Positions 1 through 64,000 of a stretch of DNA of 64,000 bases are shown here, in pieces. The notes beneath the pieces were generated by a model. That model saw only the letters and a program-made list of their open reading frames with translations, made no database searches and was not told where the DNA came from. How positions within the stretch are numbered: position 1 is the first letter of the stretch; each line of letters opens with the position of its first letter. The stretch spans positions 41,602,001 to 41,666,000 of the forward strand of contig NC_043008.1 in the NCBI RefSeq assembly GCF_006345805.1. Direction: 5' to 3'. A program made the position numbers and the translations under genes. This DNA comes from Octopus sinensis (lineage: Eukaryota).

Positions 1-622
1 TTAAAGGTCTACATTTACTCTGACGCTCTATCTACTTGTAGCCATTTTCTATTGATATCGATAACATTTTCTGCTAAAATTTTGCTTAACTTAAACTGGT
101 TAAGAGAACAAATTTTAATGTCAAACTGATAGAAATGTAACTGATGATGAATATTAAAGATTACTGCATAATTTGTCGGAATAATTGAAGTTTTACGTTC
201 ACTAGAGATATCATTATCATTTTTAGAAAGTTTATTTGGAAAATGGCCAATTTGTAAATCTTTCATGTTTTTCTGACAGACAAAAAGTATCACATGGAAA
301 ATTATCTATCTCTCTCGATACTAAATCTTGGCTTTATTTTATCCGCTTCTTCATTCTGGTTGTTTGATTTAAGTAATATAATTAGTTGTATAATTTTTAG
401 TTGAAATAATAATTATTCTGTTATCAATTATTCATATTAGATATAGTATTTCAGTGGTATGTAGATTATATAGTTTTTGAAATTGTTATAAACATTTTTC
501 TTACTCTTACAATAAATTATTTCTTTGTGCTGTGTCTGAGTGAGTATTTTCACATTTGCATTTGACAATTGATAGACAACTAGGTAGTTGCATGGTGAAA
601 CTGGTAGATAATACACAGAGAG

Positions 623-665
<43 letters not shown>

Positions 666-719
666 AGGGGAGAAAAGGTAGTATGATGACCAAGCATATG
701 AGTGGAGCGTGGGTAAAAA

Positions 720-1357
720 CATTGAGTCAAGAAATAAACATAGTTCTCATGTATATTTTATTATGAAGTCGATTGTGTTAAACTCGAATTTTATAACAAA
801 AGTTTCCCCATCACGTCGCATTTTCTTGTAAATTAAAGGCGTGAGCTGGCAGAAACGTTAGCACGCCGGGCGAAATGCTTAGTGGTATTTCGTGTGTCTT
901 TACGTTCTGAGTTCAAATTCCGCCGAGGTTGACTTTGCCTTTCATCTTTTCGGCGTCGATAAATTAAGTACCAGTTGCGTACTGGGGTCAATCTAATCGA
1001 GTGCCTCCCTCCACCAAAACTTCGAACCTTATGCCTAGAATAGAAAATATTTTCTTGTAAATTACCGACTTAATAACTACGCAATTTATATCAATTTCCA
1101 CGATACCATAAATTTATTTTGCTCCCAAAGTCAGAAGAAATATGTCCATTGTAATTAAATCATAAATATATAATGAATTGGTGTGTTTGTTAGCATTATA
1201 TAATGTATTAACTTACATTTTAGTATTTACTTCTTCATTTATAAGACGTCTCATGTGTGTCACGCTTCATGTTCCAGCAGAAGTCAGCCAGCATGGCTGG
1301 GCTCCATTTTCCCTCATACCTGTTTTCCGTTGACGCTATATCTTGATGGAACCTTTC
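720..1357 (-). mobile_element. 3' relic of a Chapaev-like (CMC group) DNA transposon, interrupted by a SINE
   Basis: The minus strand of 1220-1357 translates to ERFHQDIASTENRYEGKWSPAMLADFCWNMKRDTHETSYK. This matches the ERFHQDI..E.RY.G.W...M.AD.CW..KRD transposase C-terminal motif I associate with Chapaev-type elements. A degenerate terminus-like CATTGAGTCAAG lies at 720. The superfamily name is from memory. Confidence 0.65.
836..1048 (+). mobile_element. tRNA-derived SINE-A, tail-1 subfamily
   Basis: A-box-like TGGCAGAAACG, B-box GTTCAAATTCC and central GCCTTTCATCTTTTCGGCGTCGATAAATTAAGTACC. Perfect 16-bp TSD ATTTTCTTGTAAATTA at 820-835 and 1049-1064. Confidence 0.9.
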
Positions 1358-1882
1358 GGGCGGCATTCAGGCTAGCTACTACGGATGGCACCTTTGAGAC
1401 TTTCGGCCTCACTATAGGGCTGCTTCGCGGCCCTCTAACCCTTCTGAAATGAAACTTATTTCTTCAAATGTGCTGATCATAGTTTACTCAATAGGCGTAG
1501 GAGCGAGGTAACTGTAGTAAAAAGTAGGGGAGTCAGTGGAGTTCCATTTAAGCAGGCCTTCAGAAATTGAACATCCTAACGATACTCCCTGGGAGTTCAT
1601 GATATGAAATTCACTGTCATTCCCATGTATTTAGTTTAAAATGCGGTAAAAATAGGGAGGATAAGAGGTTCCCCAATTAGGCGGCCCTTAAAAAAAATAA
1701 ACCCCTTAGACATACCCTGAGATTAGGGAAGTTGCTGGTTTGAGTTTGTTGTCCTTGCACCAATGGTCTATGAGGAGTTAACGAACATAAAACGTAATGG
1801 ACAGAGAAACATCACTCAAATTAATGTTAATAATATATATATATATATATTATATATATATATATTATATATATATATATAT

Positions 1883-2079
1883 GTCTTGACTGACAGTTGC
1901 GTTGGGTACTTGACAATTGTAATAAAATAACTGACTTCATCATTTTTATACCTTATACATACATACATATATATACATATATAAAATGTATGTATGTATG
2001 TATGTATAAGGTATAAAAAAGGTGAAGTCAGTTATTTTATTACAATTGTCAAGTACTCAACTCAACTGTCAGTCAATAC
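1883..2079. repeat. Fold-back inverted repeat (~90-bp arms) around a (TACA)n/(TGTA)n centre
   Basis: TTGACTGACAGTTG...TTGACAATTGTAATAAAATAACTGACTTCA is mirrored by TGAAGTCAGTTATTTTATTACAATTGTCAAG...CAACTGTCAGTCAA. Confidence 0.85.
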
Positions 2080-2304
2080 ATTCTGAAATCTGATGATTAC
2101 TGCGAACGTATGAAATGTTAATTGAACTTTATGAACATTACTAAATATTCTTTTTATTGTTTAACTCACTTCAACATTGCAATTTCTTTTTAAATACAAC
2201 AATAAAAGACGTAACTTTATTCAATTGATATATTATTCTATTGATATATTATTCTATACACATTTACACAAATTCGAAATAAATATATATATACTTAATT
2301 ATGC

Positions 2305-2361
2305 AAGAGACCTGTCGCCCTGCTCCCTTAATACAATATATATATATATATATTATATATA

Positions 2362-2394
<33 letters not shown>

Positions 2395-2866
2395 AATTAC
2401 CTATAAATTTTAATTTCATATTTCATGCTGACTACCTGATAAAATTCATTAAAGTGATTTTATGAATGAAGAAATAAAATAATATTTTTACCCCTGATTA
2501 ATATCGCATTTTCTGCGGAGCTATTTTGATACTATACACGTGGTTGTCTATAAAAATTATGAATCTGACTTATCATTGCTGTATACGTGAAAGTACTTGC
2601 ATGTAGACGTGCGAATCCACGTTGTAAAGGTGTGTATAATTATTTATATATTTCTCGTGTATTGTGTTTACGAAGATAAAAAGCATTTTATAGCTTTAAT
2701 CCAGAAATTGGCCCGAATTCACAATTAACGTGAAGTCGTTTTTAGTATTTTTTCACTTACTTAGCCACGACCTTTGTCTTTTTGGAAATTTTCGGTAGTT
2801 CTTAGTGCCTCGGCATTTGTTTAAGCATGTTGAAGACAGGTCGCCCTGCTCCCTTGATATAATTAC

Positions 2867-2899
<33 letters not shown>

Positions 2900-2925
2900 A
2901 TATATATAATTACACACCCACAAAC

Positions 2926-2957
<32 letters not shown>

Positions 2958-3039
2958 GTATTTATGTGTAATTATTAATTTAATATATAAATTACCTACA
3001 AATCTTTACTTCATGCTGACTGCCTGATAAAAATCATTA
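2305..3039 (+). repeat. Two diverged direct repeats (about 2305-2451 and 2833-3039), each with an internal (TA)n
   Basis: Both contain GTCGCCCTGCTCCCTT...(TA)n...TAAATTACCTA...TTCATGCTGACTRCCTGATAAAA. Confidence 0.7.
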
Positions 3040-3105
3040 TCCTTCTGTTCTAGTTCGTATGTGTGTGTGTGTGTGTCTGTGTGTGCATGTATATAAGTAT
3101 GTATG

Positions 3106-3208
3106 TATGTATGTATGTATGTATGATGGATGGATGGATGGATGGATGGATGGATGGATGGATGGATGGATGGATGGACGGATGGATGGGTGGACGGATG
3201 GATGGATG
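3106..3208 (+). repeat. (GTAT)n followed by (GGAT)n microsatellite
   Basis: Direct reading. It explains the HPSI/HTYI pseudo-ORFs. Confidence 0.95.
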
Positions 3209-4353
3209 TATATGCATGCATAATAGTAAAGCATTAATATGAAATATATAAAAAAAAACAATATTTACTTCGAACAATATATATATATTGGAACAAAATA
3301 GATTATCATCATCATTGTTTATTTGTTACAAACATAGTATCTTCACTGCTCAGGTCATGCATAATTCTTTGGAGATGTTTGAGAAAACTCGATTTCGAAA
3401 ATGTTGGTAGCTGTAGGGATGACGTCTACCAGATGAAAAAACTCTATAGCTTTTAAATTTTTCAACTTTTTATAATTTTTGAAAGTTGTTACCCCCAATT
3501 ATTTTGGTATCTTGTAAGGTTACATATTTTTTATAATAGTGAGGACAATGTTTAAAGTTAGCTATACATCTCAAGTTTTTTATGTTCAGAGTCATGATTT
3601 TTGTCATTCAATTAATTGAACGCAATTACTGAATATACTTTATTTTATAGTAATGGAATTTCTAAGTCTTCTTGGAATGCTTCTGCATTAAAAATAAATA
3701 CAAGCTGGCAAACACAATGCTATGAGAAATTAAATAAATTTTTAGCTAATCGAAATGCTTCAATGATGCCACAAATAAAACCACTAGCTTTAATGGTAAC
3801 TCTTATAAAGTGGGTCATGCCAGAGTATTCACTATTTACGTGAAGTATATTAAAAGTATATCAAGATATGCAACTAGGGTTGATCCTGAAATTTGATAGC
3901 TATGGTTCAAACTGGTGTACCTTTCAACCTTATTGCACCTCGTCACGGAACCTTTGCCTGTTACGAAAATATTTCACCGATGAGGCAATTCGAAATAATG
4001 AACATGAAAGTTATGCATAGACTTTATTTGCATACTAAAACGATAATGTTCTACTTGCGTGATAATGATTATAAATTTCAATACACAGAACACCATTAAA
4101 TAAATTATACCCAAGTAATCGTAGTTATAAACTTGTTGTTGCTTTTATAGTGATTATTAATATTCTTGTGGTTGTTGTTGTTGTTCTTGCTTTTATTGTT
4201 GTTATCGTTTGCAAGTAGCTTCACCAAAGTCCATTTAGTTGCATTAGATCTGAGTTATATCAATAACTGGTTTTCAATCATCCATCCACCCATCCATCCA
4301 TCCATCCATACATACATACATAAATACACGCACGCACGCACGCACACACACAG

Positions 4354-4391
<38 letters not shown>

Positions 4392-4393
4392 GT

Positions 4394-4811
4394 ACGAGCT
4401 GGCAGAAACGTTAGCACGCTGGGCGAAATGCTTCGCGGTATTTCGTCTGCCGCTACGTTCTGAGTTCAAATTCCACCGAGGTCGACTTTACCTTTCATCC
4501 TTTCGGGGTCGATTAAATAAGTACCAGTTACGCACTGGAGTCGATATAATCGACTTAATTCGTGTGTCTGTGCTTGTTTGTCCTCTCTGTCTTTAGCCCC
4601 TTAGGGGTAATAAAGAAATAGGTATTTCGTCTGCCGCTACGTTGTGAGTTCAAATTCCGCCGAGGTCGACTTTACCTTTCATCCTTTCGGGGTCGATTAA
4701 ATAAGTACCAGTTGCGCACTGGAGTCGATATAATCGACTTAATCCGTGTGTCTGTTCTTGTTTGTCCTCTCAGTGTTTAGCCCCTTGTGGGTAGTAAAGA
4801 AATAGGTAGTT
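4394..4811 (+). mobile_element. SINE-A tail-2 subfamily, head-to-tail dimer
   Basis: Full unit at 4394-4620, then a second unit beginning exactly at GGTATTTCGTCTGCCGC (4621-4637; also at 4437-4453). Both units end in TTTAGCCCCTT...TAAAGAAATA. Confidence 0.9.
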
Positions 4812-5254
4812 AGAGCTTTTAAGAAATAAACATTGGACATCCATATTGTGTCTGTGCTTTTAGCTATTTACATCTACAAAAGATGCTCTCTTGAGACGAA
4901 TAAAGTAGTTTAGAAGCAGTTGGATGCGTTAACATCCAACTCAAAGATTACTTACGGGAGACAGCGATTATATATCACCTGAGGAGATACAACTGGATCC
5001 CATTATACAGGTAAACCGTTGCTTAATTTAAGTCATGTGTGCATGTGGATTTATGTTGCATTGAAACATGTGTAGTGTTTATTAAATAGTTGTCTAAACG
5101 TACTCCTTTCTGTTGACTCTAGTCAATTTTTATTTTTCACCCACGATGAATGCCTAAGCCTAGACTTCGAATACCACAGGCTATTTTGTAATTCTACGGA
5201 TGAACGAGCTCTATTTTGTACTCTAATACGTTTCTAACGGTATACACTTTATAT

Positions 5255-5308
<54 letters not shown>

Positions 5309-5309
5309 G

Positions 5310-5344
<35 letters not shown>

Positions 5345-5347
<3 letters not shown>

Positions 5348-5495
5348 GGAAGAGTTTACGAAAAAAGAAAAGACGAAGACAGGTGGTGTACAAAAGAAAC
5401 AGATGTATTAGTATAACGCTCAGGAACAGAAAAAAAGTATTTTATGTTTCGAGCCTACGCTCTTCTATAGAAAGGGACACAGAAAAAAAACAAGG
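5345..5495 (-). repeat. Short interspersed repeat with a hammerhead-like motif (copies also near 7435-7580 +, 37620-37760 -, 38520-38660 +, 54075-54250 -)
   Basis: Shared core GAAGAGCGTAGGCTCGAAAC(G/A)TAAAAG plus a shared ~100-nt downstream flank in five copies. Confidence 0.75.
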
Positions 5496-6254
5496 AGACA
5501 AACATATACATACACACATACACACATACTAATTATATACAGATCGCTAATTTTGAACAAATACTACTTCTGCCGCTAATAATGAATTGATAAACAGGCC
5601 AATATGAAGTTAGTTGTACATCTGGAAAGCTTTCGTTATCTTCTTTTTACTTGAAGTATCTAGTACTTTGAGAATACGCATATGTTTTGGCATATAACTA
5701 CATAAATGAAATTATGAGTTTATTTTTTTTTTACTCGCAGAATATTTATTAAAGCTAAATTAAGTAGTAAGACTAACCTCTTAATATATAAATATATGAA
5801 GTGTTAAGTAGACAACACATGTCAAACACGCGAGCAGCAAATCAGCTTTTTTTAAGTCTCATCAAATATGCATATACATATTCGAATATCTTCTGTTAAG
5901 AGAAATTTGTTTATACGCAGGTTAAGAGGCATATGTTTATTTGCAATAATATCTCTTGAGAGGTATGAAAAAGAAATAAATTTGTTATAAAAAAATGCAG
6001 AATAGATTATTGTAGGAAAATGTATTCATATTCTATGATTTCAGATTACAAGATGTTTTGGAGTAAGTAACGCAAGAATTACATACTTTAACACATATAT
6101 CCAAAACTATAGAATATCAGAAATTACACTTAAACAGAAACCGTACTATAACATGAACTATAAATTAACGTTACAAAAGTCAGACAACAATAGATTTGTA
6201 CGAATTAGAATGATGGGAGTAATATAATAAGATGTATAGTACACGTGGAGATAT

Positions 6255-6605
6255 ATGTGGCTGTGTAGTAAGAAAGTTGATTCCCAGCCATATGGTTCCG
6301 GTTTCAGTCCCAAGGAGTGGTACCTTGAGCTAATATTTTCTAAATATATCCTCGGTTGAAAAAAGCCTTGTGTGCATTTCGGAGATGGAAAGTGGAAGAA
6401 GCCCGTTGTATATATGTGTGTTTCTCTTTGTGTCTGTGTCTGTCCCTTCACCACACCACTTGACAACCGGTGCTGGTTTGTTTACGTCTCCGCAATTCAG
6501 CAGTTTGGCTAATAGAAGAACAAGGCTTACAACAAGGGGTGGTGCCGATTCGTTCGACTAAAAATTCGTTAAAGAAGACAGTGTCCCAATATGGCCGCAG
6601 TCATA
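6255..6605 (+). mobile_element. tRNA-derived SINE-B (CORE-like middle), degenerate copy
   Basis: GTGGCTGTGTAGTAAG head and GGTTTCAGTCCC B-box-like motif; alignable to the copies at 11050 and 12078. Confidence 0.8.
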
Positions 6606-6954
6606 TACAAGTATATATGTCATATGCGAGTATATATGTGAGTATATATAATCACGGTGATACATGTATGTCTTGCTTTTTCAATTTCGATTATTTTCAT
6701 CATTTGTACGGTGATTTAGGATTTCTATTCATTTTTCCAATTTCACCTATGTGTTGAAGTTAAAATTTGTGGTCTGGTCCTTTTTACTGCTGCAATTAGC
6801 ATGCCGATACTGCTTCTTAGTACCCTTAATTATTAATTCACAATGTTTTCCTGTTTTTGACACATGCTAAGCCACTGATATTATTATAAATAATAATAAT
6901 ATCCGCATATATATTATATATATATATATATACACACACACAAAAGTGTGTAGT

Positions 6955-7200
6955 ACAGTGAAAGCGTTTGAGGAGCCCAGGATAAAACATGCAAGACTCA
7001 AAAGAGATTTAAAGAAGAATGTTGCGATCGAGAAGGTGAGTCTCGGTGACCTTTTGGCATGCAGTTTGTGACAAGTCATGCCTTGCTTTTCCCGGTATCG
7101 AATCTCATTTACGGACCCATGAAATACGAACCTCCACCAGCTATTTTGCTGTATATCTGTGCACACATTTCAATATTGTGTATGCCACAAGGTTTACAAT
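6955..7200 (+). mobile_element. 3' fragment of an RTE-clade LINE ORF
   Basis: Translates, with one frameshift, to VKAFEEPRIKHARLKRDLKKN...CSL/CDKSCLAFPGIESHLRTHE, like the C2H2-type C-terminus of RTE ORFs. Confidence 0.6.
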
Positions 7201-9269
7201 TTTAACGGAGGCCTAAAAGACGTTTTAAGGTACACTAAGATAAGAAATTAACTGCAGCTCAAAAAAAAGCCACATAAGAAGCTATGATGAATCTAACGTG
7301 TAGGTACAAGGAATGGTCAGACTCTGCATAAGGAGTAGACTAGACAAGTACCATATATATGTGTGTATATAAGTTGATATGTATACATATATGCATGCAT
7401 ATATGTGTATGCCATGTGGGACTTCTCTCTCGATTTTCTCTTATTCTTTTCTGTTGACGGTCGTAGGCTGGAAACGTAAAAGTCTTTTGTTTTCATTTTT
7501 CCCGAGCGTGAAACTAATGCACTTGCTTGTTGTTTATGAAACTGTCTTCGTTTTTTGTTTTTCTATAAATTTCAACTATATATGTGTGCGTTTGTGTGCG
7601 TGTATGTATATATTATATGTATATGTATGTGGGCGTGCACTTTTACAGTCTACTTTGAGTTTCGCCCCGGGATTATCATCAGCTTTCACTATTCTCGGGT
7701 AGATTAAGTTGTTTCTAGTATATATAGGGATGACTACCTTCGATGTGAGTGTGTGATAACCTAATTTATGAGGGTTTTATAAGCAGTTCATCGACCATAT
7801 TATCGAAAGGTATGGCATGTATCTCGACCTTTTAGTAGGTTGTGTATATATAATATGTGTTAAATTACGATATTTTGCGATGTTATATTAACTTTTGTTA
7901 TTCTGTTTATGTATTAAAATATTTAGGTATTAAAAGTATATCAAGAAAAAATTTTACTCATTAAAAAAAAAAAATTATTGATTATTCAATTAGAGCATAA
8001 CATTATTTTAAGACAAAATTTGTTAATTTATATTTATTTGTAACGGATGTGTTGCTATTACTCTTTTGTTATTTTTAGGTGAAAAAAGTTTCTAAGTTTG
8101 AACAAAACCTTTATTTAAAACAATATTTACAAGAACATCATTCTTTTCTATTATGAAGATAAATAAAATTAACTATAACAGAAATGATTCCTGGAAAAAA
8201 GTGCACTACAGTGAAAAATGCGGGCGTAGAATCCTAGAGATTCCTTAATATAGAACCTTGAATAGTAGAGAACAAGTAGTAATTAAGTTGGCAAATTGGC
8301 AAAGTACGGGTCAAGAGATAAAACTTAAAATATTGCTGCTGAGATTATATTTCTGGAATTGTTCATCAAATAGTGTGTGTACTTGTTTGGTTTTCATTTT
8401 AAATGTTATTTTTGGTTTTTATTGCAAATTATTTTCATTAAGTTATAATTCTTATTTAAAAATTTCTTCGTATTAGTCTAAAACATTTCTGTCTTATTTT
8501 TAGCATCATATCATATTTTTAATTTTATTTTCTTAAAAAAACCCATTATCCAAAACTTTCAAATCACAGATATTGTTATAAAACTAAACTCATGTAGAAT
8601 ATATGTAATTCAAAATAATAAAAAATACTAAAATAAAACTTTTAAGAAACAAAAGAAGTCATTACATTAAAGTTTTCATTATCAGATAACGGACTATTTT
8701 CTATTTCCAGTCAGGAGAATATTTTTAAAAAATTAAAGCTAATGAACAAATTGAGTGCAAAATGTGGAAATGACACTCTATTAAAAAAAAAAACTTGGGG
8801 TTTGTAATACATTGTCAATTTTGCTTAAATTGCAATTATGCGATTTTTAAAGTACATAGATTTCTAATATCAATACTTTATGTTTAAACTTGTAGACAAT
8901 TAGTCTTTTCACAAAAATTGAAAATAAATAGCTTCTCGAGTTTGTTTCTAAATTTTTATGTAAAAGTTAAAAAATATAAATTGGCACTTATTACTATGTT
9001 AGTTTTTAAGTTCTAATTTCAGCAGCAATATTTTAGCTTTTTCTTTCTTTTTGTCCTGTACTTTCTAGTTACAATACACAGGAATATTTTAACGCTTTGT
9101 GCCTTCATTTCGGTATTGTTTCTTCTGTACTTTACCAGATTCAGTACTTAAGGCTATTCTAAGATTCTGCGCCCAAATTTTTCCTCCTCAGATACATATA
9201 TATATATATATATGTGTGTGTGTCTTTACACGCTCTCACATACATATATACATATCTATATCTATCTAT

Positions 9270-9720
9270 AGGGGTAGCTTATCCTGTTCAGGCTATATCA
9301 TTAGCATTATCCTGCATATGAGAATTTAAAATTACTTCTTTAACTTTCTTAGACATCTCAACGCTCCAAAAGCAAACTTCGTTTGTTTCTTTGCGTTCAT
9401 AGTAATTTGAATTTAACGCATGATAACGTCTCATAAAGCGACATCTATATATATCTTAAACTTGCGGAAGAATTTGTGGTGTTGTGCGGTTTAGATTAAT
9501 TGGTTCAGAGCACCGCTACGCGTAATCACGGAGGTGTGAGTTCGAGTCTCATAGCCGGCCGCCAACACTTTTATTTGCAAAATAGGGGTACTTTATCCTG
9601 TTCAGGCTATGGTATTAGCATTATCCGGCGTTTGAGAATTTAAAATCGCTTCTTTCTAAAACACCTCAACGCTTCTAAAGCAAAATTCGTTTGTTTACGT
9701 TCATCGTAATTTGAATTACA
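9270..9720 (+). repeat. ~140-150-bp direct repeats (about 9270-9418 and 9582-9718) flanking a tRNA-like sequence
   Basis: Both repeats read ATAGGGGTA..TTATCCTGTTCAGGCTAT...TTAGCATTATCC...GAGAATTTAAAAT...TTCGTTTGTTT...GTAATTTGAATT. Confidence 0.8.
9491..9568 (+). pseudogene. Degenerate tRNA-like sequence (Thr-like) or SINE head
   Basis: Intact T arm GTGAG-TTCGAGT-CTCAT, D-loop AATTGGT and 3' acceptor strand AGCCGGC. D and anticodon stems are mismatched; the loop contains CGTAA. Confidence 0.5.
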
Positions 9721-9904
9721 ACAGAAGAAAGAGAGAGAGAAAGAGTGGTGAAAGAGTACAGCAGGGATCACCACCCCCTGCCGGAGCCTCGTGGAGCTTT
9801 TAGGTGTTTTCGCTCAATAAACACTCACAGCGCCAGGTCTGGGAATTGAAACCGCGATCCTACGACCGCGTGTCCGCTGCCCTAACCACTAGGCCATTGC
9901 GCCT

Positions 9905-9908
<4 letters not shown>
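9720..9908 (-). mobile_element. SINE-C (head X) 5' half
   Basis: The reverse complement gives GGAGGCGCAATGGCCTAGTGGTTAGGGCAGCGGAC...GGTTTCAATTCCC, the same head as 49027-49411. Confidence 0.85.
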
Positions 9909-9983
<75 letters not shown>

Positions 9984-11049
9984 CTATATATATATAAATA
10001 TATATACATATATATATATATATACACATATATATATAAATATATAAATATATATATATATATAATATATATATATATATAATATATATATATATGCTTC
10101 TCAACCTTATAAAATAATATTTTATGTAAAGCCATCATTCACAACACTCTCTTTATGTCCAGAGCAATTCAAATTTGATTTACGTTTCACATATTGTCAT
10201 TGTTAATTAATGATTTATATTTGCTGTCATCATTATTTTCCTTTTTTCATAGATTCATTAGAGTTTTCCTTTCTATACGCTAAAATGAAATCATCTTAAT
10301 AACTGGACGTACCTTAATAACAGTACATTAGCCTCTAATCTTGAATTATATATAATTTTGATGAGTAATTAATAGACTTTTGATATCTCTCAAGAGATAT
10401 TATTGTTTACAAACCTATTTAATGTAAGTAATGATCTTTTAAATTGACTCGAATGTTTATTGAAACGATTGAAGACAGCTTACTGCTAGAAGACTTGATG
10501 TTGAATATTATGTTAGCATTTATTCTTCAACATATTAAATCTGACTTGCTAGAAATTGGCCATGCAAAGAAGAAAACATAAATATGAGAAGAGCTATTCA
10601 CATTTTTAGCAATTCAATCAGTATACAACGTCTCAAAAAGTATACAACATCTCAATGAACGTACTGCTTTACGTTGAATAGTATTTCACAATGTTTTTAT
10701 CATTATACACAGTTGAAATCTTCGATATTACGTATTATATTCGTTCTTATTCTAGCCAGAGGTTTTCTCTACCCTTAAATCACAAGTTCAAAATTCTGTT
10801 AAGGAGAGGATTAGAGGAAATTTAGTAGAATTTATTGATATAATTAAGTTCTAGTTGATGCAATGATCTGCGTATTGTTGATATTGCCTTGTTAATGATT
10901 ACGTAATGATCTTTTTATCTTAGTAAAATCATAACTACCAACAGATTATCTTTCTCATCAATTTACATTGAACTTTCATTCTTTCAAAATACAAGCATTT
11001 TTGCGAGACTTGTTCTCTTTAGTGTAATGTGTACCGTTATATGTAATGT

Positions 11050-11450
11050 TTAGTGGCTGTGTGGTAAGTAGCTTACTTACCAGCCACATGGTTCCGGGTT
11101 CAGTCCCACTGTGTGGCATCTTGGGCAAGTGTCTTCTACTATAGCCTCGGGCCGACCAAAGCCTTGTGAGTGGATTTGTTAGACGGAAACTGAAAGAAGC
11201 CCGTTGTATATATGTATATGTATATATATGTGTGTGTGTTTGTGTGTCTGTCTTCGCCCCCACCCCAACATAGCTTGACAACTGATGGTGGTGTGTTTAC
11301 GTCCCCGTAACTTGGCGGTTCAGCAAAAGACACTGATAGAATAAGTATTAGGCTTACAAAGTATAAGTCCTGGGGTCGATTTGCTCGACTAAAGGTGGTG
11401 CTCCAGCATGACCGCAGTCAAATGACTGAAACAAGTAAAAGAGTAAAGGA
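11050..11450 (+). mobile_element. SINE-B full copy
   Basis: tRNA-like head, CORE-like CATCTTGGGCAAGTGTCTTC, internal (TA)/(TG) tract, tail GCAGTCAAATGACTGAAACAAGTAAAAGAGTAAA. Confidence 0.9.
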
Positions 11451-12077
11451 GAGTTGGCTCTAATTAAAAGAGCTATTTCTGTGTTATCAGTTTTGTATCA
11501 GCAATAGTTTGTCTCTTTTAAAATCAAGCAATCATTAATAGGACAATTCCTTTACATGTGTGTGTGTGTCTGTGTGTGTGTGTATGTGTGTGTATGTGTG
11601 TGTTTGTGTGTGTCTGTGTGTCTGTGTGTATGTGTGTGTGTCTGTGTGTGTCTTTGTGTGTGTGTGTGTTCGAAAACAAGAAGAAACGTAAGCGTGAAAC
11701 ATTTTGAACATAGCTTGAAACATTTTAAACACAGGATTATAAACATTTTAAACCTTTCTTAAATATTCTATTCAGCTTGGGTGTAAGCTTGGATGCATGA
11801 GCAGAATGGTGTCAGCTGTCAGTACAGAAGATTACAAAAGTAATAAAATTTGGAGAGGCATAACACAAATGATGGAAAATAGATACGCATCTGCCGGGTT
11901 TCTGAATACCAGTTTTTCATCGCTGTTATTGCTTGAGCCAAACATCGAAACCCGTCAGAGATGGAGGTTTTGCTTGACAATAACATTGCGCCGTTCTAGA
12001 TTACTGGTTGTCACTCGGCAGTAATTTGTTATCTATCCGATATCAAGGAAAACTGGCAACGATCAGAATAAAAATAG

Positions 12078-12480
12078 CGCAGAAGTGGCTGTGTGGTAAG
12101 TAACTTGTTTACCAACCACATGGTTCTGGGTTCAGTCCCACTGCGCGGCACCTTGAGCAAGTGTCTTCTACTATAGCCTCGGGCCGTCCAAAGCCTTGTG
12201 AGTGGATTTGGTAGACGGAAACTGAAAGAAGCCCATCGTATATATGTATATATATATATGCCTGTGTGTGTTTGTGTGTCTGTGTTTGTCCCCCTAGCAT
12301 TGCTTGACAACCGATGCTGGTGTGTTTATGTCCCCGTTACTTAGCGGTTCGGCAAAAAGAGACCAATAGAATAAGCAGTGGGCTTACAAAAGAATAAGTC
12401 CCGGAGTCGAGTTGCTCCATTAAAGGCGGTGCTCCAGCATGACCGCAGTCAGATGACTGAAACAAGTAAAAGAGTAATGA
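12078..12480 (+). mobile_element. SINE-B full copy
   Basis: Colinear with 11050-11450. Confidence 0.9.
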
Positions 12481-12539
12481 GTATAATAATGGCTCTTTCA
12501 ACTATAGGTAGAAGATCGGAGATTTTAGGAGTTGAAAAC

Positions 12540-12670
12540 CTATTCTACTTTATCGATCCGAGTATTTGTCTGGTACGAATTTCATCGACCTCGAAAGGAT
12601 GTAAAACAATGTCGAATTCGGCGGCATTTGAACCCAGAACGTAAAGAGCCGGAAGAAATGCCCGTTCACC
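12540..12670 (-). mobile_element. Degenerate SINE-A fragment
   Basis: Reverse complement of TTTCATCGACCTCGAAAGGATG...GGCGGCATTTGAACCCAGAACGTAAAG. Confidence 0.55.
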
Positions 12671-12674
12671 GCAA

Positions 12675-12873
12675 TAATAATAAGAATAAGAAGAAGAAGA
12701 AAAAGAAGAATGATGATGATGATGATGATAATGACGACGACGGCGGCCATGGTGGTGGTGTTGGTGTTGGGGGCAGCGGCGGCCATGGTAGTGGTGGTGT
12801 TGGTGGTGTTGGTGGTGTTGGTGGTCTGGTGAGGAGGAGGTGAAGAAGAAGAAGAAGAAGAAGAAGAAGAAGA
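12675..12873 (+). repeat. Compound trinucleotide microsatellite (AAT, AAG, GAT, GAC, GGC, GGT, GAG, AAG)
   Basis: Direct reading. Confidence 0.95.
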
Positions 12874-14251
12874 ATTTGGTTTATCTAGCAGCAGGATATA
12901 ATGCGTTGGTTTGACAGAAAAGGAGACAAAAAAGAACAATAAAATATGAGGCAAGAAATAATCGTCAAAAGGAAGAATGTGTGAACACATGGGTGATAGG
13001 GAAATTGGGAACATGCCACACACAAATGATTGCGCAAAGGCATTAAAAGCAAATTCCTTGTTATTCTTCTAGTCCCACATAATGTAGGCTTAAATATCTG
13101 CATCTGTTTTGGTGCTCTCACACACCACATAAATTGACATAATACAGTATTAAACAAATTTATAATCAATATTATTACAAAACACTTTATTACCAGAACC
13201 TGTAAAGGTGCCTCTAAATACTTTGTGATATTTAATCATGCTCCTTTCGTCATGCTCTGGGCTTATATCTTACTGTTGTAAGACCCCTTCTGGGGTCCAT
13301 AAAATAAAGTATCAGACAAATATTAGATATGATTTATCCGGCTGTATGTTGCTCTAAAATTAAGAGTTATATCTGAGAAAATTAGCAATCGTTATTATTA
13401 TGCAAAAGCAAGAAATAGAAGCGATCCTCTAGAATCATTAAGCAAGGTATACAATATATTTTATGCATATTTATAACCTTTTGACATTGTATGAAATATT
13501 CGTAAGGGGATCACGCATGCCTATGTTAAAGGCGCCAAGTTGTTAGACTTATGCGGAACATGACTGCTAAAAATTTACATATTGATAATTTCATGCATGT
13601 ATTTAACGTTTTTGCGGTAAATATATTTATGAAATTCAATGCTAATTATGAAAACATAGTTTTAAAATATCACGAAGTCGTTTAAATATATATCGGTATA
13701 CGGTTTTCTAGAAAATGTACGAAATTGAAGAAATATAGATTGATGTAGTATAACACGAATGAAATAAACATGTAAGCAGTAAAGTATGAATATAGTAAAA
13801 TACTAAAAGGCATATGAGGGGGAAAAAAGACATTTCGTTTCTAATGTAATGTACAAATGTAATTTTGAGGAACAAATTTGTTAATCTTGCTCTAAATTTA
13901 TTCAGCTGGCAAAATATTTGGATTCACTTCAAGAATTTGATTAAGCATTTGCTATAACATGAATTTTAATCATGTAAACTGAAGTTAAATTAATCATTTT
14001 TTTTTTTTATAAACATATAATTTATGATTTCTTCCTGAAATGACTTACTGTTAGTATTGAGAATTTTAACTTCATTACAGCATAGCTTCATGAATATATA
14101 TTTTCAGTTAGTTAATGCTATTGCAAACATTTTCCCTTTAAGAAGTATTGTATCACGAACCGATTTAAATTCCTGTTGAAGACGATTTCTGTTGAAGTCC
14201 CGGAAATATTAACTGTAGTCCGTTATGTCGCTATTCAATTATATACCTTTA

Positions 14252-14591
14252 CTAGCAGTATCGCCCGGCGTTGCTCAGGTTTGTAAGGGAAATAACTATA
14301 AAGCATTTTTAGAGAGTTATAGCCAAAAAATAGCAAAAAAATGGAAAAAAATGATGGTAAATTATCCGGTTTGTGTTTCTGATTCTCGACCCCATGTCGA
14401 ATTTATCGATTTTTTTCAGAACTGGGGGAACTTTTCAAAATTTTCGCTGCGTTAGTTTTGAATTATGACATTGGGCTATGTGTGTGTCAAGTTTCATCAG
14501 AATCGGTTGAAAGCTGTGGTCAGGGTGAGGGTACAAGCAAACAGACACACAGAAACACGCACAGACAAACTGCCGTTTATATAGAGAGAGA
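14252..14591 (-). mobile_element. Non-autonomous Helitron
   Basis: On the minus strand it starts A|TCTCTCTCTATATAAACGG and ends in a hairpin (CCTGAGCAACGCCGGG) followed by CGATACTG-CTAG|T. This fits the 5'-TC, 3'-CTRR and AT-target rules, with no TSD. Confidence 0.8.
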
Positions 14592-14880
14592 TAATCACAG
14601 CTTAGTCTCAGGCTGGCGTTTACTTTCGCTTTCATTTTTCACCATTCCATAAAATGGAAACTAATGGTGTTCTTTTTCTCCCAGTATTATGTAACCACCT
14701 TGCACCAAAGCAAGGCCTAATATCAACATTAGAAGCGGGGTTAATTGCAGATACGTTAAACCATGAAAGAGGCTAAATTTCCCAACGTGGCATATATTGT
14801 CATTATTAAATTAAATAAAACAGAAGTAGTAATTTGATGGTTTGTTGCCAACTTAATGTGGCAGTCCCCGGAAAGGGAAG

Positions 14881-15404
14881 AATACTGTTGATATTTAGTA
14901 CCAGGAAATATCGTTTCCAGTTGGTTATGTGACACAAGCGTTCTGTGTCCTTAAGTTTTCAAACAGGGGAGATAAGCACCTCCACCCAGCAAAGCCAGCA
15001 ACCAGAGACTAGTTTCAGTATCATTGCGCTTCATCAGCCTGGACTAGCTTTGCTTGCTAGATGTCGATGCTTATTCGCCGTTGAAAACTTATAGAATTTT
15101 AAGGGAAATATATTCACTGATCTACAAAATTAGAAATATTGCATTTCTAAACCTCTCAGAAAGACTTATACAATAGCAGCAGGATAAGGTGATGGTTTTC
15201 TGTCAACGTAATGTGGAAGTCCCAGGAAAGGGAAGTATTCTACTGCTATTCTAGGCTGATGAAGTGCAATGATTCTGAAACTAGTCTCTGAGTGCTGGCT
15301 TTGAGGTGTTAATCTCCCCTATTTGAAAACTTAAGGACACAGTACGCTTGTGTCACATAGCCAGCTGGAAACGATATTTCCTGATACTAAATATCAGCAG
15401 TATT
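14881..15404. mobile_element. Inverted pair of Penelope-like LTR-type repeats (arms 14881-15042 and 15251-15404), each with a minimal hammerhead motif
   Basis: The arms are reverse complements. Motifs: CCAGG-CTGATGA-AGCGCAATGATACT-GAAAC-TA-GTC-TCTGG (minus, 15002-15042) and CTAGG-CTGATGA-AGTGCAATGATTCT-GAAAC-TA-GTC-TCTG (plus, 15251-15291). Confidence 0.75.
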
Positions 15405-15459
15405 GAGGGCGTGATAGATGAACCGCGATATGGAGAATGATTATTGTATGTCAATAAAT

Positions 15460-15858
15460 AAGGCGATAGAGTGGTTGTATAATGTCAACATAACGTGACA
15501 ATCCCATAAAGGGAATTACACTACCGCTATATAGCCCTCGGAAGCATCGATGCTTCCTGTCGGCTTTGACATACTTCCTGTGTCCTTATATTTGCAAAGG
15601 GGAGGCAAGCACCTCCACCAGCTAGGACGGGACTCGATACACTGGACTGATGACGGGCAAGACCCAGAAACATGCATGTCTTCGGGTTGCTAGTCCTAGC
15701 TGGTTGGGGTGCTTGATCCCTCTTTGCAAATATAAGGACACAGGAAATGTGTCAAAGCCGACAGGAAACGTCGATGCTTCCTAGGGCTATATAACGGTGG
15801 TGTAATTCCCTTTACGGGATTGTCACGTTATGTTGACATTATACAACCACTCTATCGC
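15460..15858. mobile_element. Fold-back repeat (~170-bp arms) related to the 14881-15404 family, with a hammerhead motif in the loop
   Basis: Arms 15460-15628 and 15692-15858 are inverted. The loop carries CTGGA-CTGATGA-CGGGCAAGACCCA-GAAAC-ATGCAT-GTC-TTCGG (15642-15685). Confidence 0.8.
15642..15685 (+). ncRNA. Type I hammerhead ribozyme motif (minimal, palindromic stem III)
   Basis: Core CUGAUGA and GAAA, GUC triplet, 5-bp stem I (CUGGA/UUCGG), stem II GGG/CCC, stem III ACAUGCAUGU palindrome. The 10.1-11.1 pair is a C-A mismatch, so activity is uncertain. Confidence 0.6.
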
Positions 15859-16932
15859 TCCACCACCGCTCATATCTCTTTGAGACATTTAGAAATTCAA
15901 TGTTTCTAAATAAATAAGGCGCTGAAGCCTTTTTATTTACCCTTAAAAACCTGAATCCACATCGTTGAGCGGTGTAGATCCACCAACCCACCATTGTAGA
16001 AAGGTTTATGCCTTATGTATTACTACATCATGGCTTTCAACTACACCACAGCACTACAAGGAAGAATTGAGAGCAGCTAAATAATAAGGAAGAATTTCGG
16101 TGTTTTTCCCGGCACGCTATAGATGTATCCCATCTCCCATATCACACCCTCTGCCTTAGAAAGGAAATAACACTTTGCATATTGTAGCAGTAAAATAGTA
16201 TCTCTGAAAAGACGAGAAATGCAAATTCATTTTTATGTGCTAAGTAGGTTAAGTAATTTCCACTTTGGCCTCTGCATCTTCAGCTATGAATCTACCATAA
16301 TTGCTTGCTCAATAAATTATATTTTCCTGGAAATATTTTAATTTACTGATTGTTATTTTGCGTTATACAGCATTAATTATTTCCGATGTATTCTGTATGT
16401 TAATGTTCTGCTAAACTACCGTCAGCTTAATCGCATTTTCTCCATTTATTTTTGTTTATTAGTTTCCCAGCAGCTTTGTCAATCGTTCTCGAAAAGTATT
16501 ATGCGTTAAAACATATTATTATCCTTTGCTCCATTATCTGAAACAAAAAAAAGCTGATGTAATATTCACTGAACCAAGTTGAAGGGAACGGCCAAAAGCT
16601 TAGTTAAATACTAATAGAAGTTATAAAGCAAAGGCGGCGAGCTGGCAGAATCGTTAGCACGCCGGGAGAAATGCTTAGTGGTATTTCGTCTGTCGCACAT
16701 GTGTTCGTGAAGTAAGAATTGCTGTTTCGTGGTGTTAATATTGTTAACAACTGTTGTTTCTTGTTAAACTGTTGAATAACTTAACTGTTGGAGTTTTCAA
16801 TTGAAAACACTTAGTGCTTGTGGTAGCACGCGTTGTTCATTCCCCCTTTGGGGGGAAGAATGTCGTCTAGCATGGAGCCTACCGTTGGAGCAGAAATACT
16901 TGTTTCTCCTGTTGAGTGAGAGGAGGAAATAC

Positions 16933-18389
16933 ATGTCCGGCGAGGAGCCAACTACAGACAAGGAAATAGGGGTTTCCCCCGCTACAAGAAGGAATAGCAG
17001 AGAGGATAATATATTTGATATTTTGGAGATGTGTCTGAGAGCTCGTCAGAACTTTCACCAGGAGAGTTTCCGACTTTGCCAGAGAACAAAGGCATTGTGT
17101 CGAAGAGAATAATTGATGTGCCTAGCATCCAGATAGAACCAAAAAATGGAAAAAAAAGTTTTGCGTTGGCTGCTGGGGGTGGACCCAGATACTGTCGACG
17201 AATAAAAGCGAAATTATGAAATACAGCAAAATGCTGGAAATAAATGACAACAGTGTGAAAATTGAACCTCCGCAAAAGTTATTACAGGAAGAAAAGCAAA
17301 AAACAATAATTTTCAAAACATATTGTCTACAAAATAGAAAAATTGAAAGAATGTCAGAAGAGAAAATAGAAAAGTGCTTAAAGCCAATATTGGGCGACGT
17401 AGTATTTCTGAGAAGAGGAAAAAAATTCGGAACGGTGGAAGTAAGGTTCACCAATAAAGAAATAGCACACAAGAACTCAGTGGAAACGTTGAAAACGAAC
17501 GACGTGGAGTTAATACCCTATTATATGGGGATGAGGACGTCGCGAATAAAAATTACAAGGGTCCGCCAGAGGTCGAACCTATGTGGTTGTTGGCGGCAGT
17601 CCTAATCAAAGAGGTAGAAAAAATTACTCTCCTCCAGGCTACCGCTACGGAAAACCCACGCTGGGATGGTAAAACAATTAATCTTCTCATTCAAGCGGAC
17701 CCTAAAATAATTCAAACAATTCCTGAGACAATTGAGGTAGGGGAGGAGAACCTCGTGGTGTTTGTTGAGGGCCGAAAAACCTCGATGTTTTTATGTGGTC
17801 AATTAGGCCACATCGAAGGAACTGCAAGGAAATGAAGAAGAGGAGGAAGAGGAGAAAAAAGACAAAGAGGAAGAAGATAAAGAAGAAACAGATGAGAAAA
17901 AAAACAACAAACAAAAGAAAAATACAACCAGCAACCCAGCCGAGAGCGGCGACTACTACAGAACAACGACCAAAAAAGACTGCCAGAAGAGAAAAAGAAG
18001 AAAAAGGCATAATAGCCGTATACACTAAAGATACTGAGCTCATGAGAGACATTCAACTCATAAAGACTGTAAAAAAAAATTGATAACCTTTCAGAGGAAT
18101 TTATCAATTACGACATATATGAAGTCTCAAATAAGACTTATAGAATTCTACAAAATAAGTACAGAAAGACTGTATCTCATTGAGATTAGATTTTAACAGT
18201 CGATATTTCATGGATTACCAGCTCCGATCCCGCGAGAAAAGGAAAAGGTGGAGATTCCCCCTCCACCTGATAATTCTGTGTCGGTGTGTGAGACGGGATT
18301 TTGACAAATCTATTTCCCAAGACCGTCCACCTCCGACCCTGGATAAAAAAAAGGTGGAGGGTCCCCCTCCACCGGACAATCCTAATTAA
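16933..18389 (+). pseudogene. LINE ORF1 (gag-like), frameshifted
   Basis: ATG at 16933. An RRM-like segment (GTVEVRF), then a zinc knuckle that reconstructs across frameshifts as RKPRCFLCGQLGHIERNC (about 17770-17830), then a Lys-rich tract. Confidence 0.75.
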
Positions 18390-18400
18390 ACAGGTAAGTG

Positions 18401-21400
18401 ATGGCTATTCACATTGGTTGTTTAAATGTTCATGGCCTGTTGTCAAGCTGGAAGCAAGGACGCTTTCTGAATGACATCAGGTCGAGAAATTTGGATGTAA
18501 TTGTTGCAACGGAAACCCGGGTGAAGGGGCCAAGAGATCTGCTCCCCTCCTGAACGGCTACGAGAAATACGTTTCTCCGAGTCGGGCGGGAGGTGGGGGT
18601 GGGGGTTGGTCCTACTAAAAAGAAACCGGGTAGCCGAGAAAAAGTTGGTTTTTCTGACCCAGAAGGCAGGCTGGTCGTTCTCGACTTGACATTCAGTTGT
18701 GGCAAGACAATCAGGCTGGTCGCTATTTATGCACCAAACATTATTGGCCCGCAAACTGAATATTTTCGTGGCCTAGGAAAGTTCCTAGCCACGTCGCATT
18801 CACTAGTAGTGTTAGGAGACTCTAATACAATATGTGCAGCACACACAGATTGTGTTGGCTCAAACTCGAACATGAACAGAAAATGTAACACAGGCTTTCG
18901 GGATCTGCTAAGTCAATTTCAGCTAGCAGATCCATATAGGTTGGAGCACCCGAACACTCCACAGTGGACGTGGTCAAATAGTGACGGGTCTACCAGAACA
19001 TATCTAGATAGGATTTTAATTAGAGAAAAAGATAAGTCCATAGTTGAGTGTCCACAGTTTTTTCTAGTCAGCTACAGTGACCACAAGATGGTTACCTGTA
19101 AACTGACGGTAGATAAGTTGCATAGACAGGGATCTGGCTACTGGAAACTCAATACGTCCCTTTTGGCGATTGAGGAGTACAGAAAGCGGATCAAGATGTT
19201 AATACAGAGGGCATTAACAGGTACCATCATAATAACAACAAATGGTGGTACGCCCTAAAAAGAGCCATCAAATATGAGTCTATTAGGTTAGCATAAGTTT
19301 AGCTAAGAAGGGACGTAAAATAGGAGATGGTCTAGTTAAGGAACTAGAAGAAGCCTGGAGGACTGGTAATACAGACCAAGCGAGGGTGAAAAGACTGGAG
19401 TTAAACCAGCATCTTGAAGCCCACCACATGGGAAGTATTACCAGAGCTAAGTTACGTGCAATGGGAAGTGAAGGAATCAAAGCCGCTGGATGGGCCCGAG
19501 TGGTGGAAGCTCGGCAACGAAATAGTTCCTCTATTCGGTCTTTGACGAATCAAAATGGTGTCTTGATAACGAACCCGAGAAAATGTGTGAGGTCTTTCGG
19601 AGTAGTACTTCGCCCAGCTGTTCGGGGGTGACGGCGGCGTCCTGGTGGTGGGAGAGCCCTCGAGGACTTTCTTACCGGGCTGCCGTGCCTCTCGGGGTCG
19701 GATGCGGAGTCTTGCGAAGGGCCAATCACACTTGAGGAGGTGATGGAGGCTTTGGCCGATTGTAAAGCGGGTAAGTCACCGGGACTTGATGGTCTTCCGT
19801 ACGAGCTGTATAATGTATGCCAGACTTGTTCGGGCAACTACTGACTGACGTGTACGCGAACTGGAAACAGAATGGGTTTATCCCCAGATCTGTGCGCCGG
19901 GGAGTAGTGACGTTGGTCAGAAGGACCCGGACAAGGGGGACGTTCTAGAGAATTTCAGGCCCATCACTCTGTTAAACGCAGAAGTGAAGATTTTGGCCAA
20001 GGTTCTAGCAAAAAAGGTTGGCGCGTGTCGCGAATGGTATAGTCGGGGAGGCACAGACGTGTGCCATCCCAGGCAGAACCATTCAGGATACCCTCCATCT
20101 TATTCGCTATACCATAGAGAGGTTTGGTAATAAATCTGGCAAAGGTGGTGGGGCATTGGTGCATTGGACCAGTCTAAAGCTTTTGATAGGGTTGACCATC
20201 GATACCTAGCGACTGTACTTGCGCGGTTTGGCCTGGGCCTTGGCTTCCTCAGGTGGTTTATCGCTTTGTACCACAACATTGACTCGATAGTTCGGGTGAA
20301 CGGTTTCCTTTCGAAGCCGTTCTGCATCAGACGCTCGGTTCGTCAAGGATGTCCGCTTTCACCACTTTTGTATGTGATGGCTCTCGAGCCATTACTGCAA
20401 AGGTTGAGTGGCATCCCGAGAGAACCAGGACTAGAGGAGTTTGTTACGGCTTTCGCGGATGATATCACTATCAGTGTAACCACAGTGGTACGCCTACGTG
20501 AAGTAGGTAAGACTATTGAGGCTTACGAGGAGGTAGCAGGAGCAAAGATTAACCGGCGACGAAAGGAAAAGTCGGCGGCTTGCAGCTCGGCACCTGGGTT
20601 GGCAAGTCGATGCCTTCAGACAGTGTTGTTAGGCGCTGGACGGAGGGACCGGTTAAGTTGCTGGGAGTCTGGTTTGGACCAGGCCTCCAGATAGAGAAGA
20701 ACTGGACGGAGGTATTGAGCAGGGTGGCTGCAGTAGTCAAGACTTGGTCTTGGCGGTGGCTATCCCTGAAAGGGAGGGCGGAAGTGGCCAATGTGTTTAT
20801 CGCATCGGTCATTACCTACCGCCTGACTGTCGTGCCCTGTCCGGATTCGTGGTTGATCAGGTTGGAGAGACAGCTCTTTCGCTTTTTGTGGAAGGGCAGG
20901 TCGCCACTTGTGAAACGCTCTGTCTGCTGTCAAAAGCCTTTAAATGGAGGTTTAGGGATGCCTTGGTTAATGATGCGCGAATGCGTTGAGGTTGAGGCAC
21001 CTCTGGATTCTCCTGGATAGTGAACGGGTGTGGTCTCCGCTGGCCAGACAAATGTTCCCTAGTTCAAGAGTTTTTGCGAACAGGAAGCCTGGTGTTCTCG
21101 TAGACCGAGGTCGAGTGAGGGGCATAAAGAGTGCCGTAAGGCCCTCTTGCTGTTCCGGCGCTCGGGCAACGCCAGCGGTGGGGGTTCCACACGGATTTTA
21201 TATAGTGGGTGGTGGTAGAGTCTGAATGCGACGATGGCCTGGGGTCGACTCTAGGTCTCGGATTTATTCAACTGGACAGCTTGTTTCATCGTACATTCGG
21301 GTTGAGAACGTTGGACAACTTCCAAAAGTCCTTAACCTGGCAATGCTACAGAGGTGCCTTGCCCGTTTGGGATAAGCTCGCAAGACATGGTAAACGTCAG

Positions 21401-21809
21401 TCGCCGACCTGTCCAAGATGCGGTGGGGACAGGGAAACCGTCCCTCACGCTATTGTTCAGTGTCCGGAGATAACTGAAATGTGGCTTATGCTGAACATCT
21501 GTTGTCCGGCGAAGGAAGAGTACGGCTGTCGACTGAGTCAATTATAAAAATTGACCCACCGGGAGTTCTAACGAACGAAGGTAAGAATTGTTTTCTCACG
21601 GTTGTAGCAATAGCAAAGAGGCTGTATGGAATACTAGGATAAAAGGAATTAAGACAGGCAACTTTATCTCTGGTGACAATTTACGATCCTTTTTTTCTTT
21701 TCATTTGAAAAGGAAACTGTGGCTGGAGAAGAGGTGTCTGTCAGAGTGTACGTTCCAAAAGAGATGGAAGTATGTTGCACGAGTGTTGTGCGTGCAAGAA
21801 ACCGTGTGA
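18401..21809 (+). pseudogene. LINE ORF2: APE endonuclease, reverse transcriptase and C-terminal CCHC, with multiple frameshifts
   Basis: Endonuclease: MAIHIGCLNVHGL...ATETR, IYAPN, GDSN, YLDRIL, SDH, GYWKLNTSLL. RT: GKSPGLDGLP, FRPITLL, QTCAIPGRTIQD, DQSKAFDRVDH, VRQGCPLSPLLY, FADD, LGVWFG, LSLKGR, GGLGMP. C-terminus: CPRCGGDRETVPHAIVQC. QGCPLS and QTC.IPGR.I.D are Tx1-like. Confidence 0.93.
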
Positions 21810-22284
21810 ATAGACGAGAAAAAAAAAAAAGGAAAAATAAGAAGGTATCAGCGAGATCGGGGGGCTTGTGGGATCGGAGCGTAACTTGATCATCGCTTCA
21901 TTTGTATTGTTTTTGTACTGTGTATTCCATTCGATTTTTATGTATTGTTTTTATTTTTGATGTCACATTTATGTAAAATCATATCGATTCACTGATCCCA
22001 TCAGTTGTACTGTCCATATCTATGTTTGGCCCCCGGTGGGCAATAAAGAAATTGGTATTTCGTCTGCCACTACGTTCTGAGTTCAAATTCCACCGAGGTC
22101 GACTTTGCCTTTCATCCTTTCGGGGTCGATTAAATAAGTACTAGTTACGCATTGGGGTCGATATAATCGACTTAATCCGTTTGTCTGTCCTTGTTTGTCC
22201 CCTCTATGTTTAGCCGCTTGTTGGCAATAAAGACATAAGAAGTTATAAAGCAATAGGCTGATAAGCTGGCTGAACAGACTGTAC

Positions 22285-22430
22285 TCCGGACAAAAAGTTT
22301 GGCGGTACTTTTGGATTTAATTCTGTTTTCAAATTCCGCCGAGGTTCACTGTCTTTTTCATCTTTTCTTGGTTTACTTGCCCTCTACACCAAATTTCAGG
22401 CCTTATATCACCGATGGTAGAAAGAAAACA
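22285..22430 (+). mobile_element. Degenerate SINE-A tail-1 fragment
   Basis: TTCAAATTCCGCCGAGGTTCAC...CCAAATTTCAGGCCTTAT. Confidence 0.55.
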
Positions 22431-23580
22431 ATAGGAAACAATATTTATGAACTTACAGCATATTTCGGCTGCCTGAACAAAACTTTTCAGTAAATAATCA
22501 TTTTTTTCCCAAGGTTTTCTATAGTATTTATACAAAATGCTTATTGACTTACATTCGTTGCAAGAGTAGTGTTATGCATTGAAATAAACCAGATTACTCT
22601 GATATTTTGGCTTCTGCTACTATGTGGGTTGTCTTCCGTGTATACTTTCGTCTTACAAGATTATATAAGTTTCTTTTAAAAACTCTCTAACTTAGTTATT
22701 CTATTTTGTCCTTCATCTCTGAAATAGTGGACAATTTATTTAATATATAACACAAACTCGAGATTTTCTCTCCTCTATATAAGACACTTTTGCATGTCTC
22801 CTCAAAAATATGCAAAAACCGATCATAACGTTCACAGAAATGTTTTTAGTTGCAGCAGATTGTAACATTTTAGTCAAGATCTGTTCAGCTGCTAGGTGGC
22901 TTTTCTGTGTCTAGTGATATAGAATGCATAAAGCAGTGGCTTATTTGTGCAATATCAGCTTAACTGAAATCTAGTTACTTCTTACACAAATTGGATACCA
23001 AAAGTCTACAAAGATCGACCAGGAATTAGCAACGAGAGAAATATATAATACTTGTTTTCGTGTTTGCGTGTGTACGTGTATGTGTGACTGCATGATTGTG
23101 TTTCTTTTTTCTTTCATTCTTTTCTGTCTCTGTCTCTCCCTCTCTGTACATGTGTGTGTGTTTGTATATGTGTGTGTGCGTGTGTGTTTATGTGTTTCCG
23201 TGCGTCTGTGTTTCTATGTTAAGTGCTTTTAACCAAGTCGTAAGTAAAACTGCATCTGAATGTCAGCAAAATTGAAGATGCACAGAAAGAATTTCTAATA
23301 TTCATCCTTGACTATATTTACATGATTTAGTCTGTTGGTATATGCATATCCAGCGAGACAAATACAGCAATATGACAGTGTTACCAATTAGAATTGTGTA
23401 GGGATATATCGTAGTAGGACATCGTATCCAGTTATCGACTATGTTCTTATATACAGGTAGCACATATCTGATAATTTTGCGTTCAAATGTGCTTTTCATC
23501 ACTCGAAGAATCATGCATACAACTATAACCTCGTATATCACATTTCCTCGAAACTGCAAAAGTTCTGTCCTGAATATACA

Positions 23581-23615
<35 letters not shown>

Positions 23616-23640
23616 CTATATATATATATATGTCTGTGTT

Positions 23641-23671
<31 letters not shown>

Positions 23672-23894
23672 TGTGTGTGTGTGTGTTTGTGTGTAGAAAT
23701 GTGTTGCGACGTGTCACAGGTGCCAAGCTGTATCGGCTTTGCCTTTCTCCTGGATAACACTGGTGGCGTGGAGAGGGGAAGCTTGTATGCATGGGCGACT
23801 GCTGGTCTTTCATAAACAACCTTGCCTGGACTTGTGCCTGGGAAGGTAACTTTCTAGGTGCAATCCCATGGTCAATAATGATCGAAGGGGTCCC

Positions 23895-23939
<45 letters not shown>

Positions 23940-23996
23940 CGTTTTCGGATTTGGTTTGCAAGACTCGTTATGTGATTTCGTGTACTAAAGCATATT

Positions 23997-24041
23997 CTGT
24001 TGTGTCTGGGGAGAGAAAATGACTCTCCCCAGACACAACAG
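23997..24041. repeat. Perfect 19-bp-arm hairpin
   Basis: CTGTTGTGTCTGGGGAGAG-AAAATGA-CTCTCCCCAGACACAACAG. Confidence 0.9.
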
Positions 24042-24092
24042 TGTATATATATATATAATATATATATATATATTATATATATATATATATAC

Positions 24093-24298
24093 TCTTACTC
24101 TTTTACTTGTTTCAGTCATTTGACTGCGGCTATGCTGGAGCACCGCCTTTAATCGAGCAACTCGATCCCGGGACTTATTCTTTGTAAGCCCAGTACTTAT
24201 TCTATCGGTCTCTTTTTGCCGAACCGCTAAGTGACGGGACGTAAACACACCAGCATCGGTTGTCAAGCAATGCTAGGGGGACAAACACAGACACGCAA

Positions 24299-24369
<71 letters not shown>

Positions 24370-24485
24370 TATATATATATATATATACATATATATACGA
24401 CAGGCTTCTTTCAATTTCCGTCTACCAAATCCACTCACAAGGCATTGGTCGGTCCGGGGCTATAGCAGAAGACACTTGCCCACAT
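24093..24485 (-). mobile_element. SINE-B, 5'-truncated
   Basis: Reverse complement of the SINE-B tail and middle; the head is missing. Confidence 0.88.
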
Positions 24486-25387
24486 TACTGTTCCATTCCG
24501 AAATATATCCATTACTAGCGTTTCACACTTAATCCTGAACAATAGCTGTGAAATCATAGTACTATTATTCCTCATCTTTGCTTTAGATGCGATATATATA
24601 TATATATTACTAACATTCTCAATAATCACTAAAAGTTGAACATACTGTATTAGCATTGCAAATAAACCGCAAGTGAAATTACCATCAAAGATTTTCATCC
24701 GATAGTATAATACGCTAAACAAAAGTAAAACGTTGTTTATAACTCAAAGAGCGAGCAATTCCAGTTTGTGAGATGATATGTATGGAAACTTCCAATGTAG
24801 CATCTAGTATCGTTAGAAATACAGGTTACTGATAGCACATGAGTGTTTACATAACATTATTACCGAATGCGAAAGGAATATGTTATCATACTACATACAT
24901 ATTTGTGAGTAACACTCTACCACCTAACGAAGTTTATAACAATATGAATATTTAATATATGGAAAACGATAACACTCCTCCAGAAATGATTTTAGCGTCT
25001 AGGAGAGTAGAATATATATTTTCAGCCACGCAGATTTTAAAATACTTAGAAGGATATATAATTAAAATACAGATAATAAACAGCAACTTAGACCAAAAAG
25101 ATAAGCAACCAAATCAATAACGTTAAAACATTTGGGATTTAAATCCGGAAATTGAAACAAGCGCAAAGAAAACGGCAGAAATAAAATAAAACCTCATCTT
25201 TTTTAGCGAGTCCTGACCAACGTAACCGGAATCACAACTGCAACAATTTAAATACAAGTGAATAGCAGAAATATTCGACTGTTAAAGTATGAGTGATGAA
25301 AATTTAGAATATGAAAATAGCATCACAGAAACAGAAGACCTCAGTGATCATTCGAAATAAAAAAAACAAATTAAGAATAGAAATGTA

Positions 25388-25625
25388 ACAATAATAATAA
25401 TAATAATAAGAAGAAGAAGAAGAAGAAGAAGATAGAAGAAGAAGAAGAAGAAGAAGAAGATAAGAAGAAGAAGAAGAAGAAGATAAGAAGAAGAAGAAGA
25501 AGAGGAAGAAGAAGAAGACAAGAACACGAACGAGAAAAAGAAGAAGAAGAAGAAGAAGAAGAAAAGAACACGAACGAGAAGAAGAAGAACAAGAACAAGA
25601 ACAAGAATGATAATGATAATAATCC
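25388..25625 (+). repeat. (AAT)n/(AAG)n compound microsatellite
   Basis: Direct reading. Confidence 0.95.
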
Positions 25626-27180
25626 CAAAAGTTGGACATAACAGACGCACAAAAACATATTCGAGCAATAATATGATTACAAGAACTTCAGTAGTCATAT
25701 TGTGATGTATAGAATTCTTGAAAATGCATCATTTATGAAAGCGAACAAAGAGGAAACAAATGACAATGGAAATACAAGGTAAACACTCTCAATCCTTAAT
25801 GAGATCGACAGCAGACAAGTAGAAATAAATAAAAGATAACCAGTCAAGTATGAGAGAAACGCAATAGACTAATAAAAAGATAAGTACTCAAATGAAAGAT
25901 TACCTACGACGATATATCTTCTTTAAATCATTAAAAAAAACCATACATCATGGTAAAGTGACAATAATTATGTGAACACAATATACAGGTTATCAGTAAA
26001 GGAAAATAATTTTACGAAGAACGTTGCGTTAAAAGCAAAGCTGAAGTGAATGCTGTGTCAAGAGATACTGGAGATTTGAATAAGTGGGTATTTGAAATAG
26101 ATGCTAAGCCACGGGCAAGGATGTGAAAAAGTATAATTGCAAAAGAAGGAAAATTTTCAAAAAATTATACCAAAATATAATCAAAATAAACAAGATGAAG
26201 TGTAAAGATATCAGAAAGATGAAGGTTTTTTTAGTATTTTTGATTCAATATTTAAAGGCTATTGTTGTTTGCTTTATCTTTTTTTAAAATTCAGCGTATG
26301 ATGGCATTATTTTCCGTTGAACAGTCATTCATCCGGTTGCTTCTGTGGAAGCTTCAATAGTCTGTGATTATCCTTTTTTCGTTCCTTCCACTTGCGAACA
26401 GTGATGTCTTTTCGCATACTTTCACGTGACACGTATCCCGGCCTCTCATTTGTTGAGATACTTGTTTACAAAACAAAAACAAAAAGAACAACAACAACAA
26501 CAAAATTCATCATGAAGTGCATTTGAGATATTGATCAAAATATAAGAGCCTCCTTATTATACGGAAATAACTTGATAGCAAATAATCAAACAATTTCAAA
26601 TAAAATCTGCGAAATAAACCCCAGACTGCTAAACGTTCTGAAGTTAACATCTCGCCAGCCATATAAACAATGCGACCACCATCACCACCAACCCAACAAC
26701 AATAATAAAACTAACAATAATACCCAGAATAATAGCGATAATATTAATACATATTTAAAACTGAGAATATCTGTCTGCCTGTCTGTATGTGTGTGCCACT
26801 AAAACTACCCAACCGATTTCGTTGAAATTTTACACATGCCTTCGTAAGGGTCCATGCAGTGCCAAATGCGAACACAGAGTTATCTCTTATCTCTTAAACT
26901 ATTTAAGTATTACATGTCAGAAATGAAACAATAACATCTCTATTGTGATGTGAGATACCTTCAGGTTAGTGCTTTCACCATTATATACTTTCACTATTAT
27001 CTCACATATATAAATGCTTACAAACACGCACACATACTCATATATATTATTTACATGTACATATATACACAAACATACACATGTATATGTATATATATTA
27101 TGTATGTATATATGCATATATATATATGTATGTATATATACATATGTATATATATCTGTACACACACAAGTATATATATA

Positions 27181-27257
<77 letters not shown>

Positions 27258-27404
27258 TGCATACAGGCATATGTATGGTGCTCGAAAAATAGTGAACAGC
27301 TGGCACCGTAGTACATCTCCTGCGTTAGAAGCTGTGCAAAGGCAATGATAATAATAATAGTAAATAATAGTAATGATAATAATATATCATCATCATCATC
27401 ATCA

Positions 27405-27454
<50 letters not shown>

Positions 27455-27456
<2 letters not shown>

Positions 27457-27670
27457 GGCTGTCAGCTGGCAGAATCGATAGCACGCTGGGCGAGATATCT
27501 TAGCTGTATTTCGCCCGTCTTTACGCTCTGAGTTCAAATTTCGCCGAGGTTGACTTTGCCTTTCATCGTTTCGGGGTCGATAAATTAAATACCACTGAAA
27601 TACAGGTCGATGTAATCGACTAGTTCCCTTCCCCAATAAGTTCAGGCCTTGTGCCTATAGTAGAAATTAT
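27455..27670 (+). mobile_element. SINE-A tail-1 copy
   Basis: Head, B box GTTCAAATTTC and tail TTCAGGCCTTGTGCCTATAGTAGAAA. Confidence 0.85.
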
Positions 27671-27696
27671 TACTTTTTGTGGTGTTGTTATTATTA

Positions 27697-27800
<104 letters not shown>

Positions 27801-28060
27801 CATTAACAGGTCACAATTTAATGATATACTGCTGACTGGCAAACATAATTACGAAGAGCGAAGTAACGGCTGGTATTGCTAGTTTAAATATAATTGGCCA
27901 TTGCAATATCTTGTAGCAGAATTTATAGAGATTTTATACTTCACGGTGAATCTTCTGTCATAATAAATGATGCTTTAGTGCATTGAGCTTTCATTGAAGT
28001 GAACTCAAAAGTGAAAGATTACTTTTAATGTGTGTGCATTTGTGTGTGTGTGTGTGTGTG

Positions 28061-28091
<31 letters not shown>

Positions 28092-29377
28092 TGATCGATT
28101 TTGAAACAAATTTCTTAATGCTTTCACATGACTTAAGCGAAAGATATAATATACTGCAGACACTGTTCGCAGATGCAAAGTTCGGAATTTGCTTGCGTTT
28201 TAATATACACCATATATCATATCTGTTAATTTATTCCCATTCTAAACAATATGCATATTTTGTGTGTGTGTATGTGTGGTGTGTGTATTTATGCATGTAT
28301 GTATATACATTTAAATACTTCAATCTGGTTTAACTAGTGTCTTTCTCTCTTGGTGATAACCGCTGTTCTGTATTTTTCCAAATAGTGTGTGAGTTTTCGT
28401 GTTTGCGTGTGTGCTTGCTAATATGAGCTGCGTGTGCGCGCTTCTGTGTGTGTGTACGTGAATTCAGAACAAAAATTATCTGCCGCTTGTAATCATATAA
28501 AAACAATACTGATGGGCATCTCTTGCAAACCGTTTATCTACCCGCCTCGTGTCTGACTCTGGTATGTGTAGAATCGTTGAACACGCTGACATTGCATAAG
28601 ATATATCAGTCTGAAAGAGTAGTTGAACTGAAGAAAGAGTCAACAATCATCGTGTAAATGTATATTAGAAAGGGACCAAGAATCCTCTCCTGTCTTGCAT
28701 CGCTTCTGATAGGAAAAAAACAAGGTGTTGTTTCTTCGATGCTAATCGAACCGAAGTTATTTTGACTGTCGCTGTTGTTGTTGACGTTATTCATGTTAGT
28801 GGTTCTAAAACTATCAAAACATACACACCCTCTCTAATACATCGTATTTCTTCTCCCTCTTCTCCCACTCTGTCTCTGCCCTTCCTTGCTACGCCGGCCC
28901 CTATTTAAACAAATTCATTTTTTTACCGTTAAAAACCTTGTGTATTAACTTCATCTTTTCACCGACAATGCCTGGTGGCTTTTTGGACCATTATACATTC
29001 TGTGTTCGCAGTAATTTTTCTGTGTTCTCGAATTAATGCTTATCACCTCTACTCTCGTCACCCACTCATATTCAACTAGAATGTGACTATGAATCAGAGA
29101 CGAATATTGTTAACTATGCCTCTCAAAAAGCTACTTATATAGTATTGGGCAATTTATCACAAAACGTTGGCCTTCTAGAATATTTGGATACGTCTGTGAC
29201 GCTACAACTTGATCTATCTCCTCGTCTCCCGCTGAAACTAAAAGCCTATACCGATATTTGTATATCGATCTATGATCAAATACGTCACATGGCGACATAC
29301 ACCGAACAACAATACTGACGATAACAAGAATAACAATAATAATTGCAGCTCAATAAGAGACACTATTTTACTCTTTT

Positions 29378-29758
29378 ACCCTTTTGCTTATTTCAGTCAT
29401 TTGACTGTGGCCATGCTGGAGCACCGCCTTTTAGTCGAGCAAATAGACCTCAGGGCTTATTCTTTGTAAGCCTAGTAATTATTCTATCGGTCTCTTTTGC
29501 CGATTCGCTAAGTTACGGGGACGTAAATAGATGAACATCGGTTGCCAAGCGATGCTGGGGAGACAAACACACACATATATATAAATATAAATACATACGA
29601 CGGGCTTCTTTCAGTTTCCGTCTACCAATCCACTCATAAAGCCTTGGTCGGCCCGAGGCTGTAGCAGAAGACACTTGTCCAAGGTTCTACGCAGTGGGAC
29701 TGAACCCAGAACCATGCGGTTGGTAAGCAAGCTACTTACCACACAACCACTCCCACGC
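29378..29758 (-). mobile_element. SINE-B copy
   Basis: Reverse complement of the family consensus, including the head. Confidence 0.88.
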
Positions 29759-29764
29759 CTGAGA

Positions 29765-30555
<791 letters not shown>

Positions 30556-30591
30556 AATACTAATACTAATAATAATAATAATAATAATAAC

Positions 30592-30622
<31 letters not shown>

Positions 30623-30937
30623 GCAGTAGTAGTAATGATAATATTGGTTTTAAATTTAGAATTTCGTGGGTAGCTGTAAGTAGATTACATCGACTCCAGT
30701 ACTGAACTGATATTTATTTTACCGACTTCGTAAGGATAAACGGTAAAGACGACCCTGGCGATGAAAACAATATATACATATATGTATAATATATATATAT
30801 ATATGTAGTATGTATGTATGTATGTATGTATGTATGTATGTATATATGTGTAGTATGTATATATATATATGTGTATATATATATATATATGTGTGTGTGT
30901 GTGGGTATGTATATATATAGATTGTATGATGTATATA

Positions 30938-30970
<33 letters not shown>

Positions 30971-31357
30971 ATATGTATGTATGTGTGTATATATATATAT
31001 TCATACCAGGGCTCCTAGAGAGCGTTTGTCGAAAAGCTTGCTGCGCATTTGTTTGGAGATTTAAGTTCCTGCATTTTCCTGAAGAGAAAGCTGCAAAATG
31101 GTCTCCAATCCGAATTAGGGATATTACAGCCTTTGAAACATATGTAGAAAATAATAAAAAGGAATTTTGTAAAATCTTCGTTCAGCTCCATTTCTTCCTC
31201 ACAAATATATAAAACTTCAATTATCCGCACTAAGGCACGGTTGCGATACCCCATGGTCGTCGTAACCTCACCGTGATTTTCTGTTGTGATTTTTGCTACC
31301 CAGGTATCGGTTATAATTTGAATAATCCGTAACAAGATAATTCATTTATCCATTTCA

Positions 31358-31388
<31 letters not shown>

Positions 31389-31392
31389 TATA

Positions 31393-31423
<31 letters not shown>

Positions 31424-31432
31424 TACATACAT

Positions 31433-31467
<35 letters not shown>

Positions 31468-31564
31468 GATCACAATAAGGGTGTGGAACAATTGATATTA
31501 ATTAATAACATTAATTCAAAACACAAGTGGCCTAGGGTATAAAAAGACTGGGATACAGTAAAAT

Positions 31565-31955
31565 TATTAATACAATAATAAGGGAGAGTGCACCATGTGG
31601 TTCACTCTAAGCTAGATATAGATCCGCAAAGGGAATCCGCCACTAAAGAATTGTTCTCAAGAATAATTCAACACGCCAAGAACGTAAGCGAGCAGGACAA
31701 ATGAAAATAACGAAAAAATTAGAAACTATATACAATTGTTTCATCGTTAATAGATTATGTATTTACTTACATAAGTATTTTCGAATCGTCAGTAGAATGT
31801 ATCAGAAATATAATTTGCTGAACCGAACTGCAAAATCCACACGAAGCCGAACAAAGACGAACGGTACAGCCGATTATATTCGCAGGGTACGTTCAAATGT
31901 CCTCATTCTGGTGCGTGGTTTAGAGTGACCACATGGTGGACTCTCTCTTATCATT

Positions 31956-31960
<5 letters not shown>
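31565..31960. mobile_element. MITE-like element with ~35-bp imperfect terminal inverted repeats
   Basis: AAGGGAGAGTGCACCATGTGGTTCACTCTAA (about 31579-31610) versus TTAGAGTGACCACATGGTGGACTCTCTCTT (about 31920-31949). Confidence 0.6.
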
Positions 31961-32001
<41 letters not shown>

Positions 32002-32339
32002 ATATATACATACATACATACATACATACATACATACATAATATATATATATATATATATATCACCGTGATCACCGTGACCGACCAGGCTATCAGATGTT
32101 GCCACACATCGCTGGTCACACTGCGCTTCGCATTGTTTTAGTCTTCAAATAACGCCACCCCGCTGGCTAAGCAAGCAGGCCAATATATATATATATTATA
32201 TATATATATATACACACCATGTAACTCTATTTTGTAATTCTATCACAAATCTGGGTGGATAATTTAAATGATATCAAAATTGAGTTTGGTCTTTGAAAAT
32301 GTTCTCTAACGGTGATGAAACATGAAAAGCTTATCAACA

Positions 32340-32610
32340 GAAGGCATATGTATTCTATATGGTGAGACGTTGAAGGCAATCGAACCTCAATCCGGATAAA
32401 AACACCTTGGAATACTTAAAAGAAGATGGCACTAAGCACAATGATATGAAAGGAATCACACAGAAAGAGCATCTCCGCGATTGAGAAAACTATTTGATGC
32501 AAAGCTGAATGTCAGAAGCATAATAAATTCGGCAATAAACTCGCGTGGAATCGCAATGGGTTGATAATGCGCTGGAACCCTGAAGTGGACAGCGCATTAT
32601 ATATAATTAC
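32340..32610 (+). mobile_element. Highly degraded RLE-type LINE fragment (post-RT region)
   Basis: KHLGIL...KE....RLRKLFDAKLN..IINSAINS, typical of the R4-like RT downstream region. Confidence 0.5.
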
Positions 32611-33630
32611 TTTTGTGTCGGTGACTATTTGAAAGGATTACATTATTCTTCCGACACGATAGTCATAGCCCCATTTCTTCAGATATTATAGTATTACGCA
32701 CTACTTTTTTCTTCCGTAATCGAATGATCAAAACGCTCCTGTCTAACTGTAGTGTGTTTTTTTTTATGGTTCACCTATCAGTTGATGCTCTTTAAATTTT
32801 GTAGCAATACAATGCCTCTTTATTTGGTTTTAAAAAGACATGTAACACCAAGCTATGCAGACGTTTACATCATCGTAAAAGTCAAACAACGCTCTTAAAA
32901 GATTCTGAACTTTTATGAGTCTATTTGGTTGTTCGTTGTCCAGATCATTTTCGGTGGATGTTCTTCTTGATTCGAACTGTCAAATTGCTCATAATATTGT
33001 GTACGGATCAAGAAACCTTCTTGAATTAACTCGTTGCAATATTGGGACAGTCGTTTGATGGGTTTCAGACCTATAAGAGACAAGACATTCAAATAATGGT
33101 CATTACATATAATTCCTTTATTATAGCAAATTTGGCTTACAGCTGTTCCTAGTAGTTATTATAGATAGGTTTATTCAATTAGCCTATTGATTAATTGAGG
33201 TAAATTAGTAGACCTAAGAAAATTAAAGATACCTTCGTGAGAGCCATTGCTGGACATAACAAACAGAGCACTTGAAGAATGGCTAGTGTATGGGGAGGGT
33301 GAGGGAAGATTGGGATGTTTAAGTAGAAAAGATAAAGACAGATTACAGTGGGGCGGTAGCAAATGAGGAGGTCACCCTTAGTAGAAGTTGTAGTTGTAGT
33401 ATGAGTAGTAATAGTATTAATAGTTGGAGTAGTAGTAGGAGTATTGCGTTGCACAATTTGGGAGAGGGACAGTCACAGATATTGGTCAGCAACATTACCA
33501 TATTGACATGGAGAGTATCCGACCTAAATACAATGCTATTATGGTGATGCTGCTGACCTATGCTTGTGACAATCGCTCTCCCAAATTTGGCAATGTATGT
33601 TTTGTGTGTGTGGAGGCACATTGCCTGTGT

Positions 33631-33910
33631 GTTAGGCAGCCGACTCGCAGTCGAGGGATCGCGGGTTCAAATCTCAGACCGGGCGATGTGTGTGTTTATG
33701 AGCGAAACACCTAAGCTCCACGCCCTCCGGTAGAAGGTAATGCCGAACTTCTGCTGACTCTTTTGCCACAACTTTCTCTCACTCTTTCCTCCTGCATCTT
33801 GCAGCTCACCTGCGACGGACCGGCGTCCCGACCAGGTGGGGAACCTATACGCCAAGGAAACCTGGAAACCGGCCCTAATGAGCCAGGCATGCCTCGAGAA
33901 GGAACAAACA
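33631..33910 (+). mobile_element. SINE-C (head X) with an alternative tail W
   Basis: Head and middle as in 49027-49411, but the tail is ACCTGCGACGGACCGGCGTCCCGACCAGG...GGAACAAACAA. Confidence 0.8.
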
Positions 33911-35249
33911 ATGTTTTGTGTGTGTGTGTGAGAAGTCATATGGTGTAGATGTTATATTTACGTCCTATTGTTGTTTACATTTGCTACGGTTGTGGAGTGT
34001 TTGTTAAGTGTCATCTAACCGTTGTTTTTTTTACAGATCGAGCGATTGTCTAAAGGCATTCTATGATAGTTATCTTGAATATGTACTGTATTTCGTTGAG
34101 ATGTAATACGAATTATTGAGTGTATATGTGTGTGTTTTATGTCTGGACATTTTTGCTGCCAGCAGAGAAGAGAATTAATAATTTAACATTTGCAGAATAC
34201 TCAAATATTTTTCTGCATGAGTTGTTGACTAGTTATGTCTGCAGGTTTGTCTGTGTTATTTTATTGTTTCATCTTAGACAACATAACGGCGATCATAAAT
34301 GTGTGTAGAAATAGACGATAAAACAAAATATATACCAGTGGAACAATGCTGAAGATTCATATTTTCAAAACTAATGGCATAATAAAGTTACATATGGAAT
34401 ATACAAATTAATTTGTTCTTTAAATCAGCGAAAACAGAGAAACATATTTGCTATAGCCTTCATGAGAGGGCAGTAACTATCATAAAGTTTAGCCGGAATT
34501 TGATAGGTTGCTACTTGAGATGTCAATTGTTTAATAAGCTATTGAAATGTGTGGTGGATATTATTAACTTAGAATCACACACACACGCACAAACATATAT
34601 ATATATATATACATATAAACATACACAAACACAAAAACACACATACACGTATAGTATATGTATATATACATATATAAATATATGTATGTTATATATATAG
34701 TTACAATATTACATACATATATATATATATAGCATAATATATATATATATGATATATATATATATGGATGTACGTATATATATTATATATACATATATAT
34801 ATATATAATATATATGTATGTATATATATATGGATGTACGATTATATATATATATATATATATATATTAGAATATAATATAATATAATATAATATAATAT
34901 AATATGATATGATATAATTGATCATACATATATATATAAATTTTGGGTTGTATCTCATATCAAACTTCGTTATAATTCACATATCAAACTTTCGTTATAA
35001 TTTGACACTTGTGTTACAACCTACGTCGCTTGTAATTATCGTCCAATTATAAGGATCATATAAATCATATATATATATATATATATATATATACATGCAC
35101 ATGCATACATGCACACACATGCATACATACATTCTGATTGACTGACTGGCTCACTGACAGACATAAACTGAAATTGGTACACACCATGTGGTAAATTACT
35201 AGTTCTGACACTATGGCGGCAAAAGAAGTAGTAGATCGCGATGCGATAG

Positions 35250-37300
35250 AAATTCCAGTGGAATTCCAAACTGGACCATCACTTGTGATAATTTTATAAA
35301 AAGACTAAGGAAAACCCTTTGAGAGGTTACATGAAGAGGCTAAAATAACCCTGGGATGAGAAATACCCATCGTTCTGAATTTTTTCTGAAAAATACCTTC
35401 GCCAATAACTTACATATTTCTTTACAATATATACCACCTGACCAAAGAAAATTACTTATCGATTATATACAAATAATAATAGCATTAAATGTTATGAACG
35501 ACAAAAAACACGACGCAGACGAACACAACAATAACAAGCCGCCGCCACTACACGGACATGTGGCCACCACGTATGATCTCTCAAAAACAAGAAGTATAAG
35601 ATACTGAAATCACTGTAAAAATCGAAGTTTAAGCAGAAGTTTGCTCTCGTACGTACATAAGGCATTACATGAAAGAAAGATGATGACACGAATCGGGAGA
35701 AACCTCAGCGACTCGATGTTAATGTTACCTGCGATCGGCGAAGTACGAGCGAACAAGCTCAAATTCAATCTCCCAGCATTTGTACAATAACTGCCCTGCT
35801 ATATTGTGTCACAGTAACTGTACAAGTTGGAGTTTAAAAACCTATCCAAAAGATAATACTGAACTAATATGGATTACCTTCTTCTAAAATAACGTCAAGG
35901 AACTGGAAAAAAAGATAGGGCACTTGGACACTATCATCAAGTGCAACGCTAAAAAGGAATTCATGGATCACCAGCTATGGTAGATTCGCGAAAATAAATA
36001 GGAATTGACGAGCAAACTGATTGCTTTTAAAGATGATCACCAAAGGTAAGTGAAAAATTTCGTTTCCGTAAAAAGATTATATGAACGAAAGACGATGAAC
36101 CGCAAATTTGATTGAAAGCCTCAAGTTGTATATCGCAGTATCAAAAGCGATGACCTCAGGGTAATAAATGTTCGTCTCCAGAAGAACCTGGAGTTCTTTT
36201 TTTCTTTTTGGTTTTCTTTTTTTTAAGGGGAATCTGGGATATAAACTAAGTACACAATTGAGATGCAGCCTAGTTAAATAAACTACGAAGTGAATACTGT
36301 GAAACTGCCTCTCCTAAAATATATAATATCGCAATTGAAACACTGCTGATAATTGTTATGCAATTTCTGAAAGAAAAAATCACCTGGAAGAGATCTGGTA
36401 CAATAGCTTACGTTCTACAGGAAAATTTTCACGAACCTGTTTATAAAACCAGTGGGTTAAGCTTACATGTACCACACTGGTTGACGGTTGCATGAACTAC
36501 TCTTCTCCCCAACATCAAAGCGACCTATGTAACCAAAATCTACCGCCCCATAGCAATGCTTGAATATTATATACAAACTGTACACAGGTTCTTTGAATAT
36601 GTACCTTTAAGATCACTGCGAAATAAACGGTTGATAACTGATGAATAGGAAGGAGGAAGAAAGAAGTTGTCAACGAAACTGTCCTCAAAGAAGCCAAGCA
36701 ACATCTTCGTAAACTCTTAACACTATGGCTACACTACAAAAGATCTTCGATACACTCCCTCAATAATGTCTCCTAGAATCGCTACACTTTGCCAAAGTAT
36801 CTGCTGCTCTAGTGAATGGTATTGAAAGACTAACTTGCTACATGGTCCACAAAGTTATCTCTGAGAACTAAGAAAGCAACACATATTCTTACAAAGAGAA
36901 TTAAGTTATCAATAGGCATATCCCAGGGTGATACTTTATCTGTAGTTGTTTGAACTGTCAGTGAACCCCTTGAAAGCCATGTTAACAAAATGCAAAGGCT
37001 ACATGGTGGGATATGCAAAAAAGAATAAAAAAGAATGTTACCTTCACACTTTTTGTTGTTCACCTAAATTTATATTCTGGCAATATGAAAAATATCAAGA
37101 GACTATGAGAAAAAGTCACAACATTCTCACGGCACATAAGAATGGATTTTGGGCATTATTTTTAACCTTATCTACTTTGAAATTCAGCGATAGCTTTCAT
37201 GTCTCAAGAAGTTTCTAAATTCTTCGGAAGTAAACACAAAATTCTCGTTGGTAAGAACAAAGATTCTAAAAGAAATCGAAATTCGAAGAATTGATTTATT
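35250..37300 (+). mobile_element. Degraded RLE-type LINE (N-terminal and RT region)
   Basis: GYMKR...WDE near 35320; P.WL..TTLLP..K.T...K.YRPIA.LNIIYKLYT near 36470-36590; GISQGDTLSV.LFELSVNPL..ML.KCKGYMVG near 36915-37015. Confidence 0.65.
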
Positions 37301-37527
37301 AGAACATCTATCATACTTACAGATATTCGGCTTCGAGGATTACGGAGGCATTCGATTTTTTTCCATCCAGGCGCCATTTTAAATCAGTACTTAAACGTTA
37401 CTGTGTATAGCTTTATCTACTCCGAGTTTCACCGGTAAAAACAATATATATTATCTCTCGTGAAGTTTCTAAATTCTTATCACACACACACACACACATA
37501 CACATACATACATACATACATGTTTTT

Positions 37528-37578
<51 letters not shown>

Positions 37579-38670
37579 GTGTGTGTCTGGTTCATAATTA
37601 TGCAAAAGACAGAAATAGGTAGGGAAGAACAAACAAGGATTACTAATATGATGCTCAGGAGAAATGGAAGTGTCTTTCACGTTTCGAGCCTATGTCCTTC
37701 TACACTAAGGAACGAGGAAAGAAAACAAGGAGAGAGACAAGAAAACAGAGAGAAAAAGAGACCTCTCTGGACTGGTATTCAATTGACCGGAAGGATATGG
37801 TTGATGGAAACGGAGACAGTAGTAACCTAGCTGAAGTGTGTGCGCGCAATTATGTGTATGTGCATGTGTTCGTGTGTATGTAGGTGTGTGTATAAGTGTT
37901 ATGTAAGGATAATGTGTACGAATGTATATGTACGTATGTGCGAGTGTGTGTGAATGTATGTGGGTATGAAGATTAAGTGAACGTGTGTATGTGAACTATG
38001 GGACCGTGCGTAGTTATGTGTAAGTATGACAGAGTGCGGGCCTGTGTGTGTGCGTACGGGAGCGACTGGGTGTATGTGCGTGTAAGTTAACATATACGTC
38101 AGCTGTGTGAAGCGATGTGTGCGTGTGTGCTCGGTGTATTTGTGTGCAAACACATCCCTGTTTCAGTTAATGTATGCGTTTATGCTTTGTTCAAGTAGCG
38201 TGTGTGCATGTGTGCGTGTTCTTGCGTGCGTTTGTGTTTTTGTGCATGCGCACGTGAGTGTGTATAGGTGTATGTATATGCTGTATGGACATAATGGTAT
38301 GTATATTGTGGGTACTGAGTTGAAAGGTGTAGAGAAGATGTATGGGTGGTAGGGAAGGAAGGGCAGTGGAAGGTGAGAGGTCTTTGGTGTGTGCAAGTGT
38401 ATCTGGGAGTGGTGGGTTAGAAGAAAGGTGATGAATTAACACCATGAGGCATGAAGAGGAGAAAGATATATATAGCTTGACCGCTAAATCTACAAATTTT
38501 TTCATCCACTCTATGTTTATTTTCTCCTATCCGATTCTGTTGAAGAGCGTAGGCTCGAAAGGTAAAGGATGTATTCATTTTCCCGAGCGTCAAACTAATA
38601 CACGTCGTTGTTGTTCATACGCATGTCTTCATCTTTCGTTTTTCAATAAGTTTTAGGTATATACATATAT

Positions 38671-38766
<96 letters not shown>

Positions 38767-38769
38767 CAT

Positions 38770-38805
<36 letters not shown>

Positions 38806-38827
38806 ATATATAACATATATATATATA

Positions 38828-39123
38828 TCTTTATATATAAAAGTCAAGTTGTGTGTCTGTCTCCTACGATTTAGATTCCTAACTACTCCCAAATTTTGCG
38901 GTGCAGTTTAACCAAAAGCGGGTATCTTATAGTCGTGATTCATATCGAGCTCTTCTGGGTATTAACGCGCGTCTACGATGAGTCTACGATTTAAAAAAAA
39001 ATTTAACATCATTTTTTTCCATTTCTAATGCATTCTTTTGCTATTTTTTGGCTATAACTCTCTAAAAATGCTTATATAGTTATTTCCGTTACAAACCCGA
39101 GCAACGCCGGGCGATACTGCTAG
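38828..39123 (+). mobile_element. Non-autonomous Helitron
   Basis: A|TCTTTATATATAAAAG start and CCCGAGCAACGCCGGGCGATACTG-CTAG|T end; the 3' ~100 bp is shared with 14252-14591. Confidence 0.8.
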
Positions 39124-40617
39124 TAAATATATATATATATAACATCATACTTTTATGTATGTAATATATTTTTTACTGAATCTTCAGATTTTAATATGCT
39201 AGACCACTGGTTTTAATTTGATATTAATCAAATTAATATTCAATGTTCCACCCTTATTAATATATATATATATATCCATCAACGTGCTTGAGCTTGTGTC
39301 ATTTTCAGATATGTTTCATGTCTGGATCTTCTATTCAGAATTTTTTATCCTTGAGTCTGTTGTTCTTCAACTCCCATGATTTACATCACGATCACAAACA
39401 CTTGCACAGCACTAGCTCTTTAGTTACATCTTTATCATTTTGATATCCATTCGTTTACAAAACTTTCGAGTATGCGAAAATATTTCTTAGTTTTTCATCA
39501 TTATATTCTGTAACTGCATTCAATTCGTTTTTTTTGTTTTTTTTTTTAGCTGTAGACCCTACAGAAAAAAAACTATTGTAGAATTATTCAAGAGTTATAA
39601 GCAAAAATAATAATGGTAATATTAAGCCAATCAGTACATATATTACAAAAAAACATGAAAATATTGTGACATTTCTGATGTTTGCAACTTTTATAAAGAT
39701 TTATACATTCTATGAGAGAGGAAAAAAGAAGTGCAAAAGAAATTATTATAATGGTGAAAATCTTTGTAATAATAATACTAATATTACTTAATGAAACGAT
39801 GTGTACTAGAAGCAATACCATTTTTCATTATTCTTACTAGTGCATTGTTGCGGTTGGTGTTGTTGTTGGTGGTGGTGGTGGTGGATGTGGTGGTTATGGT
39901 TGTTGTTGTTGTTGTTGGTGGAGGTGGTCGTGGTTGTGATGATGGTGGCAGTGTTGTTGCTGCTGTTCATTGCGATGATGGCGGCGGCGGTGGTGGTGGG
40001 GGTGATTTGTTGTTATATTTTCTACTCTTATTATTATCGTTATTCTTGTGATGTACACTTTTTTTTTTCCTTGAGAAAGTACATTTTTGTTCACCAGTGT
40101 ATTTTCATAAGATTTATTATCTGCTTTACTAGAATGCTACAGAATTTATTACAAAAAGCAGGAATTAAACTGCGGTGTTTTTATTTTCTTCTTTTACACA
40201 TACAAAAGTTCGAACTCAAGGTAAAGATGACTTCGTATAATGCATATTGGTTTACAGATTATGATTTGATGCCATGTCGCCATGTTGGCAGTAAATAAAA
40301 TATCACATGAATAAATAGAATAGATTGGTAAATAAATAAATTTACAGTTATATATGAGCTGGGAGAGCAATGTTATATATAAAAAAATCTTGGTGCAGTA
40401 ACATTCAGACAGTTTGTATATAAATTCTTCGTATCGCATTTGATTATATATGTATGTGTGCGTGTGCGTGTGTGTATATGTAAGTGTGTGTGTATGTGTG
40501 AGTGAGTGAGTGCGTGTGTGTGTGTGCGCACGAGTGAGTGTGTACGTATATGCACGCGTGTGTGTGAATGTATATATATGTAAACATAGATATATAATAT
40601 GAATATATGTATATATA

Positions 40618-40667
<50 letters not shown>

Positions 40668-40894
40668 ATATATAATTGCACGCATAAATATGTATGACTG
40701 CATCTATACATCTATTCGCACTAATAAATCAGTTTTACTTTCTTTCCATTTCTATTCCGGCAACAGAGATGATGGTGATGATGCGGATGAGGATGATAAC
40801 AACAACAACAACAACAACAACAACAATAATAATAATAATGATAATAATAATAAAAATAATAATAATAATAAAAATAATAATATAATAATAAAAA

Positions 40895-40948
<54 letters not shown>

Positions 40949-41299
40949 GACAACAACAAAATCAGCAACAACAATAACAGCAACAAAAAGTAACAACATT
41001 ATTTGCACTTAGAAAGTAATCACAGTCACAGATAAATTTTCTCGCGCACACAGGAAAGATATGAAAATATTCACACACACCAGCGCACAAATATTAAAAT
41101 ACACACATATTAGAATACATATTACACCTTTCTACAGAAGGATTCCTATAAGCTTACATATTGTATATTGTCTATTCTTTTTTTTTTTTAGAGAGAGAAT
41201 GCAGCAGAAATAAACTGTTGACTAAGCGAGCTCACTCTCTTCGTAACTCCACATAGATACGTCGTAGAATAGGTTCGCCGTCATTTTTTTCCCACCAGG

Positions 41300-42290
41300 C
41301 ATCACTGTGAAAGAGGATTGAGTTTCCAGGTTTTAACAATGTTTCTGATATCGATATATTTCGGGTAATTTGTCTAACGAAGCCTAAGGCCTTCACGAGG
41401 TACTGAAGTGTAGAAATCTGTAATATAAAACTGATTGCATATGCAGGCTGCTTCGTTCACGATGCCTCTGACCAGTTGATTACAGTAGTGCTACAATCCC
41501 ATTTGATCATTCTCATATCAATTTTACTTACATCGAGAAACGCTTAATCACAATGCCTATCTTGTTCTTAGACAATTTAGGAATAGAAAGGAATTTGGGA
41601 TCTGTTCCTTAAGCCAGGTATTAGGATGGCGCTTCGTGGGACATCTTTCTGTCTTCAGGAGAGTAGCTAACTCCTTCGTTTCTGTATTTATATCATTGTA
41701 TATTGAAATATGTTTCTTGTATGTTTGTAAGCAGTCTTTTGTGTGTGCTCTATTTGATATACGGTTCTTGACAATTTTGGGGTTGATTCAATAGAAAACT
41801 TTAAACTGTCACGTGGCACATCACGTGGAAAACTAAATAACCCCCTAGTTTACAATTTTTCGTCGACGAAAGAAATTGTAAACTAGGGGATTATTTAGTT
41901 TTCCACGTGATGTGCCACGTGACAGTTTAAAGTTTTCTATTGAATCAACCCCAAAATTGTCAAGAACCTTTATCTACGGAGGAGATTTCTATGATTTGAA
42001 ACCGAATTTGTCTGCAAATAAGCTGAAGGTCGGATTTTCGAAACGTACGCTTTCTAGTACATGTATTGTAGCAAACATTCCATTTCTCCATATACCAGGG
42101 CCCCCAATAATTCCAGGTATAAACCTGAAGAGTAACTGCAGATTTCTCTCTAGTTCAGCACAGGTATTCTCTGTTTCACTGATCTTCTGCTTTATGTTAA
42201 CATCCACTGTGTAGTTAAATTCCACAACTGGACACAGTTTCTCTTCTTTATCACAAATCATTATTTCAGGTCTATGGTGCTTGCATTTTA
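41300..42290 (-). mobile_element. RLE-type LINE C-terminal relic, interrupted by a palindrome
   Basis: KCKHHRPEIMICDKEEKLCPVVEF..VDVNIKQKISE.EN..AEL.RNLQLL.FRFIPGIIGG resembles the restriction-like endonuclease motif (RPD...E...P.D...K) at 42030-42290. The lower boundary is uncertain. Confidence 0.65.
41763..41968. repeat. 206-bp near-perfect loopless palindrome
   Basis: Arms meet at TTCGTC|GACGAA (centre 41864/41865). I see only one substitution and a 2-nt indel between the arms. Confidence 0.95.
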
Positions 42291-42971
42291 TGTATGTATG
42301 TTTGTATGTATGTATGTATGTATGTATGTATGTATGTATGTATGTATGTATGTATATAAGTATATATGGTTGGGACCGTTGGCGACAGTAGTCTTGGTAA
42401 CTGATGATTCTGTAGAAATTAACTGATGCTTCGAAAATCGTAGTTGAATTGAAGGTGTCTGTATTGTTATCAATATCTACATCGCTTACTTTTGTTGCTC
42501 TCCTTTTCGTCTGAAACGTCTAGGGAAGCCAAAGAGATTACATACGAATGTTATATCACTTGAATGTCTTGTCTAGAGATCACAGAGAGATCGCCTGACC
42601 AAACAAGTATGGATTTTGAAACACGAAACATGAAATATAGATATAAATGAGGGAGATTAACGGTTTCAGAAGAGATGCACGTTAAACGACTGGAGATAAA
42701 AAGAAAGTTGACAAAATAATTCTTCTCATTTTAATCAAAATCAATAGACTCTAATTGAAATTAGCGTGGACATAATCCAAACAAGTGATCCGTTAAGTGG
42801 TCGCTTTGCCGAATTGTAAAACAATATGAATTTATCTTGTATGACAAGCTAAGCTCTCAAATAAAGTATACATGGCCTAATAAATGTTCTACGTACATAA
42901 CTAAAGAACGGTGATGGATGGAATATGTTAAATTATAGATATAGACACAAGAGAAAACTACAAACGTAGTT

Positions 42972-43148
42972 TATTTACATTATTTACATTATTTACACTC
43001 GACGGATATTTGTCGTCATCTTGTTTGTTGTTAATACAACGTTTCGGCTGATATACCATCCAACTTTTTTCAGGTGTCTTGGGGAAATTTCGAACCTAGG
43101 TTCTCATTCCTAAGGTATTTTTTGATATTATCATCATCATCATCATCA

Positions 43149-43197
<49 letters not shown>

Positions 43198-43473
43198 CAT
43201 CATCATCATCGTCATTATTACGATGGACATTATTATTATTATTATTGTTCAGGTCACTGCTTGGAATCGAATTCGCAATCTTGTGGTTAATTGCCCGCGC
43301 TCTTAACCACTACGCCATATGCCCGCGGGCATATGTCGTAGTGGTAATTTCCCCAAGACACCTGAAGAAGGTTGGAGAGTATATCAGCCGAAACATGTTA
43401 ACAACAAACAAGATGAGGACAAATATACGTCGAATGTAAATAACGTACATAATTCCACATCTCTTAAATATAG
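42972..43473. mobile_element. Head-to-head pair of a tRNA-headed repeat with a hammerhead-like tail
   Basis: Minus copy runs 43325 to ~42975 and an internally deleted plus copy runs 43326 to ~43450. They are fused at the palindrome CATATGCCCG|CGGGCATATG and flanked by the 16-bp direct repeat AACTACAAACGTAGTT (42956-42971 and 43474-43489). Confidence 0.8.
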
Positions 43474-44105
43474 AACTACAAACGTAGTTATTTAGCTTAC
43501 CTATACAATATTTTCCAATACTAATGCTTATTATTGTTACCAAAATATTGAACACCATTGCACATACGTTATTAGCTGGGTCTTACGTTATTCACGATAA
43601 CCATCGCCTTGTTAGAGATTATAGATTGTACCTGAAACTTTAAGAGGGTAGTGTGTGCGGTTGTCTCTGACAAATTTCGTTTGAAAATATAAGAGGATAG
43701 CCATAGATGCAAAGCTACAAATTTTAAGTGTGTACGAGCAGGGTTAAACAACAAGTCTTGATATTGAACAACGTGGAAGATATAATCAAATCATTTTAAG
43801 AATTAATGAAATACTGCCATATAAAGTTATTATATCAATCTTATATATTGCTACATTAATAATAATCAGGGGAAAAATTATTTGCAGATATTTTCAAAAT
43901 TTACTCGAAGTTTATTGATTTTTGCAGTTGTTTGAAAATTGAAAAAAAATATCAACTTATTGCCATTATTATTAATAATACTATGCTGTTTGTTTAGGCT
44001 TGTTTTACTTCCCATAACAATTAACTATTAATGCCGCTGGTATATCATCGCTAATATTCCTCATGCAATTTGCTACTCAATATATTAAGACTACAGACAC
44101 ACACG

Positions 44106-44141
<36 letters not shown>

Positions 44142-44742
44142 TAAATATGTTACATAAACTATACATAGTAATAAAAGTATATAGCAGAATATTTATTGCA
44201 TGTTTCTAATATAAGACAGTTTCATACACACACACACCAACAATTACATACATACATACATACATACATACGTACATACATACATATATACATACATACA
44301 TACATACATACATACATACATGCATGCATACATACATACATAGAGAACGGAGTGTATTGATAGATAGACATGTAGATAGAAAGGCAGAGAGTAAAAGATA
44401 GAAATGCATTTACATATATACATCTTTGCACGCACACACACACACACACGCATTTACACACACACACTGAAGCATTTACACACACACACACATGGTTTAT
44501 ATATTTTGGTATTATATATTTTGGTAATGTTAACTCTGTGTGTGTGTGTGTGTATCTGTGTGCGTGTGTGTGTGTATGTGTTTAATATTTATGCTACCTT
44601 TCAAATAGGTTTTCACAATATCAGAAATGACGGAATTTATAGAAATAACCAGATAGGTCTGGCGACAGTGGAGGTAGTCGATGTGGTGGGTATGTTGGAG
44701 GCGCTATGGTTGCTTTTCCTCATAATAATGACGCGGCTGTTC

Positions 44743-44774
<32 letters not shown>

Positions 44775-45624
44775 GACTACCACCACGACGATGGAAGCAG
44801 TTTGAGGAGGGAGATGGAAGAAGCGGATAACTTTGATCGGATTAATTATTATTGTCAATAGCATGAAGCTTTCCATTAGAAATCACTATCATTATTAATG
44901 TCTCCATTCTCATCATCATCATCATCCTAATTATTACATTAATTACGATTATTATAGTGTTACTAATTATCATATTGAGTTTGATTTTGCAATTTCGTGT
45001 GCGATAATTGTTTCGATGGTAACGATGATGATGATGATGATGGTTGTGGTGGTGGTGGTGGTGGTTTTGATGATGATGATGATGATTACTACGACGGCGG
45101 CGATGACGGTGGCGGTGGCGGCGGTGGCAGTGGTAGTGGTAGTGGTTTTGGTGGTGGTGGTGGTGGTGGTGGTAGTGGTGCTGGTGGTGGTGGTGGTGGT
45201 GGTGGGGAAGGAGGAGCTGGTGTCGACGACAACGATGATAAAGGAAATACTATTGTGGAATATATTATCGTTTACCATTGTTTTAGTAACTACCTGTTGG
45301 TAGTCTTGGTAATCCTGAAAATGTCTCTTTCTTCTTTTTGTGTTTTTGTTTTTTTTTTGTTTTTTGTTTTTTTTTTATATTTTGTTTCTTTTTTGTTGAA
45401 CAGATTTTGTAGTTTTGGAAAAAGAGGAAATTGCAGAAAGTGTAAAACAGGGAAAATGTGAAATGCAAAGTTGACCTAGGGCGAACTTGATCATACAACA
45501 CCTCGATGAATGCCGCATGGAAACCTATGCTTCGCTCTTACCAATCCACCAATTCGCTAAGTATAAACATAAAAGATTACATAACATGTGGATACAATGA
45601 CGACGATTTCCACCTTTAACTGGC

Positions 45625-46165
45625 ACCGTGTCAGTTACGACGAAGAGGGTGCCAGCTGATCCGATCAACGGAACAGCTTGCTTCTTAAATTAACGTGCAT
45701 GTGGCTGAGCACTCCACTACCACGCGTACCCTTAACGTAATTCTCAGGGAGATTCAACATGACTCATAATGTGACAATGTGATAAAGACAGAATGTTATA
45801 AAGGCACACAGTTGGCAGAGTCGTTAGCACACCGGGCGAAATGCGTAGCCGTATTTCGTCTGCCGTTATGTTCTGAGTTTAAATTCCGCCGAGGTCGACT
45901 TTGCCTTTCATCCTTTCGGGGTCGATAAATAAAGTATCAGTTACACAATGGGGTCGATGTAATCGATTTAACCCGTTTGTCTGTCATTGTTTGTCCCCTC
46001 TATGTTTAGCTCCTTGTGGGCAATAAAGAAATAAGAATGTGACAATGCCGGCCCTTTGAAATACAGGTACTAGTCATTTTTGTCAGCTGAACGAACTGGA
46101 GCAGCGTGAAATAAAGTGTCTTGCTCAAAGACACAGTGCGTCGCTGGGAATTGAACTCACGACCT
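45625..46165 (-). mobile_element. SINE-D (head Y plus tail Z), interrupted by SINE-A
   Basis: Reverse complement of the 56059-56389 family, split at AATGTGACAATG. Confidence 0.8.
45780..46035 (+). mobile_element. SINE-A tail-2 copy nested in SINE-D
   Basis: 12-bp TSD AATGTGACAATG at 45768-45779 and 46036-46047; tail TATGTTTAGCTCCTTGTGGGCAATAAAGAAAT. Confidence 0.88.
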
Positions 46166-47919
46166 GTTATGCATGGATTCCTTTCAGTATATTACTATAA
46201 ATTCACCTGGCTTTCTCTGTCATTAATTTGCAATCCATTTTTAGGTGATATCCATGTTTGTAGGAATGGATTTAATGGTAAGCATGTCTTTTATTTCGTT
46301 GTATATCTATAGCACCTTTGTATTATATGCTGTCTGTGTTTGTTTTTTTAGTTTGTTTGGGGTTTTTTAACCAATAGTCTATAAAGACAAGCTAGCTTCT
46401 TGACTGGACTCAAATGCCTTCTGTACTTCTGGCTGATGAGATACAAGTTGAAATAGCTGTGGCCCAGAATCCTCAATGCTAACGATAACGTCGAACACAC
46501 TTCCATTATAAAAGAAGAGTTGTTTTATCCTCCTTAGATGTAAACTACAGCGACTAACATATTTAGATTTTGGTCTGAACCTGCCAAGAAGTATTAAGAA
46601 CAAATATGCAGATATTCTTTAGCAACTGTGTGATATTTGATAGAATTCGAATGGAAGCATACTCAACAGTTGCAAAGCGTCCCGATCGCCTGCTCATAAT
46701 GTTTACGTAAGTATTGCTGCTGTTTTGATTCAGGTTAGTCAAAACTATGATGAAAGGAGTTCCTGCCTAGATCACCGTAAGCATCGTTTATCTAATAAGA
46801 TATTAAATTTCTTCTGTGTTGCTAGTGTCTGGTTTCATTGCTATCATGGACTCAACCAAACAACTATGGATTTATTAACCAGCATTGTGTTACGATGGTT
46901 GTAAACAAATACATCTATCCAGTATATCTGTGTATAGAAAAGAGGGAACAACTGATGATTCCGATCAGAAACTGTTATTATCCGCAAACATATTGTGTAA
47001 TTGCATCGTTTACACTTGTAAGACGCAGTGATGGCTAATAAATTCATATGTATGCTCCATAGATCATTCTACAACTGAGACATATTGTCCAAAATACACT
47101 CAACTGTATTGTTTGAAAACTACTGGCTGTAATTTAAGAAAAAAAATCAGTCTAGAGTTAATAGTTTCTGCTAGGTTCATCAAAGAATAACTTGCATCGT
47201 CATCAGAAGGAAATAGGTCACAACTACACCCAGAATAATAATCACTTTCTAAGATTACAAACTCATTGTTGTCCAAATTCAAGTATTGTGCTGGTTTTCA
47301 GAATTAAACCAATTTAATTTTCATATAGGTTTTTAGGGATTTTGTTCTTTCTAATTTGAAATTTGCTCACTTGCGAAGGTTTCATACGCCCACGCGTACA
47401 TATTCCCTTAATGGATAGAATGGATAGTAGGAGTAGACATACTTGATTTGGTAGTCATGGTGAGAGACTGGGTGATGTTGATATTGATAATGACGATTAT
47501 AATAAGGAGGAGGAAGGGGAAGATGATGCAGATGGGGAGGAGGACGGTGGAGAAGGTGTTTGTTATTTTTGTCATAAGAAGAAATTGCTCGTTTTCTTAC
47601 TTGTCCCAGTAAGAAGTTTGATGGCGGTGGTTGCCAGGCGGATGATGGTAGTAGTAGCAGTGGTGTTTGTCACGTTCGCTGTTATTATTGTAATTGTCAA
47701 TGCTTCTTGGAAAATGATTTTCTTTGATGTATTCTAACTCAGCTAATTCCTTGTGATGCTAATTGAAAATATAGGTAAGTCTTCACGACATACATCTACA
47801 CACATACACACTATCTTTCACTCTCCCTTTCTTTCTTTCTTTCTTTCTTTCTTTCTCTCACACACACAAGCATATGTATATATGTATGAAGTCATATGCG
47901 TATGTATAAGTATATGTCT

Positions 47920-47979
<60 letters not shown>

Positions 47980-48662
47980 AGAACACATGTGTGTGTGTGT
48001 GTGTACGTGTGTGTGCCTGCGTTAGTGTGCATGTATATCTGCACGAATGCGGTCCTTCGTGTATGTAATTAAATACTTGATTTACCTAGGCATATTTTCC
48101 TCAAATGTACGCAGTACATTTGTGTTTTGATTCTTACACACACTCACATATATAGGTATACATTGAAATATGCGTGTCTGTCTGTCTTTTATGTGCAGGT
48201 GTGCGTGCATGCATATGTTTCATGTAAATATGTTGTCGTACACAACGAGAGAAATACTTCTCGTATATGTGTGAAGAAAATAATGTGTGTTAAACTTAAA
48301 ATCTGTATAGTGTATATAATTCAAAACTACCCATACACAGGAAGGCACATATATGTGTGTGTGTGCCCGTTTTATAGAATAGAAGGAGCAATAAATGAAA
48401 CAAAGCCATCTGTGTATAGTTTGTTAATTTAAATACCCTATTGAAAGGCAATCTGCTGCGGTATTCGTTCAGATATAACACCTCTTTTTAACGTACTGCG
48501 TTTAAAAATGCAATATAAATATCGAAGGGAGACGACACGAGAACGATTGTCACCTCCCGTGTATACACACACACAGACACACTCCTACATATATGTCAAT
48601 CTATCTTTATCTATCCACGTGCGCTCGCGTGTGTACAGACAGACAATTGACTAGATAGATAA

Positions 48663-48708
<46 letters not shown>

Positions 48709-49026
48709 CTCCTCAAATATACTTCTATCAGTATTATTTATCGATCATTAAATGGCGAAAGATGAAGTTGACCTCCACAGTATTTGAACTCGGATCTCAT
48801 AGAGCCAGAATGAATAATGCAAAACATTCTAACCGACAATCTAGCAACCCTGCCACCTTACCATTTTCATTGCCAACAGAAAATATTTTCTACCAACAGA
48901 CATCTTGGTCATTTATGTGTGCAACGAGCATCTACTGAATCCATCTGTTCCATATTGATAACATGTTTTACGAAAAATCAAAAATATCTAGAAAAGTGTA
49001 GAATCGATATAATCTGGATGGGATAT

Positions 49027-49411
49027 GGAAGCACTCCGTCGGTTACGACGATGAGGGTTCCGGTTGATCCGAATCAACGGAACAGCCTGCTCGTGAAATT
49101 AACGTGTAAGTGGCTGAGCGCTCCACAGACACGTGCACCCTTAACGTAGTTCTCGGGGATATTCAGCGTGACACAGAGAGTGACAAGGCCGGTCCCTTGA
49201 AATACAGGTACAACAGAAACAGGAAGTAAGAGTGAGAGAAAGTTGTGGTGAAAGAGTACAGCAGGGATCACCACCATCCCCTGCCGGAGCGTCGTGGAGC
49301 TTTTAGGTGTTTTCGCTCAATAAACACTCACAACGCCCGGTCTGGGAATCGAAACCGCGATCCTATGACCGCGAGTCCGCTGCCCTAACCACTGGGCCAT
49401 TGCGCCTCCAC
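49027..49411 (-). mobile_element. SINE-C (head X plus tail Z), full copy
   Basis: Head GGAGGCGCAATGGCCCAGTGGTTAGG...GGTTTCGATTCCC; the tail is the same family as the 3' half of the 56059 copy. Confidence 0.9.
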
Positions 49412-51544
49412 TGATATAATCTACTTCATTACTCAGCAGGTATTTCACCCGAACAAGGTCAACTTCGTAAAACACGGAGATATGAAAGTAAATAATTTGA
49501 AGCATTTGGTCCTATTTTATAAAAGATCTTTGTACTTTTGCCAAATTTTGTCACTACAACAGCTACAATAATGATAATATTAAATAACCAGTTGTCACCT
49601 AGATTTCCACAATATACTGTTTGTTAATTATCCCACTTACCTAGTTTAGTACAGACTTAAAATTGCTGGAAATTACTTTCATGTGTTCTGATCATAGAAG
49701 AATAAAATAATCACCAAGAACTAATCTTCTTTTTGCGCTTTATGACGTACATCTCTCTCATAAACATAGCTGCAAGTGTGTCTGTCTGCCAATCTTTCCT
49801 TCTCTCTGCTTGTTTGTAACAGAGAGAGAGAGAGAGAGAGTGGTCTCTCAGCACATTAATGCCAATATTCCTAAATAGAAACAATATAACGTTAAAGAGA
49901 ATAAGCACCGAAAACTTATTGGGTTTCAAACATCCGATTGATGTCAATATTGATTATATTCACACATAGTTTAACAGAAAACAAGACAATAATTGTGACA
50001 CAATTTCAGTTACCATGTATGTGTGCGTGTGTGTGTGTACATGTGTGTGTGTATGCATGTATGTATATGTAAACAGAAACACACATACACACACACACAT
50101 ATATATACACACATGTATATGTATATTTATATATGTGGCTGTATATGGTGGTATTCGATGCACACACTAACACACTTGATTTATATATATATATATATAT
50201 GTGTGGTGTGTGTGTGTGTGTTTTCGTGCGTGTTTTGTGTGTGTGTGCATATATATATATATATATACATACATATGTATAAATATATATATATATATAC
50301 ATATATGTATGCATATATATACATGCATACATATATACATATATATATACATATACACATAAGAAATATATATGTATAGGTATGTGTATGTGTGACAGAG
50401 TTTGTGTGTGTGTGTGTGCGTTTGTGTGTGTGTGTGTGTGTGTGTGTGCGTATGTGAGCGCGTGCGTAAGTGAGTTAGTGAGAGAGAGATAATTGATTTG
50501 TTGTTTAAAAAAAAAGCAGAAACAAAAAATTCCGAATATTTCCCAAAAGATTCTCTGCGTTTTCATGTATCAGCTCAATTTCTAATTTTGTTTAGTTATT
50601 TGTCTCTGCCAATTGAAATTTATTTACATTGTGAAAAGGCCTTAGTGTAAGTGATTCTTAATTGAAAATAAATGTTCACTTTGTCTACACACTTTAGAAG
50701 TGATAGTTAGTTCTGGCTTTCCAGTGGTGTCGATAAACCCTTGATGGATTTGTGCCAGGTTCTTATAAAATTTACCTATCGCCTCTTTATTCGTCATAGC
50801 AAAGAACCTTACGAGCAAGTCTGCTACTGACAATAATATGAAATTTTCAATCCCTTTACCTACCAAATAAGGTAGGAATTAGCATAGGAGTACTGTAGTC
50901 TACCACTAAATAGCTTGTACATCAAATGAATCCATCTATACATCTTAATTAATATGTTAATTACAAGTAAAAGATGCTAAAAACAACTTTTGAAAAATAT
51001 CATTTTTTTCCTTTTTTGTGCAATCACAAATTAAGATGTTAGACAGGAAAGATCACATGAGTCATCAGATATCCCAGGAATAACAAGTATCCACTTCGTC
51101 TTTCTAGCTGATTGCAAGAGCATTCTTTAAATATATCTCTATATAAAACTTGTCTAATGGAAACAATAAGTAATCACAAATCAAAAGTCATCATTCGTGT
51201 ATATTTGTATGCTTGCTACTGTCATTGGAATGCGGCTATGCTGGTGCACCAACTTTAGTAAATCAAATCAACCCAATATTTATTTTCTTTACTTTTGAAG
51301 TTCGACCCTTCCAATATGTCTCTTTTAGCATAATTCAAATACAAAAGTTCTCTTACGTGAGTTCTACAAACCTTAATGGTGTAGATTTTCGTGGAGATGC
51401 AAATTAGGGGAGGTTTAAAAGATATTAAGTTTGAACAAATATCCAGCACACAGAATTGTAAACGGGGTCGATGTAATTGACTTAAACCCTTTGCCCAAAT
51501 TTGAGGCCTTATGCTTCCGGTAGAAAGGATTATTTTTACAGACT

Positions 51545-51765
51545 TTAAGGCGGTGAGCTGGCGGAATCATTAGCAGGCTGGGCAAAATGCTTAGAGACAT
51601 TTAGTCCACGTTCACGTTCTGAGTTCAAATTCCACCGAGGTTAACCTTGCAACCTTTCGATGTCTATAAAATAAATAAACACCAGATCCGCACTGGGGAC
51701 GATGTAAATGACTAGGCACCGCCCTCAAAAGTCCAGGCCTTGTGCTTACAGCAGAAATAATTATT
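51545..51765 (+). mobile_element. Degenerate SINE-A tail-1 copy, preceded by another 3' half at about 51440-51535
   Basis: Head, B box and tail are recognisable. Confidence 0.7.
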
Positions 51766-52430
51766 TCATACTTCATTATATATATCATTATTATTAAGCA
51801 GGGAATTATAATTTCAAATCCTATGGAAGGCGACTTATGAAGAACTACTTATGTACTGAGGTCGATTGCTTCGAGTAACATTCCCCTTTCAGATTTGCTT
51901 TCTTTGTGCCAAAATCACAAACCATTATTAATCATTATGCTTTCTTGTTAACGACTTAGCATATCATAGTGAAGAGTTAACGCAATCCAAATACCAAAAT
52001 AAGCTTGAAGTGAGAAATGACTACAGAATATCTCTGAACTATATTTTTAATCTGTAATGAAGTTATGAAAATTATTATCATTTCTAGCTATTTCACAGAA
52101 GAATGTCTGAGTGGTATAGTTTTTTTCAACATCTGAAAAGTACAGCAGAGAAAATTATATTTAGCAGGACATACATCCAAAGATGTATGAGAACACGAAC
52201 CGTATTTAAATAGTTCATCGAGGATTCATATTTCAACATAATTGCTGCTCTGTATTCTCGAAACTCGTAATTAAATCTTAAACTAATGTATGCAATATTA
52301 TTATTGGTGAGCTCATATAAGTATGTGAGCGCTCGTGTGTGTATGAAGAGAGAGAGACAGAGAGAGAGAGAAAGTAAGTGAGAGATAGACAGTGGGATAC
52401 AAAGAGAAATTGATAGCTAGATAGAGGAAT

Positions 52431-52515
<85 letters not shown>

Positions 52516-53167
52516 TAGATAGATAGATAGATGCACACATATGTATATATACACATATATTTATATGTATTTATACATACACATATATATATATATAGGT
52601 ATATATATATATTATATATATATATATTATATATATATATATATGCACATATATGTCAGTAGTGTATGTGTGTGTGTGTGTGCACATAAAGGTGGAAATA
52701 TAAACACACACACACATATATACATACATGCACATACATATCTATCTATATATATATATATTTATATATATGTATGTATGTATGTATAAATAATCAAATC
52801 GAAACTACAGTGAGGTTATTAATAACATTACAATAGATTTACTGTAAAATGGCAACATTCCATTTTTTTTTTCGTAATGGCACCACACCTTATTAGATTA
52901 AGGTAATTTTCAAGTGACCTAAGAGAACGCGAATTAACAACGTCCTCAATTACTCACTCTCGCTAAACTATGAAAATATGATTTTACCGTTGCAAAGGAC
53001 ATTCGCCGTCTGTTACACTTAGAAGTTTTTTGTCTGTTTCGCTCAAGTCAAGTAACCAAGAAGAGTCAGACTATATGATACACGCAATGTCTCACACATT
53101 CACGCACGCACATACTACACTTACATATACGCAGAGACAGATATATATATATGTATATGTGTATATA

Positions 53168-53392
53168 TATTCTTTTATTCTTTTATTGTTTCAGTCATTT
53201 GACTGCGGCCATGCTGGAACACCATCTTTATTCGAGCAAATCGACCCAGGACTTCTTCTTTGTAAGCCTAGTACTTATTCTATCGGTCTCTTTTGCCGAA
53301 CCGCTAAGTTACAGGGACATAAATAAACCAACATCGGTTATGAAGCGAATTTGGGGAGACGGATATTCACACAGATACATACAAACATACAA

Positions 53393-53444
<52 letters not shown>

Positions 53445-53590
53445 GGTGGGCTTCTCTCAGTTTCCGTCTACCAAATCCACTCACAAGGCCTTGGTCGGCC
53501 CAAGGCTAAAGTAGAAGAAACTTGCCCAAGGCGCCGCGTAGTGGGACTGAACGCGGAGCCATGTGGTTGGGAAGCAATCTACATACCACA
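53168..53590 (-). mobile_element. SINE-B copy
   Basis: Reverse complement of the family consensus. Confidence 0.85.
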
Positions 53591-54674
53591 TTTCGCTTAG
53601 GCATCGCGATACTTATAACCTGATGTAGAACTCAATATAGGGTTACTTGAGAACGATACGTTACTGGAGTACAGCGCCGTTATAAGCAAAGAAGATGACA
53701 AAATAACAAACGATTATTTTATAAACCTACGGCTGTTTCTGCTATCAAATGCGATGGATTCACAGTTGAGTGCCAGAGAAACACTTGATAGCTTCATCGA
53801 TGCCCTCAAACATGAAGTCCAGTTTATTTTGGTCAAACAACAACTTTTATGCATATACACAAAGAAAGAATTACCGATAAGAAAGCAAGTGTGGGTCGGG
53901 TGAAATCCAGGAGCTCCTTCTGTAATTAGGATAAGATTAATTCTGAAATATGGACAGTGATGGGTATACCCTGATGTAGAGAAAGAGTAAATAAGTTTAT
54001 CAGTGAGAGTATAGGTATACAAAACACACACACACAATAACAGACACACGCACACACACATATATTATATAATGTAAGGAGAGTTAACGAAAAAAAACAA
54101 AAGACGAAGACAGGTGGTGTACAAAACAAACAGATGTATTAGTGTAAGGCTCAGAAATAGAAAAAGTCTTTTATGTTTCGAGCCTACGCTCTTCTAGAGA
54201 AAGGGACACAGAAAAAACAAGGAGAGAAAAAAGGTGAGAAAAAACAGGAGTGAAAAAAATATATATATGCGTAAACAAACACACACACATACATACATAC
54301 ATATATAATATATATATATATATATATATACGACACAGGCGCATACACGTGAACACACGCCTGTGCATACTGAAAAGGGAAAGAAAGAGAGAAAAGGTAG
54401 AAGACAATAAGGAATACGTTGAGAAGAAATCAAAAACGTTAAATATTTTCAAATGTAGGAGATGTGGTCGAAGTGAGCAAGTTGGGAGAGGGGAAGTAGG
54501 GACTTTTCCATGTTCGTAGAGTTGGTGTTGTGATAAAAGGATATAGTAGAGAGGAGAAAAGGGTGTTGACAGAGAATAAACGGATGAAAAAAGAACCTCT
54601 AAGGCCATAAAATCCTAGAATATGTGCATTTAAAAGCATTGAGATACATATGCAAACATACATAGACATATATA

Positions 54675-54716
<42 letters not shown>

Positions 54717-54757
54717 CGCGCAGACACACAAGTACGTATACACATTGACACACACAT

Positions 54758-54812
<55 letters not shown>

Positions 54813-54953
54813 TATACACATATACGCATATAAATATATACATATATAGTTCATACACACACACATACACACATATGTATATATGCATATACACATATGC
54901 GCATATAAATACATACATATATACATATATAGTTCATACCTAGATATGTAACG

Positions 54954-54985
<32 letters not shown>

Positions 54986-56058
54986 CACTTACAAGGTCTG
55001 CAGAGATATGCCCACATATATATATATAGACATATCCTTATATACGCACTTAACATAGGAAAACTTACACAAAATTGTACGAATATGTATATATACACAT
55101 ATACATATTTAGACGTAGTTATATGCATACAGTGCATGTACGATATGATTATATATATCAAAAAAGAAAGAAATCCAATAATCATATGATGTTCCCTCAG
55201 AATTTGACATCTGGTTCCTATTATCACTATGATATGCTGAGAAGTTCACAACTGAGTGTCGTAACCTATAATACTGCGTCAAACGTTAGGATGTTCAACC
55301 ATTATCATATCTGCTCAAGAATCTGCGGAGTTTTTGTGCATTAACCAAACACATAATATATTCCTACGGCTGTATCTGTTATTGCATTGACCCGGTTGCT
55401 TTTGGCTAGTTGTTATATTTACTGTCAATCATTGTGCAATAAAATGGACATAATACATATTTTATCTTGGTAATGTCACTGAACGAATTAGTGTAATGTA
55501 ATTTAAGCAAAGACATAAGACAATATAATGCGGTACGTTTTAAGCTATGAGCTTTGACTTGACTATCTCGGATAAATATTATTTATGTGTTAATGGAAAG
55601 TTCACAATATTGGCTTTTATTTCGAAATTGATTTTTACCACTCACGGCATTTGTTTTCGAGCTTATTCTGAAGTCAGAAAGATAGTTGTAATGCTTCTAT
55701 CAACGAAAGCGAGTAATATATTAATATTTTATAAATGTATCTGTGCTGTGCATTACTAGGATCGAACTATTGTTGCCGGGTCTTAATGAGTTTGTGACGG
55801 GCAAAAATAATTTCCTCGCATGTAATATTCTATGACAACAATATATCTTGTATCTAACAAACTAGTTGATAATTCCCTGCATTATTCGATCTTTACTTGA
55901 CGTAAAAATTGACTAGTTTACTATTTTAAGATATGGTCTTAAAATTTTTAACTTTAGCTTTGCAACTCTCAGAGAGAGGATGACAGGTAAATATTACATG
56001 AGCCAGAAATCAAGGCTTTAATAGAAAATGGAATCCATCCAACCTAATAGCTACGGGA

Positions 56059-56389
56059 GTGAGGGCGCGTGGCTTAGTGGTTAGGGCATTCGGCTCATGA
56101 TCGTAAGGTTGTGAGTTCGATTCCCGGCGACGCGTTGTGTCCTTGAGCAAGACACTTTATTTCACGTTGCTCCAGTCCACTCAGCTGGCAAAAATGAGTT
56201 GTACTTGTATTTCAAAGGGCCAGCCTTGTCACTCTCTGTGTCACGCTGATTATCCCCGAGAACTACGTTAAGGGTACACGTGTCTGTGGAATGCTCAGCC
56301 ATTTGCACGTTAATTTCACGAGCAAGCTGTTCCGTTGATCGTATCAGCTGGGACCCTCGTCGTCGTAACCGGCGGAGTCTTTTTTTTTA
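56059..56389 (+). mobile_element. SINE-D (head Y, CORE-like, tail Z)
   Basis: A box TGGCTTAGTGG, B box GAGTTCGATTCCC and GTGTCCTTGAGCAAGACACTT. 13-bp TSD AATAGCTACGGGA at 56046-56058 and 56390-56402. Confidence 0.9.
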
Positions 56390-56629
56390 AATAGCTACGG
56401 GAAATATTGTACTGAAATATTTAACTGAATCTTTGATATACAAAACAACTAATTGTCACGGTATAGACATATACTACATTCTTTTTCTCTTCCTTTCAAA
56501 ATGTATATCGTGCAAGTTCCAGTTTACCACCGACACTTTGCTACGTACCTGACTGGCTCACATAACGTTTATTGATCCAGTCGTCTTAGGCGACATGTTT
56601 CTCAATCCGAGTTTAAACTTCATCAATAC

Positions 56630-57040
56630 TCTTTACTCTCTTTTACTCTTTTACTTGTTTCAGTCATTTGACTGCGGCCATGCTGGAGCACCGCCTTTAG
56701 TCGAGCAAATCGGGACTTATTCTTTGTAAGCCCAGTACTTATTCTATCGGTCCCTTTTGCCGAACCGCTAAGTGACAGGGACGTAAACACACCAGCATCG
56801 GTTGTCAAGCAATGCTAGGGGGACAAACACAGACACACAAACATATACACACACACTTATATATATATATATACATATATACGACAGGCTTCTTTCAGTT
56901 TCCATCTACTAAATCCACTCACAAGGCATTGGTCGGCCCGGGGCCATAGCAGAAGACACTTGCCCAAGATGCCACGCAGTGGGACTGAACCCGGAACCAT
57001 GTGGTTGGTTAGCAAGCTACTTACCACACAGCCACTCCTG
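56630..57040 (-). mobile_element. SINE-B full copy
   Basis: Reverse complement of the family consensus, including the head. Confidence 0.9.
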
Positions 57041-57339
57041 TGCCTATACATTCGTATAGCTTAATCAATTTTTATGTAGTTGAAGTAAGATGCTGTCAAG
57101 TGATTTAAACGTCCCATAATATGATTAAACCTGAATAAAATATACAAAAATTCTAACATTTAAAATACAATTACTTTATGTGAGATAAATTAAATTTCGT
57201 AGACTTACAGACAAGAATATAATTAAGGTACAGTCAATGAATATGGTTTATCTTCATGGAACCTGATTTTAGAGTATATACTTAGACTCATTTCGCCCAC
57301 AATTAGGGAAGTAGGGAAGCGGTCAATGGCACAACAGAA

Positions 57340-57830
57340 CAATATCATCTTCGATCAATCAACATTCACTTTATTTTCTAGTTCAGTATCAGTTTATGTC
57401 AGGAGATAATCTAAAGAAGCCTTCAATCTTGACAGTTTTGCCTCCGCCGTTTCTGTGCTGATTTGAACAACGATATCAAAGAATTCTCTTTCTCATCTAA
57501 ATTGTTTTACATGGTAGAGGTAACGGCGAGAATTATCATATTCATCAAATTATACAAACATATTTTCCTATCTTCCAGGAAGCTCATGTACGATCCAGAC
57601 AGCTAATAGTATTCAAAATTCGAGTGAAGTAGACCGCTTCTATTGGCCCCACAATCAACGGGTCTCAATATAGTCGAACAATTGTGGGGCATTTTTGAAG
57701 AGCAAATAATAAGTCAGTTTCTTCTGCTACCGTCGCTGAAAGAACTAAAGCAGCTTTACTTGAAGAATGGTTCAAAATTACCCTAGCATTCGTTCAGACC
57801 CTGTGCACGGCAATTTCTCAATGTATTACA
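57340..57830 (+). pseudogene. Tc1/mariner transposase relic
   Basis: IIFDQSTFTLFSS..SVYVRR*SKEAFN (compare VIFSDES.F.LF..GRVYV.R...EA.NP), WP(P)QSTGLNIVEQLWGIFE (compare WPPQSPDLNIIE.LW) and LLEEWFKI. Confidence 0.75.
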
Positions 57831-58814
57831 ACTTTGGACCATCTCCGTAATAAATAATTAATCTTCCATTTAACGAAGTGTTTCTATTATTTTTGTTCAA
57901 TTCTTGGAATGCATTATCTAATGAACTCAAAGGAAGCACCGTTCTTTAAAACGGTAGAATGTCATTCGAGGGATGTTTACTTCTATCTGTAACAGCTTTT
58001 GCAATCACATGGAGACTCATTTATATATTTATTTCTATTTATTTTTTTTATTTGAGTCGTTATTTATTCTGTTTGTGAAGACCACAACCACATTTCTCAT
58101 GTTAATGCGACTACATTACGTTCCTAATGTAGTCTAAAGAAAGAAGAAAAAAAACTAATAGAATGTCACATGCTTCTTGTGTGCTGTAAAAAATAAAGAG
58201 TATTTTGTACGGATTCAGGAGGAAGCCACAGGATTTACTGCTTCCGTTCTGACATTCGAACATTTGAATATTCGTTCTGCCAGCTGTCATAACGTTGGAT
58301 ACCAGTTAATGGTAACAATCGCCAATTCTTGTCAGATAAGAATAAATATGTGCTTGTGCGTGCGCGCGAGTGGGGAAAGAGAGAAAGGAATTATATAAAT
58401 CACATGAAAACAAAATTGGAAGTGCTGATGTCAAACCCAACAACATTCAACATGTATTATTACAAAAGTGTTGTGTCCAGGTGCGAGGATGCAACCGCTT
58501 TGACAACCTCTCTTTAACCGACATTAAATTTAAACACCTCTCTCAGAAAACAATCTTACTTTATTTTGCTATCGAGTTAAACATAACAATTACGTTACTC
58601 TATTTTATCTATGCCCCTTCAGCCTGTTGAATCTGACAAAATACTGACAAAGCAGAATAGAAAACTTGTTTAAAAAAAGAAATAAAATTTATTTTACTCA
58701 AAAAGTGACTGCCACCTGAATGTCCTCACAGCTTTTAACTCTGATCAGATTATTGATCTGTAACGCTGAAAAAATCGAATTCTAGCCTTTATTATTTTAT
58801 TTTTATTCAGTTAA

Positions 58815-58883
58815 TAATAATAATAATCATTACTATTATTTTTTTATTATTATTATTATCATATTATTATTATTATTATTATA

Positions 58884-58917
<34 letters not shown>

Positions 58918-59000
58918 TACAACTACTACTATTATTATTATTATTTTATTTTTATTATTATTATTACTACTACTGTTATTATTATTATTATTATTACTAC

Positions 59001-59037
<37 letters not shown>

Positions 59038-59164
59038 TTTTTATTATTATTATTATTATTACTACTACTACTGTTATCATCATTATCCTCATCATCATCA
59101 TCATTATTATTATTATTATTATTATCATTATTATTATTATTATTATTATTACTACAACTACTAC

Positions 59165-59203
<39 letters not shown>

Positions 59204-59330
59204 TACTACTGTTCTTCTTCTTCTTATTATTATTATTACTACTACTATTATTATTATTATTATTATTATCATTATTATTATTATCATTATTATTATTATT
59301 AATATTAATATTATCATCATCATCATCATA
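58815..59330 (+). repeat. Long (ATT)n-dominated compound trinucleotide array
   Basis: Direct reading. Confidence 0.95.
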
Positions 59331-61673
59331 GTTCTCCATTTAACAGTTGTTCTTGTCTTGTTTTCGTTTATTAGCTCGGTGGTTTTCTGGTTGGCTTTCA
59401 TTTGTTATACACCGTTCCTTATTTATTTTAACATGTCACATTTAAATAATACTGAAAGCTAAAAGCGAAGCCACTCTGCCTGTTGGCAAGCTGCGTCTCG
59501 TCTAAAGTGCAAAGAACAACGCTGTTATTGAACTGTGCCGGGTAATGACGTCAGTGAAGGAGTGTATCAAACGAAATCGAATTAATTGCAACTGGAACGA
59601 CGGCGAAATGGTATAAACTGGCGTTAAATGTGAACGACGTCTGTGAAAATTTAAACTAAGATCAAAATGGAGACATAAAAATTGTTAAGCTGAAAGTTAT
59701 AGTTAAAACAAAATGTTAGCAATTTTCCTACTCGTTAGATGTTCCTCTTAATGTGATAGAGTATTTAACCTCCCCGTGTATCACAGACCTAAGGAAGGAA
59801 AATTGATTCAATAAATTCAGATGTAAGGTGAGATTATCTTTCATAATTAGAAATTCGAAGTGCCAGAAGCCAACATATGTGTGATACGGGTTAAGTCATT
59901 ATTATTGCAGTTAATCTAATTTTGAACGTCGCATATTTTTGTATATCTAGAACTAAATTGTCAAATGTTTAGCATTTTTTTTCATGACGATATGATGGGA
60001 TTTCAGTGCAGCGAATTATTGCTAGCTTCAAGTCGGTGTATCGTGAGTTCAAGTCACACTCAGATAGAGTTTGTCTTTCATATTTCCGACAGCATCTGCC
60101 AATAGACTACCACCAGGCAGTGACACAAGTTGTCCCCATTATCTCTTGCTTTCTCTCCTCCCTCTCTCCCTCTCTCTCTCTCTCTTTCGGTTTCTTGTAT
60201 AACAGTCGCCCATGAAGGGCTGTCGAGATACATTGATCGTCACTGCATCTATTTCTCCTCCAAAACGACCTGTGTGAGCCATGAATGAGGGGTTCATAAT
60301 CTTTTCTGGTGAAAACAAAATATATAATACTAGTGGCATGGTTCGAGTAAAGACCAAAGTACAGGTACACTACGGAAGAAAGGAAGTAAAAGAATAGTAC
60401 TATTTTGAGGGAGGTTTATTTGCAAGTTATTATTGGTGCAAAATCCACACACAGAGTTCTATTCTAGGCTTATTCGGATCTAAGTTTAGGTATTTATAGT
60501 CTCCTTTCACACTTTAAGCACGATAAAATATGAATAATGCATATAATAGCTTTGTTGTTGATTTGCTAAGGTTTATATGTTATAACATTTACTCACTTCG
60601 ATAGATTAGAATTCTAACAGTTGATCTCGTAATCTTTTCTAATATAATAAAAGCGATGAGCATATACACACAGCTGTTTCTTTATTAACTACACGGAGAT
60701 TGACTTTTTAGGAAAGGATTAGTCGACACTAAATATTGATCGCAGCACCTAACTGGTACTTTATTTAATCGACCTGAAAGATTTGAAAGTCATACTTGAT
60801 TTCTTCTGAGATTTCAGGGCCTGAAGAACCAGGGGTATTTTGAGGCACGCGCAAATGATTCTGCCAAAGACCCTTTCTGATACAGAAATATAATCATGGT
60901 TTCTAATTTAGACCCAAGTGCAGCAATCTTAAGAGTTGAGGATTAATCGATATTAAATGACCCCAACACTTGACTAGTACTTCGTTTTATCGACCCTAGA
61001 AAGGCGAAATCTACGGTTTCGAAAAACAAGGCAGCTACCATTGTTGGCAGGATAATCAAGGCCGTGACTAAATGCGAAGGAATTGTATATATTTTTCTGT
61101 TGACTACAAAAGTATTGCTCATCAGGAGCTAGTTCCAGTAGGTGAGAAAAATCAACAAAGACTTTCACTTTGATTTCTTTATACTTTTAGGAAATGAATT
61201 ACAAAGGAAGAAACATTGAACTTAGAGAAAAATAATTTGACTGCTACAGTATGAAAACGCACCTGCTCACTCGCCATTCGTTGTTGCTATCTTTTTGGTA
61301 CAACAACAAATGATTTTCTTCCACCAGACAGCTTAGTTGCCAAATTTTGTCGCTGCAAACATTTTTTCCCGAAGGTAAAATCTAGATTGAAAGGTATCTG
61401 ATTTCAACGACAGAAGAGATAAAAGAAAGAACATTTTACTACACCTGCAAAATACGGCGGAAAACGAATTCCAAAATTGAAACCTAAAACATTTGAGCTG
61501 TGTATAATCAAAGAATGGAACATTAACATTCAAAATTGCAATAACTAATGCTATTCTAAGTAAAGCAATAGATTTCATATGCATTTCTACTTTTAAAGGG
61601 CCATTTATTTTCATACATGTGTATATGTGTGTATGTGTATAGATAGATAGAGAGGGAGACAGACAGACAGATG

Positions 61674-61713
<40 letters not shown>

Positions 61714-63331
61714 TAGATAGATAGATAGATGTAGATATGCATAGAAATACACACACATACATAGAATCTCAGATATATAGATATGGAAGCATATGATGCT
61801 TAACAGTTACTCGCAAGTTGGTGTGAGCCGGTATCTTGTGCCATGCTTCCGCTTATCGTTCTATGCGCATGCCTGAAGACATAGATACTCTCTAACGCTC
61901 CCAGCTTTGACTTAGCGGAACATCGACTAGTACTTGTTTTCAATTGAGTAGACTGGAAACGAAATGAACGGAAATGCCTGCTAAAAAAAAATCATTTCTC
62001 GCTCCCTCCAGAAATGAAATCCGACACTTTATGATCGTTTGTACAACGCCCAAACCAAATGACTTGGCTTACGCACGCACATACACCATGCACACACACT
62101 ATGCACAGACACCATTCAATACATACACATACTTATATAGATAGGTAAGACACACGCGTAAGCATATATGCCTAAATATGTATGGGCATAAGCACGTATG
62201 TGTATTTGTGTGCGGGTATATGCAAGCGTTGAAGCATATATGTAGATACCCATACGAGTGAGTACCGCATTGATATATTACGAACTATACCCCTATGATC
62301 AGTGACATTGAAAGAACTTCTTTTCATCGCTTGCAGAGATATATCTTTTATTTTTATTCCTGTCGTAGGGGGGTGTATAATATTGTAAAATATCCAAAGC
62401 GAATGATTAAAAGGAATGCATTTTGGTATTTCAAGTTCTCAGCACGGAAACAAAGAGCGGGAAAATGGTGATATGGAATAAAAGAATAGAACACTACAAA
62501 AGAAAGTCATTGCGACTTTGGAGATGAAATCAAGCAGTAAAGGACACAGCGCTCATAGGGATTGTTAATCTCCGGTTTCACGCATTTGATGTCGATGGTC
62601 TCTTTAATTTTTCGGTAGCCAACATTTATATCAGTAACTTTGATCATACCTTTGCTTTCCTGTTAAAGCATTTGCCCAATTGCTTTTTAACCGACAACCT
62701 AATATATAGGGTTTCCTATTGAACGAATATACATAGATCATCTTTAAGAAGGAATGGATGCAGAGAGATGTCTAGAATACGTATGAAAATGTGTTGAATG
62801 CAAGCATTATTTGCATTCCTGTGTTCGACTGCACCAGATCAGTAGCATTCTTTTTCTCCAGGCCACTGGTCAAAGTTAGTCATAATGCTAACAGTACTGA
62901 ATTCATTATATTTACCAAAAAGTCTATGATTTTTTTTTTATAGTACAGATATATTGTAATGAATCTGAATTAATATTGATTCACGTAATTACAACAAAAA
63001 ACTATTTCAAATATTTAAAATATCTTGCTAATGAAAATAGAAGATGGCTTTTACTGATATGATCACTTCAAACTCTTGTTAATTCTGCCGTTACACATTT
63101 CTGTCAAAATTCGATATTATTACATTATTCTGAAACTTCGTTTAAAAAATTATAAGTACATAAAATAAACAATATATATATATATATATATTAGGTTATA
63201 AGAGGTAATGGTGTCATCGAGACCCAAAGGTGTCAGGTAATGCTGAATAAGTGCTATAGAGGTACCATAGTTGTGTTCCAGGTTCGGTAATTTTGCGAAT
63301 AAGGGGTTCAACGTTGGTCATATGTCAGCGT

Positions 63332-63645
63332 GTGTATATAAGAATTGTTTGCGTAATGAGATAAAAAAAACCAAGGCTGTGTAGATATTAGAACATTGAT
63401 AGACAGAAGGTCTTACAGCTGTTTCCAGGATATTTATTAATTATATCCCTCCATCGGAGACGGTGTGAGAGGATGTATCCTATCTAAACTAACTATTACT
63501 TAACCATCCTCTAACACCGTCTCCGATGAAGGGGTATAATTAATAAATATCCTGGAAACAGCTGTAAGACCTTCTATCTATAAATGTTCTAATATCTACA
63601 CAGCCTTGGTTATTTAATCTCATTTCGCAAAAATTCTTATATATA
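63332..63645. mobile_element. Fold-back element (~145-bp arms, ~30-bp spacer) with a hammerhead-like motif in each arm
   Basis: Arms about 63332-63475 and 63505-63645. Plus-strand motif GTCT-CCGATGA-AGGGGTATAATTAATAAATATCCTG-GAAAC-AGCT-GTA-AGAC at 63519-63570. Confidence 0.85.
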
Positions 63646-64000
63646 TATATATATATATATACGCGACAGTACGTGCATTTATATGTACTTGTATTCTTAT
63701 GTATGTTTGTGTGTACGTGCGGGGGGTGTTTGTACGTGTGTGCGTGTGTGTGTGTATTAATGTATGTATATTCATAGTTCGCTCTGTTCAGTCATAGATA
63801 ATAAGAAAATCTGGACAGTGTCTCGAAACGACCTAAGTACATGACTTACAATTATTCTATTAATTACGAAAATAGGAAATATGAAGTTGACCCCAGTGGG
63901 GCTTGAACTGGCAACATAATTAACTGCTACAAAGTACTTCTACTTGTGTTCCACCCCTCCGTGCTCAATGCCTTATTTCTTATCCTGACCCAGCGAATCG

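What the first reader, a model, noticed from the sequence alone, without database searches (positions are those of the whole stretch)
16616..22253. Full-length Tx1-clade LINE inserted at a defined site inside a tRNA-derived SINE: candidate SINE-targeting retrotransposon
Seen: the outer SINE has its own perfect 16-bp TSD. The LINE inside it is bracketed by an 18-bp duplication of SINE sequence (TGGTATTTCGTCTGTCGC / TGGTATTTCGTCTGCCAC; each differs once from the SINE consensus GGTATTTCGTCTGCCGC). Known: Tx1-clade elements with APE endonucleases include sequence-specific families targeting multicopy DNA (U2 snRNA genes, tRNA clusters, microsatellites, another transposon in Xenopus). Inference: this family uses a high-copy SINE as its target. 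One insertion alone does not prove specificity, but the dimer at 4394-4811 is joined at the same base. I cannot check whether this family is already catalogued.
Basis: partly seen in the sequence, partly recalled or inferred. Interest (0 to 1): 0.9.

Follow-up and report, generated by a model that had tools for sequence, protein, structure and literature searches.

The report
Dead LINE nested in partner SINE
A decayed, near-complete L1/Tx1-type jumping gene sits inside a copy of the short element (SINE) that borrows its 3' end, at a spot that was hit a second time elsewhere in the window; this hints at a preferred landing site but does not show a SINE-specific family.

Summary
A 5,356-bp LINE (16697-22052) lies inside a 231-nt SINE. 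It is flanked by an 18-bp duplication of SINE positions 47-64, and the SINE has its own perfect 16-bp TSD. The LINE has APE, RT and zf-RVT domains and an RRM/CCHC-type ORF1. It is dead, with at least 8 frameshifts plus stops. "Tx1 clade" stays plausible but unproven: the LINE forms its own clade with unnamed relatives.

New finding: the LINE's last 41 nt, a stem-loop followed by AATAAAGAAAT, match the tail of this SINE subfamily end to end (E=2e-6). The LINE therefore landed in its own non-autonomous partner.

The SINE "dimer" at 4395-4804 is joined at position 47|48, the same site within one base. Two hits at one site point to a preferred site, but microhomology-driven tandem duplication is a live rival for the dimer.

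Evidence against strict SINE targeting:
- Two other partner-SINE copies sit at non-SINE sites, and those two sites share a different motif, AGAA(T)GTTATAAAG.
- Six related LINE loci from another organism have six different 3' flanks.

No other copy from the source genome could be reached, so the decisive flank census remains undone. Verdict: a real nested insertion, a probable hot spot, and unproven specificity.

The parts
16616..16631 (+). Left copy of the outer SINE's target-site duplication, AGAAGTTATAAAGCAA
   Evidence: Identical 16-mer at 22238-22253.
16632..16696 (+). 5' part of the host SINE (positions 1-64), with a box A-like motif
   Evidence: 100% self-match in blastn. nhmmer against the SINE-head model gives E=5e-17.
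16679..16696 (+). Left copy of the LINE's target-site duplication (SINE positions 47-64), TGGTATTTCGTCTGTCGC
   Evidence: 16/18 identical to 22053-22070.
16697..22052 (+). L1/Tx1-superfamily LINE, 5,356 bp, same orientation as the SINE. It is near-complete in layout but decayed.
   Evidence: Pfam finds RVT_1 (E=4.4e-20), zf-RVT (E=3.6e-7) and Exo_endo_phos (E=0.0035, below the cut-off). The best homolog, P0001, is 56% identical in protein. tblastn shows at least 8 frame changes.
16697..17215 (+). Presumed 5' UTR
   Evidence: Lies upstream of the first ATG of the ORF1 remnant at 17216. The true 5' end is not verifiable.
17216..18080 (+). ORF1 remnant (RRM-like region plus a degenerate CCHC knuckle, then a K/E-rich tail), with frameshifts
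   Evidence: Window 17587-17814 aligns to the RRM+CCHC part of the relatives' ORF1 (32% identity, E=1.6e-6). zf-CCHC scores 18.3 bits, below the 20.8 cut-off.
18398..21806 (+). ORF2 remnant. APE lies at about 18398-19230, RT at about 19817-20570 and zf-RVT at 21326-21484. There is an in-frame stop at 18551-18553.
22012..22052 (+). LINE 3' terminal module shared with the SINE tail: stem-loop GCCC-CCGGT-GGGC followed by AATAAAGAAAT
   Evidence: A model built from SINE tails only matches the last 41 nt of the LINE end to end, E=2e-6.
22053..22070 (+). Right copy of the LINE's target-site duplication, TGGTATTTCGTCTGCCAC
22053..22237 (+). 3' part of the host SINE (positions 47-231), with a box B-like motif and the type-1 tail
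   Evidence: blastn 98.9% self-match. 90% identical to the dimer units.
22238..22253 (+). Right copy of the outer SINE's target-site duplication
22255..22432 (+). Older, diverged SINE of the same head family with the other (type-2) tail. It starts 1 nt after the outer TSD.
   Evidence: nhmmer against the head model, E=4e-12. Tail alignment.
4395..4620 (+). Dimer unit 1 (SINE positions 6-231, type-1 tail)
4621..4804 (+). Dimer unit 2 (SINE positions 48-231). It starts at the same site as the LINE's 3' junction. The right flank begins GGTAGTT.
45802..46033 (+). Solo type-1 SINE at a non-SINE site. Its upstream flank reads AGAATGTTATAAAG.

Best explanation
Shown:
- A resident SINE, itself inserted with a 16-bp TSD, was later hit by a near-full-length L1/Tx1-type LINE. 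The event was TSD-forming, as target-primed reverse transcription (TPRT) produces.
- The 18-bp TSD places the bottom-strand nick at SINE position 46/47|48 and the top-strand nick at 64|65.
- The LINE and this SINE subfamily (type-1 tail) share the same terminal 41 nt, a short G+C stem-loop followed by AATAAAGAAAT(A).
- The copy has since decayed and is inactive.

Inferred:
- The SINE is the LINE's non-autonomous partner, recognised through that 3' module (stringent-type recognition). The LINE therefore landed in its own parasite.
- Position 47/48 is a recurrent, preferred landing site for this LINE/SINE machinery. A second event there would be a SINE entering a SINE. In that case the 17-nt TSD homology lets the top strand prime on the cDNA, which trims the incoming copy so that the product reads [1-231][48-231]. 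That is exactly the structure of the dimer at 4395-4804.
- The preference is not exclusive. Partner SINEs also integrate at non-SINE sites.
- The SINE family covers about 4% of the local sequence, so a matching internal site acts as a hot spot rather than as a dedicated target.
For: - Nested structure and both TSDs.
- LINE identity and decay.
- Shared 3' module: a model built from SINE tails only hits the LINE's last 41 nt end to end, E=2e-6. A conserved stem-loop is predicted.
- The same design recurs in six related LINE 3' ends: a G+C stem (CTTGT loop in four of them), then a second stem with compensatory changes, then GAAATAAA. Those related tails match the window's other SINE tail type, and in every locus the best hit lies at the LINE terminus (L113 E=3.9e-6, L110 E=4.8e-4).
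- Same site twice: LINE junction GAAAT|TGGTATTTCG and dimer junction GAAATA|GGTATTTCG. If independent, the chance of agreement within one base is about 3/226.
- The dimer's own right flank, GGTAGTT, again resembles GGTATTT.
- Literature: Tx1-type LINEs often prefer sites inside other transposons, and dependent SINEs share that preference (PMC4494074).
Against: - Only one LINE copy and about five junctions are available.
- Nesting alone is unremarkable. This SINE family covers 3.6-4.6% of the non-LINE window. In one octopus genome (Octopus vulgaris), SINEs make up 11.6% of the DNA (PMC13282606).
- The dimer units are 94.6% identical and share six derived bases. The flank GGTAGTT offers microhomology for a plain tandem duplication, which would remove the second independent hit.
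- The two solo partner SINEs lie at AGAAGTTATAAAGCAA and AGAATGTTATAAAG sites, not in SINEs.
- A loose motif that fits four of the five junctions (RGWAKTT) was derived after seeing the data. It occurs 111 times outside the LINE, and only 3-4 of those are at SINE position 48.
- No significant DNA hairpin is predicted at the site.
- Six related LINE loci have six different 3' flanks.
Confidence: 0.5

Rival explanations
1. Chance nesting with no site preference. The LINE landed in one of many SINE copies by chance. The dimer is a local tandem duplication of SINE positions 48-231, produced by unequal exchange or slippage between GGTATTT (position 48) and the similar flank GGTAGTT. The shared breakpoint is then a coincidence.
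For: - SINE copies cover about 4% of the window.
- The dimer units are much closer to each other (94.6%) than to other copies (86-91%) and share six derived bases.
- The right flank GGTAGTT matches position 48-54 at 6 of 7 bases, which is what such a duplication needs.
- The solo partner SINEs are not inside SINEs.
Against: - It requires a coincidence of about 1.3% between the duplication breakpoint and the LINE's nick site.
- Six matching bases are weak microhomology.
- The unit similarity is equally expected if both units come from one young subfamily.
Confidence: 0.25
2. This is a strictly sequence-specific family, like Tx1L, Keno or Tx1-Mar. Its endonuclease recognises the SINE sequence around position 47/48, so most copies sit there.
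For: - Two junctions lie at one site.
- Target-specific families are common among Tx1-type LINEs, including families that target other transposons (PMC4494074).
Against: - Two of the partner-SINE insertions in the same window are at non-SINE sites that carry their own shared motif.
- The nearest multi-copy relatives show no common flank.
- Membership in the Tx1 clade is itself unproven.
- Only one LINE copy was seen.
Confidence: 0.2
3. A single-event chimera. One reverse-transcription run started on a SINE RNA, jumped to a LINE RNA at position 47, copied the whole LINE, and jumped back to a SINE RNA at position 64. The whole 5.6-kb unit then inserted at once with the outer TSD.
For: The outer TSD is perfect (0/16 differences) while the inner duplication differs at 2 of 18 bases. 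That is the reverse of the naive age order.
Against: - Two precise template switches that recreate an 18-nt overlap are far less likely than an ordinary TSD. The 18-bp length fits the other TSDs seen here (15-16 bp).
- The difference between 0/16 and 2/18 is not statistically meaningful, and one of the two changes is at a CpG.
Confidence: 0.03

Closest known systems
Tx1-Mar LINEs with SINEU in crocodilians, and Tx1L in Tx1D (piggyBac) in Xenopus (Kojima 2015, PMC4494074; Christensen et al. 2000 as cited there)
   Same: An APE-type L1/Tx1-like LINE is found inside another transposon at a defined position. A dependent SINE shows the same landing site. More than one unrelated preferred site can coexist: Mariner-N4_AMi positions 240 and 830 have no recognisable similarity.
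   Different: - Here the putative target is a SINE, and it is the LINE's own tail-sharing partner.
- SINEU and Tx1-Mar were linked through shared target preference and shared U1/U2-derived heads, not through a shared 3' tail.
- Those families rest on dozens to hundreds of copies, while this case rests on two junctions.
- Tx1-clade membership is not shown here.
Keno, Kibi, Koshi, Dewa and Mutsu: sequence-specific Tx1-clade families (Kojima and Fujiwara 2004, as cited in PMC4494074)
   Same: Same domain layout (APE, RT, C-terminal zinc-binding domain). A Danio "pol-like protein" (BAC82621.1), which may come from that study (my recollection, not checked), is among the named homologs at 30% identity.
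   Different: - Their targets are small RNA genes and microsatellites, with near-exclusive specificity.
- In the NJ tree of the RT domain, the window LINE groups with unnamed relatives outside the fish group.
Stringent-type LINE/SINE pairs: UnaL2/UnaSINE1 in eel, and the L1-clade pairs LINE1-1_ZM and L1-1_CR/SINEX-3_CR (Ohshima 2012, PMC3472496)
   Same: The LINE and the SINE share a 3' terminal module with a stem-loop. In relatives, the stem sequence varies with compensatory changes.
   Different: - The L1-clade examples in that paper are from maize and a green alga.
- This is an animal lineage with two SINE tail types, each matched to a different LINE of one clade.
- Recognition of the tail has not been tested functionally.
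Nested or adjacent Alu insertions at A-rich stretches that fit the L1 endonuclease nick site (my own knowledge, not checked here)
   Same: A sequence inside a high-copy SINE that suits the LINE endonuclease becomes a frequent landing site. This yields SINE-in-SINE arrangements without dedicated targeting.
   Different: The site here (TAG|TGGTATTTCG) is not A-rich, and the element ends without a poly(A) tail.

Membership tests
L1/Tx1 superfamily of APE-type non-LTR retrotransposons | ORF2 with an N-terminal apurinic/apyrimidinic-like endonuclease | tested here: met
   Pfam Exo_endo_phos scores only 17.6 bits, below the 24.5 cut-off. However, 18398-19228 aligns over 280 aa to the APE region of P0002, which passes the Pfam cut-off.
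L1/Tx1 superfamily of APE-type non-LTR retrotransposons | Reverse transcriptase domain followed by the C-terminal zinc-binding domain (zf-RVT) | tested here: met
   RVT_1 scores 72.7 bits (cut-off 29.6). zf-RVT scores 31.2 bits (cut-off 27.5).
Tx1 clade (as opposed to L1 proper) | The RT domain groups with reference Tx1 elements in a phylogeny | tested here: inconclusive
   NJ tree on 441 columns with 200 bootstraps. The window LINE, P0001, P0002 and P0076 form a 100% clade, but its position is unresolved. RT identity is 34-37% to fish elements with ZCCHC3-type ORF1 and 27-32% to fish elements, two of which have L1-type ORF1. No labelled Tx1, Keno or L1 references were available.
Tx1 clade (as opposed to L1 proper) | ORF1 of the RRM plus CCHC-knuckle type rather than the L1 Transposase_22 type | tested here: inconclusive
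   zf-CCHC scores 18.3 bits, below the 20.8 cut-off. Window 17587-17814 aligns to the RRM+CCHC region of the relatives' ORF1, E=1.6e-6. The relatives themselves give only weak RRM_1 and zf-CCHC hits. There is no Transposase_22 hit.
Target-specific non-LTR retrotransposon (working criterion of PMC4494074) | One type of sequence is found in more than 20% of the flanks of the family's copies | not testable with these tools
   There is one LINE copy in the window. No same-genome copies are in the protein collection. Exact-match DNA scans returned only unrelated hits.
Stringent-type LINE/SINE partnership | The SINE 3' tail is homologous to the LINE 3' end, and the two are co-terminal | tested here: met
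   A SINE-only tail model matches LINE positions 5316-5356 of 5356, covering model positions 48-87 of 88, E=2e-6.
Stringent-type LINE/SINE partnership | Conserved terminal stem-loop supported by covariation | tested here: inconclusive
   Across five window tails, 11 pairs are predicted and only 1 has a compensatory change. Across six related LINE tails, 5 of 10 pairs have compensatory changes. Numbers are small and no functional test was done.
tRNA-derived SINE | The head is detectably homologous to a tRNA | tested here: not met
   ARAGORN finds no tRNA in the window. Rfam finds nothing at gathering score over the window, and no tRNA hit at E up to 10 on 4380-4830. Box A-like (GCTGGCAGAA) and box B-like (GAGTTCAAATTCC) motifs are visible by eye only.

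The most novel reading that the evidence does not exclude
Target choice in this LINE/SINE system might be carried by the RNA rather than by the endonuclease. Transcripts would read through into the 3' flank of their source copy. That flank would then anneal to matching nicked DNA, so each lineage would home to whatever its master copy sits in.

This would explain why all five 3' junctions in the window fall into two unrelated classes:
- GGTATTTCG-like: the LINE, the dimer junction and the dimer's right flank.
- AGAA(T)GTTATAAAG: both solo SINEs.

The first class would make the LINE's own parasitic SINE a self-renewing safe harbour, with SINE dimers as by-products.
Probability: 0.12. Interest if true: 0.7.

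Novelty: new member of a known kind. Interest (0 to 1): 0.4.

Why it matters
If a genome-wide census confirms the site, this would be a LINE that preferentially lands in the SINE that depends on it. That is a harmless, ever-growing target, and it would also explain SINE dimers and SINE clustering in a SINE-rich genome.

One result stands on its own. An animal L1/Tx1-like lineage has a conserved 3' stem-loop shared with SINEs, and two SINE tail types match two LINEs of one clade. This adds an animal case to the stringent-recognition L1-clade pairs, which the paper I read (PMC3472496) describes from maize and a green alga. I could not check Repbase or Dfam, so the family may already be catalogued.

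Tried and rejected
1. Other copies from the same genome.
- The protein search gave nothing above 56% identity.
- An exact scan of metagenome contigs for the 18-nt tail gave 104 stretches, all unrelated sequence.
- A scan of prokaryotic genome contigs for the SINE core gave one unrelated hit that is not a tRNA.

2. Identifying the source assemblies and the named homolog. Paper searches for GCA_024449705 and for BAC82621 found nothing. That the window comes from an octopus is my recollection of the SINE. It is consistent with 65% A+T and high SINE density, but it was not tested.

3. A structural explanation for the site. DNA folds around position 47/48, and across the junctions, are no better than shuffled sequence (z from -1.5 to +0.25). 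I noted that the tail end GAAATA is the reverse complement of TATTTC just right of the junction, but I found no way this would help priming.

4. An old SINE remnant upstream of the outer SINE. The similarity around GCTTAGT is not detected by the head model.

5. Target specificity in the nearest multi-copy relatives (ENA ERZ21867824; loci L002 and L107-L113).
- Their 3' flanks differ between loci.
- Head-to-tail arrays share one flank, but that may reflect array growth rather than targeting.

6. A nick-site motif. RGWAKTT fits four of the five junctions, but I derived it after seeing them. It is too common (111 sites) to explain two hits at one SINE position.

7. Host genes for context. There are none: every ORF of 130 aa or more outside the LINE is low-complexity sequence.
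Full report
**What is at the coordinates**

The finding's span, 16616-22253, runs exactly from one copy of a perfect 16-bp direct repeat to the other. The repeat is AGAAGTTATAAAGCAA, at 16616-16631 and 22238-22253. Inside it are two pieces of a SINE, at 16632-16696 and 22053-22237. Joined without the material between them, the pieces give a 231-232-nt element. That element is 88-90% identical to other copies in the window.

The two pieces overlap by 18 nt, which correspond to SINE positions 47-64. The left copy reads TGGTATTTCGTCTGTCGC and the right copy reads TGGTATTTCGTCTGCCAC. Each is one transition away from GGTATTTCGTCTGCCGC, which two other copies carry unchanged. This is the signature of a nested insertion with an 18-bp target-site duplication. 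The insert is 5,356 bp (16697-22052) and has the same orientation as the SINE.

**What the insert is**

Three-frame translation with Pfam gives a reverse transcriptase (RVT_1, E=4.4e-20), the C-terminal zinc-binding domain zf-RVT (31.2 bits, above the cut-off), and a weak endonuclease/exonuclease/phosphatase match.

The endonuclease is confirmed by alignment. Window 18398-19228 aligns over 280 residues to the N-terminal APE region of a relative whose own match passes the Pfam cut-off.

Upstream lies an ORF1 remnant that starts at the ATG at 17216. Its stretch at 17587-17814 aligns to the RRM plus CCHC-knuckle part of the relatives' ORF1 (E=1.6e-6). There is no hit to the L1-type ORF1 family Transposase_22.

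The layout is therefore complete: 5'UTR, ORF1, ORF2 (18398 to about 21806) and a 3'UTR of about 245 nt. The copy is nevertheless dead. Following homologs through ORF2 needs at least eight frame changes, and there are in-frame stops such as 18551-18553. "Full-length" holds for layout only. The true 5' end cannot be checked without other copies.

**Which clade**

- The best database relative is an unnamed 912-aa protein on a 3-kb contig of GCA_024449705.1 (56% identity).
- Next come multi-copy families from the ENA assembly ERZ21867824 (about 39%).
- After those come fish elements at about 30%, including BAC82621.1, a "pol-like protein" of Danio rerio.

I built a neighbour-joining tree of 441 RT-domain columns. 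In it the window LINE, P0001, P0002 and P0076 form a clade with 100% bootstrap support. The position of that clade is not resolved relative to two groups: fish elements with ZCCHC3-type ORF1 (34-37% identity) and a fish group that includes two L1 elements with Transposase_22-type ORF1 (27-32%). Membership in the L1/Tx1 superfamily is met. Membership in the Tx1 clade proper is plausible but untested, because no labelled references were at hand.

**A new point: the LINE and the SINE share their 3' end**

The window holds two SINE subfamilies with a common 165-nt head.

- Type 1 comprises the host SINE, both dimer units and the copy at 45802-46033. It ends ...CTATGTTTAGCCCCTTGTGGGCAATAAAGAAATA.
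- Type 2 comprises the copies at 838, 27456, 51548 and 22255, plus a fragment at 51464. It ends ...CAGGCCTTGTGCCTATAGTAGAAAT....

A model built from the four type-1 SINE tails alone matches the last 41 nt of the LINE. The match runs terminal base to terminal base, with E=2e-6. The shared module folds as a short G+C stem-loop followed by AATAAAGAAAT(A).

The type-2 tail is in turn homologous to the 3' ends of the related LINE families of ERZ21867824. In every one of those loci the best match of a type-2 tail model lies at the LINE terminus (L113 E=3.9e-6, L110 E=4.8e-4, L112 E=1.4e-3). Those related tails have three parts: a G+C stem (with the loop CTTGT in four of the six), a second stem whose sequence changes with compensation (5 of 10 pairs), and a terminal GAAATAAA.

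Both SINE tail types thus match LINEs of one clade. The clade appears to use a specific 3' module, which is the stringent type of template recognition. In the paper I read, that type is described within the L1 clade for maize and a green alga (PMC3472496). The inference is that the SINE hit by this LINE is the LINE's own dependent partner.

**Is position 47/48 a special site?**

The dimer at 4395-4804 is a copy covering positions 6-231 followed directly by a copy covering 48-231. The junction reads GAAATA|GGTATTTCG. The LINE's 3' junction reads GAAAT|TGGTATTTCG.

A SINE entering a SINE at this site should give exactly this product. After the staggered cuts, the top strand ends in positions 48-64. 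It can anneal to the same 17 nt in the new cDNA, which trims the incoming copy at position 65.

If the dimer junction were placed independently of the LINE site, it would fall within one base of it with a chance of about 3/226. That is the main evidence for a preferred site. The right flank of the dimer, GGTAGTT, again resembles GGTATTT.

**What weakens the inference**

- A LINE inside a SINE is not unusual by itself. This SINE family covers 3.6-4.6% of the non-LINE window. SINEs make up 11.6% of the Octopus vulgaris genome (PMC13282606).
- The dimer has a second possible origin. Its units are 94.6% identical and share six derived bases that the other copies lack. The GGTAGTT flank gives 6 of 7 bases of microhomology to position 48. 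A plain tandem duplication of positions 48-231 therefore fits, and it would leave only one true hit at the site.
- The two solo type-1 SINEs are not inside SINEs. Their target sites are AGAAGTTATAAAGCAA and AGAATGTTATAAAG.
- Those two sites resemble each other strongly. GTTATAAAG occurs only three times in the window, and all three are at these junctions. Neither resembles the SINE site. Whatever machinery moved these SINEs is therefore not restricted to the SINE site.
- A loose motif, RGWAKTT, fits four of the five junctions. I derived it after seeing the junctions. It occurs 111 times outside the LINE, and only 3-4 of those are at SINE position 48.
- No significant DNA structure is predicted at the site.
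- Six loci of the related LINE families have six different 3' flanks.

**Most likely mechanism**

Shown:
- The event was a nested, TSD-forming insertion of an L1/Tx1-type LINE into a resident SINE.
- The TSD places the bottom-strand nick at 46/47|48 and the top-strand nick at 64|65.
- The 3' module is shared between the LINE and the SINE.

Inferred:
- The SINE is mobilised through that module.
- Position 47/48 is a preferred but non-exclusive landing site.
- High SINE copy number turns it into a hot spot.
- The dimer is a second use of the site.

A speculative extension is that the two flank classes (GGTATTTCG-like and AGAAGTTATAAAG-like) are inherited. Read-through transcripts would anneal to sites that resemble the master copy's flank. 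I give this low probability.

**What could not be done**

The decisive test is a census of 3' flanks of other copies. It needs the source genome. No closer relative than 56% identity exists in the protein collection. Exact-match DNA scans returned only unrelated sequence. Repbase and Dfam cannot be queried here.

**Comparison with what is known**

Tx1-type LINEs that prefer sites inside other transposons are well documented:
- Tx1L inserts in the piggyBac-type element Tx1D.
- Tx1-Mar inserts in Mariner-N4_AMi, at two unrelated positions.
- Other families insert in Harbinger elements and LTR elements.
- SINEU elements share the preference of Tx1-Mar (PMC4494074).

A SINE target would add a new member to this kind. 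The twist is that the target would be the LINE's own partner. L1-Tx1 families are already reported in octopus genomes. I found no target-site analysis in the one such paper I searched for it (PMC13282606).

**Verdict**

- The nested insertion is real (about 0.95).
- The LINE/SINE tail partnership is well supported (about 0.85).
- A preferred site at SINE position 47/48, whether exclusive or not, is probable (about 0.7; non-exclusive about 0.5, strict about 0.2).
- A strictly SINE-targeting family is not shown (about 0.2).
- Interest is moderate.

Noticed in passing
window 1001-1052, 27620-27672, 51711-51765, 51480-51530, 22375-22432; L113:7624-7657, L110:8122-8148, L112:7605-7645: The second SINE tail type in the window (...CCCTTCCCCAA.AAGTTCAGGCCTTGTGCCT...AGAAAT) is homologous to the 3' ends of related LINE families from a different organism (ENA ERZ21867824, 43-50% G+C). 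In every locus the best hit lies at the LINE terminus. Both SINE tail types therefore match LINEs of one clade.
   Followed up: partly
window 16616-16631 / 22238-22253 and 45789-45803: The two solo type-1 SINEs have very similar target sites, AGAAGTTATAAAGCAA and AGAATGTTATAAAG. GTTATAAAG occurs only three times in 64 kb, always at these junctions. The 23 nt upstream of the copy at 45802 (GATAAAGACAGAATGTTATAAAG) also resemble the host SINE's tail plus TSD (AATAAAGACATAAGAAGTTATAAAG). This is unexplained.
   Followed up: partly
L107, L108, L109 (ENA ERZ21867824, contigs ctg101181l and ctg123055l): The related 6.7-kb LINEs form head-to-tail arrays with spacers of about 90 bp. The first 30 nt or so of the spacer (CAGTTGCGTTCCTCCACGTCAGAC...) also flank the last copy of an array. 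This could mean repeated insertion at a regenerated target, or array amplification.
   Followed up: partly
L113:7636-7680, L112:7618-7663, L111:8118-8176, L110:8133-8171, L107:8139-8182, L002:10032-10075: The 3' ends of the related LINEs have a conserved stem (AAGGC/GCCTT, with a CTTGT loop in four of the six). This is followed by a second stem whose sequence differs between subfamilies with compensatory changes, and then by GAAATAAA.
   Followed up: partly
window 22255-22432: The host SINE inserted 1 nt upstream of the head of an older, diverged SINE of the same head family. SINE-next-to-SINE arrangements recur: a tail fragment at 51464-51530 lies 18 nt before the full copy at 51548.
   Followed up: no
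window 18218-18277 and 18327-18383: There is an imperfect direct repeat of about 60 bp (80% identity) in the region between ORF1 and ORF2 of the LINE. Both copies encode a ...PPPPDN... stretch.
   Followed up: no
window 4340-4394: The dimer is 5'-truncated at SINE position 6 and abuts (CA)n and (TA)n microsatellites. No TSD can be recognised for it.
   Followed up: no
whole window: The window is 65% A+T. There are no tRNA or Rfam hits at gathering score. No ORF of 130 aa or more outside the LINE is anything but low-complexity or microsatellite sequence. About 19 hits to the SINE-head model occur in 64 kb.
   Followed up: yes
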